Positions 1 through 64,000 of a DNA stretch of 64,000 nucleotides are shown here, piece by piece. The DNA lies in assembly GCA_965644295.1 (NCBI GenBank), contig CBFFRP010000217.1, forward strand, positions 186,001 through 250,000, read 5' to 3'. The DNA comes from Paraphysomonas bandaiensis. Taxonomy: Eukaryota > Protista > Chrysophyceae. The notes beneath the pieces were generated by a model that was given only the letters and a program-made list of their open reading frames with translations, did no database searches and was not told the origin of the DNA. The translations under genes were made by a program, and so were the position numbers. The first letter of the stretch is position 1. Each line of letters opens with the position of its first letter.

Positions 1-3000
1 CTGTGCAGAAGAATACTCGATGTCCCGTCATGCTCCTGGCTGCTGCTGATGCTGTATGCTGCCCCCCACACACTCACCTTAAAGTTATTAGAAGAAGTGT
101 GTATGTGATGCGTTATTTGGATTATACTAACTTTGTTATAGCTTGTGACTATATTTTCCGCTGCTCGCAAACTCCCGAAGGGGCTTGGCGTTAGAGGGTC
201 GAGGGGAAAAGCCCATCTCAGTCCCGATGATCACGCTTCTATTGTTCTGGCATGCAAGGAGGCTATCCGTCTCACACTGGTATTGTCAGGCAAGATTATT
301 GCACATCCATTGGAATCGAGGAGTCCTGTGTGGCTACTTGAGCTCAAGCTTCTAAGTGAGGAGGACGTAATGCAATGCGCCCTTTCGGTCAACTCTCTCT
401 TGTATGAGTTAGAAATTAACCCAAAGCGGATGCTTATCTCCCACGAAGTGTCGAATATTATATCTTCCTTAGGTGCGAGGTTGCAGCGGTTTGAGAAGAT
501 ATACATGCGACTTCACAAGTTAGATAAAGAACTGAAAGATCGTAACAAGGACCTTCTTAAAGCAAGGAGAGATTTCAGCTCTATGCTGTATGAGGTGGCC
601 CATGTCGGTAAGTAAATGCTACTATATCTATAACCTGCTCATGAAATAATCATCAGAAAATGAGGAACAACTAGATATCCCAATAGACTACTACTTGAAA
701 GAGAATGACGACATGAAATGGTTGTACGAGATTAAGGTCAAACGAAAAGCCGCTAAAGATAAAGTGCAAGATGAGTTCGTGTTGTGTCGCGGCCATTTTG
801 ATGTAACTTTTTCTTGCATCCGCTGTATGTGTATCCTGGTCTCTCGCGTGGTAGCAATGTACACGGGGTTACACCTAGATACGACTTCACTTGTTCCTCT
901 TGGCACTGACAGTACTCTCCCGAGCACTCGCAACGTCTCCGCAGCACTATATCCGACAATATACGGGGGCAATTCCTCTGCAGCTGACGGTAATGCCTCT
1001 CAGAAAGATGCTCTTGTGACTAGTTTGTTGCGGGAAGTTCCATGGGATAAACTGGCGAGTATTGCATACATTGAGCGGCGTGTCAGTGGTACTGTGTGTG
1101 CCCGGCTACTGGCCGCTACAGCATGTAAGCTGTCGGATATTTTACAGTGCAGACTTGTTCCATGGGCAAAGCGTGCGCTTGATGACATTGTTAATCTGCC
1201 CAGGTCCTCAATTTATATTATGTGATACTACTATATTTTTCGCATTCCCTGTGCATTATGTCTTTTATTAAGAATGAACTTTCAACTGCGAATTTTTAGG
1301 TGGTATCCAGTTATTGAAGACATTCCAGATGTTGAACTACCTGATTCTCCTAGGGGCGACATATTTGATTCCAATTTCGTGGATGATACTCCAAGAGAGT
1401 CGCCAACTGTGTTTTTCCGTCGCCCTATGACTGTAGATACACGTATTTCGACCGCCCTGGCCTTTTGGGCTTCTAGGGGAAACAGAGCGGTGTCCTCGCG
1501 TATGGCTAGTTGGAAGAATACTGTGGACGACGGATCAGATGAAAGTAGTTTGTGGTCTCAAGTGGTCGTCCTGGCCGAGAATAAAAGCGAGATCATTATG
1601 AACGCGGATGAGTACTACAATAAAACTGACCCGTCGCGCACATTTCGAGAAATGGATCTGAAAAACAAAGCGACTGTGCTACAAGAGTTGGATGTAGATA
1701 ACTCTGACAGTGACTCGGATAGTGAAAGTATGTCGGGGGATAGCTCAGTTGATGTCCCTCACTCTGAGGACGGCATATCATTGGAGCCTAGACATAATAA
1801 GGTTTTCAAACTAATGGTTAGAGATGATTATGCTATGGCAGTTCTTCATCTGTCAGCAACCGAATTTCCTGACGAAAATTCTGAGGAGTTTGATTTATAC
1901 AAAGACGGAAATAAAATATGCAAACAGTAAGTGTGATCGTTTTTTATTTATTGAGATAATTGTACCAATAGCGCCTATAATTGTGCGAGGTATATTCACG
2001 AGGAACTGTATGGTCATATGGATAAACTCTTAAAGTTCAGTCTTGAAGGGCCAGCTGGGGAGGAAATAAACAGGTTTAATCATCCACTTCAGATCGTCAC
2101 GTCGCTTATAGACCAGGACTGTTCTCGTAAACTTTCGACTGAACTTTGCTGTGTTCCACCCGCTTGTATGCGCTACTTGCTCTCTTGCTGTCAAGGGATT
2201 CGCCCTTGCGTCGTTGATATCGTTGTTCGCTCTGCGGCCATGAGCGTAGTCACCAGCGCACTGGGAGGTTCCTTTCCATGGTTCATTCATCCATCCGAAG
2301 CACCGTGCCATGAGCATGTATTGTCAAGTACTCAGTCCCGTCGACAGCAGCTGCAGCAGTCGGATATCAATTCTGTGCCTCACTTGAAGCTGTATCGATA
2401 TTGTGAATCTGTACTGGTTAAAGTAGTTGAGGAATTTGCTGAAACACTTTACTACAGCCGCCGGCAGGATTTCTTACCACTAGGGGAAAATGGAAGGTCT
2501 CATATCTCTAGAATATTGAGACTCTTTGCGGTTGTTGCTGACATTAATGACGAATTGATCAGGTAAAACACATTGGAAGTATGTGAAGTTAAATTAATTT
2601 TATTTCAGAAAGAACTTGGTGGCGAGTATGGAAAAGCGACTACAAGAAAAGGTAGTGAAAGATCAGTTTTGGCCTCCACTGACAGCACTTGGAACGGATG
2701 TCATGTGGCTTGCACCGTTTGTAGTACTCTGGCAGGTAAAATTTAATGTTTTCTTCTGTTGGCGCACTTGAATATATGGATTAGGGAGGTGTGTCTCGAT
2801 TAGTGTGGGCTTATAGGAAGTCACGACCGTGGAGAGGAGAGGAGGTAGACGACGAGCTCTTCGGAAACTCGGTGTACCGATGCAACAATGACATCTGCCG
2901 AAACTTCACTGCTCTGCTGGCAACGCTGTGCTCTGCAAATGATGATATATGTTTATCGATGGGAGACTATGCAACGGTGACGACCGAAGCCATGCTTACG

Positions 3001-5232
3001 GCATTACAGAACAGAGATAGACCACTTTGCCAGGTGATCTCTAACTTAGCGTGTGTGTGTAAAAAAGTGATATTTTTTCTCAGCAATTATTCCGACTGGC
3101 GACATGTATTGTAAATGCTGGAAAGACGCCAATGTTTTCTGGTGACAAGTTCACAACTACTGTTCCCTTTGACGCACCAGCCACATATTTCAGAATACTT
3201 TTCTTTCAAGTAAGATTCTACTTTTTATTGAACTGACATGATTGACATGTATTTCAGGAGGGGAATGCTCTTGACATTGCGTGTGAAATGCTTATTGATT
3301 CACATAATGACATATGGGGTATTGATCCTGCCAGAGACGAAAAACAGAAATCTCAACGTCATGGAGGTGCGCAGCACGGAGCCACAGAAAATAGTAAAAC
3401 TAATGAAAACAGCCTTCCTCAAATTGGTAATTGCCGCAAGAGAAATTCCGGCGCAGTGGAAACAATGCAAATTGACAGCGACGAGAAGCTACCTGCAATT
3501 GCTGGTGCTTCTCCGAGAATCGAGCAACAACAAGGTTTTAAATTATGTGAGGAGAGACCTGATGCATGTGAAGGAGTTCAGAAGGATGACAGCAGCGTAG
3601 ATGACGGCTGGAGTGAGGATGACGACGGAGATTACTCCGTCATGAAAGTAATCACTGAGTGGGACGAGAAGTTTGCAGAAGAGAAAGCCCGTGTGGCCAA
3701 GGACTTTGCATTATTTTCTCTGGAATGTATAGTAGAGCTGTGTGAAAGTCGATTAGAACTGCAGGACAGGGTGTATGAAAAGTCACCCGGTCTGTTTCAT
3801 TGTTTATATGGTATGTTATTGCACTGCTTTGCTCGCTGTATCTCCGTTGATATGCAGTTTAGGTTTACTGACCCCTAAAAAGCGAAACTTTGATAGAGAA
3901 ACTGACATCAAGTGTGACGTGATGGAATATACTATTGCGAGTGATGGCTCTCTTTCTCTTGGGAATTTTCGGCCACATATGGGTATTGTTGGTGCTACGG
4001 CCAAAGCAATTCGTGTTCTTGTTAGAAGGCATGCGAAGATTCGCACGCTCGTGCGCAATTCCGGCTGTGTAGTTGGTCTCATCGATGCTCTTGATATGTC
4101 GTACGCTATTGATGACAAAGTGCTTGGAATACATGTGGTAACGGCAATAGAGCAGTTAATTATAAGAAATGTCGAAGCATGGTAATCGAATCCTACTTTA
4201 AATTCTGCACTTGATATTATTCCACTTATATCAGGGATTTCGTAAAGAGTGCGGCTGGTATGAAGGGTCTCCTACAACTTTGCCACATGGGAAATGCTGC
4301 TGTTAGAATAATTGCGAGCACAGAAATTATATCTCGAATACATCCTGTACACGATCGTAGTATATATGCTGTAACTGAAGATGTACTGAACAACAATGGC
4401 CTCTCAACTATTATACGGATGCTCCATTCGAACAATGGAGGGGTTCAAACCAATGCATTGACTCTCCTGCGCTCATTATGTGTGAATAAGCTGGCATGTC
4501 GCCGAGCAGTACTGACTCCAGAATTTATTGCCGAGATTGCTGTGCTACTGTTCTCACCTGAAGTGTCTGTTGTTCGCGTGGCTTGTGAAGTTATGCTTGT
4601 TCTTGGCGCAGAAGATCAGTTCACGTTGCGCAAGCTTGTGGAGAGCATGGAAAGTAGTGTTGCGGTGTTGGAAGGATATGACACAGGGGTGCTGGACAGG
4701 TGCAATATTGCATATTTTCATTACGTATGAGTTACTTTTGTGTTCTACTATAGGTACACTAATGAAAATGGGACGGGAATGTCAATCTCTGCTCGTCTGA
4801 TGGATATTGTCAAGGGGGTGCTCTCAGTCCAACCGATAAGTGAAACAGCTTTCAAACGTAGCTGTAGTAGTCCTGGTAACATCGAAGAGTATCCAGAGAC
4901 TCTTGTTGCCATGTCTGACAGGTCAACATTGACTAATACGTTTTATACCACAGAGCGCATAACAGCAGAATTTTATGATGATCCCCGTCTAATACAAGAA
5001 CTTGTTTCCCTTTCAAATTTAGCTGCCAACGTCTTAGCAGGAATGACAGGTACGTCTATGAGAATGGTTATCCTCTTTGACCGTGTGTGCAGATAGTGAA
5101 GAGGCTAATTGGCCAGATGGTGGTGCTCCTCTACGACATACAATGAAAGCGTCAGGCTTACTTCCAGGAATAGGAGATTTGGAAGGAAGGAAGCCTAGTG
5201 ATGGAAATATATTAAATTATAAAGCGTACTAA
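1..5232 (+). CDS. Large multi-exon protein with C-terminal armadillo/HEAT-like repeats; 5' end lies outside the window
   Basis: Chain of same-strand ORFs (145-615, 695-1225, 1274-1930, 2018-2566, 2791-3114, 3288-3878, 3775-4185, 4260-4730, 4740-5096) separated by short GT-AG introns. ARM-like text 'LNNNGLSTIIRMLHSNNGGVQTNALTLLRSLC' and 'VRNSGCVVGLIDAL'. Last exon reads DSEEANWPDG...NYKAY with TAA at 5230-5232. Confidence 0.7.
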
Positions 5233-5673
5233 TTTCTAAATAATAGCGTTGTGTGAATAGCCGGTCATGTTGTCTCGTGCGTGTCAGTATTTTAATTTTA
5301 TGTGAGGTGTTGTGGCTTACATGCTACCTGGAATGTATTGTGTGTATTGTAAATTTGTAAATTATTAATTGCAGTCATTGTAAATTATTAATTTACTATG
5401 TAAATATAGCTGGCACTTGATTCGCAAAATATCTTCTGTACATTGAAATAGCATTCACATGACTACAATATACATACTCACCAGTGATAGGAGTTTTTCC
5501 AACAAACTATGCATATATTTTCGAATGTAGACCTAATATTACAATATATAAAACATAAATATATAATTCTATGATCCTATATACTATATAATAGCTTCTG
5601 TTAAGTCTGGAATGATATGCTCTTAAACGAGCTTCGTATAAATGCCGAAGTTATATGTCGACTGTTGAAATCA

Positions 5674-6537
5674 CTATTCAGCAACAGCCCACATAACCTC
5701 TTCAAATTCCATGCATATCGAAAATCCGAGGCTTTTATAACATTTCACTGCTGCTAAATTATCGCTGGCGACGTTTAGTCCTATGTACTTGATATCATCT
5801 CGAATCAACCGCTGTACTAGTGCAGCAGTGACAGAAGTAGCTAGGCCACATTTTCTGTGCAGTGGATGCACCGCTATGTTTCCCAAAGCAGCCACCCGAT
5901 GACGCTTCGAGCAAACATGCACACCTGCGATTGCACATATGTTGCTATTTGTCGTTTCACACCGCCGAGCAGAACGAATACACAGCATGCATCCAGTAGA
6001 CAGCATGCGAGGATCAAACCAATTGTTAGGGTACGCAAGTGAATAAAATGCACTGACTTCCTCATGATCTGACGGTGACAAGGGCTCCACGGCACTGGTA
6101 TCAACACCCCACACTGCATCAGCATTTGACAAATAATACCGCTGATATGGTACTCTAGACTCGATAATATATCCGTGAAGACGTGTATGAAGAGCCTCCA
6201 CTAACCCCTCTGCTAGATGAGAGTGAAACCGCTGCGGCATATCAGACACATCAAACAGTTCGCTTCTGATGAGCCTCTCACCCCACTCGACACGTGACCC
6301 CAGAGCAACCAGAGTTGGTGGGTTGGATCCTGTGTAGAGTAATACGGTGAACTGTGTGTGTTGGTTGACAGATACAGATATCCATGAGGTGTGCGGCCAG
6401 AAGATATCGTCCAGATCGCCCATCTCATACAGGTGGATGTAGGGGCTGTCGCGCAGGAAGAAAGAGGCCAGATCATCCTGTGAGTGTATCTTATGGATAC
6501 ACATGCCCTCTGTCTCTACTGGAGCTGTGTATGACAT
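5674..6537 (-). CDS. GNAT-family (FR47-like) N-acetyltransferase, intronless
   Basis: 287-aa ORF. Acetyl-CoA motif A 'LGNIAVHPLHRKCGLATSVTAAL' and motif B 'GLNVASDNLAAVKCYKSLGF'. Confidence 0.9.
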   Translation of the reverse strand: MSYTAPVETEGMCIHKIHSQDDLASFFLRDSPYIHLYEMGDLDDIFWPHTSWISVSVNQHTQFTVLLYTGSNPPTLVALGSRVEWGERLIRSELFDVSDMPQRFHSHLAEGLVEALHTRLHGYIIESRVPYQRYYLSNADAVWGVDTSAVEPLSPSDHEEVSAFYSLAYPNNWFDPRMLSTGCMLCIRSARRCETTNSNICAIAGVHVCSKRHRVAALGNIAVHPLHRKCGLATSVTAALVQRLIRDDIKYIGLNVASDNLAAVKCYKSLGFSICMEFEEVMWAVAE

Positions 6538-7104
6538 ATGTCAGATATCTGACTGCTAACACTCGTGCATTGAGCTCTTGTCTGCATCTCTAGCAGCACA
6601 GTGCATACATTACACGTACACAGTATAAGCACTCAGAATATAAAAACACAGGCTTTTAACAATCATCTATCGACTAATACCCCAAAATATTCTCTACAAA
6701 GTCGTTCAACTCCTAAATAAGTAGGTTTTTCAGGTCATAGAAAATCAGATTATCTACTAGATATTCGGATATCTTGACCTCACCAAATACTGCAGATAAT
6801 ACTACAGAGTTCTGTATTCGAATATCGTCACTCGCCAGTGAGTTGTTTTTGTGGTCCCGAACTCTCCACTTCATGTTCCGGTTTGACCGTCCGCGGATAC
6901 ATGATCTTCGTCAGTATGAATATCTGTGTAGGTGTGTGTAGGTGTGTGTAGGTGTGTGCAGGTGTGTGTATGTATCAAAATCAAATCAAATTTTTGGGTG
7001 ATTTCTGAGTGAGAAAGAGACGAGACGGAACAATCCAGCCATACGCTACCCGCCCAGCCCACATCCAGCCCACATCCACATCCACCACACTATCTGTCAA
7101 GAGA

Positions 7105-8399
7105 ATGATCGATGACAGTGTGGTTGATACAAATTCAAAGAGTGCTACATGTGTATTCGTGAAGAAGTTGTTTGATATGGTGGAGGGGTCGTCTGATGTC
7201 ATCTCATGGGTGGCAGAGGGAACGGTACGCATACATCCCTCTCATGTCCCTCTCATGTCCCTCATATATGATGACAGGCATTTGAAGTCAAGGATCCGAA
7301 GAGATTAGAGAGTGAAGTGCTGCCAGTGTTCTTCAGACACTGTCGCTTTCAGTCACTCGTCAGACAGCTTAACTTCTATGCGTTTAAGAAGGTCAGCAAA
7401 GAGAGGAGCTCGTGGGTCTATAGTCATGAGTACTTTCGACGTGATCGACCGGATCTGCTGGATAGAATGCGAAGAAAAACAAACAATCTCTGTGCGAAAC
7501 GGAATCGACGGGAGCGATCTTCCAAAAACAAGAAACGTCAATTCACTCCTTCCTCTATGTGCTCTTCGGACGACAGCTCAGAAGAGTCATGTGACAATGA
7601 GTATGCTATGACAAACACAACTTACCATTTGTTATCAATGAACCAACCCCGCCCCTCTGAAGGTGGATCATGGAACTCTCCTGGCGGGTATAACGGGTCG
7701 GGTAGTAGCTGCGACTCGGAAGAGCTTCATTCTGACGATGATGTGGACTATGAAGAGGTTTTAGGAAGCTGGGATACTGTGCATCACTTTTTTCTCAGTG
7801 GGTCGGCTGGACAGGAGAATTCAAGCTTGGGAGACCATGTGGGCAATAGCAACAGTGTGGTTCAGGTTTTACGGGCTAACGAAACGGATATGGACGCTAA
7901 AGAGTCAGCTCAGGCAGCATATCAGCAGCATCTTCTCAAGTTTTGTCTTTCACGAAACCCCTGGCAGGATACACAGGCGCTGTTTGCGGATATTCATGGA
8001 CTGTTATCTGACCACGCGGATATGACCAGCGAGCTAAATGCTTATGCCTCCGCACTGGCCCCTCCCCCCACTCGCCCCGCGCTGTCGACCTTGCTCTCCG
8101 CTTGTGTACAATTGGAGGCTCAGTCCACTGTGAAAGAAGAATCTACATCTACTGATAAGTCTACTAAGTTTTCCCCTCTTACAAATGGCACCTCTGGCGA
8201 GTCGACCATTCCTTGTATTTTGCAAGCTAACGAAATTACCCTAGTTCGCACATTTATTGCCTTCGCCCTTGCCTGCCTGCATGACGCTTGCCATAGTGAA
8301 TTGGTTGTCGTGTCTCCCGAGGTATCAGAAGGTGCATTTAAGTCCGTCCTTGGTATGTGCGTTGATAACTGGTCCAGCTATGCGAAGATTTGCACCTAG
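7105..8399 (+). CDS. Heat-shock-factor-type (HSF) DNA-binding transcription factor
   Basis: Removing intron 7225-7277 gives 'FVKKLFDMVE...VISW...GT|AFEVKDPKRLESEVLPVFFRHCRFQSLVRQLNFYAFKKV...YSHEYFRRDRPDLLDRMRRK', the HSF DNA-binding consensus. Confidence 0.92.
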
Positions 8400-8869
8400 T
8401 ATGCGACAAAACAACTATTTCAGTCATTATCTAGTAGTGTTGGGTGTGACATAGTACGCCATGGCACCTACACTGCTATGTACGTTTCAAAATATATCAT
8501 TGCATACATGTTTTTCTATATTGATGTTATTAATATTGCCGGAATCACTGGCCATTGTCATTCGTTTGAGTAATGATATTGCCAATGGGCTTGTAGTTGT
8601 AGTGGATTGTTATTGATACAAGTATTTATTTAGTGCCTATTTGAATATGAACGAAATCGGTAAGAGTAAGTTATGGCACAATTTTGATTTCAATATCAGC
8701 TATCTATGGTTTCATGTTGGAATGCATTATCTCAGTGAGAATCAGGACTGCGTATCAATTAATTGACGCAGGTTGTAGTTTTTACTTGTTGTCTCAATTT
8801 CAATTATTGCAATTATTTAGTGTTAACATACACTAGCTGTAAATATATAGCTACCTCTACGGTCATTTC

Positions 8870-9270
8870 ATTCCAGAGGCGACGACTCATTCGTATAAAC
8901 ATGAGTAGCTCTTAAATGTCGAGGAGTCAAGATCTTGCGCAAACCCGTCATATCAATCATAGCTCTACTGAACAACCTTTCAACCTTATTGGTTGTGGCA
9001 TTCAAGTGCTTCATGTTGCGGTAACGAGATTGCTGGTTAAGTCTTTCTCGCTTCCGCTACCTGCTACCATCAATCAAACGTTGCGCTGCGTCTGCCACAT
9101 TGAATCTTCACGACTGCCTTTTAGAAAGCAGCGTTATGAATAATAGTAGCACTGTCGCCCAGATGACGCTCGACAATCGGGTGCCTTATGATGAGATCAT
9201 CAAACAATGTACAAACGTCGTGGAGATCAAGCTTGTGTTCGCCTTACTTCTGTAATTGTAAGGACACTAG
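8870..9270 (-). pseudogene. Decayed hAT-superfamily transposase C-terminal fragment
   Basis: Minus strand reads LQLQK*...LDLHDVCTLFDDLIIRHP...HNAAF*KAVVKIQ, then SRYRNMKHLNATTNKVERLFSRAM...LRKILTPRHL. This is the hAT dimerisation motif (S/TNxxERxFS), with stops and frameshifts. Confidence 0.75.
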
Positions 9271-9414
9271 TTGAAACAATTCCAATTCCGACAAAACCAC
9301 TGATAGTGCCGGTCACATCATCATTAGAAGACTAATAACTTAGGTAAAATAATGCAACGTCTCAAAATAAATATTGGGCGCACTTCTAACAGAAGTACGA
9401 TATTTAATACCTAC

Positions 9415-12400
9415 CTACTGCTGAATACTGTGCATTCCTCTTAGAATAACACTGACAAGCTCATCGATATCAACATCACCGCTTCCATCCTTGTCGGCAA
9501 CAGCAATCATAGCGTCCACTTCTTCCCATGACTTTTCAATTCCAAGATTGATGAGAGATTGAAATAACTCTTTCCTGTCAATTGATCCTGATCGGTTGGT
9601 GTCAATGAAAGAGAACAAATCTAGTATTCTTTCTTTGAGATACTTCGCCCGCTCATCAGAATATATATCGTCGTTCTCTTCGTCTGAACCCCCACTTTCA
9701 GACTTGTCCTCGCTTTCTCTATCACCATAAGAATCAACCCTTTGCGCTTCGAAATGATTCCTGATGTTCTCGGAAAAACTTGCTCTGAATTCAGAGGACT
9801 TACGATAATGTGTACGGTCGTAAGCCTTTAGCGCATCAAGCCATCGTGAATACGGAGCGCCATAACGTCTAGTGGTACCACTGCTAATAGTTATATCCTC
9901 ATAGAAAGAATCTGCGGAAACTGAGCGCTGCATATCGTTTACTGTAGAATACTTGGCGTCTTTGCTGTCTGCGGAGGAAGCTGTCGATATAGAGCTGATT
10001 AAGTTTTCTAATACTAGTACACTGATGGCGTTCAGGACTTTGGCTGATTTTCCTTCAATATCATTCTTGAGAGGTGCTGGCGGGAGTTTTGGAACATATT
10101 GGTGCCCTTTAACTTCACTGAAAAGTGATAGAATAAAGTTATATCGCTCAGAAAACGTCATCCTTCCAAATACAGTCCATAAATCTCCGTCAGAAAAGTA
10201 ATATGATTCGGTGTACTCCTCTGCCACTGCGGTGTCTACTCGTATCCCGAGCTTAGACAACAAGCAAAATTCACCGAATTGATAACCAGCCTGGTGAAGA
10301 TCACCCATTCTCTCATGTTTTAACTTTAGCAACATTAAAGCTCCAATGTCGTGGCCTTCTACAGAAGAGTCTTTGGCTAACTTCACCGATACACAACCGG
10401 ACAAAACAAAGAAAACCGAAGCACCAGGATCCGACTCGGAGTAGACATTGGTGGATGGAAGAAGCATCTATAAACTCTAGTTATATCAAAATGCATATTA
10501 TAGAAAAGAATACCTGTGGCTTTAGTATTCCAGCTATTGCATTGCGCAGATCTGGCCGAATGCTCTTAAGTAGCGGGACAGTGTTCATGACATCTTTATT
10601 GAACTCCCATGCTATCGATTCTGCAAGAGGGGTAGATAAAAGTCGTGACAAGGACCCTCTATCATCACCCGTACTTCGGTACCTATTCCAAAGGGTGTGA
10701 TAATGACAACTGATTCTATCTCGAAGGTCTTGAGGGAGGTTTCGGTAATTCATGTATCTATCAATGGTTCGAAGTTTCTCGCTGAAGGAAGCTGATCCAG
10801 ACTTGTCACCAATCTTCAAATATGTCATCATTTGCCCACACAAATTGGCCGCCATACACGCAGCTGTGATAGCAACCACTATTTCATTCAGCACCTCGGC
10901 ATTAGTAAATGGAGCAATATCCCCTGTAAAATATTAAATACCATTTTAGAAGTCGAACCCAATTCCTTACCATACCCAACAGATGTCAAAACTTGTACGA
11001 TGAAATAGAGCGACCTTTCGTAGCAGATGAGAGCAGTGCTGCTGCAAACGTTGTGCTTTCCTTTGCTGTCATCAAACTTTGCATAGCCGTATTCGATTAC
11101 CCATGTTGTCCTATAGTTGTCCTCAATATAGCGATGAGTACAGAAGTACATACATGCCAACAAATGGGTGGCAACTACATATGAAAGCAGACTCCACACA
11201 ACCCTCATTGTTTGCTTATAAAAAGTTAGACCACGATCTTTCATATGGCTTTCAACCTATTAATCAAAAGCCAATGTCAACAAAATCATTTCACTTCAAA
11301 GCAAACAAACCATTGATACTCTTTCGAATAAGTTTCCTAGGCGCAGTAAATGAATCAATCGTAAAGCAAATATATTCCCAAACTCAATATCGCTGGCAAG
11401 AACCAGCATCTCCATTGGAATACTTCCTAGCACATCATACATCAAACTTGCCGAGCTTTTGTACAGCTGTCCTGGATATGGCGTTTCATGAAGCGAAACT
11501 GGAAACAAGTAAAGACGAAAGAGGAGCTCAAGTATGCATAATCCATCCACAACAAAATCAATGAACATGTAGTATTGTTGGTACTCCTCGACATGCTCAC
11601 CAAACATATACGTAATTTCAAATGTTATCACAAATGAGTAATATAACAGTGCAAGAAGGCCAAAAATGTCAACACATAATTTGAAAGTTCCATGACTATT
11701 AGCCAATTTTTGCCAAATATTAGGTGTTACATCTGCATCTAGAGAGCCCACAAGTTTGGATAATTTGGTTCCTTGGTTTTTCACTGCACTAAGATTTTTC
11801 GTAACTGCAGCGTTGCGCCTTGCGTTTGCTTGTTGCAACCTGACAGCAAAGGTCATGCAGTGTTATTCAGTCATCAGGGACGCCAATACACCGTCCTACC
11901 GGTACAGAGCTTGTATAGTGGCATCGGCATCAAAGTCACAGTCTCTGAGCTCGCCATCCAGATCTTCTTTACACAATGAGTAGCATACGCACAGAGTAAG
12001 TGCTATAGCCGAGGCAGTGCGCCTGCTGCGGAACACAAGACCAGTTTCCCCAAAGAAGCGACCATTCTGCTTATGAAAATAACCTGCAATATGTAAAAGC
12101 TTTGGCAGCTTACCTGAAGCTGAGCATACACTGTTTGTCGATCTGCGCTCGTAATCTGTAAAAAAATCAGGCATATGACCAAGACCTAGGTCCGGTACCT
12201 CAACAACGCCACTGTCTATGAAAAACATCTTGTCTCCTAAATCTCCGCTACTGATTATTACATCTTCTGGAGCGTATATTCCCTGTTTGAGCTTCATGCA
12301 CAGCTTTGCCAATATATCATCCGGACAGAAATCAAACAACTGACACCCCTTAAAAAATTTCACTTTTATTTGGACATGTGCGGCCACCTGACAAGAAATG

Positions 12401-15400
12401 ATTGAAATTCCCTGCATCAAAGGGTTCATACCTGTAGAGAATAGGGTAGATCTCGGAGAAGCATATCTTCTTTCTTAAGTATCAAGCCAGAGTCACTTGT
12501 CAGAAACTTCATCGATTTATCAACCTGAAGCAAATCTCTTACGGTCACATCATGACTATATATGTCGACTATACCCTTTTAATTAGCATGCGAGGCACTT
12601 TTCTTGATTTCAGTATAGTGTGAAACACTTCGGATGCATTGGTTACAGCTGTTCTTTCTTCGTCTTCGCTTGTCATAAGAGCAATAATTTCACCAATGAT
12701 CATGGCACTGACGGCGATTCCGAAAAACATTGCCAGAAACATATATGTTGTCTCGGATTGATTCATGGGATATGTGTCACCCACCGTATACAACACAGTA
12801 GTCGGAATCGCCCAGTTAATCGCCCGCATATATCGATTTAACTGTGTCCCTCCATTTTGAGGAAGACGACCTCTATATATTTGAAATTGGACCCACGTGT
12901 CCTTGTACTCACATGCGGTACCGTACATCGCATTTGGTTCAGCCTTGCAATTATCGTCTTGCGTCTTTACAAATCAGCAATTAGCATAACACAACGACGC
13001 CATCACAAAGGTACAATACCTCAGTGAAGAGTAAGAGGCCGCATGCCAACCAATGGCACACAAGAACAACTGCAACTATAACCTGGCCACACAAATTGGT
13101 AAGTTTGTCCACTGGAACATAAGTGTGTACCTGAAGAAGTCTCATCACAAGAAATGTCAGCTTCAAATCATCGAGTAAAGCTTCAAATGATCGAAACATC
13201 CAAATTCCTTTTAACAAAAGCAGTAACTTGGGAAGCCGTAAAATACTTAACGCAAAAAATAATTCTCCGTCGTCTAAATTGAAGCCTAGCAACAGCAGGG
13301 CGAATAAGTCATAAGGAAATCTTGCTGAAACATCCAATATGAAAGTGTTCTGCATATATACATGATTCAAATGACTTGGGCGCATCAACTGCCGCCCATT
13401 ATGCACTTTGGGGAAGAATGTCCAATTTAAGTAGCTATCTATTAATAGAATAACATCCAACGAGTAGTCAATTGAAAAATAAAGCACATGAATTCGCTCC
13501 GCTACTCGCAGAGGAATCATCCCCAGGTTGTAGAGTAGTATAAATAAGAGCAACGTATCCCAAGCGTGGCGTGGCAACGAGCCATCCTTAAAATACTTCT
13601 GATATTCCCTGAACTGAAGGCCTTGCAGGTTAGGAAGAGTATCTCTCGAGGATACCGAAGTCTTTTGCTCAAAACTAAATACCGATTTACTATCCGATGC
13701 GTAGCTATCTTTTTTTATTTCTTCGGCTAACGAAAGTTTCTCTATGTTTTTTGAATTCTTTTCTTCTAATATAATCGAAATTGCTTCGACAATGTCTTCA
13801 CCTTCAATTGGAAACGCTTCCAGAACCTACGTTACACGTCAGCAGTAAGTATAATACACTGTATAGCTTGACCATTTCAAAGTGATCCTTATGAAGGACA
13901 TATGTCTCTGTATAATCAACAGCATATGCGCTAGCGGTACGTTTCGCCACCTATATGTAAACAAGCATAGATAAAAATAGATTAGTTTCTATTTTTGGCA
14001 GTACTAACTTTAAGTAAGCAACTCTCTCCAATGTAATTTCCATTTTGTAGAGTAGCATAAACAACACTTCTATCGGCAGAACAAACTACAACATGACCAG
14101 ACTCAATGATAAACATCTCCTTTCCATATTCCCCATGCACTATAATATCATCTCCATCTAAAAATAGGCGATGTGACAAGTATTTCAATATTCTATGAGT
14201 CATTGGGGCTGTTATATTTGCAAAGAACGGGACTGCATTGATGAGTTTCCCAATCACACAGTTTCTGACCGCGTCACGAAGTGGCTGCGAGAGTCCATTC
14301 ATTAGCTCCGCCTCGTCAACACCTTTAGACCGCGCCCACGAGTAGTGAAAGAAGTATAAAATTCTTTCTTCCAGATCTGGGCTGAGACCACGATATCGTA
14401 TTAGCTCCTGTACATCAGAAAGCTTTGAGTGAAAGTTCTTCTTTTCGGTATTCATATTTCCCATCAGAGAAGCTATGCTTCCGATCAGTCCATTCATCGT
14501 TTGGCACCCAATAACGTGTATGACACAGCATACAGCCATTTCAACAATATTAGTGCTTATCATATCCCCTGCTCCTGCTGTTGTTAGGCTATTTATGGCC
14601 CTGGCGATAACGGTTACCAGTAACGTAGTCAAACAAAATAACGTACCAGTACATAGATCGTCGATAAGGAGCAACTCCGAATAGGCGCGGATATTCAACA
14701 CTTAGCACATCAGAGTGCTTATCTTGTAGTTTCCAGTTGCTCCTATACCCAAACAAGTTTGTACTAATATCCGCAGTCAATTGCCATATACATCCCATCC
14801 AATGACACAACTACAATCAAAACTTAGCCAGACATCGACACCGCCAGTATTAGAAATACCTGAAACAGAGCAAAGTACAGCTTTCCCATTCGCTTTACTT
14901 CAAATGAGAAATCAAAATACTTTGTACTGGCTAGTATTCTTTCGAATTTCTCAGTGTATTCTGACAACCGCAAAAGTAGAACAACCTTTGTCATTCTCAA
15001 AATAGAAATATATCGAGAATCTAAGTAGACAGCGAAGATATCGATGGGCAAGATTGGCAGCACCTGCCAATAAATATTTTTGCTTTCGCAAAAAAAATTG
15101 AAAATATCGACGGCTCGAGTGTAGGTGGATCTATCTCGAACATAGAAAAACATAAGACTCCGAAATACTAAGTCCACTGCAAAAATGAAATCCACAGCAA
15201 AGCATAGAGATAATACTTGCTTGTACCGTTCGAAAAATGGAGAATCGAACGTGTTTGCCAGCAAATAGGGAATTGTGATTGTGTGATATATGAGACACAT
15301 AAATACAACCATTTCCCACATGCGTCGAAAGTTTGACCCTGGTTTCATGGCAGTTGCCCACCTCGTCTTAACTTCTACATGCAAACCACGCTGGATTGTC

Positions 15401-17361
15401 GATGGGGTCGTTTCAGATGCACTATCATCTACAGGAGTTTCTTCGAAAATTATTCCCACCCTTCTCAAACGAGAAATTGCAGCAGAATTAACATCAGGTG
15501 GAGCAAACTGTCTATAATCCATATCTGTCATATACAACCTACATATCCGTTGAAACGAAGCTCGACTCAGAAACAGCATCTCTGTAACACAGTTCCCTAC
15601 GAGTAATGCAGATGAGTACTTAAACTTTTGCACCAGGGCATGGGCACTAAAGCTCTCCCCTCTACGCAAGGCTTTCACAATTTCCACTCCCTCATTACCC
15701 GAGACATCCGTGTGAACGTAAGCCTCTCCCCTAACGAGAGAAAGAGTTAAAATTCAAGTATATATAGACAGATATATAAAACCTAGACAAAATATGCATG
15801 CCTTTGGCAACACTTCCCGGACTGACTATGACATCATGCGAGGAATACAGTACATTTCGAGTTTCTGCTGCAAGAGCATTGAGAATCGCTAATCGTAAAT
15901 TTCGCATGAAATGCACATTCTTAAGGAAATCTCTTACTGTCGCCTGCCGTACTCGGGCCTGAATATTAGGAGGAAGCTCTGCCAAAACCTGGAGTGTGCG
16001 CTTAGAGGAGTAAAACATAATGATATCGCCATACTTGTTCTTCATCAAGGCCATTCAACACTTTGTACTGATGATCGTAGTACAACTTTATCCTATCCAC
16101 GAGGTCTCTAGGAAGTGATCTAAACTGACTATATTTTTCTAACCTCCTGAGTTGTTCTCGATATTTGATATGGGCGGAATCAAAAGCAGTCACAAGCAGT
16201 ATTATATTTCCAATAGCATATTGTGCCATGATGTGAGAAAAAAACATGAATAAAATGCTGAACGTGGTATCCTGGTTGGATACAGGGACCACATCTCCAT
16301 ACCCCACGGTTTGCTGATACAGTACCCCTTAGTTTACACTATAAAAGCATAAAAAACTTACCGCAGTACTAACTGCATAGTACAGAGAGCGTATATATCT
16401 ATACATCAGCGATCGAATAAATATGAAGTTTTGATCAGACTCGTTAAACTCAACCATGGGTACCCTGGAGGCATCTGACAACCAGGTATCGACTACAGGA
16501 TCTGCTCGACTCATTGATATTACAGCAACCTTGTACATAAGGCATGCGCCGACATGAGCGTATACAATCATCGACATGGTTACGTATAAAGCTCGTTTTG
16601 TAGATGGACCGGTGATTAAATGCTTCGTAGCAAGTAAATCTACGAATTCCTTTGTGTACGTCACCACAAAGCAGCTTCGAAGAAATTTTAGTATCCGTAA
16701 GAGATAATATTTTTCATAGCCAATCCAATAGGAGATGACATCATAAGGAATTACCATGATTGTCTCCAATACGATTAATAAACTAAACTTTCTTGGTATC
16801 ACATGACCCCGACTGTACCTATTTTTATTGTATTGACATTGATCATCTTTGAGTTTCACATTCCTATTGAATGCTTCAAGCATTTCGTTGTAAAGCGAGA
16901 AAGCGTCCTGGGAATTCGACATCTGAATATCACCAGAAGAATCAGCTGCGGTATATAACACACCAACATTTTTCTGTGGAGCAACTGCTACTTTGTTATA
17001 TGCCCATACGCTCTCAAGATATAGTGTAATATCGATGATGAAGAAGAGGTCAGCTGTATAGTCGAAACACAGTGCGAGCCAATTAGATGGAATGAATTTA
17101 ACGTGCCAGTTAAACGCCACTCTGAAAGATATGGAAAACAAATAATATAAAGCGGCGATTAGTCTGATGGTTATCCAGTAGGCTTGTCCTCTAACACCCC
17201 GCACACCCGCCCCATCTATACGCGTCATATATACACACATATACTTATGATACAGGCGAGAATAGGCTCTACTTGGAAGCCACTTTCGAGTCGTTCATAT
17301 CAACTTCTATTCGTTCAGTGGAATGGGGTAGTATGGACAGCTCACATGCATCGTCCCTCAT
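9415..17361 (-). CDS. Four-repeat (putative 24-TM) cyclic-nucleotide-binding-domain ion channel with C-terminal EF-hand pair
   Basis: Four successive 6TM-pore-C-linker-CNBD units. Pores: QTVGYGD (~16300), TTAGAGD (~14570), LYTVGD (~12785), TSVGYGD (~10975, across an intron). CNBD motifs GESFSAH, GNYIGESCLL, FFGETGL..RRTASA, FGEFCLL. EF-hands DTNRSGSIDRKE and DKDGSGDVDIDE. Start codon (17361) and last exon are approximate. Confidence 0.85.
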
Positions 17362-17987
17362 ACTGCTGTGTGTCCTGCATGTATGAGTGTATCCCTGCAC
17401 AAGAACATATGTTGACAAGAACACCAGCCGTTCAATCATTTAGATTTAAGAGCATATGATTGGTCAAGCAGTAACTTACTGGAATCTCAACAACTGGAAT
17501 TGATATGACAGTAAAACCCCGATATTTTATATCACAAAAATCTAAAACCGGGATTTATAGAATTTAAACTGTTTTGAAATCAGAAAACATGGGTTTTGAT
17601 GTCTCCACTGGGTTGCTTCTCCTTTCCGCTGGAGCAGTCAGATCAAAAGGAAGATCTGGCCAGTTGATGCATATCAAGCTCTAAGATTCATCTTGCAAGA
17701 GAAACATTGCGGAACAATCGACAACGCACTCTGAAATAGCAGGGGCATATATTATTCTGCATATATCAGGATTTGCGGTGTCTCAGTGAACACCGTATCG
17801 TTCCGGTGGTAATTATAGTCAGAACACGGTAAGTATTACACAGTTATGCATATGCTTCGACTGAATATATGGAAATGGTTGCTTGAGCTGTATCGGTAAA
17901 TACTAAATTTTGATCAACGGTGACACCAGAAGTCAGTTTCAACGAATACCCGTTCCAGATTGATATATAATTAATAAATTAGCCTAT

Positions 17988-20281
17988 TCAAGCCTCTACA
18001 CTATCTGCATTTGCCAATTTAAGCAAATAGTTCGTAAGCAGTTTCACGCCGTAACCAGTAGGTTTATGTTCCCCATCATTCCACACAGGCCCCGCCATAT
18101 CAATGTGCGCCCACTTGTTAGTTGTTACGAATTCCTTCAAGAATAAAGCTGCGGTGATAGATCCTGCTCCGCCGGCACCTACATTCTTGATATCAGCAAT
18201 CTTAGACTTTATATTCTTTTTGTAACTGGCACGCAACGGAAGGGGCCAGAGGTTGTCTCCTGATACCTGTGCATAACGGTTACCATCACTATGCGTATCA
18301 AAGTGTCGTTACCTCCCCAGCATGTTCAAGGGCCTGTCTCATTTCAATATCGTTACAATAGAGAGCAGATACCTCTTGGCCCAGAGCCACTACACATGCC
18401 CCGGTCAATGTAGCCAAATCGACAATAGCATCCGGTTTAAGTGAATCTGCAAAAACAAGAGCGTCTGCAAGCGTCAAGCGTCCCTCTGCATCAGTATTAA
18501 TAATTTCAATCATTTTCCCATTTGAAGCACGGACAATGTCTCCCGGTCTCATCGCCTCCGCGGAAATCATGTTTTCGCAAACCGCAGATATGAAGTGCAC
18601 TTCAAGGTTCTGAGAGACAACAATTACATAAGAGAAAAGTGGATATCAAAGTACTTACCTCCGGTTCAAGCTCGGCAATTGCCCGAGCACAACCTATCAC
18701 AGCCCCAAGGCCACCCATATCGACTTTCATCATCTCTATTGTGGCTGCAGCTCCAACCTATCAGTATGGTTCGTGAACAATGTACACAAAAGACCTACTG
18801 TATAACGCATACAACACTATGGTACAATATTTCACCTTCAAATTGTATCCACCGCTGTCAAACGTGAGACCTTTACCAACCAGCGCCACTCTAGTAACTT
18901 TTGCGTCTTTCTTCTGGTTAGGACAGCGGTAGACCATGTGCACAAACTGAGGAGGGAACATCGATCCCTGCTGTACAGCAAGAAACCCTCCCATTCCTTT
19001 AGCTTCGCATTCCTCCTACCAACATATATTACAGCATACCTATATAAAATACGGTGCCGTGCGCACAACAATTCAAATTTCTATAAGTTATCCTATCCGT
19101 ACTTATTATATTACATGTACAGAATGCGATAGAAAAATGGGGACATGTGAGATACCTGTCCTAGTACTGTGCATGACAGAGAGGGGAACTCATCAGCCAG
19201 TTGTCGAGCTAGTTTTGATATTTCGAGAGGAGTCTTGCTATTAGCGGGAGCACCTACAGAAGAAAGAAAATTAATACAGCGAGATTACAATACCAGCCAT
19301 TCAAAATAACATTGCTAAAATATACGCAACAGCTATTATACCAACGAGATCTCTAGCAAAAGTGACTCCATTAGCTATCGACATTGCCGTCTTGGCTTTA
19401 GCCTGAAGCTCATCTTTCACAGAAGACTGTACTCCTACTACTGATATTGTTGCAAGTCCACTGTCATCATCAGTGTTGTCCGGAGTAGGTTTCTTGAATC
19501 TCTTATCGTTGTAGGCACCTTCAAGGGCATTGGAAAAAACCTGTGGTACACCTAAGCCACAATTGTTTCAACAAACACTTCTTACCCTGGTCGTACTTTC
19601 TGTTGTAACTGTGGGCGGCAATATGACACCGACGTGACGGGATTTTGTTTGTTTGGCCAGCTGAGGGATACATTTTCCAAACACGGACTCAATGTCAAGC
19701 TCTTGATCACAACATCCAACCAAAGCAACATGTTTGTATCCTGAGGGTGACGCAGCGGGAAGTCGTACAATATACTTCTCATCTTCCGAAGCAGTGAAAG
19801 TTTTCTGGTATTGTTGTTAATCAAAATAATAGCATCTGACTTCAATATCCGAACCTCATTCAGAATGTCTACAACCACTTGACGCAACTCGCTTTCCAAC
19901 GATGAAGGAATTGAGTCGATAAGAGATGATTTGGCACCCTCGACTTTGTCTCCAGGCTATACAGTGAAGAGTTAGAAGGGAACAGTGCTTCACGTACATA
20001 GCCACTGCACCTTTGAAAAAGGAATAATCAGCAAGTCGGCTCCCTTGGCATGCGTTTCATGCACATCTATGCTAATTACTCTCTGATATACTTTACTATT
20101 AAGTATAAAATAAAAATAACGTAACCACACACCTGTCCGGAGCTCTGATAGGGAGCAAGAGAGGAATACACACCTGCATGACACACAGATAAACGACTAT
20201 GAAGGCAATGGAAATATTATTACTTGAAAAGTGTCGTCGGAGAAGGCGAGATCTCTGCAGTGACAACCGCAAGGACAACAT
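17988..20281 (-). CDS. LAP: M17 leucyl aminopeptidase with probable mitochondrial presequence
   Basis: Motifs [55 protein letters not shown]. Arg/Ser/Leu-rich N-terminus [20 protein letters not shown]. Multi-exon. Confidence 0.95.
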
Positions 20282-20388
20282 TATTCGGTTCGATATTAAA
20301 GCTTGAGTGCAATTCAGTTGCTAATATGCGTTCCTAGAATGATACATGAGCGACAAGACCACTCCACTGGAATACATGATGTACTGCT

Positions 20389-20868
20389 GTATGTATGTAT
20401 GTATGTATGTATGTATGTATGTATGTATGTATGTATGTATGTATGTATGTATGTATGTATGTATGTATGTATGTATGTATGTATGTATGTATGTATGTAT
20501 GTATGTATGTATGTATGTATGTATGTATGTATGTATGTATGTATGTATGTATGTATGTATGTATGTATGTATGTATGTATGTATGTATGTATGTATGTAT
20601 GTATGTATGTATGTATGTATGTATGTATGTATGTATGTATGTACTGTATGTATGTATGTATGTATGTATGTATGTATGTATGTATGTATGTATGTATGTA
20701 TGTATGTATGTATGTATGTATGTATGTATGTATGTATGTATGTATGTATGTATGTATGTATGTATGTATGTATGTATGTATGTATGTATGTATGTATGTA
20801 TGTATGTATGTATGTATGTATGTATGTATGTATGTATGTATGTATGTATGTATGTACTGTATGTATGT
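20389..20868. repeat. (TATG)n microsatellite, ~480 bp, in the divergent LAP/MFS intergenic region
   Basis: Read directly. Two single-C interruptions (tactg) at ~20644 and ~20857. Confidence 0.98.
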
Positions 20869-21153
20869 TTCGCAATATGTGTGCAAAAACTCCAGTTATC
20901 AGCATCAAAATCCGATTTGAGCTTCAAAACAGCAGTATACTGTGCTGTGTACAGCAGTACAATTGATCTATGAATTATTCGGAGGGAGTTTAGGTGGCAT
21001 ATATTTCGGTGCAATGCCCCTCTAAGCCATTGAACGCACCCTCAATGCAACATACACAAGTATACAATCTACATTCAACACCTTTAAATGACTACATGGT
21101 CCAATAGGGTACCTGTAGTTGTCTCGTGTACCTGCTGTGGCCTTTAGAGTGTC

Positions 21154-23695
21154 ATGGTTGACCCCTTTATAAAGAACGTATGCGCAGTTGCAGTCGGAAA
21201 CATATTAGAATGGTACGACTTTGCCATATTCGGAGCGCTAGCAGATATATTGGGCTACCGTTTCTTCCCGAAGCATTTCAGTAGCACCGCTTTAGTCGCA
21301 TCGTTGAGTTTATTCGGCTCAGCATTCTTCATGAGACCCATAGGGGGGCTATTGATGGGATATGTGGGAGATAATTATGGTAGAAAAAGGGCCTTAGAGT
21401 TCTCAGTTGCTATGATGGTTGTGCCTTCTTTTTTTATGGGCTGCTTACCGACATTTCAACAATGTGGATATTTTGCTACTGTGGTGTTGATTTTATTACG
21501 TCTTATGCAAGGTACGTATGCGTTGTACATATGTCTATTTCTAATTTATAAGTGGTATAGGACTTGCAGTAGGTGGGGAGATGGTGGGGGCATTCGTTTT
21601 TACTATAGAAGCGACAAAGGGAAGAAATAGAGGAGTATGGGGGGCAGTGGTTAAAGCTACTGGCCTATTAGGAACTGCAATAGGTAGTTTCATCGTGTCA
21701 GCCATGTATGATATGTAATTTGCCCATAGGAATGGGGTATGTAGCTTTTCTTAGATATATTCTTACTGAAAGGGAGCTATTGAGGTACGTGAAATCGCCG
21801 CCATGTACAGTTACTCTGAACCCTATAATCTTCATTTATTTAGCTGGGGTTGGCGAATCCCTTTCTTATCTTCATTGTTAATGGGTATAGTGGCATCTTT
21901 TCTTCGCTCCTCTATTCAGGAAACAGATGAGTACACAGCTGATAATGCAGCAATGAGCAAGCAAGAGTTGAAAGATCGTTCCAACACAATGGTGAATGTC
22001 TTCAGAGTCCATTGGGTTGAAATAATTCTGGTGGCTGCTGTAGTTGCTTACTGGTAAATAAAGTTTTTTTTCCGAGTTTCGTTAACTGGGTGGCTGTAGG
22101 TGTGTAGGGTATTATACATGCTTTATATGGATGGGGTACTACATGTCATCTTTGATGGGAGACACTTCTATTAAATACGCATGGGAACTGAATATTATCA
22201 TGACGTTGGTGTTGATTGGTCTAATGCCTCTGGGGGGGTTACTAGGAGATTTTGCATGTGATGTGTTCAGGTCTGTATAATGTATTCAATGCTCCATACC
22301 TATACATGGGGTGTTTGCTACCACTTTGTAGTATTCTATAATGTATACAATTTTGATGATGTGGTGTGTTTACATCGTTAATATTTTGTTTGTAGAGAAA
22401 AGGATAATGGTCACAGGAGGGTTATGCTTCTGGGAGTAGGCATATCAGCTGTGTTCGGTAATATTTTTTGTTTTGTTGCCGCTCTTTCTGATATGTTATG
22501 GCATTACTATAGGTGCTCCAGCGTTTGCACTAATTAACTATAATAAGCTCTGGACGGCTTGTCTTGGACAGGCTATCTTCGCAATCAGCCTCGCAATGTA
22601 TGGTAGTAACCTTCCCGCATTCGTAGTGCAACAGGTATACACACACTTGGAGTACTGTGTTTATTTACTCAGGTTTTGATTCTCTGAATATATCACGTTC
22701 GTAATAGAATGTATAAATATGAGATTATATTTAACGTACATATAGTTTTCTGTTAGATATAGATACTCTGGGGTAGGAGTAGCTTATAATCTCTCAAATG
22801 CGATATTTGCCGGTACTGCCCCACTTGTTCAGACTGCTCTAGTAATGTATGCCGCCAATAGCAAGTCTTCATTAATGGTACGTAAAACGATTTTTTCGGT
22901 CTGTGAGATACGAATAAACCTAATTTTGTCGTCGTCCTGTGTGTGTTCAGGTGTCATCAGTGGGGTCCATGCTACCAGCCACTTATCTTTGTACCATAGC
23001 GTTGGTTTCAACTGGAGTGCTTTTCTGGGCCCCTCCAATTATAAACCAACGGCGAATAGGTACAGTGTTGTATACATTTATATCTGTGATACGCATCTAT
23101 ATATATATACATCACTGATGCTGTTCTCTTCACAGTAACTTGTTAAATATTTGGTGTACTCAGTAATGTAGCTTATTATCTGCTTATATTTTACACCGTT
23201 TCAGAATTAGAGAAAACTATATACCACAATCGCGACTCTAGCTTCTCGCATAGATCGTCAGGTGGTAGCACACGCGGAGCCTCATTGACTCGATCTTCAC
23301 TTTCAATGGATTCTTCTTCGTCATCTGTTGTGTCTAGGGACAGCCTCGACACATCCTCGAGTCCTATGCTACGGACAACTCGAGACGGGGTAGAAATGAG
23401 ACCGACAGTGGATGGAGGAGTAAATATCCGTATCAACGTGCATGTTAGATCAGACAAGGAAGGGCCTGCTGTAACGAAGCGAAGCAAGAGTATATGGGAC
23501 TTTTTATTTCGGCCTCAGTCTACCACGTCAACTAGTAGTGATTCTTCTGCGGAGGGTCTAGGTAAAGGGGGAGGGATCTCAACAAGTAGTGTTGGTGGAA
23601 ACAGCAGCAGTGATAAACTCAAATTGCACTTGTTAAATAGTAGGCTACATGCCAATATGGATGTTGTGTACGGTAGTAGTCATACGTACGTATGA
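21154..23695 (+). CDS. MFS transporter, metabolite:H+ symporter (ProP/proline-betaine-like) family, with Ser-rich C-terminal tail
   Basis: GNILEWYDF, FFMRPIGG..GDNYGRKRAL, LLRLMQG|LAVGGE, WGWRIPFL, RYSGVGVAYNLSNAIFAGTAPLV. About 10 short introns. Confidence 0.92.
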
Positions 23696-24370
23696 ATATT
23701 TTTAAATTGATACTTTATATCGATATAGATTTGGCTTATGTAGTTGACCGTAATGTTGTAAAGCAAATTTCTTGATAACAATTGTAGTATACCCTTTTAC
23801 AGCATACCCTTTTACTACGCACTACGCTGTATACTTGTCTCATTTTGTTCAATAGGAAATGAACTTGCTACTCATATACGTCAAATACCTTTCTTACAGG
23901 TTTGTGTAACAATTAATTTGTGAGAGTGCTGAGTTTTGCTGTTAGTAAAAGCATTTAAAACCTGTGTTTCTCATACTTTGACTGTAGATGATCGTGTCTA
24001 TCTAAGATAAGATAATATTGATTGGTAGCTCAGAGAATATAATTGTAGCGAATATCAATGAATGATGAGACATGTTGATTATAGTTTAATTGATTATAGG
24101 TGAGTTCAAATTCAGATACTTAAGTACTTAGTTATTTCCGCATCCAAAATACCAAATGTTGATATTAGTAACTGTTAATCACGATTTAACATAATACTAT
24201 TATACTAACACGCTACCGGCTTTCAGTCGTTTACACCAGGGTGGAAAAACATTTAATCTTAAAATAGAAATATTCTGTAGCAGAGCACGAACTGATAAAA
24301 CGAACTCATTTCTAAATAATCTAAATCACGGGCAGTGAAACTTACCAAAACATCATTTCATATTTACCAG

Positions 24371-25585
24371 CTACGACGATACACTAAGCTTGTTATTTTT
24401 ATTTCCAAGATTCATACTGTGACAACGCCGAATATGGTCGTATCCATTCATTCTGGCCGGGTGCCCACTGCGGGAGTTACATTGAATGGAATACTTCAAA
24501 GACACTATGTAATGAAACCAAAAGGACGGAATATAAAGAATTTCACCGGCCCGTACAATTGTGTCAACACTATCTACTTTATCAAAATGATTAGCACGGG
24601 CTTCACTCATATCACTCCAGTCTATCACCGAGTGTCTATAGGATGGGTGGCTCGTGTCACTGATGATACCCAAGTGCTGGCATGTATGAGGCGGTGTAAG
24701 AATATACCGTTTCATTCCTCTAATCATTGCTACCATATTTCTACCGGAGTCATAATGGCTCTCAGCAATCACTCCCCGCATACCTAATCTACACTGTATG
24801 CCCTTATTGTCACTTACTCTTGTAATAAAAAAGTTTTCCGTCTTTGTAGAAAACATAGGTAAATCTCTGACTATGAAAGAGTTGAACATATAGCTTGTGG
24901 ACCCAAGTGTATAATAATAATGTACGGAGTTATTCGATAACTTTATTCTGTCTGCTTCCTCAGCTAATTGAACCCACTGACTGAATGGCATGCGGTACAC
25001 CGTTTCCTGTGGGGGAATATAATTTTTAGGCATATCTCGTTTCTGCTTAAAATACATGAAGTGGTTTGATGACGATTTTTCAATCTTTGGAAATTCATAT
25101 CTCAAAGAGCGCTCAAGATATGGCTTAGACCACTTTTTTCTCACATGTTCAATATCTGGTATGCCATATATTTTAAACGGTAATTCTGCATTTCGATATT
25201 TCTCCGCCATAGCCCTCTCACTTGAGTCGCTGTAATTAAAGTGTTGCAGGGTTTCTGTAAATGTACTGGGAATATCTGGATCATCAGGATTCCAAGACTG
25301 CAACACTGATAGCAGGGGAGTGTATTGTGGGTAAGGAGCCGAGCCATACTCCTCTATCGGCGGATACACTGATCTGTCACCGTAGTCAACAGTAAACACG
25401 GACTCCACTGCCTCATCGCTGATATCAAATGAGTTCTCCACATCAGCATCTATATCTATCATCCCTAATATAGATATAATAGAGTGATGGTGATTGTTAG
25501 ATAGAGAGAGAGCCCACAGCAGCAGAGAGATCAGTGAGCTCATCACCAGAGTGTTCTTAAGGATTAGTTTATCGCGAAACTTCAT
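24371..25585 (-). CDS. JmjC/cupin-8 domain protein with N-terminal signal anchor, intronless
   Basis: 404-aa ORF. HxD...H triad in 'SHYDSGRN' and 'GEILYIPSFWFHY'. Hydrophobic N-terminal segment LVMSSLISLLLWALSL. Confidence 0.88.
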   Translation of the reverse strand: MKFRDKLILKNTLVMSSLISLLLWALSLSNNHHHSIISILGMIDIDADVENSFDISDEAVESVFTVDYGDRSVYPPIEEYGSAPYPQYTPLLSVLQSWNPDDPDIPSTFTETLQHFNYSDSSERAMAEKYRNAELPFKIYGIPDIEHVRKKWSKPYLERSLRYEFPKIEKSSSNHFMYFKQKRDMPKNYIPPQETVYRMPFSQWVQLAEEADRIKLSNNSVHYYYTLGSTSYMFNSFIVRDLPMFSTKTENFFITRVSDNKGIQCRLGMRGVIAESHYDSGRNMVAMIRGMKRYILTPPHTCQHLGIISDTSHPSYRHSVIDWSDMSEARANHFDKVDSVDTIVRAGEILYIPSFWFHYIVSLKYSIQCNSRSGHPARMNGYDHIRRCHSMNLGNKNNKLSVSS

Positions 25586-27596
25586 ATCATTACTGCATCA
25601 TATGACTGTGTTCCTGTTCGATATTGTTACTTCTGTTCTCCGGCTGCACCATCACCAGTGCCGTTAATTGATATATGAAGGCAATCACATGGATATACAT
25701 ACATACATGCAGTACCTGTATACTGCTGTATACTGTGTATGCTGTATGACGACACACAGCTACAAGAGGGTATTAACAGCGAATCATATTACATCAATGC
25801 CGAAATAAGTAAATCTATTGGCCACTTCCTCTGTATTGTTGACTCTGTTGCATGCATGTGTATGTGTTAGCTATCTATATACTATGCAGCCAAGCAATGC
25901 GCATAGCTATGTATGTACTGCAGAGCAAATAGAGGACAAGGATTAAGAGATGAGACAGACCATAGGGATCCTTTATCTTTGTGTTTGAGCTGAGATACAG
26001 ACTCATAAAGAGTTCTGAGCTTAGCTCAAACACAGATAATATAATACAGTGGTCGTCTAATGAAGCCATCACTGTGCTCTCACTGCTATGCTCATACTAA
26101 TCAACAACACTGGATATGAATCTCGTGGTATGCTTACTATATATGTCCCATCGGGGTTCTCTTGTACATCATACCTACAGTTCCAAGCTCGCATATGATC
26201 CAACATGCCCTTCTCAAGACTATCCATCTCACTATCATCATAGGAGAAGCACCCTGGCCTGTTTGAACAATTGGGTATTGACCGATTGATATCTCCATAG
26301 TTAAAGTCTATTCTATTTTCACGATTTGAAATATTCTATGCATGCAGTATAGATTAAGGACTATATGACTGTATATGGTCATTCTGGCCACTATATATCA
26401 TTCCGATTTGAACATCAATGAGTAGAAAATATTCGGTGCTATATATTGTCGAAATCATATTGACGCTTACTGGTTATGCAGTGATAAGACAACCGAAATT
26501 CTGAGTAATATGTCATATGAGTATGTAGTATAAGTGATGTTGTAGCCATCGAGTTGCAATTGAAGCTAACTTCACTACGTTGAAGTGGTAAATTATAAAT
26601 TTACTAACTATATTTACCCACTACGTTATGTGATACTATGCGTAATGAATCTGGAGATGAATAATTGCTGTTATACTTATTGGAGATGAAACAAATTGTA
26701 GATAAGGAAATAATATAACACTGTCTGCTGAAATGAGTCCACGAAGAAGTTAGCAACCCGCTATCACCTTATTCGATTATATAACGTTTATATGAAAGTT
26801 TTAAAATGTGATAATACATTGTTGTCATGTCTATACAATACGAATTAATCATCGCTCAATGCTATCAGTTTCTTCAGCACTGTAAAAGTAGGGTGCTGGT
26901 TCAGTTTTTACCTCTTTTTGAATTTTTGGATGAGCACCATCGTAAGATTGTTATATGTTAGTTTCAATGTAATTTTATTACACGCTTCTTAACATATATG
27001 CATTATACTTCATACGTGTATACTGTAGGCTGTACATCTAATATCTAATTATGGCACAAGGAGAGTAATTTATGAATATGAGGGGGGATGTGTGAATCGT
27101 GCATTCCCAGCGAATATAGAAAGAAGTTTCCGGATAACATCTTGTATGGATTTTCACTTCGACTAACACATATCATGCTGGTGAAGCGAAAAGTTGGTTT
27201 GGTGTCAATTTGAATTACTTTTTTGTCGTCACTTAAACACTAAAACGATTTTTGTATAAAGTTCGTAATGATTGATAATACTTTAGTATTTTTAACACTT
27301 TATAGATTTGATTTAATGGACTCATCAACTCAGGGGAGGACTTCCTTCCTCCGTTTTTTAATAATACAGTATACAGTTGTGTGATAATATGCCCTTCTTT
27401 GTTATACTGGTTTAGGACTAGTTGGTGAAGATATCATCTTGAACTCTAATATTTGCACTTACAATTTTACCGCTAGGAAGGAAATACATACGGTAGTAAA
27501 ATTATATCCACTATAGATGATTATTCACAGCGAAAATATAGCGTAGTTATTAAAAGCGTCTAATTACTATATATACACCACTCAACCGCACTCTAC

Positions 27597-27929
27597 TCAT
27601 TCTTGCTTGTTTGTTTCTTTCTTCGCAGGTAGGGATTCGTCCGGTCTGGCTATACGACTCAATTTATAGTTGTCTATATCGAGCTCTCTCATTATCTTTT
27701 TGTGCTCCTCCTCTAAATCGAATTTACGGGTCGATACACTCTTAGATAGTTGATCACGAATTTCAAATTGCGTCGAGCTAAACTATTACACCCATTAAAC
27801 TAACAGTAATGTATACATATTGAGTGATTGCGCTCTCACCTTGCTTAAAAAAAATGATCCACCCACAACCACTAAGATAAAAGGGATGCCGGTCATAGCC
27901 ATATTCTTCTTCGAAATACCCGCACGCAT
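27597..27929 (-). CDS. COX16: Cytochrome c oxidase assembly protein COX16-like (2 exons; not in the ORF track)
   Basis: Spliced product MRAGISKKNMAMTGIPFILVVVGGSFFLSK|FSSTQFEIRDQ...FDLEEEHKKIMRELDIDNYKLSRIARPDE... fits the COX16 pattern GxPF..xVGGSFxL ... LEEE ... DxDxxxxxRxxRP. Confidence 0.8.
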
Positions 27930-28465
27930 CACTATGGAATGATTAAGGGAATATCTCTCGTTCTAGTTGATGATGTAGACTGTTATTTCGATATATATCG
28001 TTTAATGGAGGTTTCTATACATATATATAATCACAACACATACAGGAGCTTAGTAGGAATTCCTACCATCCTTTTGCTCCTCGGTTGATAGTGCAGTCTG
28101 CGTATAAACTACTGCAATAGAAATATAGAAATATAAGGATTTATACATTTCTAGAATTCTATGCATATAAAAATCGGTATTTCTTGATCATAAAATTACC
28201 CCACAAATATCGAAATTCAGTGTGAACTGTCAAGGATCGACCTGATGTCTATCCTGCTGCTCGTGATACTTCAAGAAGAATGTTTATGTCAGTGAGAACA
28301 AAAACGACTCGTCAGAGGTACGTATTAACATATGAAGATATGCGCTGAGACAGAAGCAACACAGATCGTTAGGTTCAGTTAATTGACAGCATCGGGCGGA
28401 CTATATACACGACACAAGAACACTACTAAAGAAGGAAGTTATCTATCTGTAACGATAAGAAAGAT

Positions 28466-28765
28466 ATGAGCTCAACATCAGCATCAGTTCCTCACAAAAC
28501 ATCTCGTCGAGACCCTCCTGAGACGAGGACTGGGAAGGTCATGGGAAGCGCCAAGCGGAACATAGTACGCCGCCACTCCAGAGGTGAATCTAGTAAGATG
28601 AAGAAAGATGCACTGGTTCAGGACGGCAGTCTTGACTACGATTATGCCATTGATAAGCATGATCCTAATTACTACGATGAGGTATGGCTTTCATCGTCAC
28701 TGCATGCTGCTATAAGTTAACACCGTTATTAGGGTGATGAAGGTGTGGACTACATTCCAGAGTAA
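28466..28765 (+). CDS. Small basic/acidic protein (~82 aa) resembling the PDCD4 N-terminal segment
   Basis: Exon 1 28466-28681, intron 28682-28732, exon 2 GDEGVDYIPE*. Contains RRHSRG..KMKK and AIDKHDPNYYDE. Confidence 0.55.
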
Positions 28766-30259
28766 GTCTATTTCGACAATGGTGAGTTTTTGGTGATTGT
28801 TAGTACATTTTTGATAATTGTACAGGGCTTCTCACTGCCCCACACCAGCATTCACTCCCGGAGGTCAAAATATAAATAGAAACATACCATATAATATTAC
28901 GACAGTTTGTACGTGGTGTGTGACACAATAGTTAATCAAATTGTATAGCGCATTAATATCGACATGTAATTCTCCTGCGGACAGTGGCTGGTAAATTGGT
29001 CACAACCACATTTAATTAAGATTGAAAATATATAATATCTCATCTTTGATATGTGTGTGGGACGAAACGCATGTAGTTGAATTAAATGAACGTTTGTGAC
29101 AAGGTCGAGCCAGGTTCGAATCTTTGAGTTGTAAAGCTCTATTCGAATGAGCCAGTTTTCACCTAGTTAATAATATTGTTGACATTTACCATATTATAGA
29201 TTGCAACAGATTTAGTATATTGGAACGATATATGCACAATACTAAGCCATAGACCTTTGCAAAATCAGAACATTAGATTTATATTTACGAAACCACAAAA
29301 ATAGTACTATATACCATATACTTTAATTACTACTAAAAATTGGAATAAGAGAAATCTCTCATGGAATTACCACTTAGAGTATGTATAAAAGCTCTCTACT
29401 TTGTGCGTTGTATGCTATGGCATACAACATACAGCACTGGGTATTTTTGAGATTAATGAGTGGAAAAAAGGCTGGTTTAAATCGACTTATAAACAACAAA
29501 ACTTATTATAATATAGAGCCTCTATCCTATATATTCACCATCAGCTGGTACTGTTATAAATACATGTTTGTCAAATATAAATTATAGCTTAATGACGTTT
29601 TAAGTAATATCCTACTAGAGCAACTCGTCGAAATATATACCTTAAGTTCTAAGATAAAAGCATGCAATAAACAATAAAGCATGCATATTAGTACTATCGC
29701 CAATACTGTCAACTAATATATGTTCACACATATAGTTGCGTGAGAAGAATATGAAAAGTTTATATGTACTATTGATGTCAACACAAAGTACTTCATTTGA
29801 TTGTTGAAAAGTGTTGAGTAGTCGTTCGTCGTACGATCCCCATGTAATAGTATTGCTCAAGTAATAGTACTAGTGTTAAGTACTCGCAAGACTAACTATA
29901 GTGTCTAGGGCTTGTATAGGATGAATTTGAGCAATTTTTGAATTTGCCGTAAGCCGTAAAAATACAGAAACAAACACTTAGGCATGCGTTACTTACTACT
30001 TACTGATACACTGATACAACTTTTAGAGGTATATAACTGATGATATAACCAATTCACTGCACTGGAACAGGTGTGGAATATTACCATAAGAGGTGTGGAA
30101 GTTAGATAATTAAAGAGGCAATAGTTGGTGTAGTTCAGCAAGACGCTGCTTGGCGAAAATCTCGAGAGTGACGATATATATTATTACACGTATCAGCATC
30201 TAAATTCATCAACTCCGACTCCCTATAATGTAAATACTACCAGGAACAGACGTTCAGTA

Positions 30260-30562
30260 TCACTTTCCTTTCCGCTTAAAAAGGGAGAGCTGGTAGAGTA
30301 CTCCACTCTTCTGTTGCTTCGATGTCTGCATACCAAAATCAGGATACGATAGCACTGCATATTTCAAGTTACATACCTTGTCGTAGTCATTCATACATAT
30401 ATTCAACATTCTAGAAACATGAGGGGACACCTCAGAGTCCTTTCCACATTTCAATGCTTCCAGATATGCGGCAAACTCTCCCTTGCATGGTAAAAACTTT
30501 TCTTTCCGCGTAACCTTTGCAATCCGAAGGTCCTTCGGTGTGATTACCCTCCGAAAAGACAT
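30260..30562 (-). CDS. Small basic protein, mitoribosomal mS37 (MRP10/CHCHD1)-like
   Basis: MSFRRVITPKDLRIAKVTRKEKFLPCKGEFAAYLEAL...LNICMNDYDK|TSKQQKSGVLYQLSLFKRKGK resembles the PCxxE..L...LxxCM...YxL pattern. One intron, ~30328-30376. Confidence 0.55.
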   Translation of the reverse strand: MSFRRVITPKDLRIAKVTRKEKFLPCKGEFAAYLEALKCGKDSEVSPHVSRMLNICMNDYDKVCNLKYAVLSYPDFGMQTSKQQKSGVLYQLSLFKRKGK

Positions 30563-30668
30563 TTTATTGAGAGGAGTATATCGATCAGGGCAATGTGAGG
30601 AATGAGTTACTTCTAAGCTGTGTGTATGGTGTATATGGTGGTTGTTTGTGTAATATACGGCGGTACAC

Positions 30669-30778
30669 CATACACATACATACATACATACATACATACA
30701 TACATACATACATACATACATACATACATACATACATACATACATACATACATACATACATACATACATACATACATG
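30669..30778. repeat. (TACA)n microsatellite, left flank of the transposon
   Basis: Read directly. Confidence 0.95.
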
Positions 30779-30990
30779 TATATTGTGAGGGAGAGCGGGT
30801 GTGAAAAAAACTTTTTTTTCTCTCTTCTTCAATCTTCTTTGATCGCGATTACAAAACTTGCTCACCTACATTAAACAGTACCATAAACCCACAATTACCA
30901 TGATAAGCACTGCAAATCAAGGTGATTTCTTCTACAATGTGTTGAAGCAACCTTCTCTCACATGTTTGTCATTCGCAGCACCATATTTAC

Positions 30991-32021
30991 ATGTATTCCG
31001 AGGCTTTCCGTCTTTTAATTTTGGATGTGTTTGATCACTCTCTGGAAATCACAAATTCTGTGGCCGCATCACTAGATCATATATACGAGAAATACGATGT
31101 GTCCCAAAGCACAGTTAGAAGGTGGTTGGACAAATATCTGGACACTGGATCAGTTAAACCAGAGTCTTCACACCATTCGCACCACACTGTCATTTCACTC
31201 GAGCATATCAATTTTGTTAAAGAGTTGCTGGCAGAAAATTCAACTTATTCCAACGAAGAATTATGCGAAAAGGTTTTTAATGTGTACGGCGTGGCGTACT
31301 TGGAGCACCAAATGAAGCATGCCATGAACACTGAGGGCTATACCGTAAAAGTTTGTCAAAGAATTTCCCACAACAGAAATGAGGGCTTGAGGCGTTACTA
31401 TAAGAATAATTTGGCCCGATCATTGGATGAAATTCCAGCTCGCTGCTATGCTGTTGTGGACGAATCACATCTCCAGCCGGCAGAAGTTCTACGCCGATAT
31501 GGGCGTTCACCACATGGCTACCCTGCCTTCGTGAGTGGTGATGTTATAGGCCACTTCAATCCCCAAGTTAGTTGTTGTGCCATTGCTGCAATGTCTATCG
31601 AAGGAGTTTTTGCTGTTACTGTACACGAAGAAAATGTTGATCATAATACATTTCTAGATGCCCTAGAACATGACATCTTTCCCCACATGAACCCTTTTCC
31701 TGGGGATCGCAGTGTGCTGCTCATGGATAATGCTTCGACGCACGTGAAGATAGATATTTATAATATGTGTGCAGAATTCGGCGTGATGGTTGTGTTTCTC
31801 CCCCTTATTCTTATGATTTTTCACCAATTGAACCCGTATTTCATCTTGCCAAAGCGCACATTAGAAAGAAGTGGGGAATTATGTACGCATATAAACCACT
31901 TGCAGCTCAACTACATGAAGCTTTGTGGTCATGCTGTACTGCCGAAACTGCGTGCAATTTATTCAATCGAGTGGATATTACCGTTACTTGGAAAGAACAG
32001 TGCGAAGCCTGTAACTATTGA
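30991..32021 (+). CDS. IS630/Tc1-like DD34E transposase (~343 aa), interrupted by a 1-nt frameshift
   Basis: HTH 'YDVSQSTVRRWL', D1 'AVVDES', D2 'LLMDNASTH', E in 'FLP/PYSYDFSPIEPVF'. Adding one C to the C-run at 31800-31804 joins ORF 30991 to ORF 31767-32021 and gives exactly 34 residues between D2 and E. Confidence 0.9.
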
Positions 32022-32232
32022 TCATTTGCAGATTATACTCTATACTCTACTCACTAGTTACTAATATAGATGTACTGATGATTGAATGTGATATGCTTGC
32101 TACTACTTCGTGATAGAATATGATTAATTATACGCAATAGATTCAAGTAATATTAATAAATCAAAAAAACAAAATTTTGAAAAGTTTGTGGAGAATTTAA
32201 AATATCAGTTCATACAGTTGCATACTAAGAAG

Positions 32233-33265
32233 CAGGGATAGGGAACAATATATTGTATTGCAATATATTGTACAATATATTGCAATATATTGTAAAATAT
32301 ATTGATTGGTGGACTGGTCAAATATTCCATCAATAGTGTTTCTGTTAATAGAGCTCACAATACTATTGCAATATATTGCAATCAATATTATGATAGTCAT
32401 ATAAGAGAAGATCCTCAACTGTATGGTGCAAAATATACGCCTCTGTATACAAATATCCGGAAAATAAGAAAAAAAGCCTATTTTTGATGTTATTTTCTAT
32501 TTTTTATGTATCGCCAGCTCAAACAGCACTCTACACCTCTCCACATGTATGTACAGTACTTCTCTTAATATAGTATATATATCCTATAGTGACAAGAAGA
32601 GACAACTGAAGAATTGGACTTGACAAGATCTGAGAAAGATGCTGTTAGAATATATCTCCGTTCAGACAGTGATTATTGCAACAATACAGAGGATGATGAA
32701 GCTGAAGTTGGCTATGCGGAAAAAATTCTTCAATCAGCTCAAAAACTTAAGAAGCGAAAAGTTGAAATATCTAAGTACAGGTGCACGAGTCATGTAGTAT
32801 GTACTTCCAATACGTGTGAACGCCTGTTCAGCGCAGCAAAACTGATTATATCAGTGTTGCGCAAACGTATGCATCCTACTACACTTAATATGCTGTTGTT
32901 TCTGAAAGCTAACCGACAGTTGTGGCCGGATGCAAGCATATTTCAATCAATATTGAATGAATATGGTGATGATGATGTCACCGATGATGGCTCAGAGGAT
33001 GAGTATGAGGAAACTTTTAATTAGTTAAGAGTAGTGGGTTTGATTATCAAGTGACCTTAGACCTTATAAAATATGGCAAGTACTAAAAATGAAAACTACG
33101 GATGTGTTTACTTACTGATTAGTCATACTAATATATTGCAATATATTGTACAATATATTGCAATATATTGCAATAGTATTGTAGGGCCGGTTTAAAAAAT
33201 CCATCAATACTATTGATGGAACGCTACCTAACAATAGTATTGCAATATATTGTTCCCTATCCCTG
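32233..33265 (+). mobile_element. Non-autonomous hAT element (1033 bp) nested in the Tc1-like transposon
   Basis: 23-bp TIR CAGGGATAGGGAACAATATATTG. Perfect 8-bp TSD CTAAGAAG (32225-32232 and 33266-33273). Subterminal TTGCAATATATTG repeats. Internal hAT C-terminal fragment. Confidence 0.93.
32614..33024 (+). pseudogene. hAT transposase C-terminal dimerisation-domain fragment
   Basis: SKYRCTSHVVCTSNTCERLFSAAKLIISVLRKRMHPTTLNMLLFLKAN; the DDE core is missing. Confidence 0.85.
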
Positions 33266-33463
33266 CTAAGAAGAAAAAAGAAAATCGGTTAGTGAGTCTA
33301 AACCTAAATTTCGATGCATCGGAGCGTATGTGTTAAATTCATCCAAAAATTACCAAGATTCGAAATAAATAATAAATGAGACCCGGCAGATAACGATTGA
33401 CTGCAATCTGTTCTATTTAGTAAGGGTCGGCAGGATAAGGAATTTCATACTCGGCCTCATATG

Positions 33464-35119
33464 CTATCCACTCACCCCTCTCATCCTTTCGCATTCCTTC
33501 TCCCCAGGCAAATCGCTGTTGGCGATAACGCGATGCATAATCAAAATCCCTGTGGCCGTGGTAATATTCTGGCGGGTAGCCATACAGCATGTGATGCGGA
33601 TAATGCCGAGGAGCAGATCCCTGTGGGTAATACGGAGGAAGCTGCTGCTGAAAAGGAAAACCCCCAGTTGGATAAATAGGAGGGGGTATACCCCGTAGGG
33701 CGATGGTCCACAGTCTGGTGGAAGGGGAAAAGGGACACCAAAAGAAGGGCCACTACTTCCAGCAGGGGGAACACCAATTGGGATAGGCCAACCTTGTGCT
33801 GGAACACCTGGAGGAGCTGGTAGAGCAGGGGGCGGTGGTGGTGGCGGGTGTGGTCCTATTCGAACCGACGAGAATATGATATTTTCACGGGCTGCAGGTA
33901 TTGGCTTATTACCCCCCTTGAGGTCACTATATTTTGGGAAGTCTTGACCCATCCAATCCAACTTGAGAACCCATGTATCGAGTGTCGGGTCATACTCCAA
34001 CGGGTCTTCAGCTGCACGTTCTTCACCTTCTAGGGTACTAAAGTATTCACATAAGTATGTTCTTAACTGCGAGTAGCTCTTTACTTTCTTGCCCTCGGGA
34101 AGCTCGAGTAGATCTTTCAATTTGCTATCAGAAATCAAATCTTTCTTGCTCCAAGCTTTGGCACGACATCGCTCGATATGCAAGCGATTCCTTTGTGCTT
34201 CCAAATGACTCGATGTGTCCGCCGCATCATGTTCACTGGCGGTTGAAAGCTTAAGACCTGATTGACCACCGTGACCAAATCCTCTCTGCTTGCGGATACC
34301 ACTTTGCATACTTTTTGGAGGATTAAGCTCGAAGAGTCTTTGACCCTCTTCACTGCACTCGGTCATGGCTTCTTTCATTGCCGGTGACCAGTACGTGTTC
34401 ATATCATTTCCTGGACGATGATTCAGGCCAACTTTGAAATATTTTGAGTGCATGTATTTACAGAGGGGAAGATCATTCTGTTTATGTTTAACAAGCGCAA
34501 GGGAAGAATCAACAAAGCTGAGCTGTCTCTGTAGTATCACATCGTCTGGGCAATTTTGGAACGGGACACCAGCAATCACCACATAGTGGGAAGCGTTTTC
34601 CCGACAACACTTCCTATCGTGATCTGTCTGGCGTCTAGTGGGAAGTAACGGTATGTCCAATTCTCCATCGGGAGGGATCATGTGGAAATTACCAATGATA
34701 CCAGAACTTGTTGCAGTTCGAACAGTAATACCTCTGCTGAAGTCTATCCTGAGTTGGTCGTTGAAGTCTGATAGTGGTGGCAATAACTTTTGATTATACG
34801 CTTGCCTCGCTACGCCCTCAACGAGTGCATGCAAGAATGCATGACCTTTGACACGCCAGATATTACTATCGTCTTCAAAAAGATTACCTCCTGGAATCTA
34901 AAAAAAATGTTATATTAAAACATCTTTAGCAGTAATTGCAGTAATTCTCACCCAAATCGTTAATTGGTCTGTCGAAGAAGTTAACTCGGACCGATTTACA
35001 GAGAATGCCTGTGCTTCCTCTCGAAATTTAGTCAAAGCGACAATTTTTACTCGCACCCACAGACCTTCTTCTATTTCAGAGTTTTGGCTGTCTGATGACA
35101 TGCTGCGAATGACAAACAT
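33464..35119 (-). CDS. Transposon-borne orphan protein (~527-533 aa, 2 exons, Pro-rich segment)
   Basis: Exon 1 35119 (or 35101)-34952. A 54-nt GTGAGA...TTTTTTAG intron (34951-34898) joins it in frame (TIW|IPGGNLFEDD...FLHALVEG) to ORF 33464-34834. No domain recognised. Confidence 0.7.
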
Positions 35120-35300
35120 GTGAGAGAAGGTTGCTTCAACACATTGTAGAAGAAATCACCTTGATTTGCAGTGCTTATCATGGTAATTGTGGGTTTATGG
35201 TACTGTTTAATGTAGGTGAGCAAGTTTTGTAATCGCGATCAAAGAAGATTGAAGAAGAGAGAAAAAAAAGTTTTTTTCACACCCGCTCTCCCTCACAATA

Positions 35301-35583
35301 CATACCTACATACCTACATACATACATACATACATACATACATACATACATACATACATACATACATACATACATACATACATACATACATACATACATA
35401 CATACATACATACATACATACATACATACATACATACATACATACATACATACATACATACATACATACCTACATACATACATACATACATACATACATA
35501 CCTACATACATACATACCTACATACATACATACATACATACATACATACATACATACATACATACATACATACATACATACAT
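35301..35583. repeat. (TACA)n microsatellite with TACC variants, right flank of the transposon
   Basis: Read directly; same orientation as the left tract. Confidence 0.95.
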
Positions 35584-35822
35584 CACATGACATCTTTGTG
35601 TTGTAGAGCAGTATACAGCAGTATACATCATAATACCACGTATACTACAACTAATTCCTGGATAATTCTGACGTTACTGTTATACATCACACGTATAAGC
35701 CGTATACAGTACCGTATACGGCTGTATATCTCAGTAGCAGTTAGTCGTCTGTTGAGCTGTGTGATTATGTATATATACGACGAGCCTCATATAGAAACAC
35801 TCGACTAACACACTCTGACAGC

Positions 35823-37824
35823 ATGTCTTTTGTTCGAAAGAAGTATGTTACTCCAGGACACAGTGCACAGAATCCACAGCGTGGTGATCACGGAGAGGTC
35901 GAAGAAGAGGAAGGTGCAGATGAGGACTACAGAGTTAAACAGACTGAAACTATACAGTTCCTGTTAGGCCTGCTGGAGAAGGTACACGTCCTTATGAGAC
36001 AGAGGTAGAGTTGTGTGATGATAGATTTATACAGGCAGCAGCAGAGAGAGACCAGCATCTGTCGGAGATATCTGATCTTAAATCATCTCTTCAGAGGGTG
36101 TGTGTTCAGCATATGTATACATGTCACTCATACACTGCATAGTTAAGTCGAAAAAGTGAGCTTGAAGAAAAGGCATTTAGACGGGTTCTTACAGAGGAGC
36201 GAGCTAGATTTGATAAGAGGGTTCTGAGGAATAAGAACATGATACAGCGAAGGTAAAGCCATTGCCTTAATATATGATAAACCTCACAAAAATGGGACAG
36301 GGACGAACTATTATGTGAATGGGCGGAGATTGGGGTCAGGGTAGGGATGGATGGGGATAATAGAGTAACTCAAGTTCTTCAGAAGTACGTTTCATTCAAT
36401 ATACTTTTCATACTTACGAGTTTCTGCATCTTCAATGCAGAACCTGTGAGCTACTTCCATCTGCACGGAGTAAATCTACCAAGCATTTCCTGTGAGTACT
36501 GCAATTTTGTATTCTTGTTGTGATTTGGTCATTGTTCTGTATAACATATAGCATGTCATGTACATAGCAATGGGTTGATTTATGCGCTTGTAGTCGTACG
36601 ATCCAAGAAGAGGAGGAGGAGGAAGAAGAATATAGTGAAGGGGAGTCCAGTGAACATGTCCAGAGTACCAATCAAGAAACTCGAGATGTAACGTCCGACA
36701 GAGCACATCTATCTCACCAATCTCCTTCGTTGCATCCCTCCACGAACTCTCTTGCTGCACCAGCCGACGAGAGACATCACCCTGGAGATGCATCAGTGTC
36801 ATTGGGTATGCCATCCATTTCCCTGGATGCCAGCTCCGTCAACAGCCATAGCAAGGATCACGATCACGAAAGTATCAGTATGGGATTGGGGAGCCTCTTG
36901 AACCTTCACGACCCGGCCACCACAGAACAACAATCCGAGCAAACTCCTTCCAACAAGCAGAATCAGCACCCGGCTTCAACTTCCTTGTACCATATATCAT
37001 CTACCTCGAACGCTACTGCATCAACCACGAGTAAAGTCAAAGGAAAGGGAGGAAAAGGCGCTAAGAAGCCTAAAAAAAGGGGAATAGTTGGGTCTTCGTC
37101 CCAATCTGACGTCCAGTCTTCATCACCATCGCGCTCTAAATATGTATGATATGACACGAATGTTGCTGGCTACACTTTCTATACTTCTGCATATCATTGC
37201 CATGTTGTCGTCGTGTATATATGTGCGCACATCGTTATATCCTGTAATGATGAATGTATTTAGAGTGAGGTGTCGGCTGCGCTTGGGGTGTCGTCGACAG
37301 GCATAAGTGGTATCAAGGATGCTGGATACACTGTTGTTGAGAGTACCAGCTCCGTGGATTCTACCCACAAGAACAAAAAATACTGGTACAATAAAGCGGC
37401 ATGCATTTACATGTTGTGGTTGTGATGGGATAAAACGTGTATGCCGTGTAATTACCTGATATTTGTATGGATGTACAGGTGGGACCACCTGGTTGACGGT
37501 GACTCCGTAAAAGGTAAGGGAAGTATAATGATGTATATTGTGTGAGGTGGTGTACTTTTGGATTTTACTTTGTGATACCATGGTGTATACTTCTTCATAT
37601 ATACCGACTGTAGTTAATTATTTCTTATCTGTATGGGAGCAGATAAGGTAGCCGATGAACTCATTCTGGGTAGCGGGCTGGATGGAGAAGAAGAGGAGTA
37701 TCGACGAGAGGCAGCTGATGATGCTGCTGAGAGGGCTGCCGAAGAGGACGCTGTTTCTGGTGACGGAAGCAAGAGTATAATATCACTTTTACCAGACGAT
37801 TATGAGCTCAGCGAGTCCATGTAG
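35823..37824 (+). CDS. Hypothetical multi-exon protein with N-terminal coiled coil and low-complexity acidic/Ser-rich regions
   Basis: Exons splice in frame: ...LLGLLEK|AAAERDQHLSEISDLKSSLQR|LSRKSELEEKAF...|RDELL...|TCELL...|RTIQEEEE... into ORF 36730-37149. Continuation to the last ORF (37633-37824) was not fully resolved. Confidence 0.6.
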
Positions 37825-38217
37825 GAGACGACAGACAAATTCACTCTATGCTATAATTATTCCGTATATTGTATGTGTTGATAATAATGACTGTTACTGT
37901 CAATTCAAACTTGACTACATATATTCTATTAGGTTACTGAGTACATGAGTACATCACAGTAGATCCGTTAGTACAGTGTACTAAACTCTTAAATCTCTTC
38001 AAGTAAAACATGCTATGTAGAATATCGCAACATCTAAGTAATTAAGACTATTCGACGAATACTGTAAATACTATTTCTACCGTGAACGAGAATGTTAAGT
38101 TCTCCGTATTTGTAAGCAATTAAAGCTGCATTTTAAGTTTTTAAATTATAATCGAATAATACAGTAGTTGTAAACAGAGTTTGACATTAGTACTAAACTT
38201 AAACAACTGAACTTGTA

Positions 38218-38560
38218 ATGCAACGACTCGACCTGGGTGACACTAGTTCTATTACACAGTCTCACATTCCTCTATCAGTTAGTGTGCCTCTTCTTGGATC
38301 ATCACACTCCCTCTCGACTCCCTGTTGCTGGACACACCGGATAACACTCATATCCCACTCCTGTCCAGCTATACACTCTCTTGCATGTGTTCTCTGCCGC
38401 TGGCTAAGACAGCAAAAGAGTCGATTTCGACGCTTCTTCACAGTAGGCCATAACCTTCTGCAAGACCTTCATCCGCATATACCTCCGAGCCACTTGGCAC
38501 AATGCTTAAAGGAAGGCCACCAGATTGCCAATCTCAGAAGGGTACAGTACTGCTTCCCCT
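38218..38560 (+). repeat. Decayed coding repeat, homologous (inverted) to ~45980-46300; probable retroelement remnant
   Basis: Shared translated blocks LDLGD, ITLPLD/EALLLD, RRFxTVxxxLxQDLHPHI, with frameshifts. Class not determined. Confidence 0.5.
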
Positions 38561-38732
38561 GGTGCCTGCCGTATGACACATAAGGCAGTCCCCAATGCAA
38601 ATTGCACACAATGTATGTGTAGTCTTAAGCGTTCCAGTGTGGTAGTAGTAGACTTAGATCACTGCTTTCACTTGACATGCTGTACGTTGTACAATGTCGT
38701 CCCCTACATACACATCTATCATATAGCGAGAA

Positions 38733-38913
38733 TGGTTGCACTTTGATGCTTGCGGCGACGAACAAGCGGTTCTCGTAGCGTTATATAGTAGGATAATAGA
38801 GTTTGTACTGATTAGTTACAGGTAAAGGTCTAACTAGTTTGTCTAGCATTCATCTAGCTACTGAGTTGGTGCAGATTTTTAACGCCTATTGCTAATACTA
38901 AGACTTTCAATAT
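38733..38913 (+). repeat. ~180-bp dispersed repeat, copy 1 (copy 2 at 47161-47341)
   Basis: Shared block ...TAGTAGGATAATAGAGTTTGTACTGATTAGTTACAGGTA.AGGTCTAACTAGTTTGTCTAGCATTCATCTAGCTACT...; roughly 90% identical by eye. Confidence 0.85.
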
Positions 38914-39517
38914 GTAATGCAACGCACTCTTAACCCTTTATTGTCATTTGTCATTCACTAAATTTATATCTTCACTACGTCTCTACTACCTATCAATATA
39001 ATCCGATCTGAGTTCGTCAAAATGTCACAATAGTGAACGGTATTCCATGGCACATCAAAATGTTCATATAATGTTGTCATTAAATACTAAATACTGTATT
39101 CTCAAGAGAGTGTTGTATTCCAAGCTCAATTACTTCTAGCTTATGATGTGATATTCAATTGGGGAATTTATAATTCGATGAAGACTTCTCCCGAAATGTA
39201 GTTTTCTACGAACGTGCCATCTTGTGGCAAAGATTCGAGGCTTTGGATGTACAACAGCAGGTTTTCAGCAATAGTAATTATATGAATTTAAATTATGTTG
39301 AGCAAGTAGTATTTATGCTGGAGTGAATCGTGTATCTAATGAGACACCTCTGCAGCCCATTATATTATACTACGTATATCTAGCTACATTACGTATTGAT
39401 GGTGGCGGAAGCAAACTACATGACGCTGCATTGCTTTAAAATCCTGAGAATAGGCTTATCACTACACTTATGCACAGGGAAATTAAAGGACAGCTTTGGT
39501 ATCGGGTGATAACAAGA

Positions 39518-42267
39518 TTACTCGTATATCCCCCATGCACCATCCAGCCCAGCAGGCGCCATGAGGTCGGTCTCCATAGCTTGGCAATCGGTGTCAGTGG
39601 GGGTCAGGAAACCTTGCAAAGGAGGACACTCCTGTGCGTCGAATGACATAACAATGTGCGTCAACCACGTCTCCACCTGCACATGGACAAGAAATTGTGA
39701 CCACATAAAACACATTTGAACTGTACATCAACACATGCGGCATATATAAGTGCGCTACATCTAATAAACTAGTTCGACGCAGGTGCATGAGCATAAATTA
39801 TATAAATACCTGATCAGTAAGGTCAAGAAGAGTGTCTATATCGTCCATCAGTGGTAATCCATCAGTTGACTTGTTCGCAGGACACTGTTTCTCGTTGAGT
39901 TTATCCTCGAGCCTACCTCTTGTCATACTGTCTGACGCACCAGCGGCCCAGGACTTAAGGTCCTTATTAAGATACCTCACTTCGCTTACAGTTCTGTTTA
40001 CGCGTAGCACACTGTCTCTAGGATAAGTAAACTCCAAACTGAGAACCGCCTTGTGCTCCTATTTTTCATCACCCGAGTATATATTAAAGAAATAATACAG
40101 GACCGTATAAAAATTGCAACTAGATGAAGCAAGATAATTTACACGCTACGCACCTTTGACGCAAACCAGCCCTCGCCTTCCACCTCCACGAACTTCGCTC
40201 CCTTAACCTGCAACATACGTCACCAGAGCACATGATACTGCATTTATTACCTTGCATGCGAGTGGCTGGGAATCTGACACAGGCCTCAGCATCCGCTGCC
40301 CCCCTTCTGAGTAAGCTATTGTCCATCCCTCTGCTAGTCTGTACCATGTTGACCCGTCCGGCATACTCCTGAAAATGTCCAAACGCATGAGATACATCAG
40401 ACGATGTGTATTGTATATACCTTCGTCCGTAAACCAATACCTTGGCTCCCTGAAGCAATGTTTTGACCCTATAACACGTGGCATGAATATTTCGATATAG
40501 ACAAAGTAATACGAAACAGATACCTAGGTGCACTCTTCTCCGGACGTTGTTTAACTACTGAACCGACCTACACACACAAGCGAGTACAAAATCAGAGCGA
40601 AACACAACATAAGTTATCACCGTAACGAAAAAAATAAGGCCCACCTGTCGCTCTACCCTGAAAGCAATATATCTCTTGGGGGCAACAGGAGCAGTGATGT
40701 CTACACTTTGTGCCTTGGCCTGCATAGCAGCCGTAACTGCACTCTTAAATTTGCCCTTATTGCCTCTTGACAATGAGAACATAGATCCTTTCCGGCCTCC
40801 ACTTGCATCTACACTTCCCCCAATAGGTACACTACTCGGCCTAAGACGATATCATCACAAAACATACCGTATACTCAGACATATATGATAGAAACAGTGC
40901 ACGTCACTATTGCGAAGTACCTATTGCCATTACTGTTATCCCCAACGTCTCCGTTCGCCTCGGCCTCAGATAGCGCCTAGAAATTATTATTCCAAAAAAA
41001 ACGCGAAAACTTAAAAGAGCACCTCGTATATCTGGACACTTTTCTTTTCTTCTCGAATGCTAATTGGAAGATGCATTTCCACCACAACATCACCCTTATA
41101 TCTCTGTAAACAGAATCAAGCTACGCAATGCAATATCTGGTAACGCTACAAAACGCACTACAGATAGCAGAACTGAAGTGGTGACATACCTTGGAGAGCT
41201 TCGGCATGGTAAACGTCTTATCTAGAGAGCCAACCTCGCTGTTTCCTCCAGATGCCTTCTCTTTGTCTCTGGATACGAGGGCGTCTATGATCTTGATACC
41301 CACCTAGTGTTAAAATATATTTAGTATATATATCGGCATTCATAATAAATTTTCGAGTTACCTCTTCCTTGGTCTCAGCAGATTTATCCGCGATGCAGTC
41401 TTGCATAGTGGTGGAATTCACACACACATCAATTACTGCACACTCCTCTGCATTTTTATCCACTGTCCGTCTGAAAGTTGAGCCCAGGACCATCACTGGC
41501 CATCGCTTATGACCTCGTTTGGTGCCATTACTAGGCACCTCGCTGCACTCGCACACGTTAATAAAAACCTATTTCACCAACCGTATGTCAGCCTACGTGT
41601 AGTATTCAATGACAAAAAGTGCACACACCTTCATCCCTCCATCTCGTCTGGTTTTGAGGACGAAACCTGGCTCAGGAGTAACAGTCAATTTACCGGGATA
41701 CCCACCACTGCTAATGCTCGTCGTCGTGTTACTTCGTGAAAAATCTCCTTCGACGCCAGCGGAGGATATCGGAGTAACAGATGGTCGCTGAGCTACTATC
41801 TCCTCGGCATTCCATAATTTACTAATGCTCCGGATGGGAAGGGTCTCCCCGTTTACACCAATGGCAGCGACACGCCGGCTCTCGTCGTCGTTGAGATCAT
41901 CTCCAGGCTGCAGCACAAGACTGGGGTTGTACTGTGCGAATGATATATGTTTATAGAGTGCCTCTTTCCACATACTGGCTTCCGATTCACTGGCTGCTGA
42001 CACGAGTAGGTCCTTACCCGTGTTGACATCTATTAGATATATCTTAGTACGGTCTTCTTCTGTGGGCTCTTCGGGCTCCTGCAGCTCCATCCCACCAACC
42101 ACTAAACACCCCTTAGGGTTGATTCCATAAGGGGGTTGTTCCTTTCCAGAAGTTTTTTCGAAATAAGTCAGGCGGCCCTGCTCCAGCACGAAGAACCTTC
42201 TCTTCCAGTTCCTGACGACATGTCCCTGTTTCTTAAGATATCCAGTCACTAGAGGCGGACCGGACAT
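39518..42267 (-). CDS. PH-domain + PIH1-domain protein with a possible C-terminal PX-like region
   Basis: PH: GYLKKQGHVVRNWKRRFFVL...EASMWKEAL. PIH1: VTPEPGFVLKT...KV|FINVCECSEVP...DKNAEECAVIDVCVN. C-terminal 'LRVNRTVSEVRYLNKDLK...VETWLTHIV...PPLQGFL'. Confidence 0.8.
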
Positions 42268-42981
42268 TTATTAATTTATATTCGAGTATATCTAACAGTG
42301 ACTAGTTCAGACACATGCTGTGAGTGGTGTGTCAGGTGGCGTAAGGTGATCTATGGGTAGATAGAGGACTGGGTGTGTTGGAGGGGTATATCTTTGCTGT
42401 TAGGGGATTACAGTGATAAGGAGAGACTCTGCTGTTGCTGATGTAGTGAGGATGTGAAGTGGTGTTGAATGAATGCAATGGTCGGTATGGTTGAGAGGGG
42501 AGTGTAGTTATGGGGTGTGTAGAGTAGTATAATAGCAGTGATATCTGCTGATGTTAATGTCTGCATACACACAGGCAGACATATACATGCACTGCTGCTG
42601 TATTGTACGTACATGTATGTATGTACATAGACACTTGATGTACACACCTCCGTACACATCCACACTACGTGCTGGTGTATATCAAACTACATTCACAATC
42701 TTGGGAAAACTCGTACTGTGAATCTGTAAAATCGAATTTTTAATGAAAAATCCCATATTTTTTGAATCACTGGTGTGGTTTATAGGAATGTGTTCTACAC
42801 AGTGTACTCTGTACAGTATCTACACATACACATACATATTTAAATATACATACACAAGCTATACACACGCCTGCTGTCAGACCATACCTCTCATTAGCCA
42901 TAACACTCTCACCCCTCCTCTCCCTCTACACTACCTACCAACCATATACATCAGTCCCAGTGTACCCAATCTCACATAAAA

Positions 42982-45704
42982 ATGAGCATTGTGAGGTCTC
43001 TTAGACGTGATTTAAGCAGAGCCATGGAGGAGATGTCCATTAGAGGGCTTACACTATCATCTAAATGGGCTGGAGAGATGTTAATGGGTATGCCAGATGA
43101 TATCGATGTGGAGTATGATGAGGATATAGAAGTAGAGCATATCCCCCCGAAGGAGAGGGGTGTTATCGGGTATGCGAGGGCACTTATGGTGGCTGGAGAG
43201 TATCGGCGGAGTGCTCATGTGTTGCGGGGTCATAAGGGTGGAGTTAAGAGTAATGTCGGTGTGTTTCAGCTATGCTACTCGTTGTATATGGCAGGCGAGA
43301 AGATTAAGACTCAGGCTGCTGCTGAGAATACGACAAGTAGTAACTCTCCTGTGAATCCACTGCTGGGTGATGTACGCGCGGAGTTATTGCCCATGTACAA
43401 GAACAGTTTAATAGACGGGAACGACGAGATGGATCCCCACCTTATGTTTATTTTGGGAATAGTGCTCCGAGATATGAGGGCTGCAGGGTCACCTCAGTCC
43501 AACACCCATTGTGACCCCTGTCCATTGACCATACTGATGGAGTCCGCTCGTAGATACCCATACAACTGGTACCTGCAGTATTAAATGATAAAGCCTGAAT
43601 GTATTGCTTGACTTATGGTTATACATATAATGCTTGCTCAAAAAGTATATGTATGCCTGTATATGAGTAAAATCTGTGCGTAGGTCATGTTGGTTAGAGA
43701 TAGCAGATTCCTATGTGTCGAGTGGGAACCCCGTTGCTCCACTTCCTGCATTTCCTCCTTTTTTACTTCAGCTTTCTCACTGTTTGACTGGTGCTGCTGG
43801 TACTACAAACTCGCTCTCTGTTGGGGAGCGGGATGTACCAGCAGCTGTGTTTCTTGCACATCTCCTAGTGGAACAGCATAAGGGTACTACAGCTCTATCC
43901 ATTCTCGATCAGTTGCAACCTGTCCTCCCCAATTCGCTGCCTGTGCTAACACAGGTATGTACAGTGATGGGCGATTCAATTGCACAGTTGTGTATTCTCT
44001 ATTCTCTGTGTGCTAGCACCTCTTTGTGTTCTATATGCATTGTGATGACTGTCTCCTCTAGGTAGCGCTTGCCCATTACGGCTTGCGAGAATACGAGGAA
44101 GCCCAGGCTGTGTTTGAGAGGGTGCATGCGGCCGACCCACATCGCCTGGATCAACTTGACACGTACTCTAATATACTCTATGTAAAAGAGAGGCGGGCGG
44201 AGTTATCCCACCTCGCTCACATATGCGTAAAAGTAAACAGCCTAATAAAATTACACAGTTTTTTTTTATTCTGATATATTATGGTCGCTAGGTGGATAAG
44301 TACCGAGCCGAAACATGCTGTGTAATTGGAAATTATTACTCCTTAAAGGTATTGTGCAACTTTAAGATTGTGTTGTTAGCAATACGTATACGTATGTATG
44401 CGTGTACATGTATTGACGGTTACCTCTATAGGGGCAGCATGACAAGGCGGTACTGAGCTTTCAGCGGGCCCTCAAAGTAAATCGCCGCTATCTCTCTGCC
44501 TGGACCTTAATGGGACATGAGTACGTAGAATTGCGTAACACATCTGCCGCCGTACAGTGCTATCGGCGAGCAGTGGATGTTGATCCATCTGACTATAGAG
44601 CATGGTACGGACTGGGTCAGACGTATGAAATGCTGCACCTGCTACAGTATGGGTTACACTATTACAAGAGAGCTGCGGCATTGCACCCAGGGGATGCCCG
44701 TATGTGGAGCGCCGTGGGAAGCTGCCTAGCCCGACTTACAGCAGCAGCAGCTGGGTCAACTACACGTGAGGCAGTACTTAGGGCCAAGAGAGAGGCGATA
44801 TCAGCCTACGAGAGGGCTGTTGCCTGCAATGATAGGTGATCAGTTGTCCTGTTGCTAGAATTGAAACCCCTATTATACAGTGTATATTAATGCACATGAG
44901 AGCGTTACTACATCACTATCAACTAGTCCAGAGTTAACGTGTGTTGTAGGGAAGGACTTGCCACCAGGGAGTTGGCTCGGTTATACAGGTGTGGTACCAA
45001 CTCGTAACATTGCATTGTGTACGTTTGGTTTGAAATAGCATGGAGCTATAAATGTGGACGTATGATTTGGTTTCACTGTTGTGGTAGGGAGATGGGCGAT
45101 AGCGATCGGGCTGCGGTCTACTACAGCAAACACTTGGCCTCTCGTGAACAGGGAAATGGTGAAATGGCTGATAGTGTGGTTGATGGAGATGCAGCTGAGG
45201 GCCTTTTATTTCTGGCTACACATGCATACGGACAGGGTGATGCAGCCACGGCGGAGAAGCATTGTCTTAGGTATATTGCATGTTTCAGTTCTCATAAACT
45301 TGCATGCTTAACCGTTCCTCATTGGGAATATATTCTAAATTTGACTTATGCTACCCTCCATTAGTAGTATGTATGTGTACGCAGATAACCTTGCACGTCA
45401 CCTTGTGGATAGATATTTGTAGTTTATTGCTTTATACAGAACATTTTGTACTTTATTGATTGAAATTGATCTCATGACGAAACCCTTCTGTATCTATAGA
45501 TTGGTGGGTTACAGGGGCCCAGAGGGTGCTGAGGCCAAGAGTATTTTGCGAGAAATACGGCACGCTCTGCATCACACACCAGACCGCTATGAGGAAGACA
45601 CCGACCTTGTAGGTTCTCCGGATGAGGAGCTGCCACCAAGACTCAGCAGAGATAGCATCAGTGGTAGACTAACTAGGTCGTCACAGAGACGGGATCAGTC
45701 ATAG
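42982..45704 (+). CDS. CDC23: Anaphase-promoting complex subunit 8 (CDC23), TPR protein
   Basis: [99 protein letters not shown]. Confidence 0.95.
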
Positions 45705-45949
45705 ATTATTGATTATTGAATGGAAAACATAGTAAATACCCTAGCATATACCCGAAGCAGATATATATAGTATAGTCTTGGATATGATATTTCTTACTAG
45801 AACTTCGGTAGTGAAAATAATTGATAAAGCAGATTAAATAACGTTTAGTAGATGTCTGTCTATTTAGCAATGCAAGAGTCAGAACCAGATTAAAATCTAG
45901 ATGAACAAAGTAGTAAAGCTAGCATCCAGTGCAAAATCTGATATCCCTC

Positions 45950-46560
45950 TATTTAACGCAACGAGAACTGCTTGTGCGACCTGGTGGCCTCTCCCTTTAT
46001 CATTTAGTAGGTGTTGTGCCAAGTGGTTTGGATATATGTGGATGAAGGTCTTGCTAAAGGCTTTGATCTACTGTGGAGAAGCGTCGGTAACGGCTCTTTT
46101 TCCAGTAGCAGAGTACACATGGAAGAAAGGAGATAGTTGGGTACGGACCAGTGGGATACATGGGTTCTCCGGTATATCCAGCAACAGGGCTTCGAGGGGA
46201 AGGGTGACGATACAAAAGAGGCAATATCTGATTGAGGAGTGTGGGACTGCGCACACAACTGAACAAGGGTCACCAAGGTCAAGTACTCTGATAAATCTAT
46301 GCACAATATGAGCATGATTGTGAGGAGAGACTCGGATGTCCTCGGCTGCACTTAGTGACTGAGTGGGTGCACGTGGGATACCGGCTGAGGCATAGGGTGC
46401 GTGTGGAAGAAAATTGATGGCAAGGTATCAGTGACGAAAGGAGAGGAGATAGTTTGTCCGGAGGTTTTCGAGGAGTGTGTGTAACAACAATGCAGTGTGA
46501 GGTTGTATGTGTGGTGGGCAGAAAGTTGGTGGGGATGTTCGAGTGGATGCTATTAACTGA
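45950..46560 (-). repeat. Decayed coding repeat homologous to 38218-38560; probable retroelement remnant
   Basis: Frameshifted blocks VLDLGDPC..., VTLPLEALLLDIP, YRRFSTVDQSL*QDLHPHI. Confidence 0.5.
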
Positions 46561-47160
46561 TAATATATATGAAAGGCAGTTTGATTATTTATTGCTGGAT
46601 TTATATACTAGTGCAGGATAAAACAAATTGTAACCATAGTTTGTGCAATAGATAGTATATATGATGACAATAATGATATTAAGCTACTAGATCTACAAAT
46701 TCTTTGTCTCTGTGCTGCGGTAGATATAGCGAGTAGTTCACCCTACTTCGAATTATATGACCGTCACTTCAAGAATACAGTAGTTGAAAAGTTGAACACA
46801 GAGTGCATCAAATAGTGATGATATTCCCTCAACAAAGTTGGACTCGCACCTTTTCGTGGTGTTCTGGGGGATAAGTACAGGAGAGATTCTCACTGGGAAA
46901 CTAACGTGAGCCGCAAACATTAATAGTCAGCAGATATTCTTCTGCCCACTCATAGAAGAATGCTTGTGTGGTACAAGGGACACCAGTAAGTGTGACTTGT
47001 GTATAGACGTCTTTGGGCCCTGACGAATAAACAGGCATCCGGGAATGGGCCCGTCTGAAGGGCATCAGGTACAGGGCCCACCTGAAGGGTAACCGGGGTA
47101 TTGGGCTGCCTGCTGAAGTCAAGCATCCGGGATGTTCACCTTAAGAACTCAGAGCGGAAG

Positions 47161-47341
47161 TGGTCGCACCTTGGTGCTTGCGGCGATGCACATGCAGCTT
47201 CCGTAGCGTTAAATAGTAGGATAATAGAGTTTGTACTGATTAGTTACAGGTAGAGGTCTAACTAGTTTGTCTAGCATTCATCTAGCTACTAAGTTGGTGC
47301 AGGTTTTTAACGCCTATTGCTAATAATAAGGCTTTCAATAT
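47161..47341 (+). repeat. ~180-bp dispersed repeat, copy 2
   Basis: Direct match to 38733-38913. Confidence 0.85.
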
Positions 47342-47399
47342 ATACAGTGATGATATTAGTGAAGCAGAAATATTATAAAACCGTGACTATATTTGCCCG

Positions 47400-47590
47400 C
47401 TATATCAGCTTATCTCTCCACGACATTCGTACATTGTTTGATGAACTCACGTTAGTTTCCCGGAGAGATTTCTCCGGTACTTATCCCCCAGAACACCACA
47501 AAAAGGCGCAAGTCCGATTTTGTTGAGAGAGCAAAAGTCAACATTATGCAATGTAATAATTGCCATTATAATTTAATTGAATCTGCATGA
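47400..47590 (+). pseudogene. Decayed hAT transposase fragment
   Basis: LSLHDIRTLFDEL...RYLSP matches LDLHDVCTLFDDL of the 8.9-9.3 kb remnant. 47446-47528 also has a diverged inverted copy at 46829-46910. Confidence 0.55.
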
Positions 47591-47600
47591 AATATTTGAT

Positions 47601-48619
47601 GGGATGTATTATTCAACCTAGTCAATTTGGTTGACTTTCCTAGTCACACCAAAATTGGTGTAATAACCTAGTCAAAAGGTGTAAAAACCTAGTCATTAAA
47701 TAATTAGATTTTTAACTTTACAATGACTAGGCGTAAAAAGCGGGATATTCGACAACTCATCGAAATCACTGTCGTCATCATTATCCCCAGTATCTTCGTC
47801 TGAAGATAATAAATACGGCCGCTTTTCCAAAGAACTTGGAAGATCCGAAGATGTATCCGGAGTTCTGTCCACAACCTCGTTAACAAACACTTCGTCCTCT
47901 GAGCACTGACTCATAGAATCCATGTATAGATATATATATATAGATATATGTATATTACTGCTATTATAATACATCAGATTACTTAATCTTAGAATGGTTG
48001 TTTATATGCTCTCCTCTAAACCACTAATACTTCGTATGGTATGGAGCAAGTATCTTGTACAGTCAGAATGTTTCAGCTTTGAAGCATCCAGCAAACTGCA
48101 AATCTTTTCAAGATGCGATTTGGTTTCCAAACCAGTCGTTTTCAGTATGTAGTTTGGTGTGTGAGAGGTTAGCGTGTTGTTGTCACACTTGTGCATGATA
48201 ATTCATAGTTATATTACTAAATTAAGTGATGCTGATAGACCCCCCCAGAGTACAAGGTTTCATCAATGCTTCTGAAGGCGACTGAAGGACATCCATGGAG
48301 ATTGTGTTGAGAAAGAATGGTGTACAAAAGCCTACTTGAGCATTGGAGAGAGCGATGGAGTCCTGCCCATGCTGTTATATCTTACTATATTACTGCTCTT
48401 TAGCTTTGTGTTCGCCTGATCTATGTTGTATAGATTTTAATTCACCTTCTATGACCTCATGCTTCTGTAATTCGTAGCTATATGCGAGTACAATTCATGA
48501 CTAGGTTTAATACTATAATTGGCTAGGTTGAGTCATTTATTGCTTTGACTAGGTTATTACACCAATTTTGGTGTGACTAGGAAAGTCAACCAAATTGACT
48601 AGGTTGAATAATATATCCC
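47601..48619. mobile_element. Non-autonomous TIR element (1019 bp), Mutator-like
   Basis: 76-bp TIRs GGGAT(G/A)TATTATTCAACCTAGTCAATTTGG... with 1 mismatch. 10-bp TSD AATATTTGAT (47591-47600, 48620-48629); an 8-bp TSD reading is also possible. Repeated CCTAGTCA motifs. Empty site present at ~52302-52325. Confidence 0.88.
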
Positions 48620-49367
48620 AATATTTGATACTAAACTACGTAAATTATTCGGACAGCAAGTAATACTTACCATTATAATTTACTTCGACCTGCGTCAATT
48701 AATTGTTACGCAGCCGTGTTATCTATAAGATATGATTATATTGGATGGTAGTAGTGACATCATAGCTAGATGTTGTGATGAATGATAAGAGATATGTATC
48801 ACAAATTCACTTAATTGATTATTGAGTAAGTTTACTTACGGTGACTTGAGTTAGCTACACCGTCCTTACGTCAGTTTCGGGTTTCGGTTACGTTAGGAAC
48901 AAGTACGTGATAATGGTCATCTGACTTTTACTATAAAAACATTTATGAGCTGCTAAATTGATTAGTGGACACATGCTGCTACGTCGCTTACACTTAAAAC
49001 TCATGACGCGACTAGGGGCCTAATTTTGCTACACTCATATTATTTGGAACGTCACAGGAGTCCGCATACTTGTACTCAGTAAATGAGGAGGACAAACTAT
49101 CCAGTTCCCTTGTGTTGATATAAATAGAAAATTACTACCATTGACTCCAAACGCTTCACTAATGCCTAATTACTTACGGACCCAGAATTGTTGATACATT
49201 TCAGTTACATACTAGCCACTCGGAGTTCCTGGCTACGTTCATTCTTCTGTATAAAACCGCATCACAAGAAACTATGTATATTGGAAGCCATCAAAGCTTT
49301 CCAATGTAAGGTATAAACTCTCGGTATCAAAGAATTATCTACTCCTTCGTATTAGTCTCTTCATATA

Positions 49368-51600
49368 TTATTTCTTTCCTGGCGTAGTCTTTTTAGGAGA
49401 GATCTCTTGTATAGTGTTCTGATGTATCATAATGCAGCATCCCATCTGTACAAAATTGAATATTACTTTCACCATATTCATTAAATCCAGAGTCGCATAG
49501 TATACAAAAATTCATACCCATGGTGGTCTACTTACTTTCGGGTCATGTTTCTCTTTGCCCATAGACCAGTCGTAGCATCGGGAATATACCGTAATGTTAC
49601 CCTAATATGGTATCACAAGATAGCGCGGGAGTCATATAAACACGATACATATGTCACAGTTACACTCTACCATGGGACTGAAAATAGCATCTGTAATGGG
49701 AGCCTGGCCCTTGAAAGCATCGAAAGTTTTCAACTTTTGCCTGTATCAATATCAGCACAAGTTGCAGGAAACATTATATAGTACTTATCATCCTTGTCCC
49801 AATAGCACATAACTCCATCCGAACCACCAGTCAATAACGTATTCAAATGAGTAAAACTAATGGCGTTCACACTGCACCAAGAAATTTATGCACTTATAAA
49901 ATTTTACATGAACCATACCTGTATAAGTCAGATAAGTTTTCAGAGGGGATTTTCTTGTCCCGGTGACACTTAAAAAGGAAGTTTTTAGCCGCATCTGCAT
50001 CCACATATAAACAGTTGGAGATGAAATCATTTAATAATTAGTATATGCTATATATACGGCAACTATCCAAAAAGCCTAAAAATAGTGACATAACCGTGAT
50101 ATACGTGCAAATATAGTTGGCGTTGAGCAGCTTCATAAGTTCAATATTACTTTTATCAAAGTACTCTATAGCAACTCTGCCTTCTATGCAACCCACAGCG
50201 AACCCAGCCCTATAAAAATCCAAGCAACAAGGAATATTAAAAATAGCGTTATACGTTTTATCAACGCTTACACATCATGAAATATTTTGACTACTCTGGT
50301 CTGGTAGGAAAGGGGGCTATCGTACTCCCTCATCTTGTTGAAATTATGACCTGCATGGCCACAATCAGCAATTAACAATTACAACGCTATGAGCCCACAC
50401 AAATACTACATCGATACAAAAGACGGGTATACAATTCAACAACACATTTTATACATATCATTTAATACCTACCTTGAGTGATATCAAACACGGCCAGCTT
50501 CCTGTCGCCCGTTCCGACTACCATGGCAGGCCCTCTGGCGTCCATGCTGTATGCCCTATCAGTTAGCTGGATGTTGTGTACAGGAGTGGGCTGCCGAGTA
50601 TCCCATAGCTTCACCTGTAACACCATGAGGCTTGAAAACAAGATATCCACGGTGTCATCCATCTGGACACATAATACAGTGATTTTTTGACTGATTTACT
50701 CACAGTTTTGTCCCATGATGCCGTCGCCACCACACCTAGATCTGAAAGAACTTTCACCGATCTAAAAACAAACAATAATACCCATAAGACTATATGATAT
50801 ATACAGGGTTCTGGCCATAACGCGTACCTGATGGGTAGCTCGTGCTGCCCAATTGTCTGAGCAGTGTTACCCTGAGAAGGATTCCACATCTTGAGAGCAT
50901 TGTCAGCTCCTCCACTAAATACTGTCAGCCCATCCTATCCACATACAACAATCACATAGTCAAAATACGCTTACATAGAAATACATGAACTAGGGTAGGT
51001 ACTATGTGGGTCTCATATTGAAAACTAAAAGCCCGCACTGCTGGGACTAAATGCACACATCCATGTCGGATATTTTATTGCAATTTCTGCCTACAGGTCA
51101 GTATCGGCAGTAGCCCAATGCTTAGGGGGGGTTATCATATCACCGACCGGACTAGTATAGTCCACAAACTATCACGCTAACATATAGAATACCAGGGATA
51201 TAATCTTACTACCGCCAGTACGATGCATAGTAAATGTACTGTATATACGGCTAAAAACATGACAGAGGGGACTATATCTCACCGAAGCAATGTCTGTGCA
51301 CAGAACAGGACCGTCATGATGGATTTGAGCCTGAGGCAAAGCTCCGGTTATGTTTCCGTCCTGGCCGTACTGCAGCTGGTAGCAATATACCTGTGTATGT
51401 GTACAGGGTCAGAGGGCATGAGGAAGGAATGAGGAATGATAATAACGCACAGCTTTGTCCCAGCACCCGGCTATAAGCATGTTAGATGGAGTGTTAATGT
51501 CCCCATTCAGAGAGAGAGACGACACACTATCAGAGGGAGAGTTCTGGATAGTTATATCATTCGCATTAGGGCTTTGTCTGGTTCTATTATGGTATGCCAT
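49368..51600 (-). CDS. RAE1: mRNA export factor RAE1/Gle2 (WD40), copy 1
   Basis: PSDSVSSL, IAGCWDK, HDGPVLC, FSGGADN..KMW, ATASWDKT|VKLWDTRQP, SPLSYQTR, GFAVGCIEGRVAI, NFLFKCHR, TGGSDG..CYWDKD, YDWSMG. Stop after KKTTPGKK. Confidence 0.93.
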
Positions 51601-52049
51601 AGTGAAAGAGAGAGAGGGAGTGTAATGGAAGAGAGGAGCCTCACTGTTCTATGCTGTGTAATGGACTGTCAGTGATATCACAGTCATGCTGTGCGTGTAC
51701 ATCCGCTGCTGCTGCTGCTGTGGAGTAGTACGGTATACTTATATACAGAGTAGAGTGGTAGAGGGAGAGTTCGTCTTGTACAAGCACTGTACGTATACAC
51801 TGCTGCTCCTCCATCAACACCACGAATATGTACGCTACTTTGCATACTTCGTAATCCTTATACACCAATACATATAGAAAATCCCTTGTTTTCAGAGGTT
51901 AGAAAAGGAATATCCTCCACTTCTTCGTCCTATCTACGGTATTTATATCAGTGGTACAGTAAAACCCGTTAAGTATAGAGGAACAGAGATGCATGTATGT
52001 ATGTGTCATATGGACCTCACTCACTCACTCAAATTAAAAGATTTCTGCT

Positions 52050-52310
52050 CAATGAGGAAGAAGATGACAGTGTGAGGGACTAGAGTTCAGAATATCAACA
52101 CAGCTCAGCGTTTGATTGATGGCAATCGCCAGCGGAAGCGGACATGTCGTAACAAACAAACTTGATATACACAGCCTGAAGCGCTTGCATGCCATAACAT
52201 GTATGGTTGAAAGATTATTCAGTGGAGCAAGATTGCTCTGACCTATTTACACACAAGGGTTATAACTCCTGGGCAGTTAGAGGAGCTACTCATGTTTTTA
52301 CGCATGAATT
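52050..52310 (+). pseudogene. Decayed hAT transposase C-terminal fragment between the RAE1 copies
   Basis: TAQRLIDGNRQRKR...MVERLFSG...LEELLMFLRMN, frameshifted; homologous to AAQRLIDGSR*RKR...VERLFSR at ~9.0 kb. Confidence 0.7.
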
Positions 52311-53062
52311 ATTTGATACTAAACTACGTAAATTATTCGGACAGCAAGTAATACTTACCATTATAATTTACTTCAACCTGCACCACTTAGATGTTACGCA
52401 GCCGTGTTATCTATAAGATATGATTATATTGGATGGTAGTAGTGACATCATAGCTAGATGTTGTGATGAATGATAAGAGATATATATCACAAATTCACTT
52501 AATTGATTATTGAGTAAGTTTACTTACGGTGACTAGAGTTAGCTACACCATCCTTACGTCAGTTTCGGGTTTCGGTTACGTTAGGAACAAGTACGTGATA
52601 ATGGTCATCTGACTTTTACTATAAAAACATTTATGAGCTGCTAAATTGATTAGTGGACAGATGCTGCTACGTCGCTTACACTTAAAACTCATGACGCGAC
52701 TAGGGGCCTAATTTTGCTACACTCATATTATTTGGAACGTCACAGGAGTCCGCATACTTGTACTCAGTAAATGAGGAGGACAAACTATCCAGTTCCCTTG
52801 TGTTGATATAAATAGAAAATTACTACCATTGACTCCAAACGCTTCACTAATGCCTAATTACTGATTACTTACGGACCCAGAATTGTTGATACATTTCAGT
52901 TACATACTAGCCACTCGGAGTTCCTGGCTACGTTCATTCTTCTGTATAAAACCGCATCACAAGAAACTATGTATATTGGAAGCCATCAAAGCTTTCCAAT
53001 GTAAGGTATGAACTCTCGGTATCAAAGAATTATCTACTCCTTCGTATCAGTCTCTTCATATA

Positions 53063-55300
53063 TTATTTCTTTCCTGGCGTAGTCTTTTTAGGAGAGATCT
53101 CTTGTATAGTGTTCTGATGTATCATAATGCAGCATCCCATCTGCACAAAATTGAATATTACTTTCACCATATTCATTAAATCCAGAGTCGCATAATATAC
53201 AAAAATTCATACCCATGGTGGTCTACTTACTTTCGGGTCATGTTTCTCTTTGCCCATAGACCAGTCGTAGCATCGGGAATATACCGTAATGTTACCCTAA
53301 TATGGTATCACAAGATAGCGCGGGAGTCATATAAACACGATATATATGTCACAGTTACACTCTACCATGGGACTGAAAATAGCATCTGTAATGGGAGCCT
53401 GGCCCTTGAAAGCATCGAAAGTTTTCAACTTCTCCCTGTATCAATATAAGCAACAAGTTGCAGGAAACAATGTATAGTACTTATCATCTTTGTCCCAATA
53501 ACACATAACTCCATCCGAACCACCAGTCAATAACGTATTCAAATGAGTAAAACTAATGGCGTTCACACTGCACCAAGAAATTTATGCACTTATAAAATTT
53601 TACATGAACCATACCTGTATAAGTCAGATAAGTTTTCAGAGGGAACATTCTTGTCCCGGTGACACCTAAAAGGAAAGCTTTTAGCCGCATCTGCATCCAC
53701 ATATAAACAGATGGAGATGAAATCATTTAATAATTAGTATATGCTATATATACGGCAACTATCCAAAAAGCCTAAAAATAGTGACATAACCGTGATATAC
53801 GTGCAAATATAGTTGGCGTTGTACAGCTTCATAAGTTCAATATTACTTTTATCAAAGTACTCTATAGCAACTCTGCCTTCTATGCTACCCACAGCGAACC
53901 CAGCCCTATAAAAATCCAAGAAACAAGGAATATTAGCAATAGCGTAATACGTTTTATCAACGCGGCTTACACATCATGAAATATTTTGACTACTCTGGTC
54001 TGGTAGGAAAGGGGGCTATCGTACTCCCTCATCTTGTTGAAATTATGACCTGCATGGCCACAATCAGCAATTTACAATTACAACGCTATGAGCCCACACA
54101 AATACTACATCGATACAAAAGACGGGTATACGATTCAACAACACATTTTATACATATCATTTAACACCTACCTTGAGTGATATCAAACACGGCCAGCTTC
54201 CTGTCGCCCGTTCCGACTACCATGGCAGGCCCTCTGGCGTCCATGCTGTATGCCCTATCAGTTAGCTGGATGTTGTGTACAGGAGTGGGCTGCCGAGTAT
54301 CCCATAGCTTCACCTGTAACACCATGAGGCTTGGAAACAAGATATCCACGGTGTCATCCATCTGGACACATAATACAGTGATTTTTTGACTGATTTACTC
54401 ACAGTTTTGTCCCATGATGCCGTGGCCACCACACCTAGATCTGAAAGAACTTTCACCGATCTAAAAACAAACAATAATACCCATAAGACTATATGATATA
54501 TACAGGGTTCTGGCCATAACGCGTACCTGATGGGTAGCTCGTGCTGCCCAATTGTCTGAGCAGTGTTACCCTGAGAAGGATTCCACATCTTGAGAGCATT
54601 GTCAGCTCCTCCACTAAATACTGTCAGCCCATCCTATCCACATACAACAATCACATAGTCAAAATACGCTTACATAGAAATACATGAACTAGGGTAGGTA
54701 CTATGTGGGTCTCATATTGAAAACTAAAAGCCCGCACTGCTGGGACTAAATGCACACATCCATGTCGGATATTTTATTGCAATTTCTGCCTACAGGTCAG
54801 TATCGGCAGTAGCCCAATGCTTAGGGGGGGTTATCATATCACCGACCGGACTAGTATAGTCCACAAACTATCACGCTAACATATAGAATACCAGGGATAT
54901 AATCTTACTACCGCCAGTACGATGCATAGTAAATGTACTGTATATACGGCTAAAAACATGACAGAGGGGACTGTATCTCACCGAAGCAATGTCTGTGCAC
55001 AGAACAGGACCGTCATGATGGATTTGAGCCTGAGGCAAAGCTCCGGTTATGTTTCCGTCCTGGCCGTACTGCAGCTGGTAGCAATATACCTGTGTGTGTG
55101 TACAGGGGTCAGAGGGCATGAGGAAGGAATGAGGAATGATAATAACGCACAGCTTTGTCCCAGCACCCGGCTATAAGCATGTTAGATGGAGTGTTAATGT
55201 CCCCATTCAGAGAGAGAGACGACACACTATCAGAGGGAGAGTTCTGGATAGTTATATCATTCGCATTAGGGCTTTGTCTGGCTCTATTATGGTATGCCAT
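53063..55300 (-). CDS. RAE1: mRNA export factor RAE1/Gle2 (WD40), copy 2
   Basis: Same exon structure as copy 1; GFAVGSIEGRVAI, SFPFRCHR. Confidence 0.93.
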
Positions 55301-55871
55301 AGTGAAAGAGAGAGAGGGAGTGTAATGGAAGAGAGGAGCCTCACTGTTCTATGCTGTGTAATGGACTGTCAGTCGTATACTTACACAGCTGGGCTTTTGT
55401 CCCAAATTGGTAAATTGGTAGTGTGCTCCTGTACATGCTGCTCTATAGTCGTATATGGTATACTCGTATATAGTATACTGCACTGGTAGATGGTTATATG
55501 TGGAAAATCCGAAAAATCCCGAGGAACTTGCTTCCAAAAACATCTTCGTCCAATCTATGTATGTGTAATCTATGTATGTGTAATGTATGTATATGTCAGT
55601 ATACCGTATATGTATATGGATACACAGCAGAATGTATAGTGGTACAGCAGTACAGTACAGCCCGCCACATCATACAACACCACACCACACCACACCACAT
55701 CCATGTCGCCTCTACGTGCATATACAGGGCTGGGTGCGGTAGTCCAGCCTCAGTATCTATCCTCTGCAGAGCATATGGCTAACTACAGCTCCCATAATCA
55801 CACATACATCACCCTTCTACCTTCCCAATCGTATTGTAACTAACCTCTACCACCCCTCCTCACTCCTCTCC

Positions 55872-58260
55872 ATGAGGATGCACTTACATGCCTTCCTTAT
55901 CAGTGTATTGGCTGGTTGTTTAATATCAACATGCGGCTCAGAAAAACCCTCTAAACGACTCACAGCAGACGATTTTCCACACTTTGATAATGGAGATACT
56001 GTAGAATTCTATTACATTGAAGGCGTGTTTCCCTATACGACTCCTGAGTATATTGTGGATGGCTCGGGAGACCTCTGGACTCAGTATAGTTTAACTCATG
56101 CTGGATTGGGAGTATGGAACAAAGAAATAGGCGAGAAGATGTCGATTGAAATTGTTTGTGAGGATTATGTAGGGGCACTTTTGCCCACTGTATCTAGTAA
56201 TGGGTCAATACACTGGAATAATACTGCAAGCGTGGTAATGACGAAGCCAATGAACGAGTCATACTGGCTGGAGAGTAAGCTGGTATGTTTTATAAACACA
56301 ATACGATATATACGTATATCCCATTGACCAGTGTGTGTTGTTGTGGTGCTGTGTAGTTGGCGGTGTCTAATGGGGCAGCCTACCAGCATATAAAAGAATG
56401 GGTTCAGGATAACCACAAAAAATATGCCGTGTATCAGGTGATTGCGCTCTACACATGACATGCTATATGGCATATAAATATACATTTGTTTATTTCTGAT
56501 ACACCTACAGCCTGTTTCAGTCTACGAATACTATCCTAGTGCTGATGATGGGGTGGGGAAGCTTCTAGTGCCCTTCGTGGATTCGTACTCTTTTCTCCAC
56601 GATATGCTGCAAGAGGTATCACATGTTCAATACTATAGTACACTGGTTACTGCATGTTTTGTGCGGTACTACTTTTTCTGTACAATAAAGTGAGATTTAT
56701 GTTGTATCTCTGGATGGAATACCTTACTTGATACCATACTGTCTACCTCAGTTGGCAGATTATGGCGTTAAGCAAAAGAGTTTCTTGGATGTTAGCTCTA
56801 CTGGGTTTAGCTACTTGGCAGATACAGCCTCTATTGAAGGAGGGGCTGCTTGGAGACTCTCCTGGGAAGAAGGCGAGAATCCTCCTACTAATGTATCAGA
56901 ATGGTAATTTCTTAATTTGGCTACTTCACCCCGCCTTGACTGACAATATTGTGCGCATTCAAAGAAGTTATAGTGACTGTACTATATAGGTATTCTACTC
57001 TGAATGAATGCTATGAGGAAACATGGGAACGAAATATCGGTAACGCGGGAACATTCCTGGAAGAGGTGTCAGAATGTTATGACTCGGGCTTTGCGTTTGT
57101 ATACGATGGTCCTACTGCAGTGTTGCAGGTACAAGCATGTCAATCCGCGTTCTATAAATGCTAGGTGTAGGATTAGTTAAACCTGTGGTATATACTTGAC
57201 TTTGATGGGTGCGATTTGTAACAGGTCCCTTTAGCTAAGGGTTCGGCAGGTGATGGAAACTACGAGGCTCCTGTGCTATGGAGGAGCACATACGAGCTGC
57301 CGAAAGGTAGTACCGCTTTAGTATGTTTAGATGCCACAGTGCCCTTGCCATGTGCACTGTCAACTAATACTGAACCTCAGTGAGCTCCTCGAAGGAAGTC
57401 ACGTGGGATATAGTAGATACCATAGTCGTATCAGTAGGAGCCCTAGTTCTATGCGTACTCTTAGGAGGGGTCTGTATGAGATTATACAAAAAGGTACGAT
57501 GCTGATTTTCAGTATATTGTGTGACCAATTTTTCTTTTTACAGCCTTCGAGGAGACCTGCGTCAATGAAATGGGAAGCTAAAGCTCAGAGCTTAGTGGAC
57601 GATATTTCTCGGTCTCGTAAACACGGGAATCGTTCACCTTTTGATCCTGAAGCACACGATGGGAGTGGCAGTAGAGACAGTCATGGAGATGTCATTTTCA
57701 ACTACTTTAATAGGTGCGCAGTTACGAGATGAGTGCAGAAAAGTGTACGCCTTATATGGTGCTTCTCATTATATATTTGTATGAGTAGGCCCACAGATGA
57801 TTTTCGAGGCATGAAGGAGTATACGCAAGGGGATTCTGATAGCCGGCGACTTCAGGACTCCTTCCACAGGATTGTGCGCACTTTTTTTCGGTGACAATAT
57901 AATTAATATTTGCAAATAACTTCCCGTTAATTCTTTACAATTCTTTACAGGAGTAGGGATAGCTCATCTTTCCGTGCATCACATTCCGTGAATTCTTGTC
58001 GAAGCTCAGAGGATGTTGTCACGGCTGCGTCTACCTACACCCCTCCTGAGGTCTCTCCATCTCAGCCAATGCGTGCACCGTTTTCTTCTGCATCTAATAG
58101 TGACGTGTTGGTTGATTTATTGAGAGAACCCTCCGTATGCGTACACACGGAAGCAGCAAGCAACACTGGCCCAAGTAGTGGTATTAAAACTGCTACTGCT
58201 GAGGCTGGTGATGGAGAGCTTGAAGACAGATGTGACTCTGCTACCCATATCACTATATAG
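55872..58260 (+). CDS. CLN5-like (NlpC/P60-fold) type-I membrane protein: signal peptide, luminal domain, TM helix, cytosolic tail
   Basis: Colinear with human CLN5 as recalled: THAGLG..(17 aa)..MSIE ~ MHDAIG..YTME; HWNN ~ FWCN; NGAAYQHIKEWVQDN ~ SGNMFNQMAKWVKQDN; VDSYSFLHDMLQE|LADYG ~ YDCSKFVLRTFNKLAEFG. TM segment IVVSVGALVLCVLLGGVCM followed by RLYKK. Confidence 0.75.
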
Positions 58261-59158
58261 TTTGTCTGTTATTAAAATTTTTTTCAGCTGGAACGCACAC
58301 ATCTACTAGTATTATGCTATGCTTGTGGGTATACTGTACATATTATGCGGCACTGGGTATTGTGTTTCCCAAATAGTTAAATGTTTCTTCTTTCTCCAGT
58401 GTGATTTTAAATTTGGTAACGGGTACTAAATATTTCTATTCGCGTGAAAGATGTATCATATAGAAAATATACTACAACGATGATGTGGTACAAGTCTTCA
58501 GCCTTGTTCGTATATGAAAGTTTAGATTAAATCAGCAGTTTAATTATAATTGAGCACAAAAATTTCATCTAATCAGTGTACACTTATAACAGTATAAAAT
58601 ACTTTATTCAGTCATCTGGTGATTGGCAATACATTTTCTGCAACCTACTTTGTATCCTTGAATATATTAGCTCCCAGTGGTGGGTAACTATAACTTGGCG
58701 AAAAGTACCCAGTACCCAACAATGCTAATGCAATTGTTTACCAACAAACATCTAATTAGACCAGTAGAGGTGCTATATAGTTAATTGTATATACCACAGC
58801 ACGTATTTCAACATTGATTCCCACTTGCTTGCTGATTATTGCAATCATCATGCATTTCTGAATTTTAAAGATAATATAACATATTTTATAATACTTGCAC
58901 AAAAAATTAAAGTGTCTATTACACTCGCGGATAATTATATTGTTTAATATTAGATATTACAGAAGAAACTAGAATAGTTCTACCTCCTTTCGGCCATCAA
59001 CACTTAACTAACAAAACACACAAGTTCATGGAGATAGAACTATGAAAAAAGAAAAAAGCAACACCGGCACTATGGTATACTAGTAAACACACAATACATT
59101 GAAACATTGTGTGTCCTACATATCATATACAAGCTCGAAGCCCTTTCATTCCTTCTGT

Positions 59159-61224
59159 TTACATACTACCAGAAGCATAAGCTATATGTGCAGACAAAGC
59201 TTGATACCACTCGTCGCACTGGTGTTCGTCCTGGGCCTCGAGTTTGAGGTCCTTACCCTACAGACAAATGTCAGGGGCCTAGGAGCTGATCACTACACAA
59301 AAATAAATGCCGTTGTCTACTACTTTATGCATACTTATACATATCATAATAGGTGGTGTATACCTCTGGAGCATAAAGGTATATCCTGTTAAAGACCCCT
59401 GAATGACTTCTACTGCTTATGCTGCTTGCCCTCTCATGACTGTCCCTGCTACCCCTACCTCCACGCTCCACGCCCGCCCCAATCAGACTAACTCCACCTT
59501 TCCGTTTTACTCCATACGGAGGTATATCTATGGGCTTCTCATAATAGGATAAGTCACCTGCAATTAGGACAAAGTATCTCTCCTTCCAACTTCGAACCAT
59601 GTGCCCTTCTTTCCTCAGCCACCCCCTGTGCATTGGTGGAATATCCCGAGATTTGGTAGTGCTATTGCTCCTTTCACTTTTCTTATCCTGGTTAAGAGTT
59701 ACGGGCTCAAGATCATGGTCGGGGTAATCCCGGACAGTGAGACCCTTATAATTATTCTTTATCTTCGGTTTCTTGAACTGAACGTCCAAGCGTTCATCAC
59801 TCTGATCACTTATAACTTCTATTACCAGTTCAGCTACCTACAAATCACATAAGCATACTAAAAACTGTAGTAGTGTATGTTGTGTGGTAAATGTACGAAA
59901 TTAGCATAAGATACGCAGATATGTTACCTTGTCACTCTGAGTTACGTAGCGAGCATCGTTCGGATGTATGATGACATCATATGTATCACACATGCCCCCC
60001 CCTTTATCCTCTGTTTCTCGTTTTCCATTCAGTAGCACCCCTCCTACAATTACAACTCCATCGGGCACGCCCTCCGGGAGTGTCAGAATATTTATGAACA
60101 CTTTGCGCCCACTTGTCTCCCGCTTTGTTTTCAGCACCAATACAGGGATTGGGGTAAATCGATATCCCGATGAGAGTTGTGGGGAGGTAGTAGGAGCCGT
60201 ACTTGAAACAGAGGGTGGTGTTGCAGTAGATGAATTAGATACAACTGTCTTTGTAGTTGAACCAGTATGACCTTCAACTTTGGTATCAGCAGCTGTACTT
60301 GAAGTAATTTTTGAATCAGCAGGTGAAATGGAACTACTTTCTTGTGGAGTCTTTTCGAGTGTTGTAGAACCATTTGAGTCATCGGCTTCAGAAGGTGGAG
60401 GTGGGGGCTGATCATCCCATGAGGGCTTGTATGTGATTGTAGAGGCAGCACTTTTGCGTACTACAATTTCTCTAATCACTTCTCGTCGTTCGTCTTTCAC
60501 CCCTCGCATGGACTCCTTCTCTGAGACAACTGTGCTGTGGGTAGTAGACTCGAAGGGTGTCTTGGTACTGATGTGAGTAGATATTGGGGTAGTACTATCA
60601 ATAGAGCCCTCTGAAGGGCCTGGAGATGGAGCACCATCTCTTTCTACCTGCATACGAGGTGGTACTGCACTGACAGGTTGAACAGGGGGCGTATGGGATG
60701 CTGAAGGCGTAGACCATCGCATTGTGGCATCAGCGAGAAGAGAGTCTTCTAGCCTAGTGTACCTTGCGCAAACTGGCTCCTGTCGTTGGGTATTAGCAGT
60801 TCATACATAATTTATTTCATTTCTCAACCTGTCCCCAGAAGCATTGTACACATACTCTGACGGGGCCTTTATCTGCTATTTCCTCCACAGTAGCCATTCC
60901 AGATCCACATGTGCCACAGATCGCGTTACCACATGCGTGACAGTGAAGTCGATATGCAAATACAGAAAAAGCTTGCGCACACACCATACAGTTCGATATA
61001 TCTTCATTCAACACCCATCCGACGTTCGAGTAGTCACCAGAAGTGGCGTTGCGGATATACAGTCTGCGTATGACCTGCTCCTTGCCCGCTATACGCACAC
61101 TCTCTTTCTGAAGTGTTGCTTTAATTCCGTTGCGTTTGAACACTCCAGAGGATCCTCGTATACGGCTCTCTATCTCGAGGCTGTTGAGCCCCACTGTATC
61201 AGTGAGTATATCCACCACATCCAT
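59159..61224 (-). CDS. FYVE-like + PIH1 + PH domain protein
   Basis: FYVE-like: WVLNEDISNCMVC..F....RLHCHACGNAICGTC...VRVCVQC. Ser/Thr linker. PIH1: FTPIPVLVLKT...KVFINI...EDKGGGMCDTYDVIIHP. PH: GWLRKEGHMVRSWKERYFVL...|GKDLKLEAQDEHQCDEWYQAL. Confidence 0.85.
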
Positions 61225-61949
61225 ACAAATAACCTCTAACAGACAGAGGAATCACAGGTGATATGTTAATTTATTCGGAAACACCCCTGGTGGTGGTAGA
61301 TATGTGTGGGGTCTGCATATGTGTGTGGATTGATCTCTAGATTATATTTATGTATGCTGGGCGCTGTATCCAGCTCTCCTCCATCCCTCTCTATATAATC
61401 ATACAGGGGCGCATATGGATATAGCAGCATATATGTATGTATGCCGTGGTATGGTATGGTATGGTATGGTATGGTATGGTGTGGGTGTTGTATACCGTGG
61501 TATAGGCAAGCATAGGGATCCAGATGTACCAGCAGCACACACTATCGCCAATTCACACTCATGATACGATTGGGACAAACAGGATGCATCTGTTCGTCAG
61601 ATGTTCTTTTCAAAAAATACGGAGCAATTTTGTTCTTCATCTTCAATTAAAACTTCAACACTATGAAATATTGTCCGATTGTCGTGATAAATAAGCATTA
61701 TTGTCCTACACAAAACTTCACAATGTAAAGAAAAATCACAACTTCTTCTTATGTAAATACTACCAACACCTGTACACCATGTACAGCAGTATATATATAT
61801 AACCACAACAACAATCATAAATCACATACTATCACACTATATATCTGCATTAGCTGAACATTCACTCCAGCCGTCTCTCTATCAACAATTTATTTAAATA
61901 GATTTCGAACATTAATTCCCTGAAAAACAAGTACGTTTCTATTATTTAA

Positions 61950-63020
61950 ATGTCTCACTTCCACGACACTCATATCAATGATCCGAGTCGAGCCGCCTCT
62001 ATTCCTGACCATCTACTGGCTAAAAACCAGCAGGCGACCCCGGAAAATATAGCTCTTTTTAAGAGTGCGAAGGCGGGGTCGATGACCGGGGTGCTTAACG
62101 CTATCGATAAGGGTGCCAAACCTGATTTTTTTTATAACCCTGAGGACTCTAAGAACGCCCTCCATGTCGCCGCTGAGGAGGGATACACAGATATCGTGCG
62201 GGAACTTATAAAGGATGGCGCCTGTGTAGACTGTATTGTGCTCGGCTCAAAAGATACCGCTCTCCATCTCGCAACAAGAAATCAGCACACTGAAGTCGTT
62301 AAGATCCTGATCGATGCTGGCGCAAGTTGCACTGCAGGTAATTGTGCGGTGTGAATCAACCAATAGGCATGTTTTCTAATGAATTTTATGCTCGTGTTAT
62401 TGAAATGTGTTACATTACTGAATGCTATGTATTTCTAGTCAACGGATACGGCAACTCAGCTCTTCACGAGGCGATGCGGGAGGACTGTGAGGAGATCTCT
62501 GAGCTACTACTTGCCCAGGGATGTGACGTCAACCTTCCAAACCATAAGGGGAGCACCCCGTTTCATTTTCTCTGCTATCATGAGCAGGCTACTCCTGGCC
62601 ACCTGGAGTTCGCTCGAAAATTGGTTAAGCACGGTGCAGATATTCACGCCCGGGACGGAAGAGGGATGACCCCATTCCTTGTGTGTTGTTCCAGTGGAAG
62701 GTGAGTCCTGCTAGTAATTTCCTCTATTCTAGCTTTGTGAATTCATATATCTTGGTTTTGTGTATGGACGCACTGTTTGCAATATACATCTACATTAAGT
62801 GACTTTCTCGAAATATGTTTAGCATACCGTATTGACCGTTTTCTGTAGGGAGGACCTGATCGATCTCTTGCTTGAGGAAGGAGCTGATCCTACTGTCAGA
62901 GATGGGAGTGGTCGAAGTGCCCATGATATTGCTGAATTTCATCGCCACCCTCACATTATGCAGAGATTCACAGACGAGTCTCCGGTTCACAGATTTCACA
63001 CCGCCTTTGACAGGAAATAA
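61950..63020 (+). CDS. Ankyrin-repeat protein (3 exons)
   Basis: NALHVAAEEGYTDIVRELI, TALHLATRNQHTEVVKILI, GNSALHEAM, GSTPFHFLC, GMTPFLVCC, GRSAHDIA. Confidence 0.92.
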
Positions 63021-63219
63021 ATCCAACAATTATTCCAATCCCTATCGTTATGTTATTCAAGGGCACGTGAGATTTACTCAATTTTAAAGGAAAGTGTAAA
63101 ACTTCTGTTGTTAGTTTTAGTTTATGATGTGATAAAATGATGTATCTCCGTAGTGAATTGTAATAAATCTGGAATGAAATCGACATACACCTTGAGACCT
63201 GGTGGTGAACTTTTTGCAT

Positions 63220-63633
63220 TTAACAGAAGTTGACATTATTTGCTAAGGTTTACTATTCTCAACTGATAAGATGAAATTATAAACATTACATGATAAAGAA
63301 CCTAAGTTGTGTTCGATGTGTTCAACACCATTCATTTACTACTATAGTGTACAAACCACCCACTCAGTGATCGTATCCTGTATAGTCATCCACTTCTACT
63401 TCAGTTTCATACTACATAATATATATGTAATTAACAGAAGTTGACATTATTTGCTAAGGTTTACTATTCTCAACTGATAAGATGAAATTATAAACATTAC
63501 ATGATAAAGAACCTAAGTTGTGTTCGATGTGTTCAACACCATTCATTTACTACTATAGTGTACAAACCACCCACTCAGTGATCGTATCCTGTATAGTCAT
63601 CCACTTCTACTTCAGTTTCATACTACATAATAT
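63220..63633. repeat. Two near-perfect tandem copies of a ~200-bp unit (period 211 bp) inside the putative LTR
   Basis: TAACAGAAGTTGACATT... begins at 63221 and at 63432. Confidence 0.92.
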
Positions 63634-63849
63634 AATGTACTAATTACATATATATCTTTCGATCCTTGCATCTCACATAATACTGCACTCAATTGCAAGT
63701 ATATAGAATCTTCAGATCTCAACACTCCCCCTCAATTGAGTGTTGTACTTATGACGCCTCCCAGCTATTGAATGCCTGAGATAAAAAAATTCTTGACAGT
63801 AAAATAGACTCATCTCTAAGTCTAAACCTCTGTCTAAAAAACTCAGTAC

Positions 63850-63999
63850 CTACTTGCGCCTTCTTTTATCCCTTGGTCCCTCATTAATCACTTCAGTGGA
63901 ACTCTTAACTTTCTCTCCAAGATTTCTCTTTCTCTGCTCCATATATGATAAACCAACCAATGACTTTGTATAAATATCTGCTGCTTGTTGCGATGTATG
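63850..63999 (-). CDS. Copia pol C-terminus (RNase H), partial
   Basis: HTSQQAADIYTKSLVGLSYMEQRKRNLGEK...KRRRK*. Confidence 0.85.
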   Translation of the reverse strand, partial: HTSQQAADIYTKSLVGLSYMEQRKRNLGEKVKSSTEVINEGPRDKRRRK

Positions 64000-64000
64000 C

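What the first reader, a model, noticed from the sequence alone, without database searches (positions are those of the whole stretch)
9415..17361. Single-chain four-repeat CNBD channel with an asymmetric selectivity filter
Seen: four concatenated 6TM+pore+CNBD repeats whose pore loops differ: TVGYGD, TAGAGD, LYTVGD, SVGYGD. Established: KCNH/HCN/CNG channels are tetramers of single repeats; the known concatenated CNGK (tetraKCNG) channels of animal sperm are K+-selective with GYG-type filters; K+ selectivity relies on four-fold TxGYG, while CNG channels lack the YG. Inference: this is a pseudo-tetrameric, probably non-K+-selective (possibly Ca2+-permeable) cyclic-nucleotide channel that evolved pore asymmetry, as Nav/Cav did, but on the CNBD-channel scaffold.
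Basis: partly seen in the sequence, partly recalled or inferred. Interest (0 to 1): 0.75.

Follow-up and report, generated by a model that had tools for sequence, protein, structure and literature searches.

The report
Four-repeat cyclic-nucleotide channel, asymmetric pore
A diatom-like alga makes, from one spliced gene, an ion channel of four different cyclic-nucleotide-type subunits joined in one chain; two of its four pore loops have lost the potassium-filter motif in a conserved way, and the family arose separately from the animal sperm channel CNGK.

Summary
Spliced RNA contigs show one mRNA with 17 short GT..AG introns. It encodes a 2,328-residue protein: four repeats of 6TM + pore + C-linker + CNBD, then a C-terminal EF-hand pair.

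The gene belongs to a large, uncharacterised superfamily of four-repeat CNBD channels. This genome has two close paralogs. More than 100 sequence clusters exist in public data, including oomycete proteins auto-named [quoted passage not shown].

Its repeats are orthologous repeat by repeat to the oomycete and metagenomic members. All repeats of animal CNGK form a separate clade (99/99; AU p=0.008). The joining into one chain was therefore independent.

The odd loops are conserved, and R3 is the most conserved of the four. Only CNBD2 and CNBD3 keep the canonical phosphate-binding cassette. Loss of K+ selectivity is plausible but untested, and no sequence feature specifically supports Ca2+ permeation.

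The scan had already found a paralog on other DNA of this genome (s1-440812). I found no paper describing the family.

The parts
9058..17344 (-). Whole transcribed gene: 18 exons and 17 introns of 43-60 nt. The outer ends are extrapolated from the length of the RNA contig.
9415..17240 (-). Coding region including the stop codon; 2,328 residues.
   Evidence: an in-frame stop lies upstream of the first ATG
15415..17240 (-). Repeat 1 (aa 1-560): S1-S6 with a roughly 70-residue insert between S2 and S3, a canonical pore loop, C-linker, and a degenerate CNBD (cassette FSAH...KYSSA, no Gly-Glu and no Arg).
16293..16310 (-). Pore loop 1, TVGYGD (canonical K+-type). Intron 16314-16361 lies just upstream.
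13716..15414 (-). Repeat 2 (aa 561-1060): S1-S6, a non-canonical pore loop, C-linker, and a canonical CNBD.
   Evidence: (SthK E=4e-28 over pore to CNBD)
14564..14581 (-). Pore loop 2, TAGAGD. It aligns with TIGYGD of SthK, so Tyr is replaced by Ala. Most family members have TSGVAD here.
13927..14032 (-). Phosphate-binding cassette of CNBD2, IGESCLLKVAKRTASA (split by intron 13951-14008). Gly-Glu and Arg-Thr-Ala are kept and are invariant across family A.
11779..13715 (-). Repeat 3 (aa 1061-1590): S1-S6, the most divergent pore loop, and a canonical CNBD.
12776..12793 (-). Pore loop 3, LYTVGD, within WAIPTTVLYTVGDTYPMN. It lacks the Thr and the first Gly of TVGYG. It is the most conserved of the four loops in family A.
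12007..12054 (-). Phosphate-binding cassette of CNBD3, FGETGLVFRSRRTASA (canonical).
9982..11778 (-). Repeat 4 (aa 1591-2140): S1-S6, a canonical pore loop, and a CNBD with an altered cassette (FGE...IRVDTA).
10919..10983 (-). Pore loop 4, SVGYGD, interrupted by intron 10924-10970 (GY-G/-D). The unspliced frame reads SVGYGK.
9436..9630 (-). C-terminal EF-hand pair. Both 12-residue loops are canonical (DTNRSGSIDRKE, DKDGSGDVDIDE).
   Evidence: (EF-hand_7 E=8e-10, EF-hand_1 E=3e-10)

Best explanation
This gene encodes a single-chain, pseudo-heterotetrameric ion channel of the CNBD-channel superfamily. Four diverged 6TM + pore + C-linker + CNBD repeats fold around one central pore, and an EF-hand pair follows. 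The repeats have split their roles. R1 and R4 supply canonical K+-type filter strands but have degenerate nucleotide sites. R2 and R3 supply conserved non-canonical strands (TAGAGD, LYTVGD) and keep the canonical cyclic-nucleotide-binding cassettes. The most likely working: cAMP or cGMP binding at CNBD2 and CNBD3 opens the gate through the C-linkers. With only 3-4 basic residues per S4, voltage probably has a weak or modulatory role. Ca2+ binding at the EF-hands probably feeds back on gating. Only two adjacent strands can build a full four-site K+ filter, so I expect weak K+ selectivity, that is, a non-selective cation pore of the HCN/NaK/CNG kind (about 55% likely). The gene is one of three paralogs in this genome. 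It belongs to a stramenopile and marine-protist superfamily whose four-repeat chain arose independently of animal CNGK. Shown: transcript, architecture, loop sequences and their conservation, repeat orthology, separation from CNGK. Inferred: ligand gating, Ca2+ feedback, ion selectivity.
For: One spliced mRNA and one open 2,328-codon frame. Four pore-to-CNBD modules were detected with E near 1e-103 to 1e-107, a self-consistency check on a profile built from the repeats themselves; homologs give four modules each. The repeat-2 exon matches the bacterial cAMP-gated K+ channel SthK from pore to CNBD (E=4e-28), then CNGA, LliK and HCN. Relatives carry 4x Ion_trans, 2-4x cNMP_binding and, in some, EF-hands. 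A family-A homolog, P0170, is one uninterrupted 2,551-codon ORF on a 226-kb contig. In eleven family-A proteins (the ten relatives are only 38-42% identical to this one), loop windows score 0.79-0.89 conservation against a protein-wide mean of 0.64, with R3 highest. The CNBD2 cassette is invariant, CNBD3 is canonical here and in the EF-hand subgroup, and CNBD1 and CNBD4 are altered. The two paralogs keep the same loop pattern and intron positions. In the careful tree, A+B+C repeats group by repeat number (R2 99/83, R3 100/99, R4 100/99), while all 20 repeats of the CNGK group form one clade (99/99). The AU test rejects joining protist R3 with CNGK R3 (p=0.008). Oomycete proteins join repeat by repeat (SH-aLRT 84-99).
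Against: No electrophysiology or structure exists for any member. K+ filters use backbone carbonyls, so a strand with altered side chains (R2 keeps Thr and the first Gly) may still coordinate K+. Family B keeps three canonical strands and could be K+-selective. No acidic ring points to Ca2+ selectivity. Ligand identity (cAMP or cGMP) cannot be read from the sequence. The groups for the AU test were named after the tree was seen. Gene conversion among CNGK repeats could mimic an independent origin. The tree has no single-repeat outgroup. The RNA runs are labelled 'RNA?' by the tool; their spliced contigs are my grounds for treating them as RNA.
Confidence: 0.72

Rival explanations
1. It is functionally a CNGK-like, K+-selective cyclic-nucleotide-gated channel. 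The altered R2 and R3 strands still offer backbone carbonyls, and cyclic-nucleotide rises hyperpolarise the cell as in sea-urchin sperm.
For: Same overall architecture as CNGK. Two loops are perfect TVGYGD/SVGYGD and all four keep the trailing Gly-Asp. R2 keeps Thr and the first Gly and aligns without gaps to the SthK filter. NCBI names the oomycete relatives 'tetrameric potassium-selective cyclic nucleotide gated channel'.
Against: R3 lacks both the Thr and the first Gly of TVGYG. From established K+-channel knowledge, that Gly is needed for the filter backbone conformation. CNGK is defined by GYG/GFG in its pore (PMC4749565). The database name is automatic. The repeats are not orthologous to CNGK repeats.
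Confidence: 0.25
2. The central pore does not conduct, or conducts only rarely. The protein then acts as a cyclic-nucleotide/Ca2+ sensor, or conducts through another path such as a voltage-sensor domain, as the HCN-like proton channel HCNL1 does.
For: A precedent exists within CNBD channels (title and abstract of PMC7306766, listed). Bulky hydrophobic residues (Leu, Tyr, Val) stand at filter positions of R3.
Against: All four pore loops are more conserved than the rest of the protein, including canonical GYG in R1 and R4. That is hard to explain for a dead pore. S4 segments carry few charges and show no HCNL1-like features that I could identify.
Confidence: 0.06
3. The four-repeat reading is an artefact: neighbouring single-repeat or two-repeat genes were merged by assembly or by read-through contigs.
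For: Contigs cannot by themselves prove one molecule (tool caveat). Only two-repeat tandem CNBD channels have been reported for stramenopiles (PMC7576140).
Against: The R1/R2 junction lies inside a single exon. The spliced frame is open across all junctions with no stop for 2,328 codons. Three runs give the same joints. Two collinear paralogs exist in the same genome. Dozens of four-repeat homologs were found, one of them an intronless single ORF.
Confidence: 0.02

Closest known systems
Animal and choanoflagellate CNGK / tetraKCNG (sea-urchin and zebrafish sperm channel; here represented by P0009 from Anneissia japonica and P0026 from Tubulanus polymorphus)
   Same: Four 6TM + pore + CNBD repeats in one polypeptide. 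Not all CNBDs are equivalent: in ApCNGK only one site activates (my own knowledge of Bonigk 2009, not read here).
   Different: CNGK has GYG/GFG in all four loops, whereas this protein has it in two. CNGK repeats are described as nearly identical, without specialisation (PMC6259924); here the repeats are 18-24% identical with split roles. All CNGK repeats form their own clade, so the architecture is convergent. CNGK has no EF-hand tail.
Oomycete four-repeat proteins: Achlya hypogyna 'tetrameric potassium-selective cyclic nucleotide gated channel' (P0174) and an Aphanomyces euteiches hypothetical protein (P0175)
   Same: They belong to the same superfamily, with each repeat grouping with the same-numbered repeat here. 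Their repeat-3 loop is also non-canonical (LLVVSSG).
   Different: Only 22-23% identical to the nearest family-A query. R1, R2 and R4 are all G[FL]G, so three strands are canonical rather than two. They are uncharacterised and named automatically.
[quoted passage not shown] 2020, PMC7576140)
   Same: CNBD-channel repeats joined in one chain within the SAR supergroup, with repeat-specific divergence and partly reduced CNBDs.
   Different: They have two repeats, not four. That survey reported no tandem channels in diatoms or labyrinthulomycetes, and four-repeat forms only in Holozoa. Their relation to this family was not tested here.
SthK (bacterial cAMP-gated K+ channel), CNGA/CNGB, HCN
   Same: Best solved-structure matches, running from filter through S6 and C-linker to CNBD. 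Native CNGA1/CNGB1 (3:1) is also an asymmetric pore (my own knowledge).
   Different: Those channels are tetramers of separate single-repeat subunits. The filters are TIGYGD (SthK), CIGYG (HCN) or TIGETPPP (CNG).
Nav/Cav/NALCN 4x6TM channels
   Same: A single chain of four specialised repeats, with an asymmetric filter built from four different loops.
   Different: No CNBDs and a different pore type (DEKA/EEEE rings). They are not homologous at the repeat-joining step. PMC6259924 states that only this lineage adopted an asymmetric architecture, and this family is a counter-example.

Membership tests
CNBD-channel superfamily (HCN/CNG/KCNH/SthK type) | 6TM voltage-sensor-like and pore module followed by C-linker and cyclic-nucleotide-binding domain | tested here: met
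   The repeat-2 exon aligns to SthK residues 194-388 (filter to CNBD), E=4e-28. Pfam finds cNMP_binding, Ion_trans and Ion_trans_2 in the exons. The hydropathy pattern fits.
CNBD-channel superfamily (HCN/CNG/KCNH/SthK type) | Channel assembled from four separate single-repeat subunits | tested here: not met
   All four repeats lie in one 2,328-codon frame on one spliced mRNA.
CNGK / tetraKCNG | Four 6TM+CNBD repeats in one polypeptide | tested here: met
CNGK / tetraKCNG | Canonical GYG/GFG K+ signature in the pore loops (PMC4749565) | tested here: not met
   Only R1 and R4 carry GYG. R2 is TAGAGD and R3 is LYTVGD. CNGK references have GYG or GFG in all four loops.
CNGK / tetraKCNG | Common descent: each repeat orthologous to the same-numbered CNGK repeat | tested here: not met
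   All 20 CNGK-group repeats form one clade, 99/99 and 100. The AU test rejects a clade of protist R3 with CNGK R3, p=0.008.
CNGK / tetraKCNG | K+ selectivity and activation by nanomolar cGMP | not testable with these tools
   Needs electrophysiology.
Stramenopile/marine-protist four-repeat CNBD channels (unnamed; families A, B, C here) | Repeat-by-repeat orthology with the other members | tested here: met
   Clades A+C 100 for every repeat. A+B+C R2 99/83, R3 100/99, R4 100/99. With oomycetes 84-99.
Stramenopile/marine-protist four-repeat CNBD channels (unnamed; families A, B, C here) | Non-canonical repeat-3 loop following a W-A-[IL]-P-T pore-helix end | tested here: met
   WAIPTTVLYTVGD here, WAIPTMVLY[TV]VGD in family A, and WA[LI]PTLVVVVIGD in family B.
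Family A (this gene, two paralogs, P0001, P0004, P0164-P0173) | R1 QTVG[FY]GD, R2 T[SA]G[VAS][AGC]D, R3 LY[TV]VGD, R4 TSVGYGD | tested here: met
   This gene's R2 (TAGAGD) is a variant of the commoner TSGVAD.
Nav/Cav/NALCN four-domain channels | Filter ring of DEKA/EEEE/EEKE type and no CNBDs | tested here: not met
   The loops are K+-channel derived, four CNBDs are present, and the best PDB matches are all CNBD channels.

The most novel reading that the evidence does not exclude
Family-A channels are the missing link between cyclic-nucleotide and Ca2+ signalling in diatoms. They would be cAMP- or cGMP-opened, Na+/Ca2+-permeable pores whose built-in EF-hands close the feedback loop. They would also be the second lineage in evolution, after Nav/Cav/NALCN, to turn a joined K+-channel-type tetramer into an asymmetric pore with new selectivity.
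Probability: 0.22. Interest if true: 0.88.

Novelty: new variant of a known kind. Interest (0 to 1): 0.7.

Why it matters
Ion-channel reviews treat Nav/Cav/NALCN as the only joined 4x6TM lineage whose repeats became asymmetric. They describe CNGK as four near-identical repeats (PMC6259924). The broad 2020 survey of CNBD channels found four-repeat forms only in animals and choanoflagellates, and no tandem forms in diatoms (PMC7576140).

This gene and its relatives show a second, independent joining of CNBD subunits, with conserved repeat specialisation in both the filter and the ligand sites. It is a natural experiment on how many canonical strands a K+ filter needs. It is also a concrete candidate for how diatoms and oomycetes turn cAMP or cGMP signals into membrane-potential or Ca2+ signals. 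Roles for those signals in CO2 sensing, pheromone responses and zoospore behaviour are from my own knowledge, not tested here.

The family is abundant in marine data: more than 100 clusters at 50% identity reached E<=1e-30 with one exon as query.

Tried and rejected
- Pfam on unspliced ORF pieces gave only weak, partial hits because 17 introns cut the domains. I therefore built the gene model from RNA joints.
I replaced it with profile-based extraction of each pore-to-CNBD module.
- The joined 2,328-residue model has no reference. It was built and used only inside local scripts (translation, MAFFT, local BLAST/HMMER against sequences already fetched, trees). All database searches were made exon by exon by reference. 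No database search, Pfam scan, structure prediction or complex prediction was run on the joined protein. That step is left out.
- No structure or complex prediction was run. The full protein exceeds the 1,200-residue limit, and a partial fold cannot show the assembled filter.
- The word search sees only proteins of similar length and found no named diatom member. This says little about absence.
- The organism's name was not determined. At least seven silicon-transporter loci and a neighbouring HSF-type gene fit a diatom.
- Considered and rejected: assembly fusion (see rivals); degenerate, decaying pore loops, since the loops are more conserved than the rest of the protein; derivation from animal CNGK by transfer, since the clades are separate.
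- No single-repeat outgroup was available, so the tree is unrooted.
Full report
**What is in the sequence**

The region holds one gene on the minus strand. Raw ORFs are short and interrupted, as expected for a eukaryote with small introns.

I laid contigs of four public runs on 10401-16400. The run search showed three runs holding 0.71-0.76 of the sampled words and one holding 0.49, against 1.00 in DNA runs. One search listed 15 joints, each skipping 43-60 nt with CT..AC ends on the + strand, which is GT..AG for the gene. One 7,454-nt contig of run X1 crosses every joint. Runs X2 and X3 show the same joints in two contigs each.

Two more introns were placed indirectly. Intron 15989-16034 came from the contig's own coordinates. 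Intron 16314-16361 came from the contig piece ending at 16313, the GT..AG ends and the reading frame.

The spliced mRNA (about 17344 to 9058) has one open frame of 2,328 codons, from ATG 17240 to the stop at 9415-9417. The junction between repeats 1 and 2 lies inside a single exon (15730-14860). The other two repeat junctions are crossed by RNA-supported splices.

Caveat: the tool labels these runs "RNA?". My grounds for calling them RNA is that their contigs lack all introns.

**Architecture**

The protein has four repeats (aa 1-560, 561-1060, 1061-1590, 1591-2140). They align along their length at 18-24% pairwise identity. Each repeat shows the hydropathy pattern of S1-S6 and an S4 with only 3-4 basic residues. 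Each also has a pore loop, a C-linker and a CNBD.

The repeat-2 exon alone matches the bacterial cAMP-gated K+ channel SthK from the filter to the CNBD (E=4e-28). CNGA, LliK and HCN follow. The last exon carries an EF-hand pair (EF-hand_7 E=8e-10) with two canonical 12-residue loops.

| Repeat | Pore loop after splicing | Window coordinates | Phosphate-binding cassette of the CNBD |
|---|---|---|---|
| R1 | TVGYGD | 16293-16310 | degenerate: FSAH...KYSSA, no Gly-Glu, no Arg |
| R2 | TAGAGD | 14564-14581 | canonical: IGES...KRTASA |
| R3 | LYTVGD | 12776-12793 | canonical: FGET...RRTASA |
| R4 | SVGYGD | 10919-10983 (split by an intron) | altered: FGE...IRVDTA |

The repeats that keep the K+ signature have poor ligand sites. 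The repeats with odd filters keep good ligand sites.

**It is a family, not a one-off**

The genome holds two collinear full-length paralogs, on contigs C133 and C126. They have the same loop pattern (QTVGFGD, TSGVAD or SAGTAD, LYVVGD, SVGYG-D), shared intron positions at loops 1, 2 and 4, and EF-hands. A more distant multi-repeat CNBD gene lies on C146.

An exhaustive HMMER search with the 197-residue repeat-2 exon found 6,185 clusters at E<=1e-3 and 123 at E<=1e-30. Most of the best hits are 2,000-3,000 residues long with four matched stretches. Extracting every pore loop gives recognisable groups:

| Group | Members | R1 | R2 | R3 | R4 |
|---|---|---|---|---|---|
| Family A | this gene, P0001, P0004, P0164-P0173 | QTVG[FY]GD | T[SA]G[VAS][AGC]D | WAIPTxVLY[TV]VGD | TSVGYGD |
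| Family C | P0005, P0011 | canonical or near-canonical (TVGFGD; TVGHGD in P0005) | SIGF[YP]D | TLT[MS]E[VS]I[DV]D | canonical |
| Family B | many metagenomic proteins | canonical | canonical | LVVVVIGD | canonical |
| Oomycete proteins (B-like loops) | P0174 (Achlya hypogyna), P0175 (Aphanomyces euteiches) | canonical | canonical | LLVVSSG | canonical |
| Animal CNGK | P0009 (a crinoid), P0026 (a nemertean) | GYG/GFG | GYG/GFG | GYG/GFG | GYG/GFG |

Further groups (P0034-type and P0100-type) have other asymmetric loop sets.

One family-A homolog, P0170, is a single uninterrupted 2,551-codon ORF on a 226-kb contig. This is independent support for the single chain.

**The odd loops are conserved, not decaying**

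The ten family-A relatives are only 38-42% identical to this protein overall. The mean column conservation across the eleven aligned sequences is 0.64. The four loop windows score 0.82, 0.79, 0.89 and 0.84, and the non-canonical R3 loop is the highest. The CNBD2 cassette is invariant. The CNBD3 cassette is canonical in this gene and in the EF-hand-bearing subgroup, but broken in the P0001 subgroup.

**Relation to CNGK**

I built a careful maximum-likelihood tree of 96 pore-to-CNBD modules from 24 four-repeat proteins. Support values are ultrafast bootstrap / SH-aLRT.

- All 20 modules of the CNGK group form one clade at 99/99.
- Protist modules group by repeat number: A+C at 100 for each repeat, and A+B+C at 99/83 (R2), 100/99 (R3) and 100/99 (R4).
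- An AU test rejects the best tree that joins protist R3 with CNGK R3 (lnL difference 60, p=0.008).

Adding the two oomycete proteins in a quick tree puts each of their repeats with the same-numbered A+B+C repeat (SH-aLRT 97, 86, 84, 99). The CNGK group stays apart at 100.

The four-repeat chain is therefore shared by oomycetes and this diatom-like alga, and it was joined independently of animal CNGK.

Caveats: the tree is unrooted and has no single-repeat outgroup. The test groups were named after the tree was seen. Concerted evolution among CNGK repeats could inflate their clustering. Long-branch proteins (P0099, P0080, P0122) were kept and dropped. P0041, P0060 and P0087 were left out because fewer than four full modules were detected.

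**Organism**

The name is hidden. The 62.6-Mb genome has at least seven silicon-transporter loci above the Pfam cut-off. An HSF-type gene lies next door. Both fit the "marine diatom" reading of earlier scan notes.

**Literature**

- PMC4749565 defines CNGK as a four-repeat channel with canonical GYG/GFG, found in animals and a choanoflagellate.
- PMC7576140 surveyed eukaryotic CNBD channels. It reported two-repeat tandem forms in oomycetes and dinoflagellates, four-repeat forms only in Holozoa, and no tandem forms in diatoms.
- PMC6259924 states that CNGK shows no repeat specialisation and that only Nav/Cav/NALCN adopted an asymmetric architecture.
- Five further full-text searches found no description of a stramenopile four-repeat CNBD channel.
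- The Achlya database name [quoted passage not shown] is not discussed for a stramenopile in any paper these searches returned.

The held library lacks most subscription journals, so this absence is not proof.

**How it most likely works**

The following are inferences, not results.

- *Ligand gating.* CNBD2 and CNBD3 are the working ligand sites, which recalls ApCNGK, where one site suffices (my own knowledge of Bonigk 2009). Ligand binding would open the S6 gate through the C-linkers.
- *Ca2+ feedback.* The EF-hand pair suggests Ca2+ feedback, analogous to calmodulin control of CNG channels.
- *R2 strand.* A K+ filter needs four T-V-G-Y-G strands to build four sites. Channels that keep only the inner sites (NaK, HCN) lose selectivity. 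This is established knowledge, not tested here. R2 keeps the Thr and the first Gly, so it may still contribute to the inner sites.
- *R3 strand.* R3 lacks both of those residues and cannot adopt the canonical strand.
- *Geometry.* The two canonical strands (R1 and R4) are neighbours in the ring, not opposite each other.

On this basis I put about 55% on weak K+ selectivity (a non-selective cation pore), about 25% on a still K+-selective pore, and about 6% on a non-conducting pore. Nothing in the sequence specifically indicates Ca2+ selectivity. There is no Glu/Asp ring beyond the Asp that follows ordinary GYG.

**Verdict**

This is a new variant of a known kind. The same family was already noted by this scan on a paralog elsewhere in this genome (s1-440812). 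I reached the same reading and tested its independence claim here.

Database searches were made exon by exon by reference. The joined protein was built and used only inside local scripts. No search or fold of the joined model was made.

Noticed in passing
G000:C133 about 207,500-218,300 (-) (L006+L009) and G000:C126 about 80,800-88,500 (+) (L007+L010): Two collinear full-length paralogs of this gene. They are 33-65% identical exon by exon and have the same four-loop pattern, shared intron positions at pore loops 1, 2 and 4, and C-terminal EF-hands. One is probably the 2,413-residue gene of scan note s1-440812.
   Followed up: partly
G000:C146:152000-161999 (L008), minus strand: A more distant multi-repeat CNBD-channel gene. 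At least three or four pore-to-CNBD modules match this protein at 21-24% identity, so the genome holds a second kind of tandem CNBD channel.
   Followed up: partly
window 7317-8399 (+): A 360-residue ORF whose start matches the HSF-type DNA-binding domain (E=1.5e-13). It is the downstream neighbour of the channel gene.
   Followed up: no
window 17988-18236 (-): An exon matching the C-terminal end of the Peptidase_M17 (leucyl aminopeptidase) catalytic domain (E=2e-19). It lies just upstream of the channel gene on the same strand.
   Followed up: no
window 20303-21014: Six overlapping ORFs of 190-226 codons are open in all six frames over the same 700 bases. The enclosing 2-kb bin has the strongest GC skew of the window (+0.24). 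This is probably stop-poor, low-complexity or repeat DNA.
   Followed up: no
window 10865, 11686, 15419: Run X4 (labelled organism B) carries the same spliced transcript with three single-base differences (T>A, A>G, G>A). A second strain or sister species therefore expresses the gene.
   Followed up: no
L011 (ENA contig, 226 kb), 3001-10656: The family-A homolog P0170 is encoded without any intron, whereas this gene has 17. Intron load in this family differs greatly between lineages.
   Followed up: no
G000, contigs C348, C406, C398, C150, C405, C298, C149: At least seven loci match the silicon-transporter family PF03842 above its cut-off, most as two half-matches per gene. This fits a silicifying alga such as a diatom.
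   Followed up: partly
proteins P0034, P0071, P0093, P0103, P0116, P0125 and P0100, P0137, P0144: Other four-repeat CNBD families in public data carry their own conserved asymmetric loop sets, for example LLGYDD / TVGYGD / LVGSRE / TLFYGD and TLGQGD / TVGYGD / VVCFGD / TVSYGD. Filter asymmetry has evolved, or been kept, in several lineages.
   Followed up: partly

Follow-up and report, generated by a model that had tools for sequence, protein, structure and literature searches.

Positions 30783-35298 of the window, the 64,000-nucleotide stretch of Paraphysomonas bandaiensis DNA analyzed here, very probably hold a copy of a young DNA transposon of the IS630/Tc1 kind, which is autonomous and comes from a lineage that always carries two tail-to-tail genes. 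The TA-flanked element has 198-bp terminal inverted repeats (TIRs) and encodes a DD34E transposase and a convergent second gene, ORF2. Textbooks present Tc1/mariner/IS630 elements as transposons for which the transposase suffices, a property that has led to their wide use as genetic tools. Retention of a second protein that co-diverges with the transposase, across deep divergence, would mean that such a minimal design has been extended at least once. Our first-pass annotation had read the copy in the window as a member of a two-gene family, and we find that this family is real: all 13 genomic copies contain ORF2, and its homologues stand next to related transposases in five other families. A full-text search of the open-access literature returned no prior description of it.

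The inverted-repeat arms of the element (30781-30980 and 35101-35300) each span 200 nt with 100% complementarity, and correspond to a TA dinucleotide plus a 198-bp TIR without mismatch, as first read (left TIR, 30783-30980, plus strand; right TIR, 35101-35298, minus strand). Searching the genome with the TIR yielded 26 matches at 99-100% identity, which represent 13 near-identical, full-length elements at distinct sites, and both genes are found in every one of them. The flanks of the 13 copies are mutually unrelated, and an alignment of the copies contains 43 variable columns. A TA dinucleotide is found on both ends in 13 of 13 copies (30781-30782 and 35299-35300 in the window copy, no strand assigned) and at three more sites in marine metagenome contigs. 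When the assembly was searched for the empty sites of three copies located in unique sequence, no match was obtained; we regard the TA flanks, initially described as a duplication, as a presumed target-site duplication. The transposase would cut and paste the element at TA dinucleotides. The window copy sits within a (TACA)n tract (30668-30780 and 35299-35585), and such tracts host 7 of the 13 copies. No repeated binding site of the IR/DR type is evident in the TIR, and the element contains no Rfam family.

The transposase gene (30991-32024, plus strand) encodes 343 amino acids when intact and starts at ATG 30991, 10 nt inward of the left TIR end, as originally annotated. Its product matches Pfam DDE_3 (E-value 7.6e-10, 39.3 bits compared with a cut-off of 28.6) and scores above the cut-off of the NCBIfam equivalog for IS630 family transposases (NF033545, 102.1 bits, cut-off 100). 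The catalytic residues D157, D246, and E281 (codons 31459-61, 31726-28, and 31830-32, plus strand) are arranged with DD34E spacing (alignment A3), in agreement with the class assigned at first sight. Profile scores place the enzyme closer to bacterial IS630 transposases than to Sleeping Beauty or SETMAR.

Transcript contigs reveal that the TIRs contribute to both mRNAs, which share an identical 139-nt leader exon and from which an identical 57-nt GT..AG intron is removed. On the transposase side, the leader exon corresponds to the outer 139 nt of the left TIR (30783-30921, plus strand, mapped from contigs and not from 5' ends) and contains an upstream ATG at 30900; the intron (30922-30978, plus strand) is located in the 5' UTR. 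RNA contigs connect 30894-30921 to 30977 onward, and the joint 30919>30977 (cut +2) is present in X5, X1, and the Logan RNA contigs L159 and L160, whereas the TIR intron is retained in the DNA contigs L153-L158. On the ORF2 side, the leader exon is formed by the outer 139 nt of the right TIR (35160-35298, minus strand), and the 57-nt intron (35103-35159, minus strand) again falls into the 5' UTR. The transcript contigs L151 and L152 join 35160 to 35102, and in L151 the mirror-image leader exon is seen complete and joined directly to C-ATG; the X1 and X5 records stop at 35102/35104 with 22-28 letters beyond. The transposase-side and ORF2-side sequences diverge 2 nt past the splice acceptor, and the distance from acceptor to ATG is 1 nt for ORF2 and 12 nt for the transposase. 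Both the TIR intron and a 54-nt intron inside ORF2 are spliced in two RNA runs, one of them a polyA metatranscriptome, and are kept in DNA-like contigs.

That a TIR encodes both a leader exon and an intron shared by the two genes accounts for the length and perfection of the repeats, and the layout is a compact means of expressing two genes under identical control. The mirror-image ends would place both genes under equal control in transcription and translation, with an upstream ORF in common. The TIR had initially been described as an inward-facing promoter for both genes. Each TIR does provide the two mRNAs with the same leader exon and 57-nt intron, but one spliced transcript contig extends 146 nt beyond the TIR into the flanking (TACA)n sequence, and contigs cannot reveal transcript starts. 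We therefore do not place the start of transcription within the TIR.

ORF2 is encoded on the minus strand by a first coding exon of 50 codons (34952-35101) and a second coding exon (33417-34897, stop codon 33417-33419), separated by the 54-nt GT..AG intron (34898-34951). Two start codons had been considered; ATG 35119 lies inside the spliced TIR intron, and ATG 35101, just past its acceptor, is therefore the start. Read with six G residues at a homopolymer discussed below, exon 2 encodes 493 amino acids (L036). The product comprises 543 amino acids and is identical to the public protein P0022, which corresponds to the spliced model, and a spliced 2.7-kb transcript contig codes for precisely this protein. 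The convergent second gene, annotated at ∼530 amino acids, is thus retained with a different C terminus. Splicing of the 54-nt intron, proposed from the DNA, can be followed in X5 and X1 (151-153 nt on the shorter side), and likewise in P0017, P0022, and L151, whereas X18 retains the intron; it is absent from RNA contigs and present in DNA-like contigs. The intron is found at the same site, after 'IW' and before 'IP', in two other families (L039 and L041). Transcripts also exist from a cultured marine protist (MMETSP). Given the near identity of the copies, their transcription and correct splicing, and their polymorphism in wild marine populations, the element is probably active at present and suited to experiments in a culturable marine protist.

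As assembled, neither gene of the window copy is open. The transposase frame is broken at a C5 run (31800-31804), and the catalytic glutamate is in frame only with a sixth C; the ORF2 frame, initially described as running uninterrupted toward the transposase, breaks at a G5 run (33682-33686). The short form is found in 9 of the 13 assembled copies at each site and the extra base in the remaining 4 of 13, and none of the 13 assembled copies has both frames intact. Should the C5 and G5 calls prove correct, the window copy is defective, and it would then be mobile only through the proteins of other copies. The assembly itself speaks for such losses, here and in the nine short copies per site, and the short-read contigs, which merge all copies, allow no statement on a single locus. 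True short runs in 9 of 13 copies should, however, make the collapsed contigs short, and the contigs of all four runs, including a DNA-like run at full depth, contain only C6 and G6. Both breaks moreover fall in homopolymers, the usual place of long-read errors, and other homopolymers also differ between copies (30812, 33274, 33912, and 35262). We consider a dead window copy unlikely, and given the C6 and G6 contigs the two frame breaks are probably homopolymer under-calls of the assembly.

In five other families, four of them on metagenome contigs and one elsewhere in the same genome, an ORF2 homologue lies tail-to-tail with a related transposase; the sequence identities of these partner transposases are 64, 53, 49, 41, and 33%. 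Transposase and ORF2 trees for the six families agree in their unrooted topology, of which 105 are possible. ORF2 evolves faster than its partner (42 versus 64% identity in the closest pair, and at most 42% between families) and ends in a low-complexity tail that differs per family, being P/G/Y-rich, R/S/D-rich, H/S/R-rich, or Q-rich. No ORF2-like sequence was found outside such elements in the 62.6-Mb genome, and there is no host paralogue. Only element-borne relatives were returned by phmmer against 1.84 billion cluster representatives and by a profile search of 5.8 billion proteins. A single-sequence, word-indexed search of 5.8 billion proteins and searches of the ESM Atlas by features and structure retrieved only the element's own family. 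Scanning metagenome contigs with an alignment of the transposase did yield relatives, and searching them for ORF2 peptide patterns yielded none.

These data bear on whether ORF2 could be a captured host gene or a selfish passenger that has no role in the life cycle of the transposon. Gene capture by DNA transposons does occur, and in a distant relative, L074 (transposase 32% identical), the convergent gene that faces the transposase is an unrelated one (hhalign probability against ORF2, 0.8%), for which this genome contains no relative; the place of the second gene may thus have been refilled at least once. We nevertheless consider a passenger very improbable, as ORF2 is carried by 13 of 13 copies, has no host paralogue and no relative outside the elements among billions of proteins, and, across six families with transposase identities as low as 33%, keeps its frames open, its intron position conserved, and its tree congruent. 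The first-pass annotation had named two findings that would undo its reading, a one-off capture of a host gene and a neutrally evolving, untranscribed ORF2. Both fail, because ORF2 is present in all copies, has no paralogue in the host, is transcribed and spliced, and has homologues in five families, with congruent trees.

Comparison with known systems places the element within the IS630/Tc1/mariner superfamily, of which the second gene makes it a variant. It shares with IS630/Tc1 (DD34E) transposons the DDE_3 domain, the DD34E spacing, N-terminal helix-turn-helix motifs, TIRs, and TA flanks. Ordinary members encode a transposase only, whereas here a second, convergent, intron-bearing gene is present and both genes use a spliced leader from the TIR. 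In MuDR, the maize Mutator element, the convergent genes mudrA and mudrB are transcribed from TIRs of about 215 bp. Our element resembles MuDR in having two convergent genes that each start at an identical long TIR, and in a second protein that contains no recognizable catalytic domain. It differs in its DDE_3/IS630 transposase, which has no MULE domain match, in TA flanks instead of a 9-bp duplication, and in that ORF2 has no similarity to any named family. PIF/Harbinger elements, too, are obligate two-gene DNA transposons with tail-to-tail genes, the second protein being a cofactor. Their tail-to-tail gene order has been recorded in a brown alga (PMC12477816). Unlike these elements, the transposon described here has no DDE_Tnp_4 match and is flanked by TA rather than by a 3-bp duplication, and ORF2 contains no Myb/SANT or other DNA-binding domain known to Pfam. 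Additional ORFs in IS630-Tc1-mariner elements are described for the ciliate TBE/Tec elements and for Fanzor-carrying Tc1/mariner elements (PMC7325037; see also PMC3627910). ORF2 differs from these genes in that it has no tyrosine-recombinase, zinc-finger-kinase, or RuvC/TnpB signal in Pfam, and no structural match.

We searched for a molecular function of ORF2 at the levels of sequence and fold. No Pfam family was found at E-values up to 1 and no NCBIfam family at E-values up to 0.1, in line with the earlier observation that RuvC, kinase, and tyrosine-recombinase motifs are missing, and a profile search against the sequences of solved structures produced no match. AlphaFold2 models of residues 1-400 (pLDDT 62) and 262-400 (pLDDT 73) are of moderate confidence. 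Structural homology searches with these two models, with Foldseek as the annotation had proposed and with VIA-align, returned no significant hits (best Z-scores against the PDB are 3.7 and 3.4, and Foldseek E-values are >0.1; the domain model was also compared with the ESM Atlas). Several winged-helix proteins (BrxR, CapW, MarR-type, forkhead, and La) are found among the non-significant top rows of Foldseek for the C-terminal domain, a lead only. A predicted complex of transposase and ORF2 obtained a score of 0.00, with the fold of the partner uncertain and alignments not used, and thus speaks neither for nor against an interaction.

As ORF2 resembles neither a Pfam family nor a solved structure or known fold, we infer from its linkage to the transposase, their co-divergence, and the lack of a host copy that it would be a dedicated partner of the transposase. 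ORF2 defines a new protein family, for which targeting, complex assembly, and counter-silencing are possible jobs. By analogy with the second proteins of PIF/Harbinger and MuDR, it may bind nucleic acid or chromatin and help to assemble or aim the transposition complex, a role to which we give close to an even chance. A part in silencing or regulation appears rather unlikely, and the remaining probability falls to other roles.

Among the regulatory roles, ORF2 could be a counter-defense or self-regulation gene, which opposes silencing by the host or acts on the element's own RNA. VANC has such a function in VANDAL Mutator-like elements, where it opposes host silencing, and R/S-rich tails are typical of RNA-associated nuclear proteins such as SR proteins. 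The faster divergence of ORF2 compared with the transposase and its family-specific tails would fit this role, and the convergent transcripts of the two genes seem to overlap and would then form double-stranded RNA. This role draws no support from any domain or fold, however, and the strict co-divergence and equal expression design suit a cofactor equally well, so that we judge counter-defense to be on the unlikely side. Returning to a partner of the transposase, we tentatively propose that ORF2 could represent a new class of cofactor in a eukaryotic IS630-like lineage, made together with the transposase by means of the mirror-image TIR leaders, and either steering integration, for example into (TACA)n, or shielding the element from silencing. 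If true, obligate two-protein TIR transposon systems would number three, with this lineage joining PIF/Harbinger and MuDR.

Between its two genes, the window copy contains a nested, non-autonomous hAT element of 1,033 bp (32233-33265, plus strand), which is not part of the transposon family proper. The insertion is bordered by an 8-bp duplication, CTAAGAAG (32225-32232 and 33266-33273; 32225-33273 in all), as judged by the empty site in the 12 sister copies, which, like the contigs, join 32224 to 33266. Its TIR begins CAGGGATAGGG, and an ORF at 32614-33024 resembles Dimer_Tnp_hAT (E-value 4e-4, 20.5 bits, just below the cut-off of 21.4). The 8-bp duplication, short TIRs, and dimerization domain are features of the hAT superfamily, of which this element is a deletion derivative. 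It is found in the window copy only and disrupts neither coding sequence; many further copies of the derivative are present in the genome.

The first-pass annotation had described a transposon with two convergent genes, and our analysis confirms this with corrections that concern a nested hAT element, frame breaks in homopolymers and the start of the second gene (ORF2). The element spans 30783–35298 (4,516 bp). Its arms (30781–30980 and 35101–35300, 200 nt each) are perfect complements in an inverted-repeat comparison of the window and read as TA plus a 198-bp terminal inverted repeat (TIR), and a (TACA)n microsatellite surrounds the element on both sides. The transposase gene starts at ATG 30991 on the plus strand, and its product matches the Pfam family DDE_3 and, weakly, helix-turn-helix models at its N terminus. 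Alignment with ten relatives reveals invariant D157, D246, and E281 in DD34E spacing. The protein scores 102.1 bits with the NCBI IS630 equivalog model (cut-off 100), and the family profile weakly matches SETMAR and Sleeping Beauty (E = 0.02–0.16). ORF2 lies on the minus strand as a long open reading frame that follows a short exon and a 54-nt GT..AG intron (34898–34951). It had been annotated as uninterrupted; the long frame and its intron are present, but the frame is broken at a G5 run (33682–33686) in the window copy as assembled. The transposase frame shifts likewise at a C5 run (31800–31804), and the LPPYSYDFSPIE motif with the catalytic glutamate falls in another frame downstream of it. 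At each frame-breaking homopolymer, 4 of 13 genomic copies have one extra base, with which the transposase (343 aa) or ORF2 exon 2 (493 aa) is open again. We compared the region 30783–35130 with contigs from four sequencing runs: a polyA metatranscriptome (X5), a cDNA metatranscriptome (X9), a probable RNA run (X1) and a DNA-like run (X18). In all four, at the full depth of the contigs, a C is added after 31799 and a G after 33681, so that homopolymer under-calling most likely accounts for the shorter runs of the assembly.

Between the two genes we located a nested hAT deletion derivative (32233–33265, 1,033 bp), whose TIRs start with CAGGGATAGGG and which is flanked by the 8-bp duplication CTAAGAAG (32225–33273 with the duplication). 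It retains a remnant hAT dimerisation domain. Three copies in the genome are identical in this form, and at least 35 longer ones have both ends in common with it at ∼100% identity, and the word depth of the hAT sequence in the DNA-like run is tens to >100 times that of its host element; these copy numbers and depths suggest that the hAT family is very active.

Searching the 62.6-Mb genome with the TIR, as the first-pass annotation had proposed, returned 26 matches at 99–100% identity, corresponding to 13 elements, and no solo TIRs or short derivatives. TA is found on both sides of all 13. The hAT insertion is confined to the window copy, so that the sister copies (3,458–3,476 bp in the remaining 12) represent its empty site. 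The oriented copies differ at 43 alignment columns only, and their flanks share no similarity except for the microsatellite and thus define 13 distinct loci. Seven of these lie in (TACA)n/(TGTA)n tracts, which account for ∼1% of the window (30668–30780, 35299–35585, and 20379–20868), a skew suggesting that TA inside this repeat is strongly preferred. Marine metagenome contigs provide three more TA-flanked insertion sites of the hAT-less element, none of which is among the 13 genomic sites, and runs filed under three organism labels, as well as several marine metatranscriptomes, contain words of the element. Together with the near-identity of the copies, this indicates that mobility is recent and probably ongoing. 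The most diverged copy (L038, G000:C241:68740–72797) has a 13-bp deletion in ORF2, matching window positions 34638–34650. The MMETSP transcript P0017 has exactly this frameshifted form, and a defective copy is thus also transcribed.

Transcript contigs reveal splicing of both mRNAs. The 54-nt ORF2 intron is absent from contigs of the polyA and probable RNA runs (shorter side 151–153 nt) and retained in the DNA-like run. The same two RNA runs lack a 57-nt GT..AG intron in the left TIR (30922–30978, plus strand). The upstream side of this joint amounts to only 22–26 nt, as expected where two transcripts have one leader in common and the assembly graph forks. The joint recurs in Logan RNA contigs L159 and L160, and six metagenome contigs (L153–L158) retain the intron. 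A 2.7-kb transcript contig (L151/L152) is spliced at the mirror-image intron in the right TIR (35103–35159, minus strand): it joins the full outer 139 nt of the TIR to C-ATG at 35102/35101. It also lacks the 54-nt intron, and its 543-aa product (P0022) is identical to the spliced ORF2 model. ATG 35119, one of two start codons originally considered, is thus intronic, and ORF2 starts at the other, ATG 35101. ORF2 transcripts are also found in MMETSP data from a cultured marine protist (P0017 and P0021).

The transposase and ORF2 mRNAs have a common leader, and their sequences part 2 nt past the acceptor. The leader exon contains an upstream ATG in good context (30900–30902 on the plus strand, mirrored at 35179–35181 on the minus strand), which after splicing opens a frame of 25 codons in the transposase mRNA and of 17 codons in the ORF2 mRNA; in either mRNA this frame overlaps the main start codon. 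Judged from sequence, the upstream ATG may damp translation of both genes. L151 extends beyond the element end, with 146 nt of (TACA)n preceding the TIR, and the TIR is thus no more than a candidate for the inward-facing promoter proposed in the first-pass annotation. At the other end, L151/L152 run ∼770 nt past the ORF2 stop (matching 33266–33419 and 31616–32232) and reach antisense into the transposase gene up to 31616, covering the last ∼400 nt of its coding sequence. The 3′ ends of the two transcripts thus appear to overlap, a potential source of double-stranded RNA; the convergent contigs of the polyA run instead end ∼170 nt apart.

Metagenome transposases of ∼63, 53, and 45% identity are located on 3.4–4.7-kb contigs (L039, L041, and L046), each with a convergent ORF2 homologue (40% identity over 353 aa, E = 5e-73; 32%, E = 4e-16; and 25%, E = 6e-7, respectively). 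A profile built from these homologues identified further ones in L071, where the transposase is 50% identical, and in a 3,682-bp element of the same genome (L068; 187-bp TIRs, transposase 33–35% identical). Perfect TIRs are present in L041 (156 bp) and L046 (127 bp). In L046, the start codon and four initial codons (MEHH) of both genes lie within the TIR (1–127 and 4621–4747), as does a candidate GT..AG intron (GTAAGT...TTGACAG). On this pattern, the lineage may generally have a leader intron in its TIRs. In the window family, L039, and L041 alike, the first coding intron follows IW and precedes IP. L068 (G000:C249:7000–15500) encodes an ORF2 homologue with an R/S/H-rich tail and is placed between 932-bp inverted repeats (570–1501 and 5498–6429) that hold fragments resembling the ORF2 N terminus; it may represent an older element that became nested or rearranged.

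Transposase and ORF2 trees of the six families have an identical unrooted topology, one of 105 possible (supports 0.78–0.999). ORF2 diverges faster than the transposase (42 versus 64% identity in the closest pair). ORF2-like sequence in the genome is confined to such elements and one decayed relative on contig C375. Among 1.84 billion representatives only six proteins match ORF2, all element products or short metagenome gene fragments, and a profile search of 5.8 billion proteins returned no further relatives. The possibilities initially raised against the proposal, that ORF2 is a one-off captured host gene or is neutral and untranscribed, both fail on this evidence. The two genes form a genuine family that is conserved as well as expressed, with ORF2 as a conserved partner. 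In the decayed relative (L070, G000:C375:39500–46500) the transposase is ∼70% identical and has stop codons, and ORF2 remnants form a near-perfect 303-bp palindrome (3884–4186/4231–4533).

ORF2 matches no Pfam or NCBIfam family and no sequence among solved structures. An AlphaFold2 model from a shallow alignment (pLDDT 62) is confident only at residues ∼280–400, a predicted helix-strand domain that reaches pLDDT 73 when folded alone, and searches of the PDB and ESM Atlas gave no significant neighbour for either model. Conserved motifs include DFSRGIxVRT, TYW, a glycine-rich loop, TAxEHDAA, and DPLEYD...W...FP.Y, and the low-complexity tail differs per family (P/G/Y, R/S/D, H/S/R, Q, R/S/H, or T/A/R). 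Our view of its role draws on four facts: ORF2 is always linked to the transposase, has the same expression signals, co-diverges with it and has no host copy. We tentatively favor a transposition cofactor, rank a function in silencing or regulation below it as a doubtful candidate, and consider a neutral passenger unlikely.

The transposase, catalytic spacing, TIRs, and TA flanks make the element a member of the IS630/Tc1 group, from which it differs by an obligate second gene and spliced-leader TIRs. It resembles MuDR and PIF/Harbinger in layout, without a protein family in common, and the known extra genes of ciliate TBE/Tec and of Fanzor-carrying elements are all absent from it. We found no description of such a lineage in the open-access full-text literature, and it is of solid interest for transposon biology. 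A GC-rich IS630-like element on a 3,890-bp metagenome contig (L074; transposase 32% identical) encodes a 665-aa protein in a convergent gene of one exon. This protein has an acidic tract and a C-terminal CxxC...CxxC motif and lacks homology to ORF2; different branches may carry different genes in the second position.
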